Shown here: piece after piece, positions 1-64,000 of the stretch | Numbering within the stretch: the stretch's first letter is position 1 | How the letters are laid out: the number at the start of each line of letters is the position of its first letter | DNA from: Amoeboaphelidium protococcarum X5 | Lineage: Eukaryota; Fungi; Aphelidiomycota | Length of the DNA stretch: 64,000 nucleotides | Assembly: GCA_023515725.1 (NCBI GenBank) | Contig: JALDTO010000142.1 | Coordinates: 372,001 to 436,000 of the forward strand | Direction: 5' to 3' | Made by a program: the position numbers and the translations under genes | The notes under the pieces: generated by a model | Seen by the model: the letters and a program-made list of their open reading frames with translations, nothing else | Database searches by the model: none | Told to the model about the DNA's origin: nothing

Positions 1-748
1 AGTTGGATTTCATGTACTGGATGTAAAATAAGAGTCTCCCGCTCATTAAGCTGGCCTTGAAGCGTACTTTTCATACGTGCTCTCTATTAACGATGTCAGG
101 TTGTCTGAGCCTGGATCCGCTGCTGATCTTGTTAATACTCTGCGCGAGAATATAGACAAAGAGGTACAAGTCTTGATTTATAATTCCAAATTGTAATCAT
201 TGAAGTATCTTACTGTTGTTCCCTCCACTGGTTGGCCTGGTTGTAGGGATGATGAAATTTTGGGATGCTCATTAAGATTTTGCTCATTTCAGCACGCGGG
301 AGAACAAGTGTGGCACGTTACAAAAGTTCATTCAAATAGTCCGGCTGAAGATGCAGAACTAATTCCAAATACAGACTACATCATCGGTGCACCTCTGCAT
401 GTTCTCAAAGACAAAGATGACTTGTTTAGACTGGTGTAGTATCATATGCGAAAAGATCTACGTCTCATTGTTTACAACTGGGCCCAAGACCGGTGTCGCG
501 AGGTGACCATTGTTCCAAACGATCAATGGGGTGGTGAGGGATCACTTGGCTGTGATATTGGCTATGGCATTCTTCATAAAATTCCAAATGTTTCATTTAA
601 AGATGTTGATAAGTCCCCAGGTAGAGAGCTTAAACTAGAAGCTGATTCTGCTACTGAAAAGGAGAATACTAGTTTACCGGTCAGTCCAGGCATTATGGCT
701 CAATAAATGAAGGTGGTCAGTGACGAAGAGCAGTCTAATGAACAATGA
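1..748 (+). CDS. GRH1: GRASP55/65 Golgi reassembly stacking protein (5' partial)
   Basis: With TAR=Gln, frame 2 is continuous: [19 protein letters not shown]...[10 protein letters not shown]...[17 protein letters not shown]...[20 protein letters not shown] (tandem GRASP PDZ domains); TGA at 746-748. Confidence 0.92.
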
Positions 749-846
749 TAAATCATCTCATATCTCAATTTAATATTATTAAAGATACGCGACAATGCTA
801 ATAATGTAATAAAGGCATCTATTAATTTTACAACCATAACAAGGAT

Positions 847-1296
847 TCAATTATCTTGATCATCAGGATCCTCCAGCATGGCGATCATTTATTACTTGCT
901 GACTGAGTGTTAATCTTATAAAAGCTTTGTCAATTTCTTGTAAAACTCTTTCGGTTCAATCGGGACTGTAGTTTGCAGAGAGTGATGATCAGTATGCTCG
1001 TGATAAACGCACAATCCTTCAGGTAGTGTCATACCACCTCTAAGTACATAGATACGCGGCTCTCCACGCCATAATTTCAATATTTCCAGCATCTTATCAC
1101 TAGCAGGACGCAGTGACATCCCGTTGGGGATAGTAAATTTATCGCGCGGTTCTACCGGAGTGACCAATCCATTGTGGAGCTTCAAATCAAACGACGTTCT
1201 CCCCAGTGCCATTTAATCTTGATATGATCGCAATTTCACAGGCATAGAGCTTTGAACGCGATATAAAGTGTAAGGTAATTAAGTGTATCTTTTCAT
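847..1296 (-). CDS. Tse2-like ADP-ribosyltransferase-fold protein (149 aa)
   Basis: MKRYTQLPYTLYRVQSSMPVKLRSY...SFDLKL..GLV.P...PNGMSLRP...LPEGLCVYHEHTDHHSLQTT matches, from memory, the fungal Tse2-like ADPRT pattern (LYR / PNGxSxRP / HExxDHxSLQ); ATG 1296, TGA 847. Confidence 0.75.
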
Positions 1297-1477
1297 ATTT
1301 AATTTTAATGTACTGCCGCGTATATTTCTAATTACTTGTAGATACGTACCTAATAATGCGACGCGACGTATAGTACTGATCGGTTCAAAAATTCTAGAGT
1401 GAAGCGAAAATCAAGAGCCTAAGATTCATTGTTCGCCACAGAAATACAACTATCACTGTAGAAAATTTAATTTGGCT

Positions 1478-3835
1478 TCAAAAAAGTCCATAGTACTTCA
1501 TATCAGCCGGATACCCATATTCATTGATCAATATGGCCATAGAATCTTCATCGTTGTGTAAACTTTCACAAGATGCAATAAATGCAAATCGTTTTATCAT
1601 ACGCTGACGATCACCGATGGGAACCATGTCAGAGTGAACATAGTCAAAGAACCCGCGCACAAGTTCAGACTCATCTGGAACTAAATCGCGATCGTTCAGC
1701 ACCTGTTAATCTTTCCACAGCCTTATATATTGCTCAAAGAAATCATACTCTTTCATAACAAAATACGGCAAGCCTTCAAAGAAGTAAAATCTTGATTTGC
1801 GTTACTTTAACGGCATAACAATACTAGATGCAATTAACCGCTAAATCAATCCATCCACATAGCAGGATGAATAGACAAACCTACCGTAATTTGCATAAGC
1901 AATACGCGCAACTTAAACAATATTGTCTGGAAACTAGAGCTATTGTTCAGCTTATTTCATCTTTTACATCCAATCTTAGTGGTATTCATCCCTTAATTTA
2001 AGATCTTCTATCGTATCAGGCGTCAAGTGAGCACTAATCAGTCTCAGCATATCAAATGAGAAAGAGGCTTTGACCATTTTACCTAAATCGATTTCTACAA
2101 ATCCAAAATACAATCTATTGAAAAATGTCGCAATCTACTAAGGATCTCCAACCTCTGCGAAAAGCTAAATTAGATGACCAAAAAGCTATTCAGTCTCTGC
2201 CTTAAGTTATTAATAACTGAACTTGCCAAACGCCGCAGCCAAAACGCATCCATTATACTACCACAATGTCTCAGCGTTTAAAGACTTGGAGAACTCTAAA
2301 AACTACTTTTTACCGCCCAAAGAATCTTAAAGAGTTCTTGTTATTTCGTGATGATTTGGACAACCATTGACTTCTTACGAAAACTCATGCGCTTTACTGA
2401 AAGCTAAAAGAAAGCGAGGTAGAATCCATTACAAGTCATCTATCAACATGCTTTAAAACGCTTAAAAAGCCATTTAAAGCCCATAATGCTCCGCGTTACG
2501 AACAATGAAAATATTATTCATTAACTTCAGCAAAACTTCCCCCACAACATCTTCACAATCGCACTAATACAGATTGATATCGAAACTGCGATTAAAATCT
2601 TATCTAATACACTAAGACGAAGTAATAGCTATTAGCAGATTTGCAGCCTCGTCAACAAGGCCGCGATTGATCTTCTCAGCCAATTATTACAGTAAAAAAA
2701 GCAATGCGCAATCTTTATCGGTGGCCACAAACAGCTCAATCATAATCCAACATTATTCGATAGAAAGTATCGAGTCTTAGTACTCGAATTGTCGGCCAAC
2801 CCATTCGTGACTTATATACGGGCACAGCTCACTTTTAAGGCTATCATTTATACAAAGATCCCTATGGCGCCGTGTTAGATTTGAAATATCATCCGATTTA
2901 GTAGTAGATGAGGAATAATACTTGACAATTCGAATAATATAAGTCTTAATGAACGCGTCTTTATCCAGTTGATCATACATACCCAACTCCTTTGCCGCAA
3001 TAATGTACGCCTAAATGACACCGAAACTCGGTGCAATATCATTATCTTCGTCAATGAATCTTTGTAAAACATCTAAGGGACGGCCCAAGGAGAAGCTCCA
3101 ACAAATCGGTTGAAGGACTTCATCTGGAAGTATCACTGGGCCACGGTAATACAGCCCCACTACAGAAATAAAGTACTCATTTATGGCTCCAACTAAAGCT
3201 TATAATAACAAATCAATCTTATTCAGGGCCTCCTAGAAATAGCCATACTTAAGTACAGACATACGATTAATAGAAAATGTACGCAAGCCATCAGTAACTT
3301 CAGCTGTACTTAAGAATTTCCAATTCATCACAGATTAAACAAACACAGTAATCAATAAATCTACTTAAGAAACGGCCAAAGGTTGATCCACACGCAATGA
3401 AAGATGAATTATCTAATTCACGTAAATTTCTTACCATTCCGAGACTTGACCACATCCACTAGGTAAGAGTCTATCATCATCTGAGAATGATCTCCAAATT
3501 GCCTTGTTCCAAGAGACAACTTCGCGGTCGCCCACGACCATGCAGCCGAGTGAATTCATATGCAGAGTACTATCATACGCCAGATCTTTATGCATAAAAA
3601 ACTAAAAATCCTCAATAGTCTTCAATTATAGATATGTATGAAATTTGATGCGAAACATTGCCAACACTGGTCCATAGAATTCGAAGTACGAGTTGCGTAC
3701 TTGCACCCTCTAACTGAGAATTATTTATTGACAGCCACGGCAGGTCATTGTCAATTAAAGCAGTTCCTTTGGACTTAAATATACATACAGACTAGTATCT
3801 GATAACTGTAGTAGATGCTACAGTGAACTTGTCAT
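1478..3835 (-). CDS. Large hypothetical protein (785 aa) with N-terminal F-box-like motif
   Basis: Single frame without TGA from ATG 3835 to TGA 1478, joining track ORFs 2777-2986 and 1478-1702. N-terminus LLQLSDTSLYVYLSPKELLQLTMTCRGCQQII resembles an F-box. Confidence 0.65.
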
Positions 3836-3899
3836 TGTATATTAAGTAGTAATGTGAGATGATTTGTAGTGTCAAGTAGTTTTTCAAGAAAACAGCAGT

Positions 3900-4103
3900 G
3901 TTGTCACTTGGCTCGCTAGGAAATGCCACGGTGATCATTGTTTAGCTTGAGATCAAGCTTGAGAAGAGTGAAACGATCAAGCATCGATTTCGTGTTGCGG
4001 AATGATACAATCGTGCTACCACTTTTCATGATTATAGAATACACTTAATGCAACTATTCTGGACGCGATATAAGGTATAAGACAACTAAGTGTATCTTTT
4101 CAT
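3900..4103 (-). pseudogene. Degenerate 5' copy of the Tse2-like gene
   Basis: MKRYTQLSYTLYRVQNS is near-identical to the start of 847-1296, followed by an early TGA and a frameshifted LDLKLNN remnant. Confidence 0.7.
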
Positions 4104-4285
4104 TTTTTGTTCTAAAATACACAAACTTGTATTGCAAATTTAATGCAAAGATGTTCTTCGACGCGACTTTCTGTCCTTTGCTTTTCACAAGCGAAAATCA
4201 GGTTTCACTTTGATTAAAACTACTTTTTCGTGATTATCTAATAGTGATCTTCACCATTAGTTGTTTCTAGCTGTATCTGTATAAT

Positions 4286-4591
4286 ATGAATTAAAGTTAC
4301 TATTGTAAATAATGTGCTATCCAAGTTGCTGATGCTGATGCGTGTCTATCTAAAGCGTTTCATGGCCGTCATGGGAAGGCATTTCTGTTTAACATGGTGT
4401 AGAATGTTTCATTCGGCAGTGATGATGAACGCCTTCTGATCACAGGACTGCATGTGGTGAATGATATCCGCTGTTCAGTCTGTGAAAATTTACTTGGATG
4501 GAAATATGTGAAAGCTTTCGAAGAATCTTAAAAGTACAAAGAGGGAAAGTGTATCATTGAACAGCAGCGCATCGTTAAAAGATTCAAATGA
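4286..4591 (+). CDS. Yippee/Moh1 family zinc-binding protein (101 aa)
   Basis: YCKQC...SKAFHGRHGKAFLF...[38 protein letters not shown]; the conserved Q of SQKYKEGK is TAA. Absent from the ORF track. Confidence 0.93.
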
Positions 4592-5110
4592 AATGTGAAT
4601 GATACGTGTTAAGAAATGATAAGTAAAGTGGATGATGTAAGTTACTATATTTCTTATCATGAAAAGATTCTCATGCTTGACCTTATCTGAGTCCGTTTCA
4701 CTTCTAACCTTAGCGTGGGAATATTGCGGCATGAGGCGCAGCAGCTCCATGTGGATGTTTGATCATAAATCTGACAATACGATTACCAGTTTGAACACCT
4801 TAGATTAACATGACTGATATTCTTTCTTTCCTCTGACATAATAATAACTTGCATTTAACTGTATATATAAATCTTAATGTATTATCAACTTTTGTTTCAC
4901 ATTGATCTATGGTAATACATTTTGATTATACTCGATTGCGGTTTGTTTCAGTTTGATTAATCAGTTCAGTGCCTTTCGCTGGTGATAATGTTAATAAGAT
5001 TGCTTTACAATACCCTGGACACAAAGGCTTCCTGAGTACTTGTATATCAAAAAATAAAAATGCAATATATAAGCTTAAACAGGATTGATACAGCTTAAAA
5101 TACATGATGC

Positions 5111-5751
5111 TCAATAATCATCCTCAGAATCCTCATAATTATAACGCTCCTCAGAGGTGGATTACCCCGAGCTGCTGCCAATCTTCAGTAAAACACCTAC
5201 AATACACAGGCGTTAATAACACGACAATACACGTGAAACTTGGCATTGAAATACTTACCACTCTTCTGTAATCGCTACTCTAAAGTGGCAGTCGTAAAGT
5301 CGTCAGAGTTGCCAAGATCTTCGAATCCAATTAACTTGTCAAGAGACAGGCCATTCATAAACACAATGACACATGGCAAAACTTGAATTCGCATCTTTTA
5401 CACCAGAAAGGGACATCGCTCAGCACAAACTTTTACAAACTTCACGTTAAAATGTCTCTCAGCCAGTACTTGCAAGTGGCGATCCATAATCTAACACCTA
5501 GGGAAATCTTAATGGTAAAAGTGTACAATACATCGCTTAGTCTGTGTCGTAATTTCAAATACTTCCTTTTCTGATTACACTTCTAGGTACTTGCCATGTT
5601 CCCTTTGTGAGTACTCTTACCTCAAAGCCTGCTCTTTCCTCAACTGCTCAAATCTGGCTTCTCTTATATTCGCGTCCAGTTCCTCATTCTCCAACTCTTC
5701 GAAAATCTAATCCAAGTCAGATTCCTATTCCAACTACTCGGTCCAAATCAT
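5111..5751 (-). CDS. PLP1: Phosducin-like thioredoxin-domain protein (TXNDC9/Plp1), intron 5197-5258
   Basis: HGKYLEVQSEKEVFE...[23 protein letters not shown]...[16 protein letters not shown]...[22 protein letters not shown]. Confidence 0.9.
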
Positions 5752-6351
5752 AATAATAATAGTTATAGTGTCTATACTGCAAAACACTTTTTAAGCTGAT
5801 TTCAATTCTGAGCGAGAAAACTTAACGATTCTGCTAGGAGGACTTTCTCCTTTCCCCGACGACGATGGCTTGAATCCATATACTGTAGATTATCGTTTAT
5901 CAGAAACACTGCGAATATTGAAATCACTATAATTGAAAGAGCTTTTTTTTGAGAATATATCATGCATCCCCTCATAGTAATTAAAGTGAAGTAAATTGAA
6001 CGCTGAGCGAGAAATTCAACGGCGATCACGAAAGCTCTACGATGATGCCCAAGAATAGTTGCTTCATTCTCACACGTTATGAATTGAAACTATACAAGTA
6101 AGTAGACCACATTGCCGAATATTGACATCATTAGTGTTGGGTTTCATGTTTTGTCTCTAACCTTAACCGTCTATTTGATTAAGGAGATGTTTGCTGCGCC
6201 ACTTTGTTGTTTATTTTGATCAATTTGCTCAGCCACACACACGGCAAATATATTCTCTAATCGATTTTTATCTGTTTAATATTTTGCTTATTCTAACAAT
6301 CATTAGTGGAGAAGGTTTGTTTAATAATATATCAAGCCTCCCCACATAATA

Positions 6352-9093
6352 ATGACTGACGTTAGGAACAGAAAGAAATCTCCCGGTGTGATAGACGAGG
6401 ATGATCCTATCAAAACACCGTAGAAGATGGAAATGAAGGCTCTATTGTCTGGTTAGGCTTTCAAGTCTGCTGCGTATTTGAATATATCACCGCAGGAGAG
6501 GCCACTTCCCATAGTGTTTGTGTATTTGCTTTTGTTCATTATAGCTCTAATGACATCTGCTGTCAGAACTACTTTTTCTGAGGCATTGATGTCTATATCT
6601 GATCAATTTGGTGCTTTGAATGCAATGCTTCATCTCCGCAATATCACGGAGTTTTAACATCCATGGGGATCTAATGCCAATATCAAGGTGGGCCAGTATA
6701 TCGTAGAGTAGCTGCACAACTTGAAGCAGCAGGCCAATGATAATGGCTACAGTCTCCAGATTGAAGTGGACGATGACTAAATGGATTTTGAAGGATAGTA
6801 CTTTGTGCCTAGTAGTTCAATCACTGTTGAGATTCCGTATAGGAGAGCTTTTGTTCGTTCGCCTTCAAACTGGCTTGTTGAGCCGCGTAATATTTATGCA
6901 CTATTGTCTGTAGGTAGTGGTGGTCAGTAATCACCGTAGAACGACACCTCGAGAAAGTGTATCCTCGTCACTGGTCATTTTGATTCTGCTGTATCTTCGT
7001 ACGGAGCATATGACGATGGCATGTCCATGGCGTAGATGCTAGAGATTATTAGAGCTCTTATTGATACCAATGCTTAGGCACTTTCTTAGCCGTGGAAGTA
7101 TGACATTTTATTCATGTTTGGCGATGGCGAGGAAGTTGGTCTGCTGGATGCATTTATGTTTACATCAAGTAAATGGTACAATAGAACGGCAATGTTCATT
7201 AATATGGAGGCTGGTGGTAATGGAAGAAGGCCGATGATGTTCAGGTACAACGACTTGAATTTGAAATTAAGAGCGGCCTCAGTACTTCCCTATCCGCATA
7301 TGGATGTTATAGGATCTGAGGCTTTCAAACTGGGACTTGTACCATCTGATACTAATTATCGTGTATTTGTGGATAATGCCAAGTTGCCTGGACTGGATTT
7401 TGCATTCTATGAAAATAGATACAAGTATCACACGCACATGGATGAGTTTTCCGATGTTAATCCTAAAACTGTTCAGCTGTTTGGTGGTAATATCCTGGCT
7501 TTGATTAAGCATTTGCTGTATAGTGATTATACGCCTCAGAAAAATTCAAAGGGGAAATACTATGATTCTTTCTATGTCGTGTTTGATTTCATGGGAAAGT
7601 CTGTTGTTTAAATTGGATTTGGAGGCTATGTTGCGTTAATCGTTATATTTGTGGCTGCTGCTAGTGCATATTTGTACTTTCTACGTGGATATGGTGAAGG
7701 CACTACTGAGTAGAGTAGTGGCAATGGACAGTCATTAAAATAATCATTCAAGAATGTTGGATGGCTTTTTCTGCACTTCATCTTGAGCTTAATTGGCACT
7801 CTAATTGTATTCTATGTCGTGTAATTCTTCAATCCAGCTTATATTGGCACAAAGTTCTTGACATGTTTTGCCATGTTGCTCATCATGATGCACGCTATTC
7901 TGTTTGTAATGAAGGATCATATTGCGAAGGATTCCCTTGTTATTGATAATTCAGTATTGTTGATCTATTACTCTATTTGGAGTGTGTTTGCTCTTATACT
8001 GGCCTTATTGGGCAGTGGTGTTTTGTATTTGATGGTATTTTGGTTGATATTTGTATGCTGTGAGGCGTATATAAGAAAGCTGGCCTTTTACTATCTAGCT
8101 AAAAGTGATTAAAAGCAAGAGTTTGGAGTCGCTGCGAACGTGTTTTTGATCCTAATTAGAATGACTATTCCGGTCATGATGACGTGGGATGCATTCGAAG
8201 TCTTGTATGAAGGTCTGGCTCCTATTGTGCTGGATGGATCTACGCCGTTCATGTCCTTTGTGTTGGCCTTTCTGTTTTGCACCTTGTTCTTTGTGCCATT
8301 TACACCAGAGTTATTGCAAGCGTATCAATTCTCAAAGTCTTGGAAGTATGCTAGTCTAACTCTTACCGCGATTCTTCTTCTGGTGTGCACCGTCTAGTTT
8401 CCATACTCTGACTGGAGAGCCGTACGTATTAGACCATGGCTTACCGAACGTATGACTGAAGGTCAGAATCAGAGTAGCGGTGTCAATGTCACGATGTATG
8501 GCGGATATGATGTGCTGTATTCGTTAAAGAGAAGTCAATTCGCGTCCAAGCACCAGTTTACCTGTGGTTACATTGATCTCCTGATGCAATTTGATCCTGC
8601 CAAGGACTTGCACTTGGAGTCGTGTTGGTTTATGATGTAGAACCGCTCATTGGTACCTAGTGTTGATAAAGAGGTACTTGGTGTCAATGTCACTTCGTAT
8701 AATGCAAGCTAAATAAGTGGAGTGTTCTCGGCACCAGCTGGCTCATACAGCTGCGAGTTAGTGATGAGATTCGATTAAGGAAGCAATGTTACTGCCAAAT
8801 TTGAGCCAATGGAGAAGAGTGTCATGTAAATGCCAGGATTAAATATATTAACTCTGATGGCCTTGCGCAAGAATGCTTAACAAGACTGGCAGTTGCCGTT
8901 CACGGTGCAGATTTAATCTCAAGATTGGAATCAGATGAATTTCACTGCCACTTGTTACTATGATGACCTCGTACACCAAGTGCCATTGGTTGATGAGGTT
9001 ATGAAAGAGTTTCCTGACTGGGTCACTGAATTCACTCTGGGAGAAAGGACTGCTGCGTTAATGAAGAACAGCATTCTTGAGCGTGAACCTTGA
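6352..9093 (+). CDS. ERMP1/Pff1-like multi-pass M28 metallopeptidase (913 aa)
   Basis: GHFDSAVSSYGAYDDG, GEEVGL, FINMEAGG, PSDT, GLDFAFYENRYKYHT motifs, then multiple TM helices; one frame with TAR=Gln. Confidence 0.9.
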
Positions 9094-9175
9094 ACCTTGA
9101 ATAACGTAATAAGAGATTATAATTTTATTCATATTTATCACATTAGATTGTCAGGTAGATTTAAAAGGATAAAGA

Positions 9176-10638
9176 TCACAAAAAGTCCATGCCAACTCCA
9201 ATCTGCAATTTAGGACCTCTCTCCATCCACTTGAAGTATGAGTGAGATTCTTTGTCCAGATGAGATTTCATAAATGGAAATGCCAAGTTCACTTCCAGTC
9301 GACACATTGGTGCACGGAATAGTAATCCCCATCCCACACTACCTGCAATCGGGGTCTCTTTAATGGTCTACACTGAATTCTACATAGTCATCGCCTGATA
9401 CAGAGAACCGACATTGACAAACGTATGAGACTTCAAATTATTCCACTCTTTCAAGTATGGCACTGCGCTAAACACAGACAGTCCTGCAGCCCAATAGCTA
9501 TTACCTCCAATAGAGTTGTACTTTTATTATCGTTAGTCATAATTCTTGATACTAGTCTCTTAGGAACCAGAGAGTGTATGAGCTTTGCAGCCAATACCAC
9601 GCATAGAGAATCCCCTTATATCAGATGGACCACCCAAGAAGAATCTGTCATAAATGGGCAACTGAGAATTTGACATGGATCCACCAAATGGACTAATAAA
9701 TCCACCAGATAATGAAGCATTGATAACCACATTCTCAGATATCTATTTACAATACTGAAACAAAGCTGTGCTCTTCATGAATCCATCAGTTCCTTAAAGC
9801 AGAGACAGTTCATTGATCACTTTCAACAATTTACCTTCAGACGGTATGAATAAGTCATTTCTCTCATCACGTACAAATTCAAATTGAGCACTAAGTTTAT
9901 TCGATAATTTAGCTTGCTCCCTCACGTACATGGACGCATTCGCATGAATATTAGTCATCTCTCGAAAATGATTGAACAGTGACGCTGTATGATACCCATA
10001 TTTGGTCATGAAATTCCATTTACACCCTACAGCAGTATCCACTTGATGAAATGCACTAGACTGAGTGTAGTCATGAGATTTCTTGTACGCCACCACCTCA
10101 AGCGAAGATTCACGTAGACTATGGAGAGGTTTACGCGCCTGCAATTCAAATGAGAAATTGGTCAAAGTACCGCGAGATGCAGATACAGACACAAACTCTC
10201 CTCCACCAAGAGCATTACGCAGCACACCTTGTATATTAACGTCAGCCTCATTGCGATCGAACTCCGTACCAGATTTGATGTGAATGCGCGGTCTCTCACG
10301 CAAAGTCAACTTGATCTCCATGGGAACTGAGTCTCTATCGCGCTCACTCACATTCAAGTACTTGTCATCTTCCGGGTAATTGAACACCACATCCACAGAC
10401 TGGAATATGCCGAGCTTAGTTAACTTGTCCAATTACACGTGAGTTTCCTTGAAAACGTCTCGGAACGGCTGATTCTACATCTCCATTATGGGATCAAAGT
10501 ACATCTAGAGCACCGTCTTTTTCGTATACTCAACTCCCTCAACATCGACTACATTCGCATAAATAGATATTATTAAGTTATTAAAGCGATGAATATTAAC
10601 TAATACTTACTCTTGTTTATAACCACTTTTCTGTCCAT
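9176..10638 (-). CDS. SAM50: Mitochondrial Omp85-family SAM50, intron 10549-10610
   Basis: POTRA region (LGIFQSVDV), LRNALGGGE, RDERNDLFIPSEG, C-terminal LQIGVGMDFL. Confidence 0.9.
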
Positions 10639-10758
10639 TTTAATCTGTGTATGCGTTAGATTACTGTTAGATTTACGCGAATGATCGCCGCTTGATTCTC
10701 ATTAGGAGAACAAAATTGCTTTCAATAAACACGTAACTTTACGTGCATTAGGTGAAGT

Positions 10759-12376
10759 ATGAGTAACGACAATTAAATGCTTACTTCTAAATAGTAGCGA
10801 TATGATAGATAGCTGAGGTAGGCTTTATTACATTAAGACTATACGAGTTCAAACATCATTTTATATAGGTAGATTGTGGCATGAGCATGGATAGTAACGA
10901 TTGGATGAGAGTCATGTACTTTTAATTAATGCGGATGCCACTGGGAGTGAAGTGTTGAAGAATTTAGTTCTGCCGGGGATTGGGTAGTTTACTGTGATGG
11001 ATCATGAGTTGGTTACATAGCTGGATTTGGCTAGCAATTTCTATGTCGATCATGAGTCTATTGGTTCTCCGCGTGCTGATACCGTTTGCAGACGGCTGAT
11101 GGAGTTGAACGAAGATGTTATTGGTCACTCTGTTATTCCTACTGATGGTACTTATAAGAAACTGTTGGAAGATGTCGATTATTTTAAATAATTTACATTG
11201 GTTATTGCAAGTAATCTACCACTTGACGTGCTCATTGCACTATCAGAGAGTTGTAATGCTAATCGATAACCTCTAGTTGTTGTGTATACTTGCGGATTTT
11301 ATGGTTATGTCAGGTTGCAACTTCCAGAGCATTGTGTGATTGAAGCTCATCCGGAGAATGCCATAGACTTGCGTCTTGCTGATCCGTGGAGTGAATTACG
11401 TGCACTTGCCGCGGAAGTGGATCTATAGAACAAGGATTCCATGTACAAGTCTCATATTCCATATCCTCTACTGCTGTTATCGTACTAACGCGTGTGGAAT
11501 GAGCATCATGATACTCAGCTTTGTAGACGGGATTTGGATGACTTTAAAAAGTTTATGCTCAGCGATGCTCCTCAGGATGACTCTGAAAACTATCATGAAG
11601 CTTGTCGCAACGCTTACAGATTGTTCCAGCAGTAATAGAAATTACCTTCAAATTTAGAGTAATTGTTTGCTGTGGATACTTAATTGACCTCTGATTCTGA
11701 GGATTTCTGGTTCTTATTAGAGGCGTTAAAGACATTCTGTAAAAGTAGCAATGACTCGTTGCCTCTAATAGGATCTCTACCTGACATGAAAGCTGATACT
11801 GAACAGTACATTTAGTTGCAGCGTGTTTACAAGGCGAAAGCTACCAAAGATTGTTCGCTAATGCAATAAAATGTTGATAAGCTCACGTAGTAGCATGGTA
11901 AATCATCTATTAGTGCGGAACTGGTTTAAAGATTCTGCAAGAATGCATAATTTATTCGCGTAAATCAGTATTCTACAATCGCTGATGAGTTCAAGTCGCT
12001 ACAACTAAATATTGACAAACATTTAGAAGATGCAGATGCGATTTATATTGCCTTGCGTGCAGCATTGTAGTTTGGCTTAATAAATGGACGAATGCCTGGT
12101 GATGGAGTCGAAGATATTTGGGATTTGGATGTACAGTAGCTTCAATCAATTACTTAGGAGTTGTTGTAACAACGCGTATTGACCAATTAATTGCTGAAAA
12201 CACTTTATGAATTCGCTAGAGCTGGCAATGCTCAAGTACATTCAACTTGCGCCTATATTGGCGGTCTCGCTAGCTAGGAATGCTTGAAGATTATGACAAA
12301 GCAGTACATTCCTGTGAACAACACTATTATCTATGATGGAATGAAGTCTTTACCATCCATACGAAAATATAAGTGA
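10759..12376 (+). CDS. NAE1: NEDD8-activating enzyme regulatory subunit, intron 10818-10872
   Basis: RYDRQLRLWHEHGQQRL, EVLKNLVLPGIGQFTV, GSLPDMKADTEQYIQLQRVYK, GGLASQECLKIMTKQYIPVNNT; conserved Q residues are TAG/TAA. Confidence 0.95.
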
Positions 12377-12632
12377 GCATCTGTTGAAAATTTTAGCTGC
12401 TTATTGTAAATAAATCTTTTAATTTACTGTAGTGGAATCGCATAGTTATAAAGTCCAAATTTCGGCGACAAAGCTTTGAGTCTTGAGCGCCAATGAAGCT
12501 GTATGCAGTACCACCTCGTACCTTTACTTGTACGTGTAAAAAAGCTTTTCTATGCAAAAGACAACATAAATAAAAACAATAATTATTATTCATATTCTCA
12601 AAATCTTAAAATTGATGCAGCATGATGACACC

Positions 12633-13232
12633 TCATGAACCGAACTTTAATCGGACCATCATAAAGTTGCCTTCAAACGGTACTTGACAAATGATTTACG
12701 GCGACGAAACGTAACTTGCCATTTTTCTTCTCATATCCAAATTATTGCTGTAATCTACAAGAACATCCTCAAAACGACCAGATTATGGACACTTGGCAAC
12801 TCGTTCCAGATAGCTTTAAGATGTATCACTCTACTGGGCCTCGAGCAATGCAATTTTATTAATCAGGGGCTACTCGTGCTCCAATCGATCTTCAATCATC
12901 AACACCAATTCTGGCAGCTCAAAGAAATCAGCCTATCGGCGCAAAATGGATAGCGTGGCATAATCGATTCCTTACTCCAGCTCATCATAACGCAAGTAAT
13001 TCAAAACCCATCTAAAGGCCGTGCCATCCTAATCCAGGAACATGGGATCAGAAGTGTGGTGCCAGCGGTCCAGCCAAACGCGAAAAAATGGCGATTTTGA
13101 CAAGGTTTTTGCTGATGACGCGTATAAATGACCGCCGACGTTAAGTGCCACCAGATTTGCTTTGATATGACCAGCGATAAGTAGTAGGCAGAATACCAGA
13201 GGTGCCAAAACACGGCTGATATCAGTATGCAT
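12633..13232 (-). CDS. KCTD-type BTB/POZ (T1) domain protein with signal-peptide-like N-terminus (199 aa)
   Basis: MHTDISRVLAPLVFCLLLIAGHIKA then NLVALNVGGHLYASSAKTL...MFLDQDGTAFRWVLNYLR...LRRQADFFELPELV. Confidence 0.8.
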
Positions 13233-13884
13233 ACTGATCTTTTTAATCGTGAAGTGTTGAAGTTGACGCGGACTAAAGAGAGGAATTGATATTGAATGCA
13301 AATGCATCAAGGGGCAGTTTAGAAATCCTAATTTCAAAAAATGTGCCTCTAAGTAGATTATTTACTGTACATACATCTATTAAACTGAAACAAACGGCTT
13401 ACAATCATTTTCACAATTTAAAAGTAATGGAATTAATATCCCTAAACATCTCAGGATAAAATTGTGCAAGGAGTATATAGAATGAAACAAGATCATTTCC
13501 TTATATTATCATAATCATACACTTGCAACGTGTAATTTCAAAATTACCGTATGTATATAGCACCAAGAGAAATTTTATTGAGGGAGCTGTCTACAACAGA
13601 GTGGAAATGAATGTAACAGATATAGCAACGATTCAAAAATATGCTTGGTGCGTTAACAGCCAATCATTTTGATCACACGGACAGTCGCAGCGTTGCGCCC
13701 GCAATTCGTCTTCTCACGCGGAATTTCCCTCAGCCTGATCACGCTCTTTCTCTTTTGTTTCTCCTTACGGCAAGTCATTGGATTTGATTATAATTTGTCT
13801 CTCTCTCTCTTATCATTAAAATAATCCGGTAAAGTGACTTGAAATAATCGCAATCTAATACTGTAGTGTGAAAGTAACTAAAGA

Positions 13885-15099
13885 ATGACACAGAATATGA
13901 ACGGCAGTAATTTCTAAAGTGGGAGATAGCAGAAAGCTTATACTAGCGCTCCATCCTCATCAATTCCTATATCGCGTTAGTAGTAGCAGTAATAGCATGG
14001 ATTTCTGACATCTCATTAATCTACACAGCTGTAGCGATAATAATAACGGCTATTGTAATCGCGTCAGAATTAATTTAACCATCAATTTGGTGGCGTTGAT
14101 GGTAACGGTAATGGGAATTCTGGATTGATGCTTGGTAATCAGTAGTAGCAGTAATCGTAATTTCTCACCAGTCCTAATAATCTCATGATGCCGTAGAGTG
14201 CACCGGTTACCTTTGGCGGTGGAATGTCAAATTATGCAGCGATGCGGTAAAGTGCTGGCGGTAATTTCTCCTTTGGGTTTAATCAGTAGCAGCCATAATA
14301 GCAAATGTAGACGATCAATCCTCAAATGCTGCATGATGATCACCTATTGGATGAACTGACTGCTGACATGCTACTGAATGATGACATGTTCCCTCTTAAT
14401 CTGGATGGGCATTAGTAAAGCTAGAATGATCTTCTATCTCCAAGTAATAATCAGAATGATCTTGGCGATGACATGGATGATGGTCACTCCCCGTACTAAT
14501 CCACATCCCCTATCATATTTGGCAGTAGCAGTTTTAATCCTAGTGCACTGTCTGCTGGTAGCCAGGGATTCTAGCGAAGTGCTAGAGGTAGTGGAAGTTC
14601 TATCTCAGGTGCTGTGAACAGTGCCGATACTAAGCCTCGCGCTATCATTAGAAAGGCGCGTGCCAACTCTAATGCTCACTCTGTTAACACGAGTCAGGAG
14701 TTTGATGTTGATGTCAAACCGGGTGCTGGAAATAGCAGTAGTAATTCTCATGTTATCAGTCAATCATTCCCTGGCAGTACACTCTCTAATGATACGATCA
14801 ATGAAGATGATAGCTAGTCTGGTAGTCTGCATAAGCACATCAGCGAGCTGGAGAAGCGTAGAAGGCGGCGAGAGTCACATAACGCGGTGGAGAGGCGACG
14901 AAGAGATAATATTAATGAGCGTATTCAAGAATTATCCACCATGGTCCCTCCTCTGCCTGCGGGTGAAGATGATGGCAAGATGCATAAAGGGTCCATTTTG
15001 AAGCGATCTATTGACTACATTAGATATCTCTAACGCGAAAATGAACACCTCAGGCATAGACTCAAACGCTACGAATAGTCTTTTGGCGCCATTGAATGA
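13885..15099 (+). CDS. bHLH(-zip) transcription factor, MiT/TFE-Rtg3-like, Q-rich N-terminus
   Basis: RESHNAVERRRRDNINERIQELSTMVP...HKGSILKRSIDYIRYLQREN; polyQ tracts use mixed TAG/TAA/CAG/CAA. Confidence 0.88.
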
Positions 15100-15363
15100 C
15101 AAGAATCGAATAAATTTATAAGTGAATACTTTTTGATTCTATTTATTGTTGTTTTTTACTTCAACGATATATAGTACAGAAAATCTTATAACATTCTCGT
15201 TCTGTAAGTCGTTTCGCTCTCAGAATCTTTTAGCCGCAGAAATGCCGTGCTCTCTCGAACGATTTCTCCTTTGCTTTGAAACGCGTCCGTTATTTCCATT
15301 TCTCGCTTACGAATCTTGCGCTGAAATACTCTCTTGATAACACACACACACATCCTATTGAGA

Positions 15364-16080
15364 ATGAGTATAGTGGCAAAGCAAGTGACCGCATGTAGTA
15401 ATTAGGTGGAAGCCATCTCGCGAAATATTTATAATGGTTATGCTGAAATATTGCAAGAATTCGCCGGTGAATTGGTTGAAGGGTAGTTGTAAGATGGCTC
15501 TGTGGAGGAAGTCCGCGCTCTTATGGATGAGCTGGTATAGGCGCATTAAGAAAATACAGCTTTGTAACAATCTCTTGGTCAGTTCAAGATGAGTGAATAT
15601 GCTGAAATTATGGAGTCGACTGATGGTAGTGTATCTCAGTATATCGAGACTTTGAAGCGCATGCAGCTCGAAGAACTGAAGGAGCGAGTCGCTCGTCATC
15701 CATTTTACGTTGGACTGGAGGCTGCTATCGAGGAGGCGCGTAAGAACCTTGTCGATTCTGATGACGAGATGGATGTGGAAGAAGATGCAGATGCTGATAT
15801 GGTGGTGGCCAAGACTAAGCAAAGTACTATTTGCCCTATTTCTCAAACTACTCTTGTCAATCCACAGATGAGCACCAGGTGTGGACACACTTTCTCTCAT
15901 GATGTTATTCATGAATGGCTTAATTAGAATGCTGGCGGTTAGAAAGTATGCCCAGTTGCTGGATGTAATCATATTATATCTGCAGCTACTTTAGTCCTGA
16001 ATAAGAAGATGGTAAAGTAGTTGAAAAAGGAAGCTGCCGCCTCTAAAGGTTAGGATGATGACGTGACTGTTTTACTGTGA
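15364..16080 (+). CDS. MMS21: Smc5/6 SUMO ligase Nse2/Mms21
   Basis: Coiled N-terminus plus SP-RING CPISQTTLVNPQMSTRCGHTFS...CPVAGC. Confidence 0.85.
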
Positions 16081-16198
16081 ATATTCCCCAAAATTAATGT
16101 ATTAATGTATTAATGTTCTTTAATGAAAATAAAACTTGTCAATATAGGACCACCTTATTTAGTCATTGTATTTGTTCAATAGATCTCATTAATGATGA

Positions 16199-16651
16199 TC
16201 ATTCGTAGATCTACTTGTCAATGGAGCGCTCGTAAGCCAAAACTCCCTCTGAGAACCACAACTTGATCTCACGCTCAGCACTCTCCACAGAGTCAGAGCC
16301 ATGGACAATGTTACGGCCGACATCGATACAGAAGTCACCTCTGATGGTACCTGGCTAGGAGTCAAGAGGGTTGGTAGCACCCAACATCATACGGCCAGTC
16401 TTGACAACACCCTTGCCAGACCATACCATGGCGACAACAGGACCGCTGCTCATGTACTTGATCAGACCGGCAAAGAATCCCTTACCCTTCAGATCCTTGT
16501 AGTGCTCCTCCAACAAGTTGGCATTTGGGTGGGTCATCTTCATGGCCAGCAGTTGGAAGCCGCGGTTCTCGAATCTCTTGATGATCTCACCAACCAGTCC
16601 ACGCTGGACACCATCTGGCTTCACCATAATGTAAGTACGTTCTTGAGGCAT
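16199..16651 (-). CDS. NDK1: Nucleoside diphosphate kinase (150 aa)
   Basis: [21 protein letters not shown]...[24 protein letters not shown]; reads through TAG at 16355. Confidence 0.97.
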
Positions 16652-17318
16652 TTTGCGATGAATGTTTATAACTTGTTAGTGCAAATCTACACAGTAAAAA
16701 TCACAGAAATGTCACATCAAAACGCTAATTATAATGATCAACTTACTAGGTTCAAGTTCAGTGCAATTGTGCAATAATAGCAAATAGAGTACAATGATGA
16801 AGAGAGACTTTAGAAAACGCGCTCGCATTTGACGCGACAACATTCGCCCGATCCACTCGACGAAGAAAGGCGACGAAGTGAACGAGTATTATGATGTTTG
16901 TGAATTAAAGGCGTCAAGTAATATAGTTAACTCGGATAGTCGATGAACGCGCGAATCAGATGCACTCAATATGTAATTATTACCACATCGTTTGAAAAGG
17001 TGGACGCTTAATACATAATACGTTTCATGTGAAACCATCCAAATCGATATTTCATCATCGCTCTCTCCCATGTCGTTGTTGAACTAGCCAGTTTGCCACG
17101 CGTTCGGTTAAGGCTAAAGGATTCAAGTTGAAACGATCGCTGTTTCCGTTCCTTCAAGAGATTTCGTCGCGGCGCGCGTGGAATAGAACAACGTTGCTCT
17201 CAGTCAATTCCCTTTCTAACACACGCAGACAATAGTAGAGCTCTGCATATATTGATACTTTATCTATAGTGCATTATACATTACTTTGAAAATACTTGGA
17301 ATTTTTATTATTAGAGAT

Positions 17319-19568
17319 ATGATGGCGATGAATAAAAAGCCTGGAAATGAGTTGCCATCTAAAGAAGCGGCATTGTTCAAGTAGATTCTGGTAAGAATTT
17401 AATACTTTCATGATCTCTTATATTGACTTCTTCATATATGTATCAGTCATTTGTGTATTGTGTAGAAGCAGTATGAGCATAAATAGTACAAGAAAGGTTT
17501 GAAGAATACTGATGCTATTTTGAAAAAGTTTCCAGAGAATGGAGAGACTTTGGCCATGCGTGGACTATTCCTAAGTCATTTGGACAATAAGAAGGAAGCG
17601 TATGAGTGCGTGAAGAAGGGTCTCCGCTTCAATCTGACGTCGTCTATATGTTGGCACGTGTATGGCCTGCTGTATAGGAGCGATAAGAATTATGAAGAGG
17701 CTGTGAAGTGTTACAAGAATTCACTCAAGTACGATAAAGAGAACATTCAAGTGATGCGAGATTTTGCCTTTCTCCAAGTGCAAATGCGCGACTTTGATGG
17801 ACTGGCTGAGAGTATGCACACTCTTCTGACTCTTAAGTCTAATCAAAGAATGTATTGGATCGGGTTTGCACTTGCCAATTATTTGAAAGGTAATCAGGAG
17901 GCAACTCGTCGCGTACTAGATGCTTATGAAGGAACTGTGACGGTTAATACTGACAAACCTGATTATGAGCATTCTGAGTTTGTATTATGGAAGGCACATA
18001 TACTCTCTTAGTATGAGGACTATCCTTCAGCTATAAAGTATTTGTTGGATAATAAAAAGTTGGTTTTGGACACTATGAATTACAATAGAATTCTTGGTTA
18101 AATGTATGTCAAGTCTGAGTAGTGGACAGAAGCGGAGAGAGTGTATTTACAGTTGGTTGATAGAAATAGTGAAAGTCGGGTGTTTATAGAAGCTTTGGTG
18201 GATGTTAAACGGAAGCTGAATACGGAAGAAAGTGCATACCAGGTGCTGTGTGATCTTCAAGCGATCTACTCTAGATCTAATATGATTGCCAGACTCAAGC
18301 TATTACTCAACGACAGTACTGATTAGAAGAATTTCTAGCTGGATCTACATAATTACATTCTCAAGTATTTGCGTAAAGGTGCACCATCTCTGTTTGTTCT
18401 CATCGCACCTCTTTATGAGTCTGGCGAAACGGACGTTATTTCTATAATCGAATAGATTCTCACCGATTTGAGAGAGAACACAAGTAAAGATGAATGTCCC
18501 ACGTTTACATTATGGCTTCGGTACCTGATGGCCCATCACCATTTGAAAATGAAGTAGCCAGAGAAGGCGTTAGTCGAAATAGATGCTGCTATTGAGCATA
18601 CTCCTACTCAGGTGGAATGTTATATGCTTAAAGCTAGAGTTTTGAAGCATCTGAATAGATTAACTGAGGCTGCAGAATTTATGAATACTGCCCGACTGAT
18701 GGATTTGCAGGATAGGTTTCTGAATACCAAAGCTGTGAAATATTATCTCCGTGCAGACATGATTGATGAAGCTGAGGATTGTATCAATTTGTTTACAAAG
18801 AATGGCAACTTTGAAGAGAAGGCTATGGATCTTGTGGAGATGCAGTGCCTATGGTATATTATAGAGCGCGCAAACTCTCATCTCAGGTTAAAGTAGTATG
18901 GTTTGGCGTTGAGATATTATCACTATGTCTGCACCGTATTCGAGGAGATTTGTGATGATCAGTTTGATTTCCACGCCTATTGTCTGCGTAAACTCACTCT
19001 CTGCTCATACTCTTAGTTTTTAAAGTTTGAGGATGAGTTTTATGCTATTTAGAAGGCTTACATTCAGTGCGCTGTTGGCATATCTGAAATTATGTTGTTA
19101 AGATTGAAAGATTAATCGGGCGTCGTGGATAATTATCTTGCAGAAATACCCAGATTGGAAGAAAAGTACAATTAAAGGCTTGAGGCATCTATTGAAGCAG
19201 CCAAAGATGGCAAAAAGACTGATGTTAAATCTACTGGACCAAAGGCTGAAGATAAGTTTGGAGTGGAGCTTCTCACTTGTAAAGCACCTACTGAATTTGC
19301 TATTAAAGTTTTATCCCCTGCTCTTAAATCGGAATCAGATAGTTTTGCTCTTTACCGTGCCGCCACGCAAGTATTTATATAGGATGGAAGGTTGTTGCTG
19401 GCTGTAAAGTCGCTAAACAAGGCTACTTTAATGGCCAAGTCGGACACAGAGCAACAGATGGCTACTGATCTCAAAGCTGAAGTTAAAAATTTGATGGAAG
19501 GGTAGAAGGTGGAAGGCAAATTGTCCGCGTTAGCCTTGGATGTCTTGGGGAAGGTTAATATAGTTTGA
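17319..19568 (+). CDS. NAA15: NatA auxiliary subunit, intron 17391-17465
   Basis: LPSKEAALFKQIL|KQYEHKQYKKGLK, CWHVYGLLYRSDKNYEEA, IEHTPT, DLQDRFLNTK, DDQFDFHAYCLRK. Confidence 0.95.
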
Positions 19569-19630
19569 ACACTTGATCATGTGCATAGATTGAATGAATA
19601 TCATGCAGTTACATCTACCATATACTGTAA

Positions 19631-20245
19631 TCACATATCAATTTCATCAAATTTTGTGCAGGCATTAACCAGATGGATCGGAATATCCATCAATTCATCC
19701 ATTCTATAATCTTGATACAACTCTGCATTACCAGTCAACTCAGTAGACGACGAACTATCTTCATTCCGCTTTATAGACGCCATCCTGAGTTCTTCATCGA
19801 TATAATCACCATCATCGTCATTTTTTGAGAGTCTGTTAGATGCAGAATATGATTACTGCGAACTAGACCGTCGAGACTTGGAACTTTTAGTAAATTATCC
19901 ACTACTACAACTACTATCATACTCCCGGATAATGCTGTGACGATCGGTAAGAGTCTTATAACTGTCCAGAGGCGGCGAAGTACTGACCATATAAGCCATG
20001 GCGACGGCGACCAGAGTAAGGAGCGACACTATAAAGAAGACGGGGATAGCAATGCCCCAGTACCTGGCGACATAGTACGTGACACCATAAGCATGCAGGG
20101 TGGCCTCAGGCAGGTACGCCCACGCTAGATAAACTCCATACAACAGGAAGCTAATCAAGTAAGTACCGAATCCATAATATTCATAACTATTGTCCTAATT
20201 ATTACTTCCACCCTCTTGCTCTACTTCTTAAGAGTCGCCCTTCAT
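19631..20245 (-). CDS. PIGP: GPI-GlcNAc transferase subunit PIG-P/Gpi19
   Basis: YEYYGF..YL...YLAWAYLPEATLHAYGVTYYVARYWGIAIP...PPLDS..TLTD and C-terminal LMDIPIHLVN. Confidence 0.9.
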
Positions 20246-20381
20246 ATTAAATTGTTAATTACCGAATACTGTGAGGATATAACGGTTGTCGAAAATAGAT
20301 TGAAACAATGAATTTATCGCAAAAGATCTCGGAGAGAATGCAAAAACACCACACTGAGATAACAGTATAATAATCCATACT

Positions 20382-22097
20382 TCACGCAAACTTCTTGTTA
20401 TATTCCAATTGTTTAATGATCTAGTCCAGCTCCTCTTTCAGATCAGTCTCAAACTAATTCAACAGAGCAGGCGCGTCCTCCTCCTAAGTAAGCGGGCTAG
20501 TACGCGTGAGATCAATTAAAACGGGCATAAACTCTACAGTCCTTGATCTGGCAGAGAATTTAGGCAAAAGAGCCACATGTGACCACTTGAGATCATCGTG
20601 CTTAACTTTGTATTGCAACATTATACTTAGCGCCTCCTTTGCAACAAGCATAGGATCCTTCTAAAAAGCATCGAATTACTCACGATTCAAATAAGGAAAT
20701 TCATCCACTTCACGGTCATCCAATACTGCTGACATCGATGATGGACGCCGATTCCAACCGGATAGACCGCAGAACGTAGGCTATTGAGAAACGAATCGAA
20801 TGTGAAAGCAGAACGGCATCAGTAGTGCATATTTACCGTTAAGTACCACGACACGACATTTAGTATCCCAAACACGATTCCACAAATCAGCTTCCTACTG
20901 CAACTCCTGCAACTAATTTTCACGCTCAAAGGGAAACTTGACGACGCATAGATGGCCTCGACTTGTGCAGCAGAGAGCTACCCTCCCATCACCACCACGG
21001 TGATAGTACTTCAGGATATAAAAGTTGTTATACTGGCAACTAGGGAACTTGTACGAGAATGAAGTCAACGATTGAGGGAGTGACTCGTAAGTAAAGCTAT
21101 CCTAAGTTGCGAGAATATACTTTCTTTGAGTTTAAAGGAAACTTTAGAAAGGCACTATAGGAGTCTTACTTACTTTATAAAGCAGAGATACTAGCGCTTC
21201 TACCAGATCCACCTCAGAATGGTCATACACGCGTGATGCATAAACAGTAACTTTCCCAGAGCTGATTGAATAATCATTGGTCGTCATCATTGCAGAACTG
21301 CAAAGCTCATCATACTTCTATCTATCAGTTTCCTACGCAGCTTCATTAGTATCTTCAAACCACAAAATTCGCCACTTTTCATAAGTTGTCGTGATGCCAA
21401 AGACAAACCTGACATTGAAACTATTTCGTAAATCAACCATATAGTCCACAACTGAGAATAGCGAATCCATCGAGGACCCAGGAATCTTCACCTCACATAT
21501 ACTTGCTATATTATTATTACCAGATAATAACGAGACAACATCGACATGATGACTATGCTTCGACATAATTCGAGAGATGGAAAATGTAGTCTCGTAATCA
21601 ACATCGAGAATAGAGTCCAAGCCGGAGAGCTCCAAACAATCAATAACGGTAGCTCGTAAATAGGCCTAAATAGCTCTCTACCCACTCCAAGGTCTTAATT
21701 AGCTTGATTTAGCTTCGCCCCAAAGTAAAGAAACAGCATCTCGATTCAACTTATCACGCTTAAATTCGTGTAAAATTCCAAATTCACCAATTTTCGAAAC
21801 AATATCGATGCTATACACAGATTGAGTTCTGGTTGCACTTTAAGTGTCACATGCCCATCTATCTCCAAGAGGAGGAAGTGCATATACGGCAAGCGAACGA
21901 TACTCTGATCGAAAAAAATTGTAAATGTCAAATCCATCATGAGGACGGCGTCTTAGCCAATCATCCTTATTTCGCCTTCTCCATATGTTAATCGTAGCGT
22001 CAGGATTCTTATTGAGTTGGTCAATTAGATCTTGAGGAATAGGTTTCAATAGATTTAACAGTTTTAGCAGCTCACCAACCATGATTTTAGTCGACAT
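20382..22097 (-). CDS. Header + PD-(D/E)xK-like nuclease + atypical kinase protein, copy 1 (571 aa)
   Basis: HVDVV...ICEVKIPG...DYM...FGITTTYEKWRILW, then GGDGRV..CVVKF, E, HDDLKWSHVAL, LIDL; continuous with TAR=Gln. Confidence 0.75.
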
Positions 22098-22295
22098 TTT
22101 GATCCTTACTCTATATTCGAAGAGGTATGTAGAGGACAGTCCTGTATGAAGGAAGACATAAATTGTGGAATTTTCTCCACCAGAAATCGCGTCTTCCACT
22201 AGCTATTAAAGATAGATTGAAACGCTCTATAATTGAAATCATATTGTCACAAAAGATCGTAAGAGAAAACATAAACACCACATTAAGATACTGCA

Positions 22296-22851
22296 CTCCC
22301 ATCGGTTCGGATGGTCCAATCTTGGTCCCGGGCCAGCAGTCAGCTTACGTCTACGGTATATCGGCGGACCATGCAGTCATATCGCGGGCCGACTTAAAAT
22401 AAGATCTGACGGTCTGGCATGTGGTTCGGTCTAGACCGATCTCACAGTGAAGCCAGCCCCATGACCCAATGTTATATCAACCTTTTTCAGCGCTGATGAA
22501 AATTTTAAAAGCTACCTCATTGATTCATAATCAGATACACAGCGGGATTCTAGACCTCTGAGCATCTACTTGTGTTAACGACAACATAAATCTACAAAGG
22601 CGCCATTCGTTTCAAGTTGATTAAGCTCTTCATAATCATTCTAGTTGCGTATAAGCGTGTATTACTAGGTATAATCAATGACTCAAAATTGAATGAAGCA
22701 AAGTTACGGTACTTTAAAGTCGTATTTTACGCGTAAAATCATGGATTCTATGGCAACGCTGAGATTTCAGTTCGACCGGCCTAAACTGGTCCCTGTGTAG
22801 ACTGAACCGTTGGTCCTGGACCGAATAGCAAAATGACGGAACCGTGGGGAG
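22296..22851. mobile_element. Putative degenerate MITE (Tc1/mariner, Stowaway-like ends)
   Basis: Imperfect ~55-bp terminal inverted repeats: left CTCCCATCGGTTCGG...TTGGTCCCGGGCCAGCAGTCAG; right (reverse complement) CTCCCCACGGTTCCG...TCGGTCCAGGACCAACGGTTCAG. Right flank TA, left flank CA; no transposase ORF. Confidence 0.5.
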
Positions 22852-22885
22852 TACAAATTGAGATAATACTGATATATTTTATTCT

Positions 22886-24601
22886 TCACCATAACCTCTT
22901 GCTATATTCAAATTGTTTAATGATCTAGTCCAGCTCCTCCTTCAGATCAGACTCACATTAATTCAGCAGAGTAGACGTGTCCTCTTCCTATGTAAGCGGG
23001 CTAGTACGCGTGAGATCAATTAAAACGGGCATAAACTCTAAAGTATTTGATTTGGCAGAGAATTTAGGCAACAGAGCCACATGTGACCACTTGAGATCAT
23101 CGTGCTTAACTTTACATTTCAACATTGTACTAAGCGCCTCCTTTGCAACAAGCATAGGATCCTTCTAAAAAGCATCGAATTACTCACGATTCAAATAAGG
23201 AAATTCATCCACTTCACAATCATCCAACGCTGCTGACATCGATGATGGACGCCGATTCCAACCGGATAGACCGCAGAACGTAGGCTACTGAGATACGAAC
23301 CGTATGTGAAAGCAGAATGGCATCAAAAGAGCATATTTACCGTTGAGTACTACGACGCGACATTTAGTATCCCAAACACGATTCCACAAATCTGCTTCTT
23401 ACTACAACTCCTGCAACTAATTTTCACGCTCAAAGGGAAACTTGACGACGCATAGATGGCCCCGACTTGTGCAGCAAAGAGCTACCCTTCCGTCACCACC
23501 GCGATGATAGTACTTCAGGATATAAAAGTTGTTATACTGGCAACTGGGGAACTTGTACGAGAATGAAGTCAACGATTAAGGGAGCGACTCATAAGTAAAG
23601 CTATCCTAAGTTGCGAGAATATACTTTCTTTGAGTTTAAAGGAAACTTTAGAAAGGCACTATAGGAGTCTTACTCACCTTGTAAAGCAGAGACGCTAGCG
23701 CTTCTACCAGATCCACCTCAGAATGGTCATATACGCGTGATGCATAAACAGTAACTTTCCCAGAGCTGATTGAATAATCATTGGCCGTCATCATCGCAGA
23801 ACTGCAAAGCTCATCATACTTCTATCTATCAGTTTCCTATGCAGCTTCATTAGTATCTTCAAACCACAAAATTCGCCACTTTTCATAAGTTGTCGTGATG
23901 CCAAAGACAAACCTGACATTGAAACTATTTCTTAAATCAACCATATAGTCCACAACAGAGAATAGCGAATCCATCGAGGACCCAGGAATCTTCACATCAC
24001 ATATACTTGCGACTTGTTTGGTATCAGATAATAGCGAGATAACATCGATATGATGACTATGCTTCGACATAATTCGAGAGATGGAAAATGTTAAATCTAA
24101 TTTAATATTAAGACTAGACTTCAAGCCACCTAGCTTCAAACAGTCAATGATAGTAGCTCGTAAATAAGTCTAAATAGCTCTTTCCCCACTCCATGAGTCT
24201 AACGAACCAGATTCAGCTTCATTCCATAATGCAGAGACAGCCCTTCGATTCAACTTATTACGCGTGAAGTCATCCAAAATTCCAAAAGAACCATCTTTTA
24301 TAGCAATATCAATATTGTATACCGACTAAGTTCTGGTTGGACTTTAAGTCTCACATGCCCATCTATCTCCAAGAGGAGGTAGTGCATATACAGCAGGCGA
24401 ACGATACTGACTCTGAAAAAAATGGTAAATGTCAAATCCATCATGAGGACGGAGTCTTAGCCAGTCTTCCTTATCTCGCCTGCGCCATTTATCAATCGTT
24501 GCCCGAGGATTCTTATTGACTTGGTCAATCAGATCTTGAGGTATAGGCTCTAATCCATTTAACAGTTCAAGCAGCTCATTTTACATAATTTCAGTCGACA
24601 T
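22886..24601 (-). CDS. Header + PD-(D/E)xK-like nuclease + atypical kinase protein, copy 2 (571 aa)
   Basis: Tandem paralog of 20382-22097 with identical length (1716 nt); ICDVK instead of ICEVK. Confidence 0.75.
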
Positions 24602-24789
24602 ATTAGTACCCGTTTCTTTCTCAGAGTGCAGTGTGTACTACAGTATACGGAGTAAAAGAAGGGGAGCACATTTCTATCAAGAGACGCGTCTTCTCGCCTT
24701 TTGTTCTTTTGCCTGAAAGAAAGAATTCTGAAACGAAAAATTATAGAAAACTCAGTCAGCCAGTTAAAGACATCATCATCATTATTAAT

Positions 24790-25584
24790 ATGCAGGGAAT
24801 TAAATTATCGGAAAAGTCTTCATTGATTACCAAGGAGTAGGAGCTGGTGGAGGCTACTATAAAGGTGCTCAGGTAGCATTATGAAAGGTCAATTGAGGAT
24901 TTGAAGCGATTGGAGTAGATGAAAAAGAGAGCCTTGGATGATCCTGAGGCGTACATTAACACTCATCTATTGAAGACGTTACCTCTTGGGGATGGTGATG
25001 AAGACATTGCGGTAGAGTGTAAGCGGATTAAAGAGAGGCGCGATTTTGCTGTGCGCAATTATGGAATTCATGAGGTGAATTGGAAGGAGATTCATTGCCG
25101 CGGTGTCAGAATTCCAGAGGGTGTATACTCTAACAGCCTTATAGATTCAGCATAGAATCACTCTATCGATCCTGTGCTGCGTCCACTTGGTGAGAAGCGG
25201 CGCCCATTTAATGAAAAGGTGTCTAATGCTCTGCGTAAATATGGAGGCGAATCGGCTAGTAATGGTCAGCGAAATTTTAGTCAGATACCCCTGTCCGCCA
25301 GCACTTCAATTGATAGCATCCCTGGTCTAGTTGATTCTAGGTACAACTCGCCGCGTATTCCAGAGCATGATGAAGATAATAGTTACGTTAAAGATGGTCT
25401 TTATTCCGCCACTACTGCGCCGCAATCAGCAGCGAAATCATCACAGTAAGCTGGTAAATTGCAGTAGAGTGTGCGGCGACGATCGCGAGCGAATTTGGCG
25501 CGCCTTGCCAGTCTTTCTGACAATGACGATGACGACGATCAAGAATAGGGCGATGAAGACATTGAATTCAATGGCTAGCACTGA
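24790..25584 (+). CDS. Hypothetical protein (264 aa), coiled N-terminus and acidic tail
   Basis: Continuous frame joining track ORFs 24919 and 25174; RSIEDLKRLEQMKKRALDDPEAYIN weakly resembles the ZZZ3-type coiled segment. Confidence 0.6.
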
Positions 25585-26716
25585 TGCAGCGTTGCGTCTG
25601 TCTTAACAATATCATAGTTTGAAATGTTTTAATAATAATTATCGTTGTGTATATCGACCGATTCTCTTTACATCTTCATAGAAGCGGCGCTTGCATAGTA
25701 ACACCGGCCGTAAGTATAGCTTTGGCGGAAGTCAAGTGGCGAAAGTATTTGATAGTGCGCTGGTAAAGCGGCATAAAATTATGGCTGCCACTACGCCCGG
25801 TCTAGTAGATAGAGCACGTAAGGCTGACAAGTATTTGAGACGAGAAGTATCGGAACGATTGTTGGATAGATTATACGATTTCAAGGCTGATTATCGACAA
25901 TTTACTCGAGTACTAGATTTTGGCTCCGGATCTGGATTTTTTAAATCGCTTGTTGATTAGGAGGATATTTATCATGAAGATTTTGGAGTAAAAGAATTGG
26001 TTTAATACGATTTAGATGCTGCTATACTGGAACGCGACTCTGATATCTCGAGTGGGAATAAGTCCATTATTAATGTGACTGGAGAGATGGATGGTGTGCG
26101 CCTGCCGTTTAAGGAAAATGAATTTAATCTAATCGTGAGCTCAATGTCAATGCACTGGATTAATGATATACCGGGAACTTTAAATGAGCTGTACCGAGTT
26201 CTGAAGCCAAACTGTCCTCTGTTGATTGCAATGCCTGGAAATGACACGCTGTATGAGCTGCGATCGTCACTGATATTGGCCGAGCAGGAGCGACACGGAT
26301 TCATTGGACCTTCGCGCATATCTCCAATGATGAAAAGTTCTGACTTGGCTGGTCTATTGGGACATAGCGGTGCTAACTTTTAAGTTGTCACTGTGGATGT
26401 TGATGAACTGACGATATTGTACCCGGACGTGTTTGAGCTTATGCGCGATCTCCAAGCGATGGGCGAGAGTAATGCATCAATTCTATCCGGCGGTCAACCT
26501 ATGTCAAAGGAAGTCTTACTGGCTCTTGATCCTGTATACAAGGCAATGTATGGAACATAATTGGACGCCGTTTAGAATGAAGGTGATATTAAAGCGGAAG
26601 ACGACCTCATTCCGGCCACGTATTCTATAATTTATGCAATCGGTTGGAAAGATGGAGAAAATGTGCCAAAACCAGCCGAACGCGGCTCAGCGACAAAGTC
26701 ACTAAAGGACATATGA
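25571..26716 (+). CDS. NDUFAF5: Complex I assembly factor NDUFAF5 (SAM-dependent fold)
   Basis: VFD...YLRREVSERLLDRL, VLDFGSGSG, SSMSMHWINDIPG, TLYELRSSLILAEQER, RISP, DLQAMGESNA, IGWK...PAERGSA. Start uncertain; nearest in-frame ATG is 25571. Confidence 0.9.
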
Positions 26717-27496
26717 ACATTACATTGAAATAATGTGGTTAGTTATTACGCGTTTATTTAATTTAGTTGTTTGATTTCTTGACACCTCATGCACTATTAT
26801 ACGTAATGCATGGGCTCTAATATAATCAATTCATCTTGGTATGTGATAACATCGCGTCAACTCGGTGAATGAACATAAAATCAAAAGCACCGATTGACAA
26901 AATACCTTGATGAAGAAAAGAGAAGTGTTCAAGTCTTATCACTTTTTATTCGTATTGGGGAAGAAATTTGGATATATATTGCTATATTCCCGTGTCATTT
27001 CTATATTGAAATGGCAACTTTACACATTGAGAGTATACAATTGAAATATACTGTATATCAAAGGTGATATCAAAAAGTTCAACAAGCGGAAAGCATTAAA
27101 ATGTAGCATATGAGCAACAATATTCATGTAAATCTTACTAAACGAAAAAATGTACGGATTTATCCACACAGCAATAAAACTGACAATTTTATTGGAGCTC
27201 TATTGAATCCGGTCCATCTAAGAAGCATATGGAAATTAATGGCCACGGTGATATGCCACTATTTTCGAGAGCTTCTACTTTGCAATTAAAGAGAAGAGAA
27301 GAGAGATGCTGAAGATTTCGCAGTTTCGGTTGATCGACGCGTCTATTTGAGGCTCTCTTATCACTTTTAGACGCCAAACCGTCGCATACAACGAATTGAT
27401 TATTCTCAAATACTCAACTCATCAGAGATTGAAACGCGTATAATAAAATGGCCTGCTTGATAAAGGAAAAAGAGAAGAATATAAAGTAGTGTGAAA

Positions 27497-29429
27497 TCAG
27501 CCAGTGTTATTGGAAGATACAACCTCTTCACTCTACTGACCGCTAACAGCTGCAACTTTGTCAGAAGGACCATCAGCAGCAGAAGAAACACCATTGCCGC
27601 CCAGAGACTTACCACTTGCAGATTCACCTTCAATCTTCTGATCCGATTCCGTAGATGGCTTAAAAGTTCTACGCTGAGACTTTGGAAGAACCCACATTTA
27701 CCAATCTTCAACTCGTCTAACGCGTCCATCAACAACTTCAATCAACGGGCTTAGTTTGATAGTCTACACACATGATATAGTATAATTATAGTTAGTACTC
27801 TTTACCAAAAATGGAGAGTGCAATGTCGTTGGCCAGGTATAAAGTCATTGAAAATCCTGATATTCTCATTAAATCAGAATCATCACATTGATTCAGAGAG
27901 ATTCCCATCTGATACGATTAAAATCATTGAATATCAGGACCCGACAATTACTAACACCTGACCAAATACGACATCAACACTCTCCACAACTAAAATTAAA
28001 TTCTTACCTCAGTTATCAAAGCGACATCAGACGTGACATTCTTCATTCTAGGGAAGGAAGCAATGACATCAATAGACACAAAGCCTTAATCATCCATAAA
28101 GGATCTAAAGTACGTGTCATGGATCAGATTCTCGATACTGAAATAGTACTCAACCTGACGAATGACAAAGTGTCTGATCGAGTCCATCTCCATGGCAGAT
28201 TGCACATAAGCATAATATGCCTGAGGATTACCATACGGGTACGCATAATTAGCTCCATAAGGTCCTGGCATCATCGCCTGAGGACCACCAGCACCAGGTT
28301 GACCTATAAATGGTTGCTGTTGTTAACCTTGTTGCATCATTTGTTGCTACTGAGCCACCGGAGGATATCCACTACCGTTGCTGTAGTATCTTGGCTGACC
28401 ACTATTGTAGCCGCGGCCGCCACCTCTACCGCGACCACCTCGCCCTCTGTAGTAACCACCAGCATTGCTGTTGTTATAATAGCCACCAGAAGATTGACTA
28501 TGAGTACTTCCACTCTAGTACCCATTACCGTGATATCCAGCGTATCCAGAGGCAGACGACACTGCGCGATCAGACTTTTGAGCAGGCGACACTCTGGCAG
28601 GTTGAGATGATCTCTAATCAGGCGAAGACGAAGGACTCAGCTACTACTATGAGCGCTCAGTTGACGCGTTTCCACTGCCATTGCCATCTGCAGCAGAAGC
28701 TAAAGATTACTGACCATCATTACCCGCCTAAGAGTCGGCCAATTAGATATCGCCCACTTTGGAGGCAATTTCATCACTCTTCTTCATATCAACAGTAGAT
28801 TAGTCGAGCTAAGACTATCCACTTTAATCTTTAGCCTCACTCAGCTCAGATGAGGATAAAGAATTTTACAACTTTTCTGAGTTAGACGCGCCACCTGATG
28901 TTTGCCCCTGTTACTACTACTACTATGACTACTACGACGGCTATTGTGGAATCTTCAATTTTCTCTCTGCCCACACGTTAACAGCAGGAGTAACCGCAGG
29001 CTTTTGTTAATCAGATAAGTTAGATTTTGGTGTAGTATCTTTGACTTATTATTAAGATGCAGAACCTTGATCTTCATCGCCACCGGATTTTCGCGATTTC
29101 TAACTCTCGACGGGAGCGGATCTATGTGACTAGAGATCAGGAGATTTATTACTACTATTCGCATTTCTACCAGCTAATTTAGAATTGGCACTCTAACCAG
29201 CATTTTACGACGTGTTCTTACTCTTTAACAAATCTGCAAAACTCATCTTCTTTAATGGGGCGGCAGATGCCTCTTTCAGTGTCGTCGAACCAGTCTCATT
29301 AGTACTCTACTATGGTGATTTAGCAGTATTCGATGTCAAAGTATCCGACTCTTTCAAGACCTTCTTTTTATCAGAATGAACAATATTACTATCCATCTGC
29401 ATAGGATCTCTAACTTCGTCAGTTGTCAT
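27497..29429 (-). CDS. La-motif RNA-binding protein (LARP1/Sro9/Slf1-like), intron 27764-28007
   Basis: IRQVEYYFSIENLIHDTYFRSFMDDQGFVSIDVIASFPRMKNV|TIKLSPLIEVVDGRVRRVEDWQMWVLP; low-complexity RGG- and Q-rich N-terminus. Confidence 0.88.
27855..27939 (-). ncRNA. Intronic box C/D snoRNA, U79/SNORD79-like
   Basis: 11-bp terminal stem TCCTGATATTC/GAATATCAGGA; guide TGGGAATCTC + T + D' box CTGA, antisense to LSU rRNA GAGAUUCCCA; C' box GTGATGA; lies in the only long intron. Confidence 0.85.
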
Positions 29430-30465
29430 TTATTATGTTCGAGCGTGTTCAATAGAGATTCAAAATAGTAATGTTAACAATGTCTTCGAGAACTATTCAG
29501 TCAATCAGTAGTAGCGATATTACGGGTATTCACAAAATGAAGGCTTTCAGTAATACAGCAGTAATGTATATGAAGCGCGTCTACACAGAAGGTAAGCAGT
29601 ATACAGCGGGACTATAAAGGATAAAGCTTATATAAATTCACACACACACCAGAGTGATGACTGATAATCGCGAAGGAAGAATCAAGGCGGGCCAGCTGGC
29701 GAAGAAAATTCAATTTCGGTTGGGTTCGAATCACTCGGCCCGCGTACTCCGATCACATGCCTTCAGATAACGACTGCGATTCGCGGGATGTAATTCGGAT
29801 TAATACTGACTCTGTTTTAGGATTATACAAGAATTAAGGGACTGTCTTTCAATTGCAGCTGTACCTAATTTTTGTAGAGTTATCTTTTTCTATCGAGTAC
29901 GACTTATTGTCATGATGGAATTGTCACTTTCGAATACGCGAAGACTTGTTTCGTTACATTCAGCCTATCATTGCCTTCCATCAAACTTTCAACAGACTTT
30001 TTTCAATACATATCTAATTTAACAATATCATTTCGATTCTGAAGATCATATAAAAGTTCTCGCGTTGAAGTTGTTAATTTAAAAGGCCAACTTAATGGAG
30101 GTTAGTGGCGTGAAAAGGTTCTTGATGAATGTGAAACAAACATAATAGAATGCAAATATGCTTGCTAGTAAATAAACCAACACAAATTTTGTGATTATTC
30201 AACTTTAATCATTTGGGCAGATCTTTCAGAATTCTGAAAACCAATCAATCAATGTTATGCTTTGTGTGGAGTGATGCGCGCCTCTCCGAAGTTCAAGTGC
30301 CATCATAATTATTTCTTCAACGGCCTTCTTCTTATTTGATCATCACTCCTCTCCTCTACTTTCTGGGTAGAATTTCCCGAATTTTAAAAGAAAAAAGCCT
30401 CTGAAACAAATCCCATCACGGCTTCGAATACAAAGTATAAATTATTACCTTAATCCACTGATTAA

Positions 30466-31162
30466 ATGGATTAGGATTAGTAAAAGCAGAAGAGGGATGA
30501 GGAGGTTGCTGCTGATGGAAAGCCACAGGTGCCGGCGGTAGATGGTACCAATTCACAGAAGGCTGGTGATGACGCAGACGTTGTCAAGTCCAATGTGGAG
30601 GCTGCACAGACTTCTGAGAGCACTACAGTGACGCCTGCAGATAAGATTAATCTACGGCTCTTGCTTACTAGTGGATAAAAGGCTGATTTTTTGTTCAGTG
30701 CTCAAGACTCAATATTGTATGTGAAGAATTTCATATTTGAACATTGGCCAAAAGGTATGTTACTAATCCGTATCCTTTAAATATTTATCATCACACTGCA
30801 ATAACATCTATTTGAATTATGTAGACTGGTCGTCTAGTTAGGTGGAAAATGTTGATGTAATAAGGATTCTGTATCGAGGAAGATTTCTGGAAGATAATTT
30901 GACATTTGAAAGTAGGCCTCTCGAATTGATTTATTATTGTTCGATATCTCTTTATTACATTGTAATAATGAATTGTAGACTTGAAAATTGCATCTGGACA
31001 GACTACTACTATGCATTTAGTGCCAAAGCCTACTGTTGTTTAGTCTGGAAAAGGTGAGTTTTTGTTACATTCTTAAAGTCAAACAATCAGTCATTTATTC
31101 ATATTCGTGTCGATTGTACTGTAGAGGATAAACGTGCTGGATGTAAATGCATTTGCTGTTGA
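30466..31162 (+). CDS. UBL3: Membrane-anchored ubiquitin-fold protein (UBL3/MUB); introns 30755-30824, 30912-30978, 31054-31124
   Basis: PADKINLRLLLTSGQKADFLF...FEHWPKDW...IRILYRGRFLEDN...TTTMHLV; C-terminal GCKCICC lipidation motif. Confidence 0.9.
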
Positions 31163-31621
31163 ATTGTTTCTAATCGTTTCGCAATAAAAATTATTTAAAA
31201 CGATTTGGCATTTTCTATTTGTGTTGAAGGTGTTGCATTATTATGACTTCTTTCTCTAATACGGTGTATCTACTATCTTATTCACTTCTGACGAGTACAG
31301 TGATGCTCAGAATATTTTAAAACTGGCTCATTAGGATCACGGTCCATTTTTCTCAGCTGGTATCGCCTTTTCGTTAGTGTGAAACGCGTCTTAAAACGTT
31401 CTATGAAATACTTCTAACAAAATTACTCGGCTGCATTTGATTACGCTGCTGTCATTTAAATCGTTGAGCTGCGACATGCGGAATGCTTTATATGGAATAC
31501 TTTTACGGTTAACCGTCAATCAATAAAAGATAAATATAATGAGAGTAAGCGTCTATGCTTCTTTGTCGCGCCGCGTGTTAGACTTTGAAACAACGATCAG
31601 ATTACAGGCGAACGGCTAACG

Positions 31622-32672
31622 ATGAAAAGCAAGCAAATATTAAATGGTGGTGAATATGGCTTATAGATTAGACAATCCGAAGATAAATTCGCCAAGTTGG
31701 CCATATTGTCTTCCCTAGATAATGTTATCATCTTAGACAGTGATTAACTGAGCGAATAGACGCGTATAATGGCATCTGACTGCTCTGTACCCTTTGTTGA
31801 TCTCTCATATTTGGACAATAACAATCTGCTTATATGCGGCAACCAGAACCTGTAATTATATGATTGCGTGTCTGGTGAAATTAAATAGCTTACTGGTAAT
31901 CTATCTTAGCTTCATTTGTATTTAATATCTAATGACATTGTATGATGTAGATTCCGAAACTACAGTCGCGCCTTTTACTGCCTGTCGTGCAAATGCGCGC
32001 TTCGTCTGTGCTGGTACTGAATACCAAAACTATGAAGCACATGTCTTCATATGGGACACGTTGAATCTAACTGATAATCCAAAGTATAAACTGTCGGAAA
32101 GCTTTGGTAATGATATCAGCTGTCTTCGATTTCATCCCTATTAGGATAGTCTGTTGTATGTGTCTACAACTGATGGATTGATTTCCGTTATTGATATTAA
32201 TCAACTTTCATCATAAACGCCTGGCGTAGATGGAGAGTATGACAACGGTGAGGGAGATGCTCTAGTATAAACACTTAATGTGGGTAGTAGCGTGGCCAAA
32301 TTTGAATTCTTTGGATAAAATGCGGAATTCCTGTGGGTAATCACAGACATGAATTCGCTATAAATATGGTGTGGGAAAACGTGCCAATTATTTGCTGATC
32401 ATTGCTTTGAAAATGGAGTGTGGCCATTGACTTGCATTTTTATCCCATAGTTTGGAATGCTCTTTTGCTTAGCCACGAGTGACAAAGAAGGTTAAGTTTT
32501 GATATTTAAAGTCCTCCTAGATCAGATACCTCAAGTTGCAGAGTTTTCAATCAGCTCAACCTCTTCCATACGTAATATATTGTGGTGTGAGAATCAGAAC
32601 GCCATGATAAGCATAACTGAAGATGGCCATATAAGTAAAAGTCTCGTTAATTTTAAGAATAGTGCTCAATGA
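31622..32672 (+). CDS. WD40 protein, WDR89-like, intron 31896-31950
   Basis: CAGTE...AHVFIWD...SESFGNDISCLRFHP..LLYVSTTDGLISVIDI...TLNVGSSVAKF. Confidence 0.75.
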
Positions 32673-32692
32673 TTAAATATATATATATAGAA

Positions 32693-33385
32693 TCATAGAT
32701 ATTTCCACTTCAACTTCAAATTACTTACCGCTGATATAACGCCGAGAAGAGCAACTAATTTAGGAGGTAATGGATACGATTCCAGAGACCAGTGAATAGC
32801 CATTGGAAGATCTGCACATGAAGTTATTAAACGAAGCTTTAAATCTTCCATTTCTCCGCTCAATTTTAACACATCTTTATCCTCAGACTTTTCAGACTTC
32901 TTAGCGTTGAGCATCTAATTAAGGCTCACCATCTATTTCACAATGGTGTACAAATCTAATACGATATACACACCCCAAGCTTGACAACTTCGTCTGGACC
33001 ATACATCGGGATTGTTCACCTGCAAAATCTTATGTATTCCTAACCAGTAGATATGCTCACATGGATAATACACCAACATTGACAGTACTTGAAGATGCTA
33101 AACTAAATCTTCAATGTTTTTCGCCTAAAGTTTAGTCTCACCATTGAGATAACTCTTAATAATAGGTACGTAATAAGAGAGACCAAAAAGTCTAAGAACC
33201 ATCCTAGTATCTGAAAATGAGGTGACCAGATTAGATAGTCGATTAGCAAGTGACCAGTCTCCCTGCTCTTTAGAATTCAATGCAATCAACTTTGCTGCAT
33301 ACACTATAATTTTATAAATCTTGTCGATTCCCACCACTTGACTTGAAAGGGAGTTGAATTTACTGATGGAATCTAGAGCTGACAT
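32693..33385 (-). CDS. PEX11: Peroxisomal biogenesis factor PEX11 family
   Basis: GIDKIYKIIVYAAKL..SDTRMVLRLFGL..YYPCEHIYWL..WSRRSCQAW..ADLPMAIHWS..LGVISA. Confidence 0.85.
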
Positions 33386-33666
33386 TATCTATACAGCGTT
33401 CTACAAAATAATGAGTTGTTGGACAGACTTGATAAAGAGAGAGAAAAGAAATAATGAAATTCGCCTTCAAGATCTCCATTAAGCGCTCCAGTTAGAAACA
33501 CGGCCTGAAACAATCCGAGGTGCGATAGATGGATGATGTATCCCAGTCAACCAATCAGATGCCAAGCTTAATTAATCATTGTAAAGCGTGGCAGCGATAT
33601 GATTTCTTATTCTCCATCATCAAATTTAAAGGCTTGCTAATTAACTATTATATTAAAAGCTAAAAG

Positions 33667-34848
33667 ATGAGAGTATTTGGTCAGCAAGTGAATAATCGGG
33701 ATCATCTTGAGGACTTTGAAGATGAGGAAATTGCATCTTACGAGAGGATTGCAGGTGAGAATGAGCCGCTGCTTCCTCTTTAAAATCAAAATATTGATTA
33801 ATCATTAACATCCAATAAGTATAAAAAAGCAAAGAAATGTTTTGTGATATCATTGTCCGTAATTTTGGCAATCATGATGATGCTAGCATTGGCTGGTGCA
33901 TTCTTGTACAGCTACTATCTGCCGCGTTTGATATAGGAAAAGATGTCTGAAGCTTCGAATCCACGCGTCCGCAATGTTTCCATTATGTCGATCACTGATG
34001 ATGGATTCTCGGCTGAAACGTCTTTGCAATTGAGAATGGATGATCCAAATTTGAAGTTCGTCAATCCTTAAATTGAAATTGGTAAGGCGTCATGGAGTGT
34101 TGAGTATCTACAAGCATTAAAGATGGAATCAAACTAACAAATGATGAACGTGCAGATTCCTAATATGAACTTTATTGCCATGGATCCTCTTAATCTGACA
34201 CTTTAGCTGACAGCCTCTGATATCAACTCTGCTCTTTTAAATCAGATGCTAATGCTTCCATAAGCGGATGGTATATAGAGCGACATGGTGTAGCTATCTG
34301 GATCTCCTCGCGTTTCTTTATTTGATTCTCGAGTATCGTGGAAATCCATTGATTTGGAGACAATCTACACCATTGATCAATCTGGGATGGGTTTTGACAT
34401 TGAAGATCTCAATCTGAGAGTGGAAATGCCAGAGAAGTTGAGCTGGTTAAAGTTGTTTCAATCGCGTCCAAAATCGCCACTAAAAGTCACCTTTGATCTT
34501 CCTGTAAATTTGCATTTTGATCAACTTGCCTACTTGGAATGTGATCTTCTATATGAGGCTGTTTAAATTGGTAACATTTCTGTCAGTGATATCAAAATAT
34601 CTGGAATGCTCAATAACACAGTTAGCACGCTGCTGGAATTGGATCTTACTAACGCGGAGGCTGAGAAGAAAATAGGACTTCTAGCCTATCGTTACTACCA
34701 AAACCAGGAGGTGGCTGTGACAATTCAAAATATTGTCGTCAAATCAACGTCATCGCGGAAGGCTGTCAAGTGGATGGATGAAATTCTTAAGGGCGTTTCT
34801 TTCAATGTCAGTCTTCCTAAACAAGATTCTAGTGTGACATTTTTTTGA
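33667..34848 (+). CDS. Type II single-pass membrane protein (possibly Tag1/DUF3712-like)
   Basis: Acidic dileucine-like ENEPLL, TM LSVILAIMMMLALAGAFLYSYYL, beta-rich lumenal region; start uncertain. Confidence 0.55.
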
Positions 34849-35331
34849 TGAATGAAATCTGTAGTACATTGTACCTGTCTTGGTCTCATAAGTGTTTTTC
34901 ATCTGTGAATGTGATTAAATACACAAATTCTTTTTCTGTCTTTCAGTTGAATATCATAGGCTCCTAAACAGTTTATAAAAGGCTTTAAAGGGCATACAAT
35001 TGATACATAGTTCAAACTCATAATATGATAGAGAAACGGTGGAAATTTTGGGATAACGCGTCAATTTAGTAAATGGCATGAGATGGTGCGAAACGCCAAC
35101 GCTGCGGTGAAACCGAATCAGAAACGAACGCGTGGCGTCTCGGCCGTAACCTAACGAAAGAGGCGCAACCTTAGCTAGATGAAAATCGGAGTAATTCGGA
35201 GCATTTTCTCTTTCCCAAACTTATTCATTCATTTGGAGAAGATTTGCTGAAGTTAATTGCTCGTTCAAGAATCTCTGTTCCTTAGGTCTATTAGTGCTCT
35301 TTTATCTCTCTTTCGGTTATCTATATCAAAT

Positions 35332-35679
35332 ATGTCAAAGTTATTCATTGGTGGTCTGGCTTGGGCCACGGACAACGATTCTCTGCGTGCTGCTTTCGAG
35401 AAGTTTGGTCAAATTGATGATGCTATCGTTATCAAGGACCGTGAAAGTGGTCGCAGCAAGGGCTTTGGCTTCGTCACCTTCTCCTCTGAGGAATCTGCTT
35501 CTGCTGCCATCAACGAGATGAACGACCAGGAGCTGGATGGTCGCAGAATCCGTGTTGACCGTGCTGGTGACCGTCCTCCTCGTCAGGATCGCGGTGGCTT
35601 CAACAGCCGTGGTGGTTACGGTGGTAATGACCGTGGTTATGGCGGAAACGACCGTGGTTATGGTGGAAACCGTTACTGA
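35332..35679 (+). CDS. Glycine-rich RRM RNA-binding protein
   Basis: KLFIGGL (RNP2), KGFGFVTF (RNP1), RGYGGND repeats. Confidence 0.95.
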
Positions 35680-36084
35680 GTGCTCGGCAGTGGTTGCTCC
35701 AGATCTTTATGATCTTATAAATTGAGGGTTGAAATACATTTTTAAATGGCGTATATTTCTATTATTTTTTTTTGCTTAGTTTTCTACCTATATGATGAAA
35801 GTCGCTATTAGAGTGGCTGGCTCATTGAAGGCAAACGAATTTACGGTTCATCACATCACGCTGATGAATACGGGGCCGTGGAACTTCTCGATGAGTACGG
35901 GGCCATTTCGAATATCGTATGCTTTTCAAAAAAGTCAGAAGCTCTCTATTATTTTTGAGGTTCGATGTTCCACTATAGAGTCTTAATTCTGTTCAATGAT
36001 GACTAGACTACCGACCGATCCGCATATCAAACCATCTAATCACTCTGCTTCCTTTCTCACTATAAATGATGAAATTAAACTACA

Positions 36085-37614
36085 ATGCCGAATTTGAATT
36101 TAATCGTCAAGTTATAACATTATCTATAGTCCTTATAACCGTAGCCACTAGACTTGATTTATGAGCTGGAGGAGAAGAAATGGGAGGCGTTTGGACGATG
36201 GATGGCGATGTCTAGAAGTGAATGGCTCGCCCATAACGAATAACATGGGCATGATATCTTCCTTTACCTCGTGCAGTCAAGTAATAAGATGCTGTTGACT
36301 GTCCACGATGTAATAAATCTTCCTTTCAATGAATGTCGCGTTAGTACGTAGAGGAGTGGATGCGTTAGCTAATAATATTATCCTGGACTATCATCGAAAC
36401 TTGAATTGCGTGTCTGGCCCGACTTTGATCAATGTGTTCTGGACTTTATTGCTCAGGTCCCTGATTTACAACTATCCAGCGAAATTTCATTGCCATAGCA
36501 GAAGCAAGTGGGTGATGAGTCTCAGGTCTTAGCTTAATTTGATGGAATGATACTTGATGCAGTGTCTGAATGCTGCCGATCGCTCTCTGTTAACCAATCT
36601 TACGCGTATTTCGGAGCGAATTGCGGATTTTCATCTGCACTTGGTTGTGCGGTAATGGCTGATCCCGACCGTATTTGGATATCTGACTAAGAGTAGAAAT
36701 GTCTCGCCAAACTTACCATTGAGCTGAAAACTCCATGGTCTTTCGAAAGTCTCGATGAATTGATACCAATGTATGAGTAAGAGTATATTAAGTTGGAGGC
36801 TAAAAAGGTTGAAAGTTACCATTCCGCTGAAAACATCAAGAGAGGTAAGACTATAAGAGCGGTTGAGCAGATTTATGGTTACATGACTTTGAACTGCCAC
36901 CGCTATGGTGTACTAACGACATTTAATGAGACTGTGTTCTTTCGCAAGACTGAAGCTCCGTAACAAGAAGGACATTCGGTGTTGGAGTGCTCACCAGTCG
37001 TGAAATGCTCTTAAATTAAACCGTACACTCTGATAGCGGCTTGGATCTACTTATTGTCTTTAATAGAAAGACCTGGTGACTAATGCATGTTCACTCCTCC
37101 GCGTACTAGTACCACTTTGCTTAAATACACCCCTCTCCCTTTAGATGATGAATGCCATTGGACTAATATTATTTCACGCGGAAATATTGGCGTCGTGGCT
37201 GTCGGAAATTTCGCAAGTAAGGAAGGAGTTGTTTTTAAGACTGCGGATTTGTCAAAGTGGCCAGATGCATTAGATGCATTTAATCATGAAGTTGAGGTGT
37301 ACAAAGCTCTGGAGTCTTTGTAAGGCTCTGTGATTCCTAAATTTATAGCGTACGGTACTTTGTAAGGTGCGATGTAGGTAATTGTATTGGAAAATGTTGG
37401 GCCGACAATGACAGCTGAATAATACGAATAACGCAAAGAAGAGGTGAATGAGGCTTTGGATAAAATCCATGCTTTGGGTTATGAGCACGGTAATGTTAGA
37501 TTACGGAATTTGACCATTGACAGCAGCGATCGCGTTCGCATCATTGATTTTGAACGTGCTGTTAAAAAGGCTGACGGTTAAATAAGTGAGCGGCTCGCCT
37601 TTGAACTCTCTTGA
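36085..37614 (+). CDS. Header + PD-(D/E)xK nuclease + (pseudo)kinase protein (509 aa)
   Basis: ADPDRIW...TIELKTPW...AVEQIYGYMTLNCHRYGVLTTFNETVFF, then VFKTAD, HEVEVYKALESLQGSVIPK, HGNVRLRN, IIDF. Confidence 0.8.
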
Positions 37615-37688
37615 TGAACTGAATTAAATTGGCTTAATATGGATTGAAATAATACAGTGATCAAGCTTCTGCAGTTAACCAAATTTAT

Positions 37689-39263
37689 TCAACCACCGTT
37701 TACCAGTTAAGCCAACTCAGCTGATAACTCTTTCAGGCCAGCATTCTTCAACAATTTAACGAGATTCTCGGTTTTCAACTTCATTCTCACATCAAATGTA
37801 GGAACTTTCTGATGCAGAGCCAGTTTGCACTAATTGATAAGAACCATTTCTCTCAGCTATTTCTTTGATATAATACGCGCAAGGTCAGAGCCATCATTTA
37901 GACAGACAATCGCATTCTACTCCTAATCAACCAACTCAAGTTCATCCAAAGCCATTTGCTGATATTGAACCAAAGACTTCAATGAACAAGGCTGACTGTA
38001 AGCAAAGTTAATAATACATTAAGCAGCAGAGTCATGTAGATTATGAAGAGAATAGAAATCATACATCGGCAACCACTCCTATTTATCTTTCAGATACTTT
38101 AAAAACTGAATTTCCAGACCAGCACTAGCAAAGTTGAACTGAACCATCTCTTAGTCACGTTCCTCCTTCAGCATCAACTTGACAAGTTTCTTCATATGAG
38201 CAATCTTTACCGATCTATCTTGCAACTGGCATAAAGAATTAAATGCAACAGAGAATTAACGCAGCTTGATATCAAGTGTAAACATAAGACTGTAAATCAT
38301 ATCCAAATCTTTACTCTGCACTTGTTCAGCGTCCCTCAGAGCACATTACAGAGCATAGTCGGCACAAGAACATAATGATTGTAATTACTACTAATCAGTT
38401 ACCGAAGATTCCAACTCAACAATCTTCTGCTGCACGAATACATGCTCTTTATCTGGCAACTCACGTCCATTCAGAAAAGTCAACACCCTTTTCAATGCAT
38501 CGCCGCCACTTTGAGTGGCTTATTACTCCTCAGTATTATCATTATTATTTTACGTGCAATTCTGATAATAATGCTAAGAGAATAGTACAATCTGCTAATC
38601 CAAGTCTTCAGGCATAAACTTTAACATGGCCAGAGGATGACATAATCTGTCATTATCTGCCAGAGATAAAAGTCTTTAGTCTTTCAACTCTACAGATAAT
38701 ACACACAATAAGTATTGCAATTTCACCTTCTGCAGACGCGATAAAACATCCACTTATAAAGCAACAGCTACAGATTGACTGACTCTATCTGACTTTAAAG
38801 CATATATATAAACGGCATAATAAAACTTGACTAAACCAAATAGATGTGTTAAAATTGCTCTACCGCCAGTAGTAGCATTATTAGCATCATTCATATTAAG
38901 CGCGGTAACATTATCAAGACCATTGCCAACATCAACGACAACTGAAGTGCCTATAAGAGTGAGCAAGTACTCCGTCATGGCATCATACAAGAACGTTTCC
39001 ACCTGATCACTTAAGAATGAGAGTCCATACTGATCATCAAGCTATGCAGCCATGTCAAACTTCTTTTCCAACCCCTAAAGATGACTCTGCACAGACTACA
39101 TATCCAAATAGTCTATCCACTCTGCAGCATGAATTTACAGCAACTCAGACACCAACCTATACTATCCACTCAGCAATTCATCCAGAACACTCTCAAAGAA
39201 CACCACAAATGAGTCAAATGTATTCAATATCCGATCTCTAATTAAATCTGTAAGTTGATCCAT
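37689..39263 (-). CDS. Alpha-helical protein (524 aa) resembling the Nup160/Nup120 C-terminal solenoid
   Basis: MFTLDIKLRQFSVAFNSL..QDRSVKIAHMKKLVKLM...FNFA...MYDFY..HNLHDSAAQ...LELVDQEQNAIV..IISKKQLRE; ORF is solid, family call is from memory. Confidence 0.5.
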
Positions 39264-39851
39264 AAAGTATTTATTATCAGAGGTGATAACCAACACTCAA
39301 AACTGAAAAAAGTGATTAATAACTAGATTTAGGACTATTGGCTATAAATTTGTACCAAGTCAATCTTCTAAAGATTTCGCTAAGGAAAGAGAAACGAGTA
39401 ACTGGGAAACTTACAAAGTTAAAGAGACTTAATCTCTGACTAAAGATATCATCGCGCGTTCAGAATAATTTTTTATTCTTCCCTCACCATATATCTCTTT
39501 TCACCTACTATGAAGCTTACGTACAATAACTGAAGTAGATAGTCATGTAGATGATACCCTCATCGCTCTCAATCCTTCTATCTCTTCTCTCTCTCTATGT
39601 ATATATCGCCCTTCCCGTTTTAAAACACTTTGAACTTCAGTGTGTTCTTCTTACGGCGCGTGTTTCTTCTTTCGCCATCCCGTTTCTCTCACGCCCTTCT
39701 CGTTTCCTCGTTCAAATCTCGTCGTAGTTACACTTGTTGCATTCACATAAAGTTATACAAGGCTAATCTTCCACTTTGTCAACTTCTATCACTGGACAGT
39801 TCCCGTCTTTTACTAATACAAACTTAGAGGCATCAAGTGGTAATAGGAGTA

Positions 39852-42113
39852 ATGATTAGAAAGTTGCTGGTGGCGAATAGAGGTGAGATTGCACTGCGAG
39901 TCATGAGAACGTGTGAAAAGTTGGGCATCAAGACTGTGGCGCTGTACACTAATGCTGATGCCAAGAGTTCACATGTATCCAGAGCCAATGAGGCATACTG
40001 TCTTGGTGAGACTAATTAGTACCTGAATATGGAGAAGATTGTAGAGGTTGCGAATCGCACTAAGGCTCAGATGATCCACCCTGGCTATGGATTCCTGTCA
40101 GAGAATAGCAAGTTCTCGCAGATGATTAGTGAACATCCATCACTGACTTTTATTGGACCGCCGGCTCCGGCTCTCAGTGCCATGGGCAGTAAGGCAGAGT
40201 CTAAACGAATCATGGACAATGCGAATGTTCCGACAGTTCCCGGATACAATGGCGCCGATCAAGATCCACAATTGTTGGAACGTGAAGCTGAAAAGATTGG
40301 ATATCCTGTACTCATCAAAGCGTGGGCTGGAGGTGGTGGCAAGGGCATGAAAATGGTAGATAATGCCGCAGATTTCTAGAATAGTCTTGCCAGTTGTAAG
40401 CGTGAGGCTTAAAAAGCATTTGGTGATGATCGCGTGCTCGTGGAAAAGTACATCAAAACTCCGCGTCACATTGAAGTTCAAGTGTTTCGAGATGCGCCTA
40501 AAGATGGCTCAGATCCTGCATGTGTTTACTTGTGGGAAAGGGATTGTTCAGTGCAGAGAAGGCACCAGAAGATTCTCGAGGAAGCGCCTGCTCCGAATAT
40601 CACCGAAGAGTTGAGATAAAAGTTGGGTCAGCTGGCTGTGTAGGCTGCAGATGCCGTAAATTATGAAGGCGCTGGAACTGTGGAATTTATTTTCGATGTT
40701 GATAGCAATGAATTTTACTTTATGGAGATGAATTGTCGTCTCCAAGTTGAGCATCCTATTACGGAGTGTATTACTGGAGTTGATTTAGTGGAATGGTAGA
40801 TTAAAGTGGCATCTGGTGAGAAGATTCCTCTTCCTCATGGCTTGAAAGAATAGTCCAGTCTTTCCAGGCGGGAGTAGTTGTAGAATTATATCAACTCTCA
40901 AGCTCGTGGTCATGCTTTTGAAGCTAGAATTTATGCAGAGGATACTCGCGATGGAGGATTCTTGCCATGTTCTGGTGTAGTAAAGCATCTACGTGTACCT
41001 TCTATCGATTAAATCAGGGATGATTTTGGCTGGGTGAGACCTGGGGATTTACGCTCTTTCGACAGCGGTAATAAGTACTTTGGCTAGACTGAGAATCATA
41101 ACGATTGGTTGAGAGTAGAATCTCATATCAAGGAAGGTGATGAAATATCGGTGCATTATGATCCCATGATTGCCAAGCTTGTCACGTACGGCCGTGATAG
41201 AGGTGATGCTTTGCGCAAAATGAAGGCTATGCTTGACCAGTACGAAGTCGTCGGTCTGTAGACGAATATTGCATTTTTGAAGAAGTTGTGTATGCATCCC
41301 GAATTTATTGCCGGTAATGTGGAGACTAACTTCATTCCAAAGTTCAAGTCTGATCTATTTGACGCACCTAATAAGAAGGCGGACGATAGAGCTATCCTCA
41401 TGGCATCTGTTGGTCTGTTTCAGAAAGAGTTGGGAGAAAGTGCACTGGGATCGCTGACTGGCTTTAGATTGAATTCCTCATTTACGCGAAAGTACCTATT
41501 AAAAGATGGCGGTGATTAGCCGGTGCAGGTGGAGATTAGTAGAAATGTCGATGGAACGCTCAATGTCAATGTCAAGCGACTATCTGTTGAAAGTGACTAG
41601 GCGAGTGTGAAGGAAAGTGGAAATGAAGGTGAGCCGGTGCATCAGTTTAAGAATGTTGTTTTCACTAAGGATCTATAAAGTGGCAAGTTGATTGTCAATA
41701 CTGAAGGTGAAAGACTTGAAAGCAGCGTAGTCACTGACAAGAGTAAGATTCATGTATTTGTAAATGGCCAAGAGACTGTTCTATAGTTGCCGTCAGCTTC
41801 TCAATACCAGGCAGGTGGTGCTGGTACTGGATCATCATCTGGTGCCAACAGCAATGTTATTAAATCTCCTATGCCGTCAAAGATTGCTTTCATTCATGTT
41901 AAGAAGGGCGACGTGGTCAAGAAGGGACAGCCTATCATTGTGCTGGAAGCTATGAAGATGGAGCATGTTATGAGGGCTGCTTAGGATGGCGTCATTGGAG
42001 ACGTTCGTGGTGCTGTTGGAGATATGGTTGGTGATTCCTAGGTGCTTGTTACCTTTAATTAACCTTCTGCTACAGGAGCTTCTGGAGGTAAAAATGGTAC
42101 CTAGAAGAAGTGA
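39852..42113 (+). CDS. MCCC1: 3-methylcrotonyl-CoA carboxylase alpha subunit (biotin carboxylase + BCCP)
   Basis: [61 protein letters not shown]. Possible upstream in-frame ATG at 39597. Confidence 0.92.
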
Positions 42114-42277
42114 AAATGATCGAAACTAAATAAATCCTGTGCTTCCAAAATTAAAAGTTGACAATTTAAACTACTCAGCGATAGTTTTATTAATCACACA
42201 TTTTGTCATCTTTTGCAATAAAGCTATACACGCTATCACACCATTACTCTGCAATTATCAAATAATGCCAACAAATC

Positions 42278-45040
42278 TCACTTGTCCGCCGTCACCTCAT
42301 TAATATACTCTGGATTCTTTTTCAGAATGACAAAACCCTCCAGAATAGGACTCAGAGGAATGTACTCTTCCGTGGCCAACTCTGCACGGTCGGTATAACT
42401 CAACAATACCGGTGTGGTGTGCGTCTAGAATCCAGTGATAGTCTTTGCACGCCCCGCCTTACCAACAACATCCACAGCCTGACCGACGCGGACACTGACA
42501 GGCAGACTCTTACCCGTCTCAGCATCCAGTGTGATGAGAAAGCGCGGATACATAGCTGGCGTCAGGTAGTACAACATCCAATGGTACTTGTCCAAAATAG
42601 TCTTCTACGAGTCTAGCAGAGCCGTAAAGACAATGAGCAGACCGCTCATGGCAGCACTGGACATCAAGAATCTGTTAGAGTGGAATGGATTCACACTAAT
42701 TGTACCCTTACCCAAATACAGTAATCCCTGAGCAATACGCACCATGAACAGTCCATTAGGCTCCTTCTGATAATAAGATGCCAACTGACGCAACATCTAA
42801 GCGAGACGTGCATTATTAGTACCTGCTCCAACCAGACCCATGGCGAAAATAGCATTAATGGCCACTTTAATATCGCTGTCATGGGAGTACTTGCTCAAAA
42901 TCTCAAGAACATTGACCAGCGGGTTAGAGGCACAGAGAAGACCAATTGCCAGAGGGACAGCCTGACGAATCGCTGGCTCGCCGTAATGCATCAGATGATT
43001 AAACTGTCTCAGGGCCATTTAAGTACCAACATCCTCACCGATTGCAATCATTGCAACACCCAATGTGGCGAACGATTAAAAGCTATCGTCCTCTTTCTCT
43101 GCATCCAGGTGATCATTACAATAATGTAACATCTCCTGAACTTTCAAAACATTACCAGTGCCTGCATAAGCACAAGCATCAACAAACACCTGTGCCTACT
43201 TGGAAATAGGATGATCAATAGCCTTTAGTGTCTCCATTGTTGCATCTGCGGCATCCTACTTGCCCAGATACAAAAGACCCAATGAGACTATAAACAACTT
43301 AGACAGATGCGATTTCAAAGACTCTTCATCACGCTCCATCAGAGTCTACAAGATTGTGCTAGTCAAATCACCATTGCAAGTGCCCACAAAGATCAAGGCC
43401 AAAGACAAGGCAGCAAAAGCACTCAATTCCACAGATAGAGTGGTATCACTCACGATGGAAGACAATAGATCCATGAGATCCTCCCGAGCAGTGCCCACAT
43501 ACGCAAAACCCAATCCCACGATGGAGGCCAACTTCAAATTACTCTTTCCACCTCCAGCACCATCCTCCAAATGTTCACTCAGCAACGCAATCGCTGGATC
43601 ACTTTCATTTCTCACTCCACAATTCACCAGGCCGATTCCCATCAGAGCACCAGCTTTGACATGATCCTCATTGGAGTATAAATACTTGTCCAAGTGGGTG
43701 AGACCTTCCTCGACATTCCACAGTGACAGCAGACCTATAGAAGCAGTAGCACTAGTCATACCATGCTCCTTGTTCTTATAGATCCAAGAGTTGGAATCCT
43801 CACAATCCAAAATGAGCTTATCCTTGTTGAATCCAACATTAACGAAAGCATTTACAATCGCAGAGGCCAAATTCTATCTAGCCGAGTCAACATTGGCACC
43901 GAAACCACCAGCTTTATTATCTTCCAAATGGCTCTTGTAAATATCTTCAGGAGTCTTGGCTTCCACAATATCCAAATCCTTGGCCAGATTAGTAAATTAC
44001 TCTGAGAGAGCTCCATTCGAGAAGATACCAGTCAACTCTTCATCTGCCACGTCTACTTCAATGAACTGTCTGGTCAGATTATAAGCCAACTACTTCTTTA
44101 CCAAAGCATCTGGACACTCGGTGAAATCCTGTACAATTAAATCCTGATCATTCAACTTCATGGCAATCTGCACAGCTTCTGGCCACTTGTTAAACTTCTT
44201 AAAGATGGAGTGAGCCACCTTGAGAGCAGTCACATCATCTGGGGAAGGGACATAACTTGCACAGCTGACTAGGTACATGGACACTCTCTGATAAGTCTCC
44301 TTGCTCACAAGCTCAACTAGACTCTCAAGCGACTCAATTTCAAGCAGAAGATCCACGGCATCATGTTCAGCGTTATGGGACAGGAAGAATGGGACCAACT
44401 TCATGGCAAGCGTGGTGAGCTACTTCACTTCTGGAGACTGTTGCGCATCCTCCACTCCGACCTTCTCGTTATACTCTGCAATCAATTCCAATGCAAGATG
44501 ACGAACATACTCATGTCCCCAGGAGCCAACATCATCCTTACTTCCAGCCTGGTAATAATGCAGAGAATCCCTAGCAGTTCCGTCATAGTAAGTCATACCT
44601 AGAACCGACAAGATATCAGCCAAGAACTACTTGTCCTTACCATCCTTCCACCCGTTAAACACTTATTTCAAAGTATCATAATGAGGTCTCAAAAACTTGA
44701 GTGGTTTCGGAACCGAAGTCATAGAGGAGGTAGAGGAGCGGATTAGACTTCTCAGCGATTCCAAGGCAGCATGATACAGCGAAGAGTTCTTCTCTTGCAG
44801 ACGCTGGACAAGCATTTCCAATTCAGAGCGCAAGTTCAAATCTTCTTCAGAGAGATCCTCATCTGGATTCTGCTGTTAATCCTTCTATTATTTACCACTA
44901 ACATCCTACTTCTGTTACTACTGACCGTCATGTGCATTCGACGACGACGATTAAGTAGAGCTTTTCTTCTCCTTATTGTCCTGAGGCGGCTCCTCAGATG
45001 AGTCTTTCTTATTTCTTGTACTTCTGCGAGTTTCCACCAT
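42278..45040 (-). CDS. RPN1: 26S proteasome regulatory subunit Rpn1 (920 aa)
   Basis: [32 protein letters not shown] repeats, [28 protein letters not shown]. Confidence 0.97.
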
Positions 45041-45403
45041 GTTCAATAACTGTCCTGAAAGTACGTTAATTATATGATACGTTTTGAGAAGAAGAATGAA
45101 AGCTCAGCTAAAAACGAGCGTAGACGGAACGAAAAGAAACACGAAAAGATCAGCGAGGTGCCTTTCTGGTCTCACTCAATTCACTTGCCGATAAGCGTGA
45201 TGGAGCGACCGGAAAGAGCGAAAACATTTACGTAACACACTGGTACACAAAAAGTGCATTAGCCGAATCTCAATTCTTACAAGAGTTCTAACCGGTACTT
45301 GCATTGCATTGCATTTTATTTTATTCATTCATTCATTCATCTTCTTATAACAGTTTCCATCATCATTGTTCGCATCATTTCAACTTTAAAGTTCGCAAAT
45401 TGC

Positions 45404-48400
45404 TCAGTAGAGATTGATCAAAACCTGTAACACTTTTTAGGCATTAACACGAGTAAATACATTCTAATCCCAGGCATTATCAACAATCTGACAATATTTG
45501 TCGAGCCTTGGATCTTGGATGGTTGGTTGAATTTATACTCTGCCACCTGCACAAACAGACTCATATATCTGTTCTTTAGTGAACCCCTTCCAAGCCGGCT
45601 GTCTGTTCAGCAGTTCCGCCAGAATGACAGCACCTGCAAACACGTCGCGCTTTGGTTTCAAATCATCAGATACAGGTTGGTTCATCCAAACTTCGGGTGC
45701 AGCATATGAAGGAGTAGAACCAGCTAGTGCATTCCAATTCAGCCCGGTAACCGTCTATGATGTGCCCAGCAGGGTACAAATACCGAAATCGGTCAGGCAG
45801 ACGCGTACCTGTCCAGATGAAGTGTCCACTAGATAATTGCCAGCTTTAATGTCGTTATGGACAACACCTGTAGCGTGCATAACCACCATAGCAGAGAATA
45901 CATCAATAGCCAGAGACTTTACGAGATCAAAATTCCATTCAACCTACTAACTTAACACGCTCTTCAAACCGATCAAATCATCCAATGATCCATTTTGGTA
46001 ATAGAACATCAACATCACCAAATTCTCAGCATCAAAACCAGCCAGTTTTGCAATATGAGCACAATCTTTGAATCTCCACATTAAAGCGACTTCTTGCAAG
46101 AAAGCTTCGGAGTTCGCCTTGTTCGATGTATATTTTGCAACCATGGTCTGGCCTTCGTATTGACGCAACGGATGGTCGGATGGGGTAGTCAGTATCTGTA
46201 CAAGCCATATACTACCTTAACCACCAGCATTCAGTTAGGAGTTTGGAACTTTACGGAAATTCTGACCCTCACTTAGCCGTAAAAATCCGGGAACTGAGAT
46301 TTCAAACGAGGTTGGGAGCATTGTCGTACCACCTTGCATTTACGTGCTAATGACCTGCATAGCAGTAGTGGTGGCGGCAGAGGACGCAACACTACTTTGT
46401 GTATACGTGCTGGCCCTTGTCATCTAAGTGCTAACCTTTTTAGTACGACGATACTTTTGGCGCGCATATAGTCCCGCAATCAGAACAGCTATCACAAATA
46501 CACCAGATACAATAGCTGCAACCGCGGATATCATTGACGATTAGCCCTATAAAGCCTGAGGCCCAGATTGGTCTCGAGCACCCTCATTTGAATTGGTGGA
46601 AACAGACTAACCTCCATTAAGATTGCCAATTCCAAAAGTTATCAGCCCATTAATTGAAGTACTTACTACAAAAGACGAGCTAGATGGCAATATAATTGAC
46701 GTCTTTGTAGAAGAGCTTAGAAAACCAGCTAAATATGTTACTGTAGACATAACGGCTGTCGATGCAGAAAGGAAGTGAGAAGTAGATGAGAATTAGGTAG
46801 CAGAACCATTGGTAACAGAGCCATTAGTAACAGCAGTACCGGTAAATACCATGGACGTAGAGAACGAGGTGGCAGTTGGTGTAGAAGTAGTGGTAGTAGT
46901 CGTAGTCGTGGTACTAGTTGTGGTAGTGGTCGGAGTGGTTGTAGTAGAGGTAGTTGTCGTAGTTGTGGTAGTAGTAGAGGTAGTTGTGGGAGTACTAGTC
47001 GTTGTTGTGGTCGTCGTCGTAGTAGTCGTAGTTGTTGTACTTGTCGTCGTAGTACTGGTGGTGGTAGTCGTCGTAGTTGTAGTAGTAAGTACCTTAGGAA
47101 GCAGATTACCAATCTTTGCCACACCTTGAACAATTGCCAAATTCTTCGTAACTCCAGAGTCTTCAATAACATCTACAGAGCTTCCACTTGTCTGAAAGGA
47201 AATGATGAAACCACGATCTTCCAACGCAAAACCTTTCTGGAGATTAACATTTTACGAGGGAGTATAAATAATAGTTTGATTGAAAAAATTGCCAGTTGAA
47301 TCAAATACCATAATGACTGCGTACTGACCGGCGAAGGGGTGCACGTACTACTTTGTTATACTACCACTGTTGTTAAAGCTGATTGTAGCGGCTGAAGACA
47401 CACCACTAAACAGCATATTATCGTTTACATCAAATTGAAGAGGTAGTTTAACAGCGGCAGAGCCAGATATAACTAACCACTTAGAAATAGACCTTGCACC
47501 CTGCAGTTTTAATAGATAAGATCCAAAAACCCCAGTTGCTCCAAGAGTCATCACTGCAAAATTTGAAGCATTATACGCAATAAAAGGACCGTTAACGAAA
47601 ATAGAAACATACGCAGCACCTGACTTATCGAAAGAGACTCCACCAGAAGTTTCATCGCCTATGCCAGCAAATCGCCAATTGTACTGGAACGCTCCAGTGG
47701 AATTAAATATCAACAGAGCACAATCAATTCCTTAAACAAAGGGCGCTGAAACCACCCGACCTGTGGAGTCAATAAGATTAACAGCATTTTATTGATTCAT
47801 CTGCATGTACAAGTCGCCATTGGAGCTAATTTACATTCCAAAGTCCAAGGCAAATGTATAGTCGTTGAGGAAATAAATCAGATTAAGATTATTATCAAGC
47901 ATAAAGACATGACCATAGCCACCACTGGAAGGACCAGCGACATTATCATTGTTATAGTATACAACTGGGTTATTTTACCAACCACCAAAACTGTTCCATA
48001 CATGGATCACGACTTAACCATTAGGGCCAGTGAGGCTATAATGAGGCACATTCCACGAGCCATCCGCGCCAAAACGTGCAGTTCTCAATAGAGTACCATT
48101 ACTAGCAAATTTGGCGACTACTGGCTGGGAGCCGCCATTTAGAGGAATGGTCTTGGCTACTAGATTAGTCGTAGTGTAAAATTTGAAATCACTTGACTAC
48201 TCCCATACAGTTGCTATAATGTTATCAAAGGGATCGACGGTAAGCTAAACCATAAAGTCGTCAGCAGCACCACTCATCATTAAATGCCACTGTAACGCGC
48301 CAAACTTATCATACTTTGCAATGTAAGCATCAGCACCACTCTGATAAACCTGGGTTAACACAAAAGAGCCATTTGCAGAGTATATCTGCTCATTCAACTT

Positions 48401-48541
48401 TCCGACAACCTAATAAGCGTAGAAATTTCCTTTAGAATCTTGTTTAGTAACGTACAAAGAGCCTGTGGCACTGATAGTAAAATCGACGCCAGCAGTGATT
48501 ACATCGGCCAGCAGCAACCAAGATGAAACTATAAACCACAT
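45404..48541 (-). CDS. Receptor-like protein kinase A (1045 aa): signal peptide, beta-rich ectodomain, Thr stalk, TM, non-RD kinase
   Basis: MWFIVSSWLLLADVITAG; poly-Thr; TM followed by RQKYRRTKK; AGGQG, VAK, FLQEVA, HNDIKAGN, DFG, YAAPE; intronless single frame. Confidence 0.88.
46860..47090 (-). repeat. ACN-codon poly-Thr mucin-like stalk of kinase A
   Basis: Low-complexity GTN repeat on the + strand. Confidence 0.9.
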
Positions 48542-49050
48542 TTTCGTATGCGAGTAATTTATTTAAAGCTTAATAGGGAGATGTAAATGAGACAAAAGCG
48601 CAAAATGACTTATAATCCGTAATCTGAACCCAATATGCATTGGAATAACCTTGGGATTGGACGAGTACAGGAATCTCTGATAGGAATCGTTATTAAATCT
48701 ATTTTCATGTCTTGTATGAAAAATGCGATAATGAAAGTAACATCAGATTCTGTATATAACATGTATATCAGCTGTTTTTCGACCGCCGCAGCTGCTGAGA
48801 GTATCGTTGCGAGTGGCTTGTTTCAAATGCTATCATACGTTTCACCTCAACAGCTTTTGGGGGAGATCATACAGTGAGAATGCAACTCTCACGGTTGCGG
48901 AGACCCCGATTTAACTGTACACGGCGTCTAAAATACAGTAAGAAATAAAGATTGATCACAACTATTTTCTTATACATTTCATCGTTTACTTTTACTATCA
49001 TCATTTTTTACTATATATCACTGTTCTAAAGTAATCAAAGAGCCCATTGC

Positions 49051-52000
49051 TCATTGAAGATTGACCAATTCATTCAAAACGCGTTGAGCATGTACACGCG
49101 TAAATATATTCTAATCCCAGGACATTTCAATAATTTGAAGATATTTGTCAAACCTTGGATCTTGGATGGCTGGTTGAATTTTAACTCTACCACCTGCACA
49201 GACAGACTCCTATATCTACTCTTTGGTGAACCCCTACCAAGCCGGCTGTCTGTTCAGCAGTTCCGCCAGTATGACAGCACCTGCAAACACGTCGCGCTTT
49301 GGCTTCAAATCATCAGATACAATTTGCTTCATCCAAACTTCCGGAGCAGCATACGTAGGAGTGGAACCAGCAAGTGCATTCCAATTCAGCCCGGTCACCA
49401 TCTTCGATGTGCCCAACAGAGTACAAATACCGAAATCGGTCAGGCAGACGCGTACCTGTCCAGATGAAGTGTCCACTAGATAGTTGGCAGCCTTGATATC
49501 GTTGTGCACGACACCTGCTGCGTGTAGCACTACCATTGCAGAGAATACGTCAATAGCGAGGGACTTGATCAGTTCAAAGTTCCAAACCATTTGCTAACTT
49601 AACACACTCTTCATATTAATAAAATCATCCAATGATCCATTCTGATAGTAAAACATCACCATAACCAAATTCTCAGCATCAAAACCAGCTAGTTTGGCAA
49701 TGTGAGCACAATCTTTAAATCTCCACATCAATGCAACCTCTTACAAGAAAGCCTCTGCACTAGCCTTATTAGTAGAGTACTTTGCAACCATAGTCTAACC
49801 ATCACATTAACGGAAAGGATGATCAGACGGAACAGTGAGTATCTAGACAAGCCAAATACTACCTTGACCACCAGCATTTAGCATAGAATTAGGAATTTTA
49901 CGAAAGTTCTGCCCTTCACTAAGCTTCAAAAATCCAGGTACAGAGATTTCAAACTAAGTAGAAACCATAGTGGTGCCACCTTACATTTATGTGCCTCGAA
50001 CCTCCATGACAGTGGAGGAAGCTGCAGAGGGTGCGGCACTGTTTTAAGTCAAAACAGTAGCTTTAGTCATCTGCGTGCTAATCTTCTTGGTACGACGGAA
50101 CTTTTGACGCGCATATAGAGCAACTACTAATACTGCGACTACAAAGATGCCGGAAACAATAGCTGCGACTGCAGATATCATTGATGACGAAGTTTATTAA
50201 GCTTATGGCCCAGATTGATCTCGAGCACCCTCATTTGTGTTCGTGGATACAGAGGAGCCTCCAATAGAACCACCAATACCAAACGTTATTAGCCCATTAG
50301 TTTAAGAGCTGACTGCAAAAGATGAGCTCGATGACAATTTAACAGACGTCTTTGTAGAAGAGCTTACTATACCAGCTTAATATGATACTGTAGAGATAAC
50401 GGCAGTCGATGCAGAAAGGGAGTGAGAAGTAAATGAGAATTATGTAGCAGAGCCATTAATAACAGAGCCATTAGCAACAGAAGTAAATACCAAGGACGTA
50501 GAGAACGAGGTGGCAGTTGGTGTAGAAGTAGTCGTGGTAGTAGTTGTCGTAGTAGTTGTCGTAGTCGTCGGAGTAGTAGTGGTGGTCGTTGTTGTCGTCG
50601 TGGTCGTAGTCGTGGTGGTAGTAGTACTTGTCGTAGTTGTGGGAGTACTAGTCGTTGTCGTGGTTGTTGTGGTCGTCGTAGTAGTCGGAGTGGTTGTGGT
50701 TGTCGTAGTAGTGGTGTACAGCAAGGTAGGTACAGGTAGGAAATCCAACAGTCTCGCAACACCTCTCTGAGTAGGAATGGCAACTTGGCCACCTCTTGTA
50801 TCATTGAACAGAACACCCTATCCATCAGTGATCAAACCAGCTAGCAATTTGTTCTGAGGAAGCCACTAAAAATAGCCAAATCTTGTATTTTGTGTTGAAT
50901 TGTACAATAGACTGCGACCCCAAATCTTGCCCAGATTGTGGTAAGCAAACACAATACCATATTGAAAGGGAAATTAACGATTGTACTGCGTTGAAATCAC
51001 ACCAGTAGTGTTGACACTCAATAAAGCAGCATCAGAATATAAAGCATAAAACAAATTATCCTAGCTGTCCATGTGCATGTAGCATGTAGTGGACCCAACA
51101 CCACTTACGCTGGACCACCATGTAACAGATGTCCCGCCATTCAGCTTGAAAAAATAACCTCCAGATACACCAGTTGCACCCATTTATAACACGGGAGTAT
51201 TAACACCATTAAAAACAGTGAACGGACCAGTGGAGGATACCTGTTAAATTGGAGCCCCGGCATTATCGAAAGTTAGCTAAATAGGCGCCTAATCGCCCGC
51301 GCCACTAAACCTCCAATAATACAAGAAGGCTCCAGTGGGATCAAACACTATCAAGTTGACATCGAAGCCAGAATCATATGAAGTATAAACTTCAAAGCCT
51401 TTAGTATCCGTGAGAGCCGTACCTGACTATGCATACTGCTGATAATAGAGCACACCCGTGGGTCCTATAGTTAAACGCGAAAATACAGCGAAACTACCAT
51501 CATCAATATTATAGATGTGATTGAGGTTATTGTCCATCATGAAGATGTGCCCGCCACCATTACTGGTTGCGACAATAACGCCATCGTTATTATACATATT
51601 CACGGGATTTGTAGGCCATCCGCCGTAAGAGTTCCACATCTGCACTGCAAACCATCCGTTGGGCCCAAGCACAGAAAAGTTTGGAACATTATACGACCCA
51701 GGAGCATACAGTTGAGCTGTGCGGAGCAATGTTCCATTAGGATGAACTTTTGCAACGACACCTTAAGTGCCACTCGGAATGTTGATAGACTTCACAGGTT
51801 AATGATTAATGCTATAATACTTAAAGTCTTGCGATGTTGTCCAAGTAGAAAAGAACAGATTATCCTGAGCGTCAACAAAAGGACCTTAACCCCAGTCATC
51901 ACCGCTACCAGCAATGTGGAAGTACCACTGCAGATTACCCTGAGCGTTAAATTTCATGTAGATACTGTCTGAACCACCTCCAGCGTAGAAAGTTGTTGTA

Positions 52001-52182
52001 GTCACAGACCCATTCGCAGAATAGATCTACTCACCAACTTTAGATACATATGCACGTGCGTAAAAGTTACCTGCGGAGTCAATAGTGGAGAGTTCATAAT
52101 CACTCGTGCTTCTAATAGTAAAATCGTTAGAAGCAACAGCAAAGTTGATAAGCAATGCAGTCAATGCCACGCGAATATTCAT
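49051..52182 (-). CDS. Receptor-like protein kinase B (1043 aa)
   Basis: MNIRVALTALLINFAVA signal; same architecture as A; HNDIKAAN, DFG, TYAAPE. Confidence 0.88.
50510..50720 (-). repeat. Poly-Thr stalk of kinase B
   Basis: ACN codon run. Confidence 0.9.
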
Positions 52183-52420
52183 TGATGGCAAATTATTCGT
52201 AAAGACTAACGTTGTAAATTGCTGACGAGTTGTACAAAAAAGCTGAACGTGGGAAAGAGAAGGATAAGCACAAAGTCTGTACTGTATGCTGATGCAATAA
52301 CAATGCAAGTTGTCTGATTGGTACATTATAAGCAGAATTGATTGGCCATTCTAGGCCGAAAAGGCAAGCAAACTGAAGCTTATACGATAAATAGATTATT
52401 TTACTTCACATTTTAAAAAT

Positions 52421-55400
52421 TCATTTCAAACCATAAAGAGAATTCAGAACCTACATTGCGTGCGGCCTAAACGTAACATCCTACTCCCAAGCAGCATAAA
52501 TGATCGCAATTAACGCGTCATTCTTTGGGTCTTCAAAGCATAGACTTAAAGAAGGACGCCCGCCGGCCAAAACAGCTTGACTTATTTGATCTCTACCTTG
52601 TCCCGCCCATGCCACTTATCTGTTGACCATCTCAGCCATTATGACAGCACCGGCATAGACGTCACGTTTCATTCTTTGTTAATCAAGCAACACTAGCTTG
52701 AGCCATACCTCAGGTGCGGCGTAAGTCGCAGTAAAGCCATTCAGGGCATTCCACGTCATACCAGTGACTGCTTTGGATGAACCCAATAGGGAGCAAATAC
52801 CAAAATCGGTAAGACATAAGCGAATTTAACCAGAAGACACATCAACCAGATAGTTACCAGCCTTAATATCATTGTGCACAACACCTGCTTGATGAGTGAC
52901 CTGTATAGCGGCAAAGACGTCCACAGACATTGAATACACCAAGTCAAAATTATAACTTACCAGGCGGCTAATTTCGCTCTTGCATTCGATGAACATTTCC
53001 AGTGAACCTTGCTAGTAATGAGCCATCAAAAGGATCATATTCAAAGGGTCAAATCCGACTATTTTTGCTATATGTGCGCTATCCTTGAATCGCCACATCA
53101 AAGCCACCTCTTACAAGAAAGCTTCAGACGAGCCAACACCATTACTATACTTGGCAACAAATTTCTCGCCAGGCTGTGGTCTTAAAGGATATTCATAAGG
53201 TAGATCCAGTATTTCAGCTAGCCAAATAGAACCTTAACCACCAGCGGTGAGTTGAGAATTGGGAATCTAACGAAAGTTGAGCCCTTCTGTCAGTCTCATG
53301 AACCCGGGAACTGAGATCTCAAATGATGTCGGTGCCAATGTTGTTCCTCCTTGCATGTTCGTAGCTCCTTAGTGCATAGTGGTAGTTAATGCAGAAGATG
53401 CCGCGCTACTTTGAGTATACGTACTTGCTCGGGTCATTTGAGAGGTTACCTTACCAAAACGGCGACGACGTAACTTATGACGAGCATATAGAGCAGCTAG
53501 TACAACTACCAGAACAAAGACAGCAGCTATTATTGCCACGATAGTCGATAACATTGAAGATGAGCCCACAAGAGCTGATGGATTAGTCTAGTTTTAAGTA
53601 GAATCGTCCACACCAGTTGTCGATTAAACCTTACTGTACGCAAAGTCTCCCAATCCAAAAGTGACAAGATCAGCAGATGAGGAAGTCCTAATAGTTGTGA
53701 ATGAGGACGACTACAGCAATGGTTAGGTTGTCTGTTAGACTAGCGACGTACTTGCCTTTGTGCTTGTACCAAGAGCCACCGTTGATGATAAATTTGCAGT
53801 ACTAGTAACTTGGGCAGCATTCCAGGTACTTGACGATGCAGCGGATGCGAAAGGCGCAGTATTATTATTAGCAGTAATTGAAGTCGTGGTAGTAGGAGTA
53901 ATAGTGGTTTTAGTTGAAGTTGTTGTCGTCGTCAATGTTGTCGTAGTTGTTGTGGAGGTGGTAGTAGATGTTGTAGTCGTAGTAGTGGGAGTACTAGTCG
54001 TTGTAGTAGTTGTAGTGGTACTTGTGGGAGTACTTGTTGTCGTGGTCGTAGTTGTTGTTGTTGTTGTGCTTGTAGTCGTCGTTGTACTTGTAGTAGTAGT
54101 AGTTGTTGTTGTCGTGGTGGTTGTGGTAGTTGTCGTCGTAGTACTAGTCGTAGTACTTGTGGTGGTAGGTACCATAGGAAGCAGATTACCAATTTTTGCA
54201 ATGCCTTGAGCGAAGGCGTAATTTTTTGTTGTACCAGAATCTTCAATAATATTCACAGCACTTCCACTTGTTTAGAAAGCTACTAAAAAGCCACGATTTG
54301 CCAACACAAAACTTCCAAAGAGAGTAATACTTTGCGCAGAAGTGTAGATTACAGTTCGGTTGAGGAAAGAGCCAGCCTAATTATGTACCATAATGATTGC
54401 ATACTGACCGGTAAAAGGATGCACATACTAATTGGTGACAACACCATTGTTGTTAAAGTTAATCGTGGCGGCTGCGGACACACCATTAAACACCATATTG
54501 TCATCTGAATCAAAAGCAAGAGATAATTTTACAGCAGCCGAGCCAGTTATAGCCCACCGTTTCAATATAGATCTTCCACCATCAAGCTTGAAGACATAAG
54601 ATCCGGATACTCCTGCAGATCCGAGCGTCATAACTGCAATATTAGAAGCATTGTAAGCAACAAAAGGACCATTGACGAACACCGAAGCATAAACCGCACC
54701 AGACTTGTCAAAAGAAACTCCACCAGGTATTTCATCACCTGAACCAGAAAAACGCCAATAATACTAGAACGCACCACTGGAGTTGAACACCAACAGAGGA
54801 CAGTCCACTCCGCTGACATAAGGTGCAGAAATCAAGCGACCTGTGGAATCGGTCAAGCTCACAGCAGTTTACTGATTCATTTGCAAAAATTAATCCCCAT
54901 TAGCGTTAATTGTCATTGTGACATCCACGGCGAAAGTGTTATCGTTGTGGAAGTACACAAGATTTAGATTATTGTCAAGCATGAACCTATGACCAGTGCC
55001 GCTACTGGACGGGCCAGCAACATTATCATTATTATAATAGACGACTGGATTGTTTTACCAACCACCGAAGTTGTTCCATATATGAACCAATACCTGTCCA
55101 TTAGGACCCACGACTGAACTCTGTGGCACATTCCACGAGCCAGCCGCATCCAAACGCGCAGTCCTTAACAGAGTGCCATTACTGGAAAATTTTGCAACAA
55201 CTGCCTAAGAGCCACCACTTAAAGGAATAGTTTTGGCCACTTGGTTAGTTGTTGTGTAAATTTTGAAATCACTAGACTACTCCCATATTACTGCAATAAT
55301 GTTATCAGAGGGATCAATGTTAAGATAATACATATAATCGTCATTAACACCTGTAATCATGAGATGCCACTACAACGCGCCAAATTAATCATACTTTGCA

Positions 55401-55621
55401 ATGAACGATTCAGCACTGCTCTGATAGACCTGAGTTTGAACAAATGAGCCATTAGCAGAGTATATACGCTCATTCGCGACTCTGACATGTGAATATGTGT
55501 AGAAGAAGCCTTTTGAGTCTTGTTTAGTTGCCCATGTACCCGTAGCAGCCCTCACAGTAAAGTCGACGCCAGCAGTGATCAAGTTGGCAAGCTGCAAGGA
55601 AGCTATCACGATAGCCCACAT
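52421..55621 (-). CDS. Receptor-like protein kinase C (1066 aa)
   Basis: MWAIVIASLQLANLITAG signal; TM IVAIIAAVFVLVVVLAALY; HNDIKAGN, DFG, TYAAPE. Confidence 0.88.
53880..54170 (-). repeat. Poly-Thr stalk of kinase C
   Basis: ACN codon run. Confidence 0.9.
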
Positions 55622-56408
55622 TCTTAGAAATAGTTACATATCGAATCAAACTATTTAAAAATTATTTAATCTTATAATTATCAGCTTAATCAATTATATG
55701 ATGTAAAAAGGAGCACCGTAACGAAATTTTGGGACTATATGCAGCGAAGTGGCTTGGGATTGGCCAGAATAAGCGCCTCTGATTGGAGCCGCAATTATAA
55801 TTGATGGGTTTGGCCTCATTCACTTACTTTAATCTTTGGCCAAATTCAGTGCATAACGTTGCATTAGACTTTATATGTACAATGGCTACTGTTTCAGTAA
55901 TACGCTATTTTTGCATTTAAAAATACGCTGAAGAATATGGTAACAAAGTAGTGATGGGAGCATGACGCTTCAACAGAATCGCGCCAAAGATGATTAGAAA
56001 ATAGAATTTTATTGCACTATAGATATATTTCGCAGCTCTAATTGATTTGTTCAGTTAGAATCACTACGGCTGCATCTGCGTAAAATCCATACACAATCGA
56101 GAGTTTTATACAGTACCACAAAGCAACCGCGCGAAAATGAATTCAAAAACTGAGAAAAAGTCCAGTAAGTTCTATATCGGTTATACGAGCATCTATGAGA
56201 ACAAGGGTGTCAGTGTACAGTAGAGTTTAATCCTTTGCTGTTTCATGCCTTGATCATAGCGGCGGAAATCATTTCAATCAACGGGCGACCGTCATCTGTC
56301 TATCTATTCATTTTCGCTATTTCGCCCCATCGCAACAGACTGAAAGTGAGAGCCGGTGAAACCATCAGGATTCCTCTCTCTCCATCTTTCGTTGCTCCCA
56401 GTACAACA

Positions 56409-57596
56409 ATGATGAACTCTGTCAAGTCACCAACCGTAACACAGGCTTAATTAAAGTCGCAGGATAAGGCCAAGTCACCGGCAAGTCGTACCATGTCTTC
56501 TAAAGGTCGCAAAACCTCGTTGACACCGAATGTACCATCTGATGAGTCTGCGCCTGCACTCAATGTCTCTGGCGATGAAGTAGATTTTCCGCTTAAGGAC
56601 TCAGTTCAGTAGAAAGACGCAACTGTTAATGGTGACAGAAGCGAGGACATGATTTCTATGGGCTAGTAAGAGAAGCTAAATAATGTCGGTGATACTGATG
56701 ATGCTGGCGATATCGCAGCTGCTGAAGGAGGCGATTTCGCTGAAGCACATGGCTCCTAAAATGCGTCAACCGAAGAATTACTTCTTAACTTTGATTCTGC
56801 AAATACAATGACATCTGACAGAGAAAAATAATCTGGTGATAATATAAATAAGCTGGCCACGGAAAATAGTGGTAGCAGTGCTGACGATGATGATAACAAT
56901 GACGAGGATGGAGTACATAACTCGGGATTGATATAACAATAGCAATCATCCAATCACCTTGCCGCCATAGAACAGAGACTTGAAGAGACGCGGAAACGTC
57001 GTAAAGTGTTGCAGCGTGACATGCAAAGAATTTCTGATAAATTTAGTGAAGTCAAGAGCAAGTAAGCTGATATTAGCCATTTTCTGTGAATTTGATATGT
57101 TGAATTGGTGTGTCTGATGTAGATTGTATATAGGGAAGGATCGGTTGTTAGTTGAAGAGATTGCAATGCTTTAAGCAGGTAATTTTGCATATTAAGCCTC
57201 GAGTCTCATGTCATTGTTTTACTCGCATGTGTAGGTAATCATCCAGAGTTGCGAAGACGAATGAGTGTCATTTAGTAAGTGCATGAGGATCGAGTCAATA
57301 TTGCCAAGCGAAAGTTTGATCTCCACAGGAGCTGCATTGAGTCTGAGTATCAGTCGCGCCTCGTTTCGATCGCGAAACAAATTTTGATCGCCTCGGCTGA
57401 TGAACGATCGTCGCTGACATTTTCGGCTGATAAGCAACGCGTAAAATCGACACTTGAAGTAAAAGACGATATATACGACTCGTGGTGTCTTGCTGGTGAG
57501 GATTTGAGTTCATGTCAAGTTTCCTGTAAGATAGAACCTCTCACGGAGCAAGAGTTCAGAGAAGATATGGCGGCTATAAGCTAATTGATCAATTGA
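56409..57596 (+). CDS. Sds3/BRMS1-like Sin3-HDAC subunit; introns 57062-57122, 57179-57234
   Basis: Acidic disordered N-terminus, then MQRISDKFSEVKSKLY..L.EEIAMLQAGNHPEL coiled coil; C-terminal EQEFREDMAAI. Confidence 0.75.
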
Positions 57597-59338
57597 GTCT
57601 TTTCATCACAAATATCTTTTCAATGTACTTTAGAGGACTTTTGAATCGTTTCAACTCATCAAGCCTTATAGTGTCATACGCTTCAACCGCGTGAACAGCC
57701 TGAAAGTGATCTCGATGCAGTTGAGGAGTATTAGTTACTAAATGTGTGTAAATTGAGTAATCCGTAACATTCTCAGCTTTTGAGTATTTCCAAACACTGT
57801 AGCTTTGACAGTTGTGCACCTAATCAAACTAATGTCCGAATAGCGAGACACCAGACATCGCAGACTCGGGATCGATATGCACCAAGACCGTTTCGTTTAC
57901 GCTGACGTTATTGTGAAGCCAAATAAGCGCGTGTCCTCCGGGATAGTTTTACATTGATATGTACGTCATTAGAGATGTTACACTCAAGTTGGCAGCGAGC
58001 ATTAATACCACAAAGACCGCTGTGAGCATGCTTGCTTGAGATTTTTGGCGATTTAGCCACCTACACAAACACAGATGCTGTAAAATGTGCGAACAAGATT
58101 ATGTTATTACCTTTTGGACATTAAATCAGCCGATATTAAATTCATCAATGGTAGAACATAAATGATGAATCGCCATTCTTTATGCGGGAGGAGCGAATAG
58201 ATTGCTAGAAAGGCCATTATAACAAACAGGTACGGAGCGAATCTCGACTGCATTCGAAACTTGGCAAACTCCTAACAGCTATTTACCAAGAACATCATGT
58301 AGCCAGATAAAGTCAACTTTGGCAGAAAGATTGTGACATAAGCATGCACTGGACTAACTCCCCAATGATGGCTTTAATTTAGTATTGTGTTGAACCATAA
58401 TACTTCACCTTCAGGATACAACCATCTCTACCAAAAATAGGAGTCAATTGCAATAGTCAAAGCTACACCAAATAGTAATGAAAGTCGACGAAAAATAACC
58501 GTTCAAACACGAACCAGCATACCTAAACACGCAACTGCAGCTTTAAGACTAGACCATATCAGTCGACTAATTCCAACAGTCCTCCACACAAACACCTCCA
58601 TCGCAAATAATGGCAAATAGAGGATAATCAATTCTGATCTGAAAATGATTCCAGCAAATGCTGCCGCCCATATAAGTTGATCAATAATCTGATTACGCGC
58701 TTTCACTGACTTCTATACTACCGAGTGTAGTTCCATCCATACTGAGAAGCTGAGCATAACAATATTGAACGCAAAAATGTTTGGAAGAGTTCGGGAGGCA
58801 TAATACATCAAGTGGAATTGAGACACAGACAGTAAGGTAAACATCACAGAGCATAACCAGCCAAAATGCTTCTAAACGCTGCGTCTATATACGCTTACCG
58901 CAAAAGCCGTGAGTAAGCCAAGACTTAAACGGACTACATATGCGCACATAACACAACGCTATTTTTTGAAAGATAATAAGCAATCAACTTACCAATGACT
59001 TGATCATGTAAAGAAGAATGACACAGTGCTATTACTCTATACAAGCTTATAGTGGGATACGACACTGCACTCAAAACTAATGCTCCAATAAAAGTTCTCG
59101 ATACAACGCCAGGAAATTACAAATGATCATACTACAATATGAATTAAAACTATGGCTCTAGTACGTGTGACAATATGGACAATCATACCTCGCTCACATT
59201 GAAGCCGTGATGCAAAATATCATGCACCGCTTGCAAATTGAAACTTTCTTCAACCTTAGTAAAAGGACTCAGCAAGCAGTGAGCAGTAATTACAACAGCG
59301 ATCAACAAATCTTACCAGCTAATTGCGCATTTGAACAT
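57589..59338 (-). CDS. ALG12: Alpha-1,6-mannosyltransferase; introns 59132-59188, 58934-58992, 58463-58522, 58061-58110
   Basis: [66 protein letters not shown]...SGVSLF, YSKAE. Confidence 0.93.
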
Positions 59339-60911
59339 TTTGGTCAGTTGAGTCCGAAAATTTAAGGTTTGATGTTGTTACAAAGGAGAAATTACCCGCG
59401 ATCGCACCAAACATAGCGAGTTTGAATGGTTGTACGATAAATGCTCTAGTTATTAATCAAGTTGGCTCTTATTCTTTATAAGGATAAAATATATTGCTGG
59501 TAAATGACAACAAGACATATATCTTTCAATGTTAGATTCTGAGGTTAGTTCTTTGTAAGGTGTGTTATAAAAGATTGAATACAACATATCACAGTTCCAA
59601 TGATAGCCACCTGGCGGAGTGGAAACGCGTACTTGAGAACAGGATGGTCAGTGCAAAATTATGCGATATATATACTGAAACACTTACTGACGGCCAGTAT
59701 AATTAACATCCAAGTTGACTCATGATAATTTTCATCATGCTAAATGGTACGCGTTTTGTGACGTGTTAGTGGTAAAGAATACGTCATGACTGGTAGAAAG
59801 AGAAAAAAGCTGACATCATGAACTCTTCTTCAGAAGGTGCAAAATGCTGCTGCGATCAACGTGAGCTATGAGTGAAAAGTATAAAACAGTGTCTACGTCT
59901 ATCTTTTAAGTCTCCCCTGAAACAGTCACATGCACATCGATCCATGCTGATTTGAATGATATGATGCCGACAGCATCGACTGTTCTACTGGTTATTTGGG
60001 CGTGTAAAGTATATGGCATCCTAAATATGAATTGATGGTGCCAATGAGTTGTTTCATTTACCACAGAGATTGCGTTAAGTAAATCAATTGAGGTAGTCGT
60101 TGATGACCAAAATAAGGTGGTCATTTGGGGGATTTATGGTTTAGTCCAAGTATGATTATGCTAGTAGATGCGATCTGAAATTTTTTGTTTTGGGGTTAAA
60201 CAGACTGTTACTCTGCAGAGAAATTAAATTTAGAGAAAAATATGCTGCTGTACCTTTATGGTATCAAAAGAGCAGACTTGCTCAAGTGTCTTTACGCGTC
60301 AATGTTCCCTTGATTGTAGTAAAGACTGAGGACTCCTAAATTTTCGTTAAAACTGCTAGATATCGTGTCTTTACCTTCCCATTTGATATTAATGCACTTA
60401 ATGTTGGACGCCTAAAGAGCTATCCATGATCAATGGTAACACCTCACACGATTGTCACGTTGTTGTTCTATAGAGAGTTCTTCTAGTGCAATAATCGGAC
60501 GTTCTAATCGGTGGTCTACTCATCGAGTATCATAGTATTAGATTTCTATGGACCTTGGCTTGATCGACACTTGTTAAATAATAACATTATTCAATTATAT
60601 ATTTAATCTTGATAGAGTTGACGCTCGATGAAAAAATACATTAATATAACGCCTCGTCTCTGATCAAACAGATCGTCATCGGTTAAAGTCCGAAGCGCGC
60701 GGGATCCGAAGCTCATCGTTCCCGACGCCACCCCAATCTCAATCTCTCTCGCTCTCTCTCGTCCTCTCTCGGTTTAAGGCTTTACGTTCCGCTTCCGATC
60801 GAGCCTTCTCTCTTCTTCTTCTCTTTAATCGATTCAAATTATACGTAATCGAACTATTAAAACTAGGATTGCCTACGCACTTAATACTACCGCATCTGAA
60901 TATTACTAACA

Positions 60912-62237
<1,326 letters not shown>

Positions 62238-62355
62238 GTTGTGATGGGCAATCTAGTCTCACCATTGAACAGAAATGACATTTTGAGAATAAGATTTTAT
62301 CATTATTACTTAATACGTATTTGTTTTTCAAGTTTCACGCTGCAATGTCTGCAAT

Positions 62356-63360
62356 TCACTTTGACAGGAAACGACTCAGGTCAGGCTTAATGGTCAAATC
62401 TGGCCCATCATTCAGGCCGTAGATCTAATTAGGATTGATGCTGGTATGAGACATATAGTAGTGCTTCTTGATATGCTCCATGTTCACAGACTTGGATGCA
62501 GACCCAGTCTGGTAGATGTCGCGCATCCAACGCAGAACATTCTCATAAGCCTCAATAGGCTTGAGATTACACTTGAAATGACCATGATACACCGACTAGA
62601 AACGCCACGCTGTTTAAACTGCACGAACATCAGCTTCAGTCAACTTAGAGCCACACAAATAACGATTATCTTTCAAAATACCATCTAAACGATCCAAAGC
62701 TTCAAACACAGTTTTGCAATGCTTCTCATACACATCCTGCTTGGTGGCAAAACCAGCCTTGTACACACCATTGTTAAACTGGTCATAAACCCATTCATTT
62801 ACCTCATCAATCTTGGAACGCAACTCCTCTGGATACAAATCAAGAGACGGATTCTTGGCCAGATGATTAAACTCAGAATTCAGCATTCTAATAATCTCAC
62901 TACTCTCATTACTAACAATAGTATCCAACTTCTTATCCCACAGCAGAGGAACAGTGAAGCGAGCATTATAATTAGGATCAGCGTGATAGTACAACTCTTT
63001 GATGAACTTGGCATTGAGAATGGGATCAGCCGTAACTCCAGGGGCAGTGGCTTAGTCATCACCGCTGCCATCCTCTCGCGTAAATCTCCAGCCGTCAGAC
63101 TTCATCAGAGGGTCAACGACAACAATGTCAATGACATCCTGCAGTCCTTTCAGCTAACGTACAGTCTCGACTCTTGTACACCAAGGACATGCATAAGCGA
63201 TATAACAAATATATCTGCCAGCCTCGGGCTAAAACTTGGCACCAGGTTCGTTCTTTATGAAATTGCGAAAAACACTCTGCTGTCTCTGGAATTCACCATT
63301 CTTGGATGCCCACAACGGCTTCAATTTTCCATCTTTGGTACCATGCGGTTCATCTGCCAT
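62356..63360 (-). CDS. Glutathionyl-hydroquinone reductase (ECM4/YqjG-like GST)
   Basis: GEFQRQQSVFR, ACPWC, FTVPLLWDKK, NESSEIIR, NNGVYKAGFA, LTEADVR, HFKCN, HIKKHYY. Confidence 0.93.
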
Positions 63361-63707
63361 CTACACATTTAGAACATGCGATAATTATGACTTTTGATAT
63401 TAAGTGATACACTATATCTAACCTTTCTTGTGTTGTTAATGCTGAATAATAAGCGTCTCGTCGAAACTGCCCGGATAAAATGCAGGCGAGTCAACATTTT
63501 CTATTCGCGTCGCATTCATTTCCAAAGCACAAGTGACGAATAGTCGCGCGAGAGTGTTCGCCCGTCGTTTCATACGCGACTGTTGCGCCCGTTGAAAATT
63601 GCCTGGAGAGAGCGACTTGTTTCAAAGTTTCCATTCTTTCATGGCCGTGTTTATCTGTGATTGAAAAACTACTGTATTGCTAATAGTTGATATTCACTTT
63701 GTAAAAA

Positions 63708-64000
63708 ATGTTTTAAATTCTGTTTGACTTACTCTCACTGTATGTGAATGGTGTCCTACTCTTGTGTGTTTATTCAGCTACTTGTTTCTTATCATTATGT
63801 CGTTTTGTATTAGTGAAAGCTGAACAGTTGAATGAGAGAGTGGGTGATTATTTACGCCAAGTGTTCAGTGCAACACCTTAGGTATTTAAAGAACATGGAT
63901 AATTTGCACCACTTGCTCTTGGAAACATTCATTATCTTATCGTTGGCAAGTCTTCATCTCCGCTAATTGTCTTGTTGAACAGTGAGTTTACTACCCTCCA
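63708..64000 (+). CDS. Probable alpha/beta hydrolase with N-terminal membrane anchor (3' partial)
   Basis: MFQILFDLLSLYVNGVLLLCVYS...GNIHYLIVGKSSSPLIVLLN, then a likely GTGAGT donor at 63982. Confidence 0.45.

What the first reader, a model, noticed from the sequence alone, without database searches (positions are those of the whole stretch)
45404..55800. Kinase A is a chimera: C-type ectodomain on a B-type stalk/kinase, with the junction in the poly-Thr repeat
Upstream of the stalk A resembles C (MWFIV..ITAGVDFT..TKQDSKG vs MWAIV..ITAGVDFT..TKQDSKG; QGVAKIGNLLP vs QGIAKIGNLLP) while B is divergent. Downstream A resembles B (STPTATSFSTS.VFT..NGSAT, DFKPKRDVFAGAVILAELLNRQPAW vs DLKPKRDVFAGAVILAELLNRQPAW) while C is divergent. 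The ACN repeat appears to act as a recombination hinge that shuffles sensor and signalling modules, a possible receptor-diversification mechanism.
Basis: seen in the sequence. Interest (0 to 1): 0.82.

Follow-up and report, generated by a model that had tools for sequence, protein, structure and literature searches.

The report
Receptor kinase genes with swapped modules

Summary
TAA and TAG are sense codons here, so A (45404-48541), B (49051-52182) and C (52421-55621) are single intronless minus-strand ORFs: signal peptide, about 460-aa probable SBBP-type propeller, (ACN)n poly-Thr stalk, TM helix, non-RD kinase. Ectodomain identity is A-C 69% and A-B 38%. After the stalk it is A-B 81% and A-C 52%, and the switch falls inside the roughly 190-nt stalk.

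It is not a misassembly. A duplicated copy of the locus on another contig (89-93% identical) has the same mosaic, and an unlinked paralogue, D, carries the A-type combination on a 43-aa stalk.

AU tests reject each half's tree when imposed on the other half (p=0.001 and 0.011), so at least one old exchange across the stalk is needed. Its direction is unresolved: the A/D ancestor, C or B could be the recombinant.

Between those tracts, A is closest to D. On the sister contig the tracts are nearly identical (p=0.0002).

Across at least 26 family members, G, and probably M, also combine discordant ectodomain and kinase lineages.

This is a known kind of evolution seen in a new family. Earlier notes of this scan already described the family elsewhere in this genome.

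The parts
45404..48541 (-). Gene A: one intronless ORF of 1045 aa (TAA/TAG read as sense, TGA stop). Signal peptide, ectodomain, poly-Thr stalk, Ser-rich segment, TM helix, non-RD kinase.
   Evidence: Code-6 translation and CDS check: 24 in-frame TAR codons, TGA end. Pfam Pkinase hits on TAR-free pieces.
47102..48541 (-). A signal peptide and ectodomain (aa 1-480), type T1. 69% identical to C, 70% to D, 38% to B. Probable SBBP-like beta-propeller.
   Evidence: Identity table. Ectodomain trees: A/C/D clade 100/100. ESM Atlas SBBP clusters at 0.96-0.97. Pfam gives only a weak DUF5122 hit.
46847..47101 (-). A stalk: 85 aa, 74% Thr, an imperfect (ACN)n repeat (ACT 25, ACC 13, ACA 12, ACG 13). The interval in which similarity switches from C-like to B-like.
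   Evidence: TRF reports period 3, 69 copies, 68% matches at 46881-47087.
46738..46904 (-). Gene-conversion tract 1 in A (last stalk codons and the Ser-rich segment, includes STPTATSFSTS). No fixed A-versus-B difference. Partner in B is 50385-50545.
   Evidence: Gap of 211 alignment columns between fixed A|B differences. A-B Ks 0.30 here. Contig-wise AB|A2B2 sites. A2-B2 identical runs of 91 and 67 nt.
46469..46540 (-). A transmembrane helix (aa 668-691), followed by a basic stretch.
   Evidence: Hydrophobic run found in the sequence. Read from sequence only; no TM predictor was run.
45407..46240 (-). A kinase domain: glycine-loop-like GGQGS, VAKY lysine, HNDIK (non-RD), DFG, APE.
   Evidence: Pfam PF00069 on pieces. 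Motif positions. PDB relatives are generic Ser/Thr kinases, e.g. PAK4 at about 1e-7.
45488..45871 (-). Gene-conversion tract 2 in A (kinase C-lobe from HND onward, includes DLKPKRDVFAGAVILAELLNRQPAW). Partner in B is 49135-49518.
   Evidence: 383 nt without a fixed A|B difference, against about one per 10 nt elsewhere. A-B Ks 0.43 against saturated Ks in the N-lobe. On the sister contig A2-B2 are identical for 108, 174 and 69 nt; a run of 45 polymorphic sites gives p=0.0002.
49051..52182 (-). Gene B: 1043 aa, same architecture. Ectodomain type T2 (38-40% to A, C and D). Cytoplasmic part in kinase clade K1 with A and D. Stalk 50488-50736.
52421..55621 (-). Gene C: 1066 aa, same architecture. 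Ectodomain type T1 (69% to A, 76% to D). Cytoplasmic part is an orphan lineage K2 (49-52% to A, B and D). Stalk 53870-54184.

Best explanation
A, B and C are tandem members of a family of at least 26 intronless receptor-like kinases: propeller ectodomain, poly-Thr stalk, TM helix, non-RD kinase. The family evolves module by module. Two layers of recombination are superimposed. Layer 1 (inferred): at least one old exchange, with its junction in or next to the stalk, gave the ectodomain and the cytoplasmic half different genealogies. The ectodomain clade T1 holds A, C and D, with B far outside. The kinase clade K1 holds A, B and D, with C outside. This predates the A/D duplication and the duplication that produced contigs C142 and C98. 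Its direction is not resolved: the recombinant may be the A/D ancestor (C-type 5' half plus B-type 3' half), or C (T1 ectodomain on an orphan kinase), or B. Layer 2 (shown): recurrent short gene conversion between the neighbours A and B. It is confined to the sequence 3' of the stalk, because the two ectodomains are too different to pair. One tract starts in the last stalk codons and runs about 170 nt. The other covers about 380 nt of the kinase C-lobe. These events happened both before and after the C142/C98 split, and probably from A2 to B2 on C98. The stalk is an imperfect (ACN)n repeat of about 130-460 nt in the eleven stalks measured, and a Thr/Ser/Pro-rich stalk is present in all kinase-bearing members found. 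It is the only stretch of shared sequence next to the module boundary, so it is the likely site of pairing for the exchanges. That step is inferred. All genes are under purifying selection (Ka/Ks about 0.1-0.25).
For: Mosaic pattern. Not an artefact: the C98 copy (89-93% identical, with an extra 8.2-kb insertion between A2 and B2) has the same mosaic, and D on C154 carries T1+K1 on a 43-aa stalk. Incongruence: the ectodomain rejects the kinase topology (p-AU 0.001), and the central kinase part, outside the conversion tracts, rejects the ectodomain topology (p-AU 0.011). An A+B clade in the ectodomain is rejected at p=0.003 and a C+D clade in the kinase at p=0.006. Gene conversion: A-B Ks is 0.30 and 0.43 in the tracts, while pS is 0.74 (saturated) between them. 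Gaps of 383 and 211 nt are free of fixed A|B differences, against 164 such sites in 1608 nt. A2-B2 has a run of 45 matching polymorphic sites, p=0.0002. Site patterns show 'B alone' and contig-wise AB|A2B2 sites inside the tracts. In codons 715-915 A pairs with D (78 sites against 41 and 40). Family-wide: the G ectodomain groups with the H group (100/99) while its kinase sits in clade I next to E (98/99 and 93/98), and placing G with the H kinases is rejected at p=0.012. M has an unrelated ectodomain on an H-clade kinase. Stalk lengths differ between duplicated copies (85/88, 83/72, 105/84, 154/121 aa), which shows repeat instability.
Against: No donor or parent can be assigned for the old event. 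Flanks carry no usable signal. Synonymous sites are near saturation for the deep comparisons. The order within T1 and within K1 is only moderately supported (87/86; an A+D clade is not rejected). Strong rate shifts in the B ectodomain and the C kinase could mimic part of the incongruence, and AU tests share the model's weaknesses with long branches. For the window's own A-B pair the longest-run test alone is not significant (p=0.06), so the case for that pair rests on the Ks contrast and the gaps free of fixed differences. No read or contig spans the whole stalk into unique sequence on both sides. Nothing shows that the repeat itself promotes recombination rather than merely marking where homology ends.
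Confidence: 0.8

Rival explanations
1. The ancestor of A and D arose as a recombinant that took the 5' half (T1 ectodomain) from the C lineage and the 3' half (stalk end, TM, K1 kinase) from the B lineage, with the junction in the stalk. One route is duplication of the C-B pair followed by a deletion between the two stalks, which gives the observed order C-B-A. D is a later dispersed copy.
For: A single event with both parents present and adjacent explains both anomalies. Protein distances fit one date: the A-C ectodomain distance (0.42) and the A-B central cytoplasmic distance (0.23) stand in the same ratio as A-D (0.41 and 0.22). An A+D clade is not rejected in either half. In the central cytoplasmic part A pairs with D, with B outside. 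The gene order fits.
Against: Synonymous divergence does not fit one date: pS for the A-C ectodomain is 0.58, against 0.65-0.74 for the A-B central cytoplasmic part. The ML trees prefer (A,(C,D)) and (A,(D,B)). The A 5' flank shows no homology to that of C, nor the A 3' flank to that of B. The kinase tree puts E and G closer to K1 than C is (88/89), which conflicts with the ectodomain tree, although the alternative is not rejected (p=0.13).
Confidence: 0.35
2. C, and perhaps B, is the recombinant and A/D keeps the ancestral pairing. C is an orphan kinase lineage (K2) that received a T1 ectodomain from the A/D lineage. B is an older paralogue of A/D whose kinase half has been kept similar by repeated conversion from A while its ectodomain diverged freely.
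For: With C set aside, the ectodomain and kinase trees agree for B, A/D and E. The C ectodomain is nested in T1 and is closest to D (76-77% aa; Ks 0.71 in codons 60-260). Conversion of the B-type 3' half by an A-type donor is suggested on C98 by the 'B alone' site pattern. The A-B central part is older at synonymous sites than the A-C ectodomain.
Against: The cytoplasmic half of B is about three times too similar to A/D at the protein level for its ectodomain distance (0.23 against 1.5-1.7, while E-A/D is about 0.9 against 1.9). This needs a second old event or a rate shift. No other K2 or T2 gene exists in the genome to serve as parent.
Confidence: 0.35
3. No exchange at all. There is one gene tree, with extreme acceleration of the B ectodomain and the C kinase after duplication.
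For: The unrooted quartet AB|CD is the same in both halves by pairwise distance. Receptor ectodomains often evolve fast.
Against: With outgroups, every shared topology tested is rejected: p=0.003, 0.006, 0.001 and 0.011. B is no closer to A than to C or D in the ectodomain (38.1, 38.8 and 39.2%). C is no closer to D than to A in the kinase (49 against 52%). Ka/Ks stays at or below 0.5 wherever Ks could be estimated.
Confidence: 0.07
4. Assembly chimera across the repeat.
For: Short-read contigs break at the stalk and overlap by only 21-30 nt.
Against: The same architecture was assembled independently on contig C98 at about 93% identity. D has the same combination with a 129-nt stalk. A 2364-nt contig from a 2013 biofilm metagenome runs from the stalk through the A ectodomain into the 3' end of B. 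The ORFs are intact and under purifying selection.
Confidence: 0.02

Closest known systems
Tandem receptor-like kinase clusters of plants with gene conversion (e.g. the Arabidopsis OAK/At5g59670 cluster, PMC3136440; the rice Xa21 family, from my own knowledge)
   Same: Tandem arrays of receptor kinases in which recent gene conversion copies part of one paralogue onto its neighbour, and in which promoter, ectodomain and kinase trees disagree. PMC3136440 reports an identical 2.7-kb tract ending 60 bp into the kinase-coding sequence. Xa21 is also a non-RD kinase.
   Different: Different kingdom, a different ectodomain (probable SBBP propeller rather than malectin or LRR) and no introns. Here conversion acts on the kinase side and stops at a poly-Thr stalk. 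No phenotype is known.
Yeast cell-surface adhesins (ALS, FLO, IFF/HYR) that recombine at Ser/Thr-rich tandem-repeat stalks (PMC8712946; Verstrepen et al. 2005, as cited there)
   Same: A glycosylated Ser/Thr-rich repeat stalk separates a binding domain from the rest of the protein, and recombinants carry the N-terminal domain of one gene on the stalk and C-terminus of another. Repeat length is unstable.
   Different: Adhesins have no kinase and are GPI- or wall-anchored, and their repeats are long units (about 36-45 aa) rather than a codon-level (ACN)n run. Experimental proof of repeat-driven recombination exists there and not here.
Receptor-like protein kinase expansion of aphelids
   Same: The same gene family and probably the same organism: propeller, mucin-like stalk and kinase receptors expanded in Amoeboaphelidium.
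   Different: I could not read that paper. I found no description of ectodomain/kinase re-assortment or of A-B gene conversion in the texts available to me.
Domain shuffling of receptor tyrosine kinases in choanoflagellates and filastereans (from my own knowledge)
   Same: Lineage-specific receptor kinase repertoires built by combining different ectodomains with related kinases.
   Different: There the shuffling is inferred between very different domain types over long times and is intron-associated. Here it involves homologous propellers in intronless genes, with detectable recent conversion.

Membership tests
Eukaryotic protein kinase (Pfam PF00069) | Profile match and catalytic motifs: beta-3 Lys, HxD catalytic loop, DFG, APE | tested here: met
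   Pkinase hits on TAR-free pieces, best 1e-17 and 64.9 bits against a cut-off of 31.7. VAKY, HNDIK, DFG and APE located in A, B and C.
Non-RD kinases | Arg before the catalytic Asp is replaced | tested here: met
   HNDIK in A, B and C and HNDIK, HNDVK or HDDIK in the other members.
Receptor-like kinase architecture | N-terminal signal peptide, extracellular domain, a single TM helix, cytoplasmic kinase | tested here: inconclusive
   A hydrophobic N-terminus and a 24-30-aa hydrophobic run followed by basic residues are visible in the sequence. No dedicated signal-peptide or TM predictor was available.
SBBP beta-propeller (Pfam PF06739) | Profile match to SBBP repeats, or a seven-bladed propeller fold | tested here: inconclusive
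   Pfam gave no SBBP hit on pieces of up to 127 aa, only DUF5122 at E=0.015. By ESM Atlas features the ten best family-bearing hits share a family or clan, SBBP among the listed rows, at 0.96-0.97. No structure was predicted, because TAR codons limit uninterrupted pieces.
Recombinant (mosaic) gene | Significantly different genealogies on the two sides of a breakpoint | tested here: met
   Cross-imposed topologies are rejected, p-AU 0.001 and 0.011.
Recombinant (mosaic) gene | Identified parental lineages and direction: which gene is the recombinant | tested here: inconclusive
   An A+D clade is not rejected (p=0.14, 0.20). C as sister to K1 is not rejected (p=0.13). Flanks are uninformative.
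Ectopic gene conversion between paralogues | Tracts of abnormally low divergence bounded by normally diverged sequence, significant by a run test | tested here: met
   A2-B2 run of 45 polymorphic sites, p=0.0002. A-B2 run of 20, p=0.0004. Tract Ks 0.14-0.43 against saturated Ks outside. Gaps free of fixed differences. The window's A-B pair alone gives p=0.06.
Repeat-mediated recombination hinge | Breakpoints cluster in the repeat more than the domain layout and the limits of homology would predict, or the repeat raises recombination rate | not testable with these tools
   One conversion tract ends in the last stalk codons on both contigs, and the old switch lies within the stalk. The stalk is also the only permissible junction for a functional protein.

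The most novel reading that the evidence does not exclude
The (ACN)n stalk shared by all kinase-bearing members found (at least 26 receptor genes) works as a common recombination cassette boundary. Ectopic pairing at the stalk lets a unicellular algal parasitoid re-assort sensor propellers and kinase modules across tandem and unlinked loci, while gene conversion keeps the signalling halves of neighbours uniform. This would be a germline combinatorial system for receptor diversification, comparable to adhesin stalk recombination in yeasts but applied to signalling receptors.
Probability: 0.15. Interest if true: 0.7.

Novelty: new member of a known kind. Interest (0 to 1): 0.42.

Why it matters
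It shows how a lineage-specific receptor kinase family in a sister group of Fungi diversifies. Sensor and signalling modules have separate histories, and neighbouring genes still exchange sequence. That affects how the family should be classified, because trees made from whole genes will mislead. It also warns that similarity between paralogues here does not date duplications. Finally, it offers a tractable natural case for testing whether low-complexity Thr-coding repeats promote ectopic recombination. It does not reveal a new mechanism: gene conversion and domain swapping in tandem receptor and adhesin families are well documented.

Tried and rejected
1. Reading the region with the standard code gave many short ORFs that looked like exons. 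I dropped this once it was clear that internal stops were only ever TAA or TAG and that code 6 gives single ORFs ending in TGA.

2. Comparing flanks to polarise the exchange found no A-C 5' similarity and no A-B 3' similarity. Only 47-51-bp patches turned up, between A and D (3' flank) and between C2 and D (5' flank). This was uninformative.

3. The reads were not decisive. Only de Bruijn contigs were served, they break at the stalk, and no record spans it into unique sequence on both sides. Misassembly was excluded by other means.

4. Pfam names no family for the ectodomain pieces.

5. The no-exchange model with rate shifts only was tested and rejected.

6. A simple unequal crossover between B and C as the origin of A was considered and rejected. 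It would place the T1+K1 recombinant between its parents or delete them, whereas the observed order is C-B-A. A duplication followed by a stalk-to-stalk deletion, or gene conversion, would fit.

7. Searches not run. The search for homologous proteins was not run because its length window (0.55-1.75 times a piece of at most 152 aa) excludes the roughly 1000-aa relatives. The big HMMER search and structure prediction were not run because their cost was not justified for a question about recombination. Whole proteins read through TAA/TAG were never sent to a search tool. Only TAR-free pieces were sent, by reference. Full-length code-6 translations were used only inside local scripts. No spliced model was needed, because the genes are intronless.

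Full report
WHAT IS THERE

With the standard code the region looks like a string of short ORFs. In a genome-wide search every internal stop in more than 100 kinase matches was TAA or TAG, never TGA. Translated with TAA/TAG as sense, the region holds three single, intronless minus-strand ORFs that end in TGA:
- A, 45404-48541, 1045 aa
- B, 49051-52182, 1043 aa
- C, 52421-55621, 1066 aa

Each carries 24-32 in-frame TAR codons.

The architecture is a hydrophobic N-terminus, an ectodomain of about 460 aa, a stalk of 83-105 aa that is 74-76% Thr, a Ser-rich segment, one hydrophobic helix followed by basic residues, and a protein kinase with VAKY, HNDIK (non-RD), DFG and APE. The stalks are encoded by an imperfect (ACN)n repeat with all four third bases. 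Pfam names no family for the ectodomain pieces. ESM Atlas features point to SBBP-type beta-propellers at 0.96-0.97, which is a lead and not a proof.

The window is C142:372001-436000 of a 23.6-Mb assembly. Three things fit Amoeboaphelidium protococcarum as described in PMC10608142 and as named in earlier notes of this scan: the reassigned stop codons, gene pairs at about 90-95% identity throughout the genome, and hits in freshwater and biofilm samples. I did not verify the species.

Because the tools take no protein read through a stop, I sent only TAR-free pieces to search tools, by reference. Full-length code-6 translations were used only in local scripts. No spliced model was involved.

DNA:
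- A 45399-47080 matches B at 79.8% over 1686 nt.
- A 46886-48542 matches C at 73.6% over 1664 nt.
- The A and C kinase halves are only 65.5% identical.
- The B ectodomain has no DNA match to A or C.

Protein:
- Ectodomain: A-C 69%, A-B 38%.
- After the stalk: A-B 81%, A-C 52%.

Sliding windows put the switch inside the stalk, 46847-47101.

IT IS NOT A MISASSEMBLY

Contig C98 carries a collinear duplicated copy, A2, B2 and C2, at 89-93% DNA identity, with an extra 8.2-kb insertion between A2 and B2. It shows the same mosaic. An unlinked paralogue, D, on contig C154 has the A-type combination over its whole length on a stalk of only 43 aa.

The public read sets served were only short-read contigs. 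They tile the gene but break at the stalk. One 2364-nt contig from a 2013 biofilm metagenome runs from the stalk through the A ectodomain into the 3' end of B. No long reads were available.

THE TWO HALVES HAVE DIFFERENT GENEALOGIES

- Ectodomain trees: A, C and D form a clade (100/100), with B outside on a long branch at about the level of the more distant members E and F.
- Cytoplasmic trees: A, B and D form a clade (100/99), with C outside.

Because the unrooted quartet AB|CD is the same in both halves, I tested shared topologies with outgroups:
- A+B clade in the ectodomain: rejected, p=0.003.
- C+D clade in the kinase: rejected, p=0.006.
- Kinase topology imposed on the ectodomain: rejected, p=0.001.
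- Ectodomain topology imposed on the central cytoplasmic part, outside the conversion tracts described below: rejected, p=0.011.

At least one old exchange across the stalk is therefore needed, unless rate shifts beyond what the models handle are at work.

WHICH GENE IS THE HYBRID IS NOT RESOLVED

An A+D clade is not rejected in either half (p=0.14 and 0.20), so any 'A chimera' would be the A/D ancestor.

That reading needs one event with both parents adjacent. It fits the protein distances: 0.42 for the A-C ectodomain and 0.23 for the A-B central cytoplasmic part, in the same ratio as A-D at 0.41 and 0.22. It also fits the gene order C-B-A through a duplication followed by a stalk-to-stalk deletion.

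Against it, synonymous divergence differs: pS is 0.58 for the A-C ectodomain and 0.65-0.74 for the A-B central cytoplasmic part.

With C set aside, the two trees agree for B, A/D and E. This favours C as the recombinant, with a T1 ectodomain on an orphan kinase. C as sister to the A/B/D kinases is not rejected either (p=0.13). Flanks give no help. I rate the two polarities about equal.

A-B identity 3' of the stalk is not uniform:
- 84-96% just after the stalk
- 66-76% through the TM helix, juxtamembrane part and N-lobe
- 88-94% in the C-lobe

A-B synonymous divergence follows the same pattern: Ks 0.30, then saturated (pS 0.74), then Ks 0.43. A-D stays at Ks 0.7-0.85 across these three 3' segments.

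Fixed A-versus-B differences shared by both contigs occur about once per 10 nt, but they are absent over 211 alignment columns (A 46738-46904) and over 383 nt (A 45488-45871).

On C98 the tracts are almost identical between A2 and B2, with runs of 91, 67, 108, 174 and 69 nt. A run of 45 consecutive polymorphic sites gives a permutation p of 0.0002. In the C-lobe, B is the odd one out of the four copies. That points to a recent A2-to-B2 event on top of an older one. In the post-stalk tract, sites of the type A=B, A2=B2 indicate separate events on each contig.

Between the tracts, A pairs with D and not with B (78 sites against 41 and 40).

The ectodomain is patchy too. D is closer to C in codons 60-260 (Ks 0.71) and closer to A in codons 260-480 (Ks 0.52).

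For the window's own A-B pair the run test alone is not significant (p=0.06). The case for that pair rests on the Ks contrast and on the gaps free of fixed differences.

FAMILY CONTEXT

At least 26 genes share the layout, all with a Thr/Ser/Pro-rich stalk. Their ectodomains fall into five groups.
- G has an H-group ectodomain (100/99; 42% identity to H1p against 18% to A), but a kinase in the clade of A-E, next to E (98/99 and 93/98). Placing G with the H kinases is rejected at p=0.012.
- M carries an unrelated, shorter ectodomain on a kinase inside the H clade.
- F has the group-I ectodomain, a Ser-rich stalk and a TM helix, but no kinase.

Re-assortment of modules at the stalk is thus a property of the family and not of gene A alone.

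Selection is purifying throughout (Ka/Ks about 0.1-0.25 in ectodomain and kinase).

ROLE OF THE REPEAT

The old switch and one conversion tract end lie in the stalk, and stalk lengths differ between duplicated copies. However, the stalk is also the only place where a junction leaves both modules intact, and it is where A/B homology stops. The data are consistent with a hinge without demonstrating one.

COMPARISON WITH KNOWN SYSTEMS

Gene conversion and discordant segment trees in tandem receptor kinase arrays are documented in plants (PMC3136440). N-terminal domains moved onto the Ser/Thr-rich repeat stalk of another gene are documented for yeast adhesins (PMC8712946). A difference in receptor-like protein kinase sets between aphelids and fungi is reported in work cited by PMC10608142, which I could not read.

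This case is a new member of that known kind. It has a clear two-layer history and a useful internal control in the duplicated contig.

VERDICT

Novelty is modest and interest moderate.

Noticed in passing
whole window and genome; e.g. 45404-55621: TAA and TAG are used as sense codons, 24-35 per gene in the 13 family genes checked, and TGA is the only terminator. In more than 100 genome-wide kinase matches the internal stops were only ever TAA or TAG.
   Followed up: partly
L031:7587-10000 and L032:1-5820 (C98:297587-305820), between A2 and B2; absent from the window between 48542 and 49050: An 8.2-kb insertion on the sister contig carries long ORFs with a protein-primed type-B DNA polymerase (PF03175, 1e-50), an rve integrase (5e-11) and an HNH nuclease. 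This resembles a Polinton/Maverick-like element. These ORFs are open in the standard code, so they lack the in-frame TAA/TAG that host genes are full of.
   Followed up: partly
gene A 45404-48541 versus A2 on C98: A and A2 are far more alike (Ks 0.05; 5' flank 96.7% identical) than B-B2 (Ks 0.28-0.44) or C-C2 (0.18-0.34). The A 3' flank is only 70% identical to that of A2. This suggests homogenisation between the two duplicated contigs over gene A.
   Followed up: partly
L037:3105-5564 (C142:97105-99564) and L038:3310-5715: F and F2 have the same group-I ectodomain, a Ser-rich rather than Thr-rich stalk and a TM helix, but only a short tail and no kinase. They are a receptor-like protein version of the family, and the two copies are only 76% identical.
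   Followed up: no
L053 (C212:449601-454900) and L054 (C264:930701-936100): M1 and M1p have a shorter (about 370 aa) ectodomain with no detectable similarity to the other groups, joined by a poly-Thr stalk to a kinase that sits inside the H-group kinase clade.
   Followed up: partly
L034:2969-6007 (C154:737969-741007), gene D: The D ectodomain is itself a mosaic. Codons 60-260 are closest to C (sites CD|A 87 against 43 and 52) and codons 260-480 are closest to A. No duplicated partner of D was found, unlike for the other members.
   Followed up: partly
stalks: 46847-47101, 50488-50736, 53870-54184: Stalk length differs between the duplicated copies: A 85/88 aa, B 83/72, C 105/84, G 154/121. 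In-frame indels of 6-12 nt appear in other read sets, so the repeat is length-unstable.
   Followed up: partly
Both A and B encode DLKPKRD.
   Followed up: yes

What the first reader, a model, noticed from the sequence alone, without database searches (positions are those of the whole stretch)
45404..55621. Tandem array of three non-RD receptor kinases with mucin stalks and variable ectodomains
Three intronless genes of about 1050 aa share signal peptide, a ~450-aa beta-rich (propeller-like) ectodomain, a poly-Thr stalk, one TM helix and an intact kinase with an HND (non-RD) catalytic loop. Single-pass receptor kinases are essentially absent from Dikarya. Non-RD receptor kinases are typical of pattern-recognition receptors in plants. 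Inference: a diversified surface-sensing system, for example for host or pathogen recognition in a parasitoid.
Basis: partly seen in the sequence, partly recalled or inferred. Interest (0 to 1): 0.8.

Follow-up and report, generated by a model that had tools for sequence, protein, structure and literature searches.

The report
Three tandem aphelid receptor-like kinase genes
Three neighbouring genes of the algal parasitoid Amoeboaphelidium protococcarum, readable only in its variant genetic code, encode membrane receptors with a beta-propeller outside and a kinase inside; they are real, but belong to a receptor-kinase expansion already reported for this genome.

Summary
Under the bacterial code the region has no ORF above 173 aa. 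The three minus-strand, uninterrupted ORFs are K1 45404-48541, K2 49051-52182 and K3 52421-55621 (1045, 1043 and 1066 aa).

- **Architecture:** each has a signal-peptide-like N-terminus, a ~465-aa ectodomain, a 67-78-residue poly-Thr run in a ~60% Ser/Thr stalk, one TM helix with a basic stop-transfer, and a protein kinase. The kinase has an HND loop and every catalytic residue.
- **Organism:** Amoeboaphelidium protococcarum (MIR68_ locus tags).
- **Ectodomain:** a remote SBBP-type beta-propeller. The fold was modelled on a kinase-less paralog.
- **Selection:** dN/dS is 0.08-0.26 in ectodomain and kinase, so these are functional genes without gross diversifying selection.
- **Mosaicism:** K1 has a K3-type ectodomain and a K2-type kinase. 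The switch lies inside the poly-Thr run.
- **Family:** at least 28 loci in this genome. Other scan notes describe similar genes elsewhere in it.
- **Novelty:** aphelid receptor-like kinase sets differing from fungi are already published (Mikhailov et al. 2022, as cited in PMC10608142).

Expression could not be tested, and host recognition remains conjecture.

The parts
45404..48541 (-). K1: complete single-exon gene, 1045 aa plus TGA stop (TAA/TAG = Gln)
   Evidence: homeolog on C98 is 96-97% identical
47087..48541 (-). K1 signal peptide plus beta-propeller ectodomain (aa 1-485); K3-type
46874..47086 (-). K1 poly-Thr run (aa 486-556); the switch from K3-like to K2-like sequence lies here
46532..46873 (-). 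K1 Ser/Thr-rich stalk remainder (aa 557-670)
   Evidence: whole stalk 60% Ser+Thr; dN/dS 0.66
46469..46531 (-). K1 transmembrane helix (aa 671-691), followed by YARQKYRRTKK
45407..46258 (-). K1 protein kinase domain (aa 762-1045), HNDIKAGN, DFG, APE; K2-type
49051..52182 (-). K2: complete single-exon gene, 1043 aa plus TGA stop
50716..52182 (-). K2 signal peptide plus divergent propeller ectodomain (aa 1-489; 38% identical to K1 and K3)
50515..50715 (-). K2 poly-Thr run (aa 490-556)
50116..50178 (-). K2 transmembrane helix (aa 669-689)
49054..49905 (-). K2 kinase domain, HNDIKAAN; stop-free piece 49237-49593 scores Pkinase E 1e-17
52421..55621 (-). K3: complete single-exon gene, 1066 aa plus TGA stop
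54170..55621 (-). K3 signal peptide plus propeller ectodomain (aa 1-484)
53936..54169 (-). K3 poly-Thr run (aa 485-562)
53489..53551 (-). K3 transmembrane helix (aa 691-711)
52424..53275 (-). K3 kinase domain, HNDIKAGN; the divergent one (57% identical to K1 and K2)

Best explanation
K1, K2 and K3 are three native, functional, tandemly duplicated genes of the aphelid Amoeboaphelidium protococcarum, read in its nuclear code where UAA and UAG encode Gln. Each encodes a type-I membrane receptor-like kinase. Shown: the open frames, the code, the domain order, intact catalytic residues, the non-RD loop, purifying selection, the paralog family, and the domain mosaic. Shown for a paralog only: the ectodomain folds as a single multi-bladed beta-propeller of remote SBBP type. 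Inferred: the signal peptide is cleaved. The poly-Thr/Ser stalk is O-glycosylated and holds the propeller away from the membrane, above the glycocalyx or cyst wall. The propeller binds an extracellular ligand, most plausibly a glycan or other surface polymer. Binding changes receptor oligomerisation, and the kinase then phosphorylates cytoplasmic Ser/Thr targets. As a non-RD kinase it would not need activation-loop phosphorylation. The family diversifies by duplication and by exchange of ectodomain and kinase modules at the repetitive poly-Thr coding DNA. These genes are members of the receptor-like kinase set already reported for aphelid genomes.
For: Frames are open only with TGA as stop, and TAA/TAG alternate with CAA/CAG between homeologs. 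The share of Gln codons written as TAA/TAG is 0.40-0.52, typical of the neighbouring genes. Organism: P0001 and P0085 are named A. protococcarum MIR68_ proteins and lie on contigs of 1,966,960 and 732,360 bases, the lengths of C98 and C142. UAR = Gln in this species is published (PMC5304391). Kinase: Pfam Pkinase E 1e-17 on a 119-aa stop-free piece. In 26 of 26 family kinases the beta3 Lys, alphaC Glu, HxD Asp, Asn, DFG, APE Glu and subdomain XI Arg are invariant, and none has Arg before the catalytic Asp. Topology: hydropathy peaks, a basic stop-transfer, and 5-6 N-x-S/T sequons outside against 0-1 inside. Ectodomain: the profile search recovers SBBP/DUF5122 repeat proteins with 5-11 matched stretches each; there is internal repeat signal; the AF2 model of paralog P0001 (38-40% identical) has pLDDT 74.6 and pTM 0.78 and is all-beta; its best match is the CylK propeller at Z 24.4 over 365 residues at 3.5 A. 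Selection: dN/dS is 0.12-0.26 in the ectodomain, 0.08-0.15 in the kinase and 0.24-0.9 in the stalk. Mosaic: domain trees conflict with 99-100% support, and the switch falls at K1 aa ~480-540. Family: 11 loci carry this ectodomain, and at least 28 have the receptor-kinase architecture. Prior report: PMC10608142 citing Mikhailov et al. 2022.
Against: No dedicated signal-peptide or TM predictor was available, so topology rests on hydropathy, charge and sequon heuristics. No Pfam family reaches its threshold on the ectodomain pieces of K1-K3 themselves; the best is DUF5122 at E 0.015. The fold was modelled on a kinase-less paralog with a shallow 18-row alignment, not on K1-K3. Ligand, glycosylation, oligomerisation and substrates are entirely inferred. 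Kinase group assignment is weak.
Confidence: 0.75

Rival explanations
1. These are adhesins or wall and surface-stress mechanosensors rather than ligand receptors. The glycosylated poly-Thr stalk would act as a spring, as in fungal Wsc1/Mid2 sensors, and the propeller would anchor to the parasite's own cyst wall or to the host wall. The kinase would report mechanical strain during attachment and penetration.
For: The order signal peptide, extracellular head, long Ser/Thr stalk (60-64% Ser+Thr) and single TM parallels Wsc/Mid2-type sensors (my own knowledge of that family). The stalk evolves under relaxed constraint (dN/dS 0.24-0.9), as expected of a spacer or spring. Kinase-less paralogs with a short tail exist (P0001, P0085).
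Against: There is no WSC or Cys-rich head; the ectodomain has a single Cys. Wsc/Mid2 sensors have no kinase. The propeller is conserved under purifying selection along its whole length, which fits a specific binding surface as well as it fits an anchor.
Confidence: 0.15
2. These are specifically host-recognition receptors analogous to plant non-RD pattern-recognition receptors, diversifying in an arms race with the algal host.
For: The non-RD loop is present in all 26 family kinases. The family is expanded, tandemly arrayed and modular. The organism has a parasitoid lifestyle. TKL kinases of innate immunity (RIPK2, IRAK4) are the top profile hits.
Against: Ectodomain dN/dS is 0.12-0.26 with no gross excess over the kinase. 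Homeologous ectodomains are 94-97% identical. No plant RLK appears among the top 60 solved structures, and the margin over CDPKs is about 5 bits. There are no expression or stage data.
Confidence: 0.2
3. These are not functional genes: decaying duplicates, or frames that look open only because two stop codons were read through.
For: No expression data. Each frame holds 24-32 TAA/TAG.
Against: Three frames of more than 1040 codons without a TGA cannot arise by chance at about one TGA per 55 codons in the other frames. The same genes stay intact in the homeologous array. dN/dS is far below 1. All catalytic residues are kept. TAA/TAG density matches that of housekeeping neighbours such as RPN1/2. 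Family members are annotated as proteins in GenBank.
Confidence: 0.03

Closest known systems
Receptor-like protein kinase sets of aphelids (Mikhailov et al. 2022, Curr Biol, doi 10.1016/j.cub.2022.08.071; cited in PMC10608142)
   Same: Same organism and genome (A. protococcarum, MIR68_ tags), same kind of protein, and an expanded family of at least 28 loci found here.
   Different: The paper is not held in the library, so I could not check whether it describes the SBBP-type propeller, the HND loop, the poly-Thr stalk or the module exchange. That it reports a 'conspicuous expansion' is my recollection of its abstract. The tool-based evidence is only the citing sentence.
Plant RLK/Pelle non-RD pattern-recognition receptors (FLS2, EFR, XA21) and animal IRAK/RIPK kinases (TKL group)
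   Same: Single-pass signal peptide, ectodomain, TM and kinase. The Arg before the catalytic Asp is missing. The loop is DIKxxN-type. RIPK2 (E 1e-17) and IRAK4 (5e-17) are the best solved-structure matches to the family profile.
   Different: The ectodomain is a beta-propeller on a mucin-like stalk, not LRR, LysM or lectin. The loop is HND rather than HCD/HGD (two wider-family members have HCD). CDPK1 scores nearly as well (3.7e-16). Pfam Pkinase outscores PK_Tyr_Ser-Thr on the C-lobe, 64.9 against 37.9 bits. No plant RLK is in the top 60. This looks like an independent origin, not orthology.
SBBP / DUF5122 beta-propeller repeat proteins (PF06739, PF17164) and the CylK propeller (PDB 7fh6, 7ron)
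   Same: The ectodomain profile hits such proteins with 5-11 repeated stretches. The paralog model superposes on CylK residues 250-653 at Z 24.4, above generic WD40 propellers at Z ~20.
   Different: Sequence similarity is remote: best non-self E is 3.6e-16, summed over 10 repeats. No Pfam hit reaches threshold on K1-K3 pieces. None of the 17 hits checked for domains carries a kinase. CylK is an enzyme, not a receptor.
Fungal Wsc1/Mid2-type cell-wall integrity sensors
   Same: Signal peptide, extracellular head, long Ser/Thr-rich stalk that is presumably O-glycosylated, single TM, cytoplasmic signalling part (family features from my own knowledge).
   Different: Those sensors have a Cys-rich WSC head or none, and a short tail without a kinase. 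Here there is a propeller with one Cys and a full kinase.
Independent receptor-kinase expansions in other protists (Entamoeba transmembrane kinases, brown-algal receptor kinases, holozoan RTKs)
   Same: A lineage-specific expansion of single-pass kinases with lineage-specific ectodomains (comparison from my own knowledge, not tested here).
   Different: Different ectodomains and kinase clades. No sequence comparison was run.

Membership tests
Eukaryotic protein kinase superfamily (Pfam PF00069) | Significant match to the Pkinase profile | tested here: met
   K2 piece 49237-49593: E 1e-17, 64.9 bits against a 31.7 cut-off. K1 piece 45758-45943: 38.2 bits.
Eukaryotic protein kinase superfamily (Pfam PF00069) | Catalytic residues: beta3 Lys, alphaC Glu, HxD Asp, Asn, DFG Asp, APE Glu, subdomain XI Arg | tested here: met
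   Invariant in 26 of 26 family kinase domains, including K1-K3.
Non-RD kinases | No Arg immediately before the catalytic Asp | tested here: met
   HND in K1-K3 and in 22 of 26 family members; HDD in 2 and HCD in 2.
TKL group / IRAK-Pelle-RLK family | Kinase domain groups with IRAK/Pelle/plant RLK to the exclusion of other groups | tested here: inconclusive
   Family profile against PDB: RIPK2 67.3 bits, IRAK4 65, CTR1 and RIPK1 62, but CDPK1 62.1; no plant RLK in the top 60. A single piece gave PAK4, CaMK and PknA at E ~1e-7. Pkinase outscores PK_Tyr_Ser-Thr. No reference-kinase phylogeny could be built.
Single-pass (type I) receptor kinase architecture | Cleavable signal peptide, one TM helix, ectodomain N-terminal and kinase C-terminal of it | tested here: met
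   N-terminal hydrophobic peak. One TM peak of 2.8-3.2, then a basic cluster. 5-6 N-glycosylation sequons outside against 0-1 inside. These are heuristics only; no SignalP or TMHMM was available.
SBBP-type beta-propeller (PF06739 / PF17164) | Pfam repeat matches above threshold in the protein itself | tested here: not met
   Only DUF5122 at E 0.015 (16 bits, cut-off 27) on K1 piece 48017-48196. Four other ectodomain pieces had no Pfam family; K3 1-78 had only a chance-level Borealin match at E 0.15. Full-length paralog P0001 had none.
SBBP-type beta-propeller (PF06739 / PF17164) | Remote homology to SBBP carriers and a propeller fold | tested here: met
   Profile A2 hits SBBP/DUF5122 proteins with multiple stretches. 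The AF2 model of paralog P0001:20-500 is a propeller: CylK Z 24.4, WD40 propellers Z ~20. It was not modelled on K1-K3 themselves.
Mucin-like O-glycosylated stalk | Long Thr/Ser/Pro-rich low-complexity segment between ectodomain and membrane | tested here: met
   67-78 consecutive T/S/P residues; the whole stalk is 179-206 aa at 60-64% Ser+Thr.
Mucin-like O-glycosylated stalk | Actual O-glycosylation | not testable with these tools
   Needs biochemistry.
Published aphelid receptor-like kinase set | Encoded in an Amoeboaphelidium genome and of receptor-like kinase architecture | tested here: met
   Organism; architecture; the prior report is cited. The paper itself was not readable.

The most novel reading that the evidence does not exclude
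The poly-Thr coding repeat may be more than a spacer. It could act as a recombination hinge that lets ectodomain and stalk/TM/kinase modules be swapped between paralogs, giving an early-branching relative of fungi a combinatorial way to rewire surface receptors. The ectodomain module may be a bacterial-type SBBP propeller recruited to a eukaryotic kinase, with kinase-less receptor-like proteins as a by-product of the same modularity.
Probability: 0.3. Interest if true: 0.55.

Novelty: already known. Interest (0 to 1): 0.35.

Why it matters
Fungi lack receptor-kinase architectures (PMC6733946). Their sister lineage, the aphelids, has many. This bears on how the ancestor of fungi sensed its surroundings, and on what was lost when osmotrophy and a permanent cell wall evolved. 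That point is already in the literature for this genome. This check adds three things at the level of one locus. First, the genes are intact, under purifying selection and catalytically competent by motif. Second, the ectodomain is a remote SBBP-type propeller with no close relative outside this species among 1.84 billion representative proteins. Third, modules have been exchanged at the poly-Thr run. These are useful annotations and a testable hypothesis, not a new kind of system.

Tried and rejected
- **Bacterial-code ORF listing** found nothing. This led to the code test.
- **Full-length K1-K3 proteins were never sent to any search or fold tool.** By reference they contain stops, so only stop-free pieces were used. 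Read-through translation in the organism's own code was done only in local scripts, for alignment, trees and dN/dS.
- **Alignment A3** of 54 short ectodomain pieces was misaligned because of the repeats (6-20% identity) and was discarded. A4, built from long pieces only, replaced it.
- **Alignment A5** misplaced the juxtamembrane pieces. A6 replaced it.
- **The search for homologous proteins** with P0001 returned only three kinase-less paralogs. Its length window prevents pieces from reaching the ~1050-aa proteins.
- **PDB sequence searches** with the single N-lobe and C-lobe pieces of K1 found nothing.
- **The ESM Atlas search** gave only generic kinase clusters.
- **The Mikhailov 2022 paper** is not held. 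Other aphelid papers say nothing on these kinases.
- **blastn-short of the upstream regions** found no similarity between K1 and K3 promoters at E 1e-3. A short shared motif would be missed by this test.
- **Direction of the module exchange** was considered but left open. A simple unequal crossover between K3 and K2 does not give the observed order.
Full report
**Observation**

Listed under the bacterial code, the region 44000-57000 has no ORF above 173 aa. All six frames carry 156-264 standard stops. When only TGA is treated as a stop, three long minus-strand frames appear at 45404-48742, 49051-52425 and 52421-55645. Similar long frames then tile the rest of the window.

Counted from the Met that opens a hydrophobic N-terminus, the genes are:
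- K1, 45404-48541, 1045 aa
- K2, 49051-52182, 1043 aa
- K3, 52421-55621, 1066 aa

Each has 24-32 in-frame TAA/TAG. The K1 homeolog has a TGA only seven codons upstream of that Met, which fixes the start.

The code is supported internally. Of 341 TAA/TAG codons compared between homeolog pairs, 264 are conserved as TAA/TAG, and the commonest replacements are CAA and CAG. In K1-K3, 40-52% of Gln codons are TAA/TAG, as in the neighbouring genes.

**Organism**

A kinase-less paralog recovered from the protein libraries (P0001) is identical to a gene I had extracted from contig C98. It is named 'hypothetical protein MIR68_000987 [Amoeboaphelidium protococcarum]'. P0085 (MIR68_002602) lies on a contig of 732,360 bases, the length of C142, which holds the window.

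UAR = Gln in this species is published (PMC5304391). The assembly seen here has 23.6 Mb in 346 contigs, and the window's GC is about 41%. That is close to the published 24.7 Mb and 40.5% (PMC10608142). Most loci occur as pairs 93-98% identical on different contigs, as expected of a hybrid genome.

**Anatomy**

All three proteins share the following layout:
- an N-terminal hydrophobic segment ending in ...ITAG/VASN
- an ectodomain of ~465 aa with one Cys and 5-6 N-x-S/T sequons
- 67-78 consecutive Thr/Ser/Pro residues, within a stalk of 179-206 aa at 60-64% Ser+Thr
- one TM helix (Kyte-Doolittle 2.8-3.2 over 19 aa), followed by YARQKYRRTKK-type basic residues
- a juxtamembrane segment of ~70 aa
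- a kinase domain

Stop-free pieces of the kinase match Pfam Pkinase (E 1e-17 for K2 49237-49593). Across 26 family kinase domains, the beta3 Lys, alphaC Glu, catalytic Asp and Asn, DFG, APE Glu and subdomain XI Arg are invariant. The residue before the catalytic Asp is Asn (22), Asp (2) or Cys (2), and never Arg. 'Intact non-RD kinase' is confirmed by motif.

**Ectodomain**

Pfam gives nothing above threshold on the ectodomain pieces. The best is DUF5122 beta-propeller at E 0.015.

I searched a profile of diverse stop-free pieces (A2) against 1.84 billion representative proteins. It found one strong hit, P0001 from this same genome (E 2.8e-48). It also found 82 weak hits, each matched in 3-11 stretches. 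Of the 17 hits whose domains I checked, 13 carry SBBP and/or DUF5122 propeller repeats and none carries a kinase. The exceptions are P0001 itself, a WD40 protein and a TSP3/NosD protein. Self-comparison of the family profile shows internal repeats at offsets of 68, 204 and 269 residues.

The full proteins contain reassigned stops and so could not be submitted. I therefore modelled the kinase-less paralog P0001:20-500, which is 38-40% identical to K1 and K3, using an alignment that includes K1-K3 pieces (A4). The model is all-beta, with mean pLDDT 74.6 and pTM 0.78. Foldseek and VIA-align place it among beta-propellers. The best match is the propeller of CylK (Z 24.4, 365 residues, 3.5 A), ahead of generic WD40 propellers at Z ~20. 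'Propeller-like' is supported, by proxy. I did not determine the number of blades.

**Family**

The K1 ectodomain piece has 11 matches in the genome:
- the three window genes
- the homeologous array on C98
- a copy on C154
- a pair on C207 and C146
- a kinase-less pair on C142 and C98, about 800 aa, ending in a short tail (receptor-like proteins)

The kinase piece has 32 matches at 44% identity or more. Seventeen further loci that I extracted show the same signal-peptide-like N-terminus, ectodomain, poly-Thr, TM and HND/HDD/HCD kinase plan (one of them cut at its 5' end by the locus edge). Some of their ectodomains match the propeller profile repeat-wise and others do not. With the 11 close members, at least 28 loci have this architecture.

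Other first-reader notes of this scan describe similar genes on other pieces of the same genome.

**Selection**

I computed Nei-Gojobori dN/dS in the organism's code. Between homeologs and paralogs it is 0.12-0.26 for the ectodomain, 0.08-0.15 for the kinase and 0.24-0.9 for the non-repeat stalk. The genes are therefore maintained by selection. The ectodomain is only slightly less constrained than the kinase, and there is no gross signature of an arms race. Site-level tests were not possible with so few sequences.

**Mosaic**

| Pair | Ectodomain identity | Kinase identity |
|---|---|---|
| K1 / K3 | 69% | 57% |
| K1 / K2 | 38% | 85% |

C154 follows the K1 pattern. Maximum-likelihood trees conflict:
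- The ectodomain tree has a clade (K1, C154, K3) at 100/99.
- The kinase tree has a clade (K1, C154, K2) at 99/99.

A sliding window puts the switch at K1 residues ~480-540, inside the poly-Thr run at 486-556. This agrees with other first-reader notes. The direction and mechanism, whether gene conversion or crossover, remain open.

**Kinase group**

A single piece finds only weak, mixed PDB matches: PAK4, CaMK, PknA and CTR1 at E 1e-7 to 1e-6. A family profile (A6) ranks RIPK2 (1e-17) and IRAK4 (5e-17) first, then CTR1 and RIPK1, but CDPK1 is only about 5 bits behind. No plant RLK is in the top 60. The family leans towards TKL. Membership of the IRAK/Pelle/RLK family is not established.

**What is known**

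Kiss et al. 2019 found no receptor-kinase architectures in fungi (PMC6733946). PMC10608142 cites Mikhailov et al. [quoted passage not shown] As I recall its abstract, that paper reports a conspicuous expansion of receptor-like protein kinases in these very genomes. It is not held in the library, so I cannot say which details it covers.

**Verdict**

The interpretation as surface receptors is reasonable. The host-recognition and plant-PRR analogy is unsupported. At the family level the phenomenon is already published. The locus-level additions are the remote SBBP propeller, the universal non-RD loop, purifying selection, kinase-less paralogs and exchange at the poly-Thr run. They are moderately interesting.

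Noticed in passing
L001:5558-9117 and L009:208-2127 (G000:C98:~298000-304700), between the homeologs of K1 and K2: The C98 homeolog of the array carries an ~8.7 kb insertion that the window lacks; the K1-K2 spacer here is 510 bp. It holds three long ORFs (437, 658 and 628 aa) with no TAA/TAG sense codons, whereas native genes have 0.7-8 (mostly 2-8) per 100 codons. One ORF matches HNH_2 (E 2e-7) and one matches DNA_pol_B_2, the organellar/viral type B polymerase (E 1.7e-49). Only fragmentary copies lie elsewhere (C146:313985-323507). It looks like a standard-code mobile, virus-like or linear-plasmid-like element in a host with a reassigned code.
   Followed up: partly
L005:1348-4065 (C142:~96850-99560) and L006:2311-4956 (C98); proteins P0085, P0001, P0084: These are kinase-less paralogs of the same propeller ectodomain (~800 aa): signal peptide, propeller, Ser/Thr stalk, TM and a short tail. 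They are receptor-like proteins, analogous to plant RLPs next to RLKs.
   Followed up: partly
window 46874-47086 (K1 poly-Thr) and the equivalent runs in K2 and K3: The switch between K3-like and K2-like sequence in K1 falls inside the poly-Thr run. The non-repeat stalk of K1 and K2 has a lower dS (0.36) than their kinases (0.76), which hints at a more recent conversion tract there.
   Followed up: partly
window 42278-45103 (-) and 39555-42113 (+): The neighbouring genes are ordinary housekeeping genes: a proteasome RPN1/RPN2-type subunit (RPN1_RPN2_N E 1.7e-40, PC_rep) and a biotin carboxylase / carbamoyl-phosphate-synthase-type ATP-grasp enzyme.
   Followed up: partly
window 60900-62237 (+): This ORF has an unusually low share of TAA/TAG among its Gln codons (0.23, against 0.40-0.77 for the other genes of the window). 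That fits the idea that highly expressed genes avoid the reassigned codons.
   Followed up: no
L010, L011, L013 (G000:C233:321500-341500 and C213:209500-219000): There are further tandem arrays of receptor-like kinases of the wider HND clade, with two or more adjacent genes each. Tandem duplication is therefore the general mode of growth of this family.
   Followed up: partly
window 48542-49050 and 55622-56198 (upstream of K1 and K3): blastn-short found no similarity between the K1 and K3 upstream regions at E 1e-3, while each is 93-95% identical to its own homeolog. A short shared motif, as another note proposes, would not be detected by this test.
   Followed up: partly
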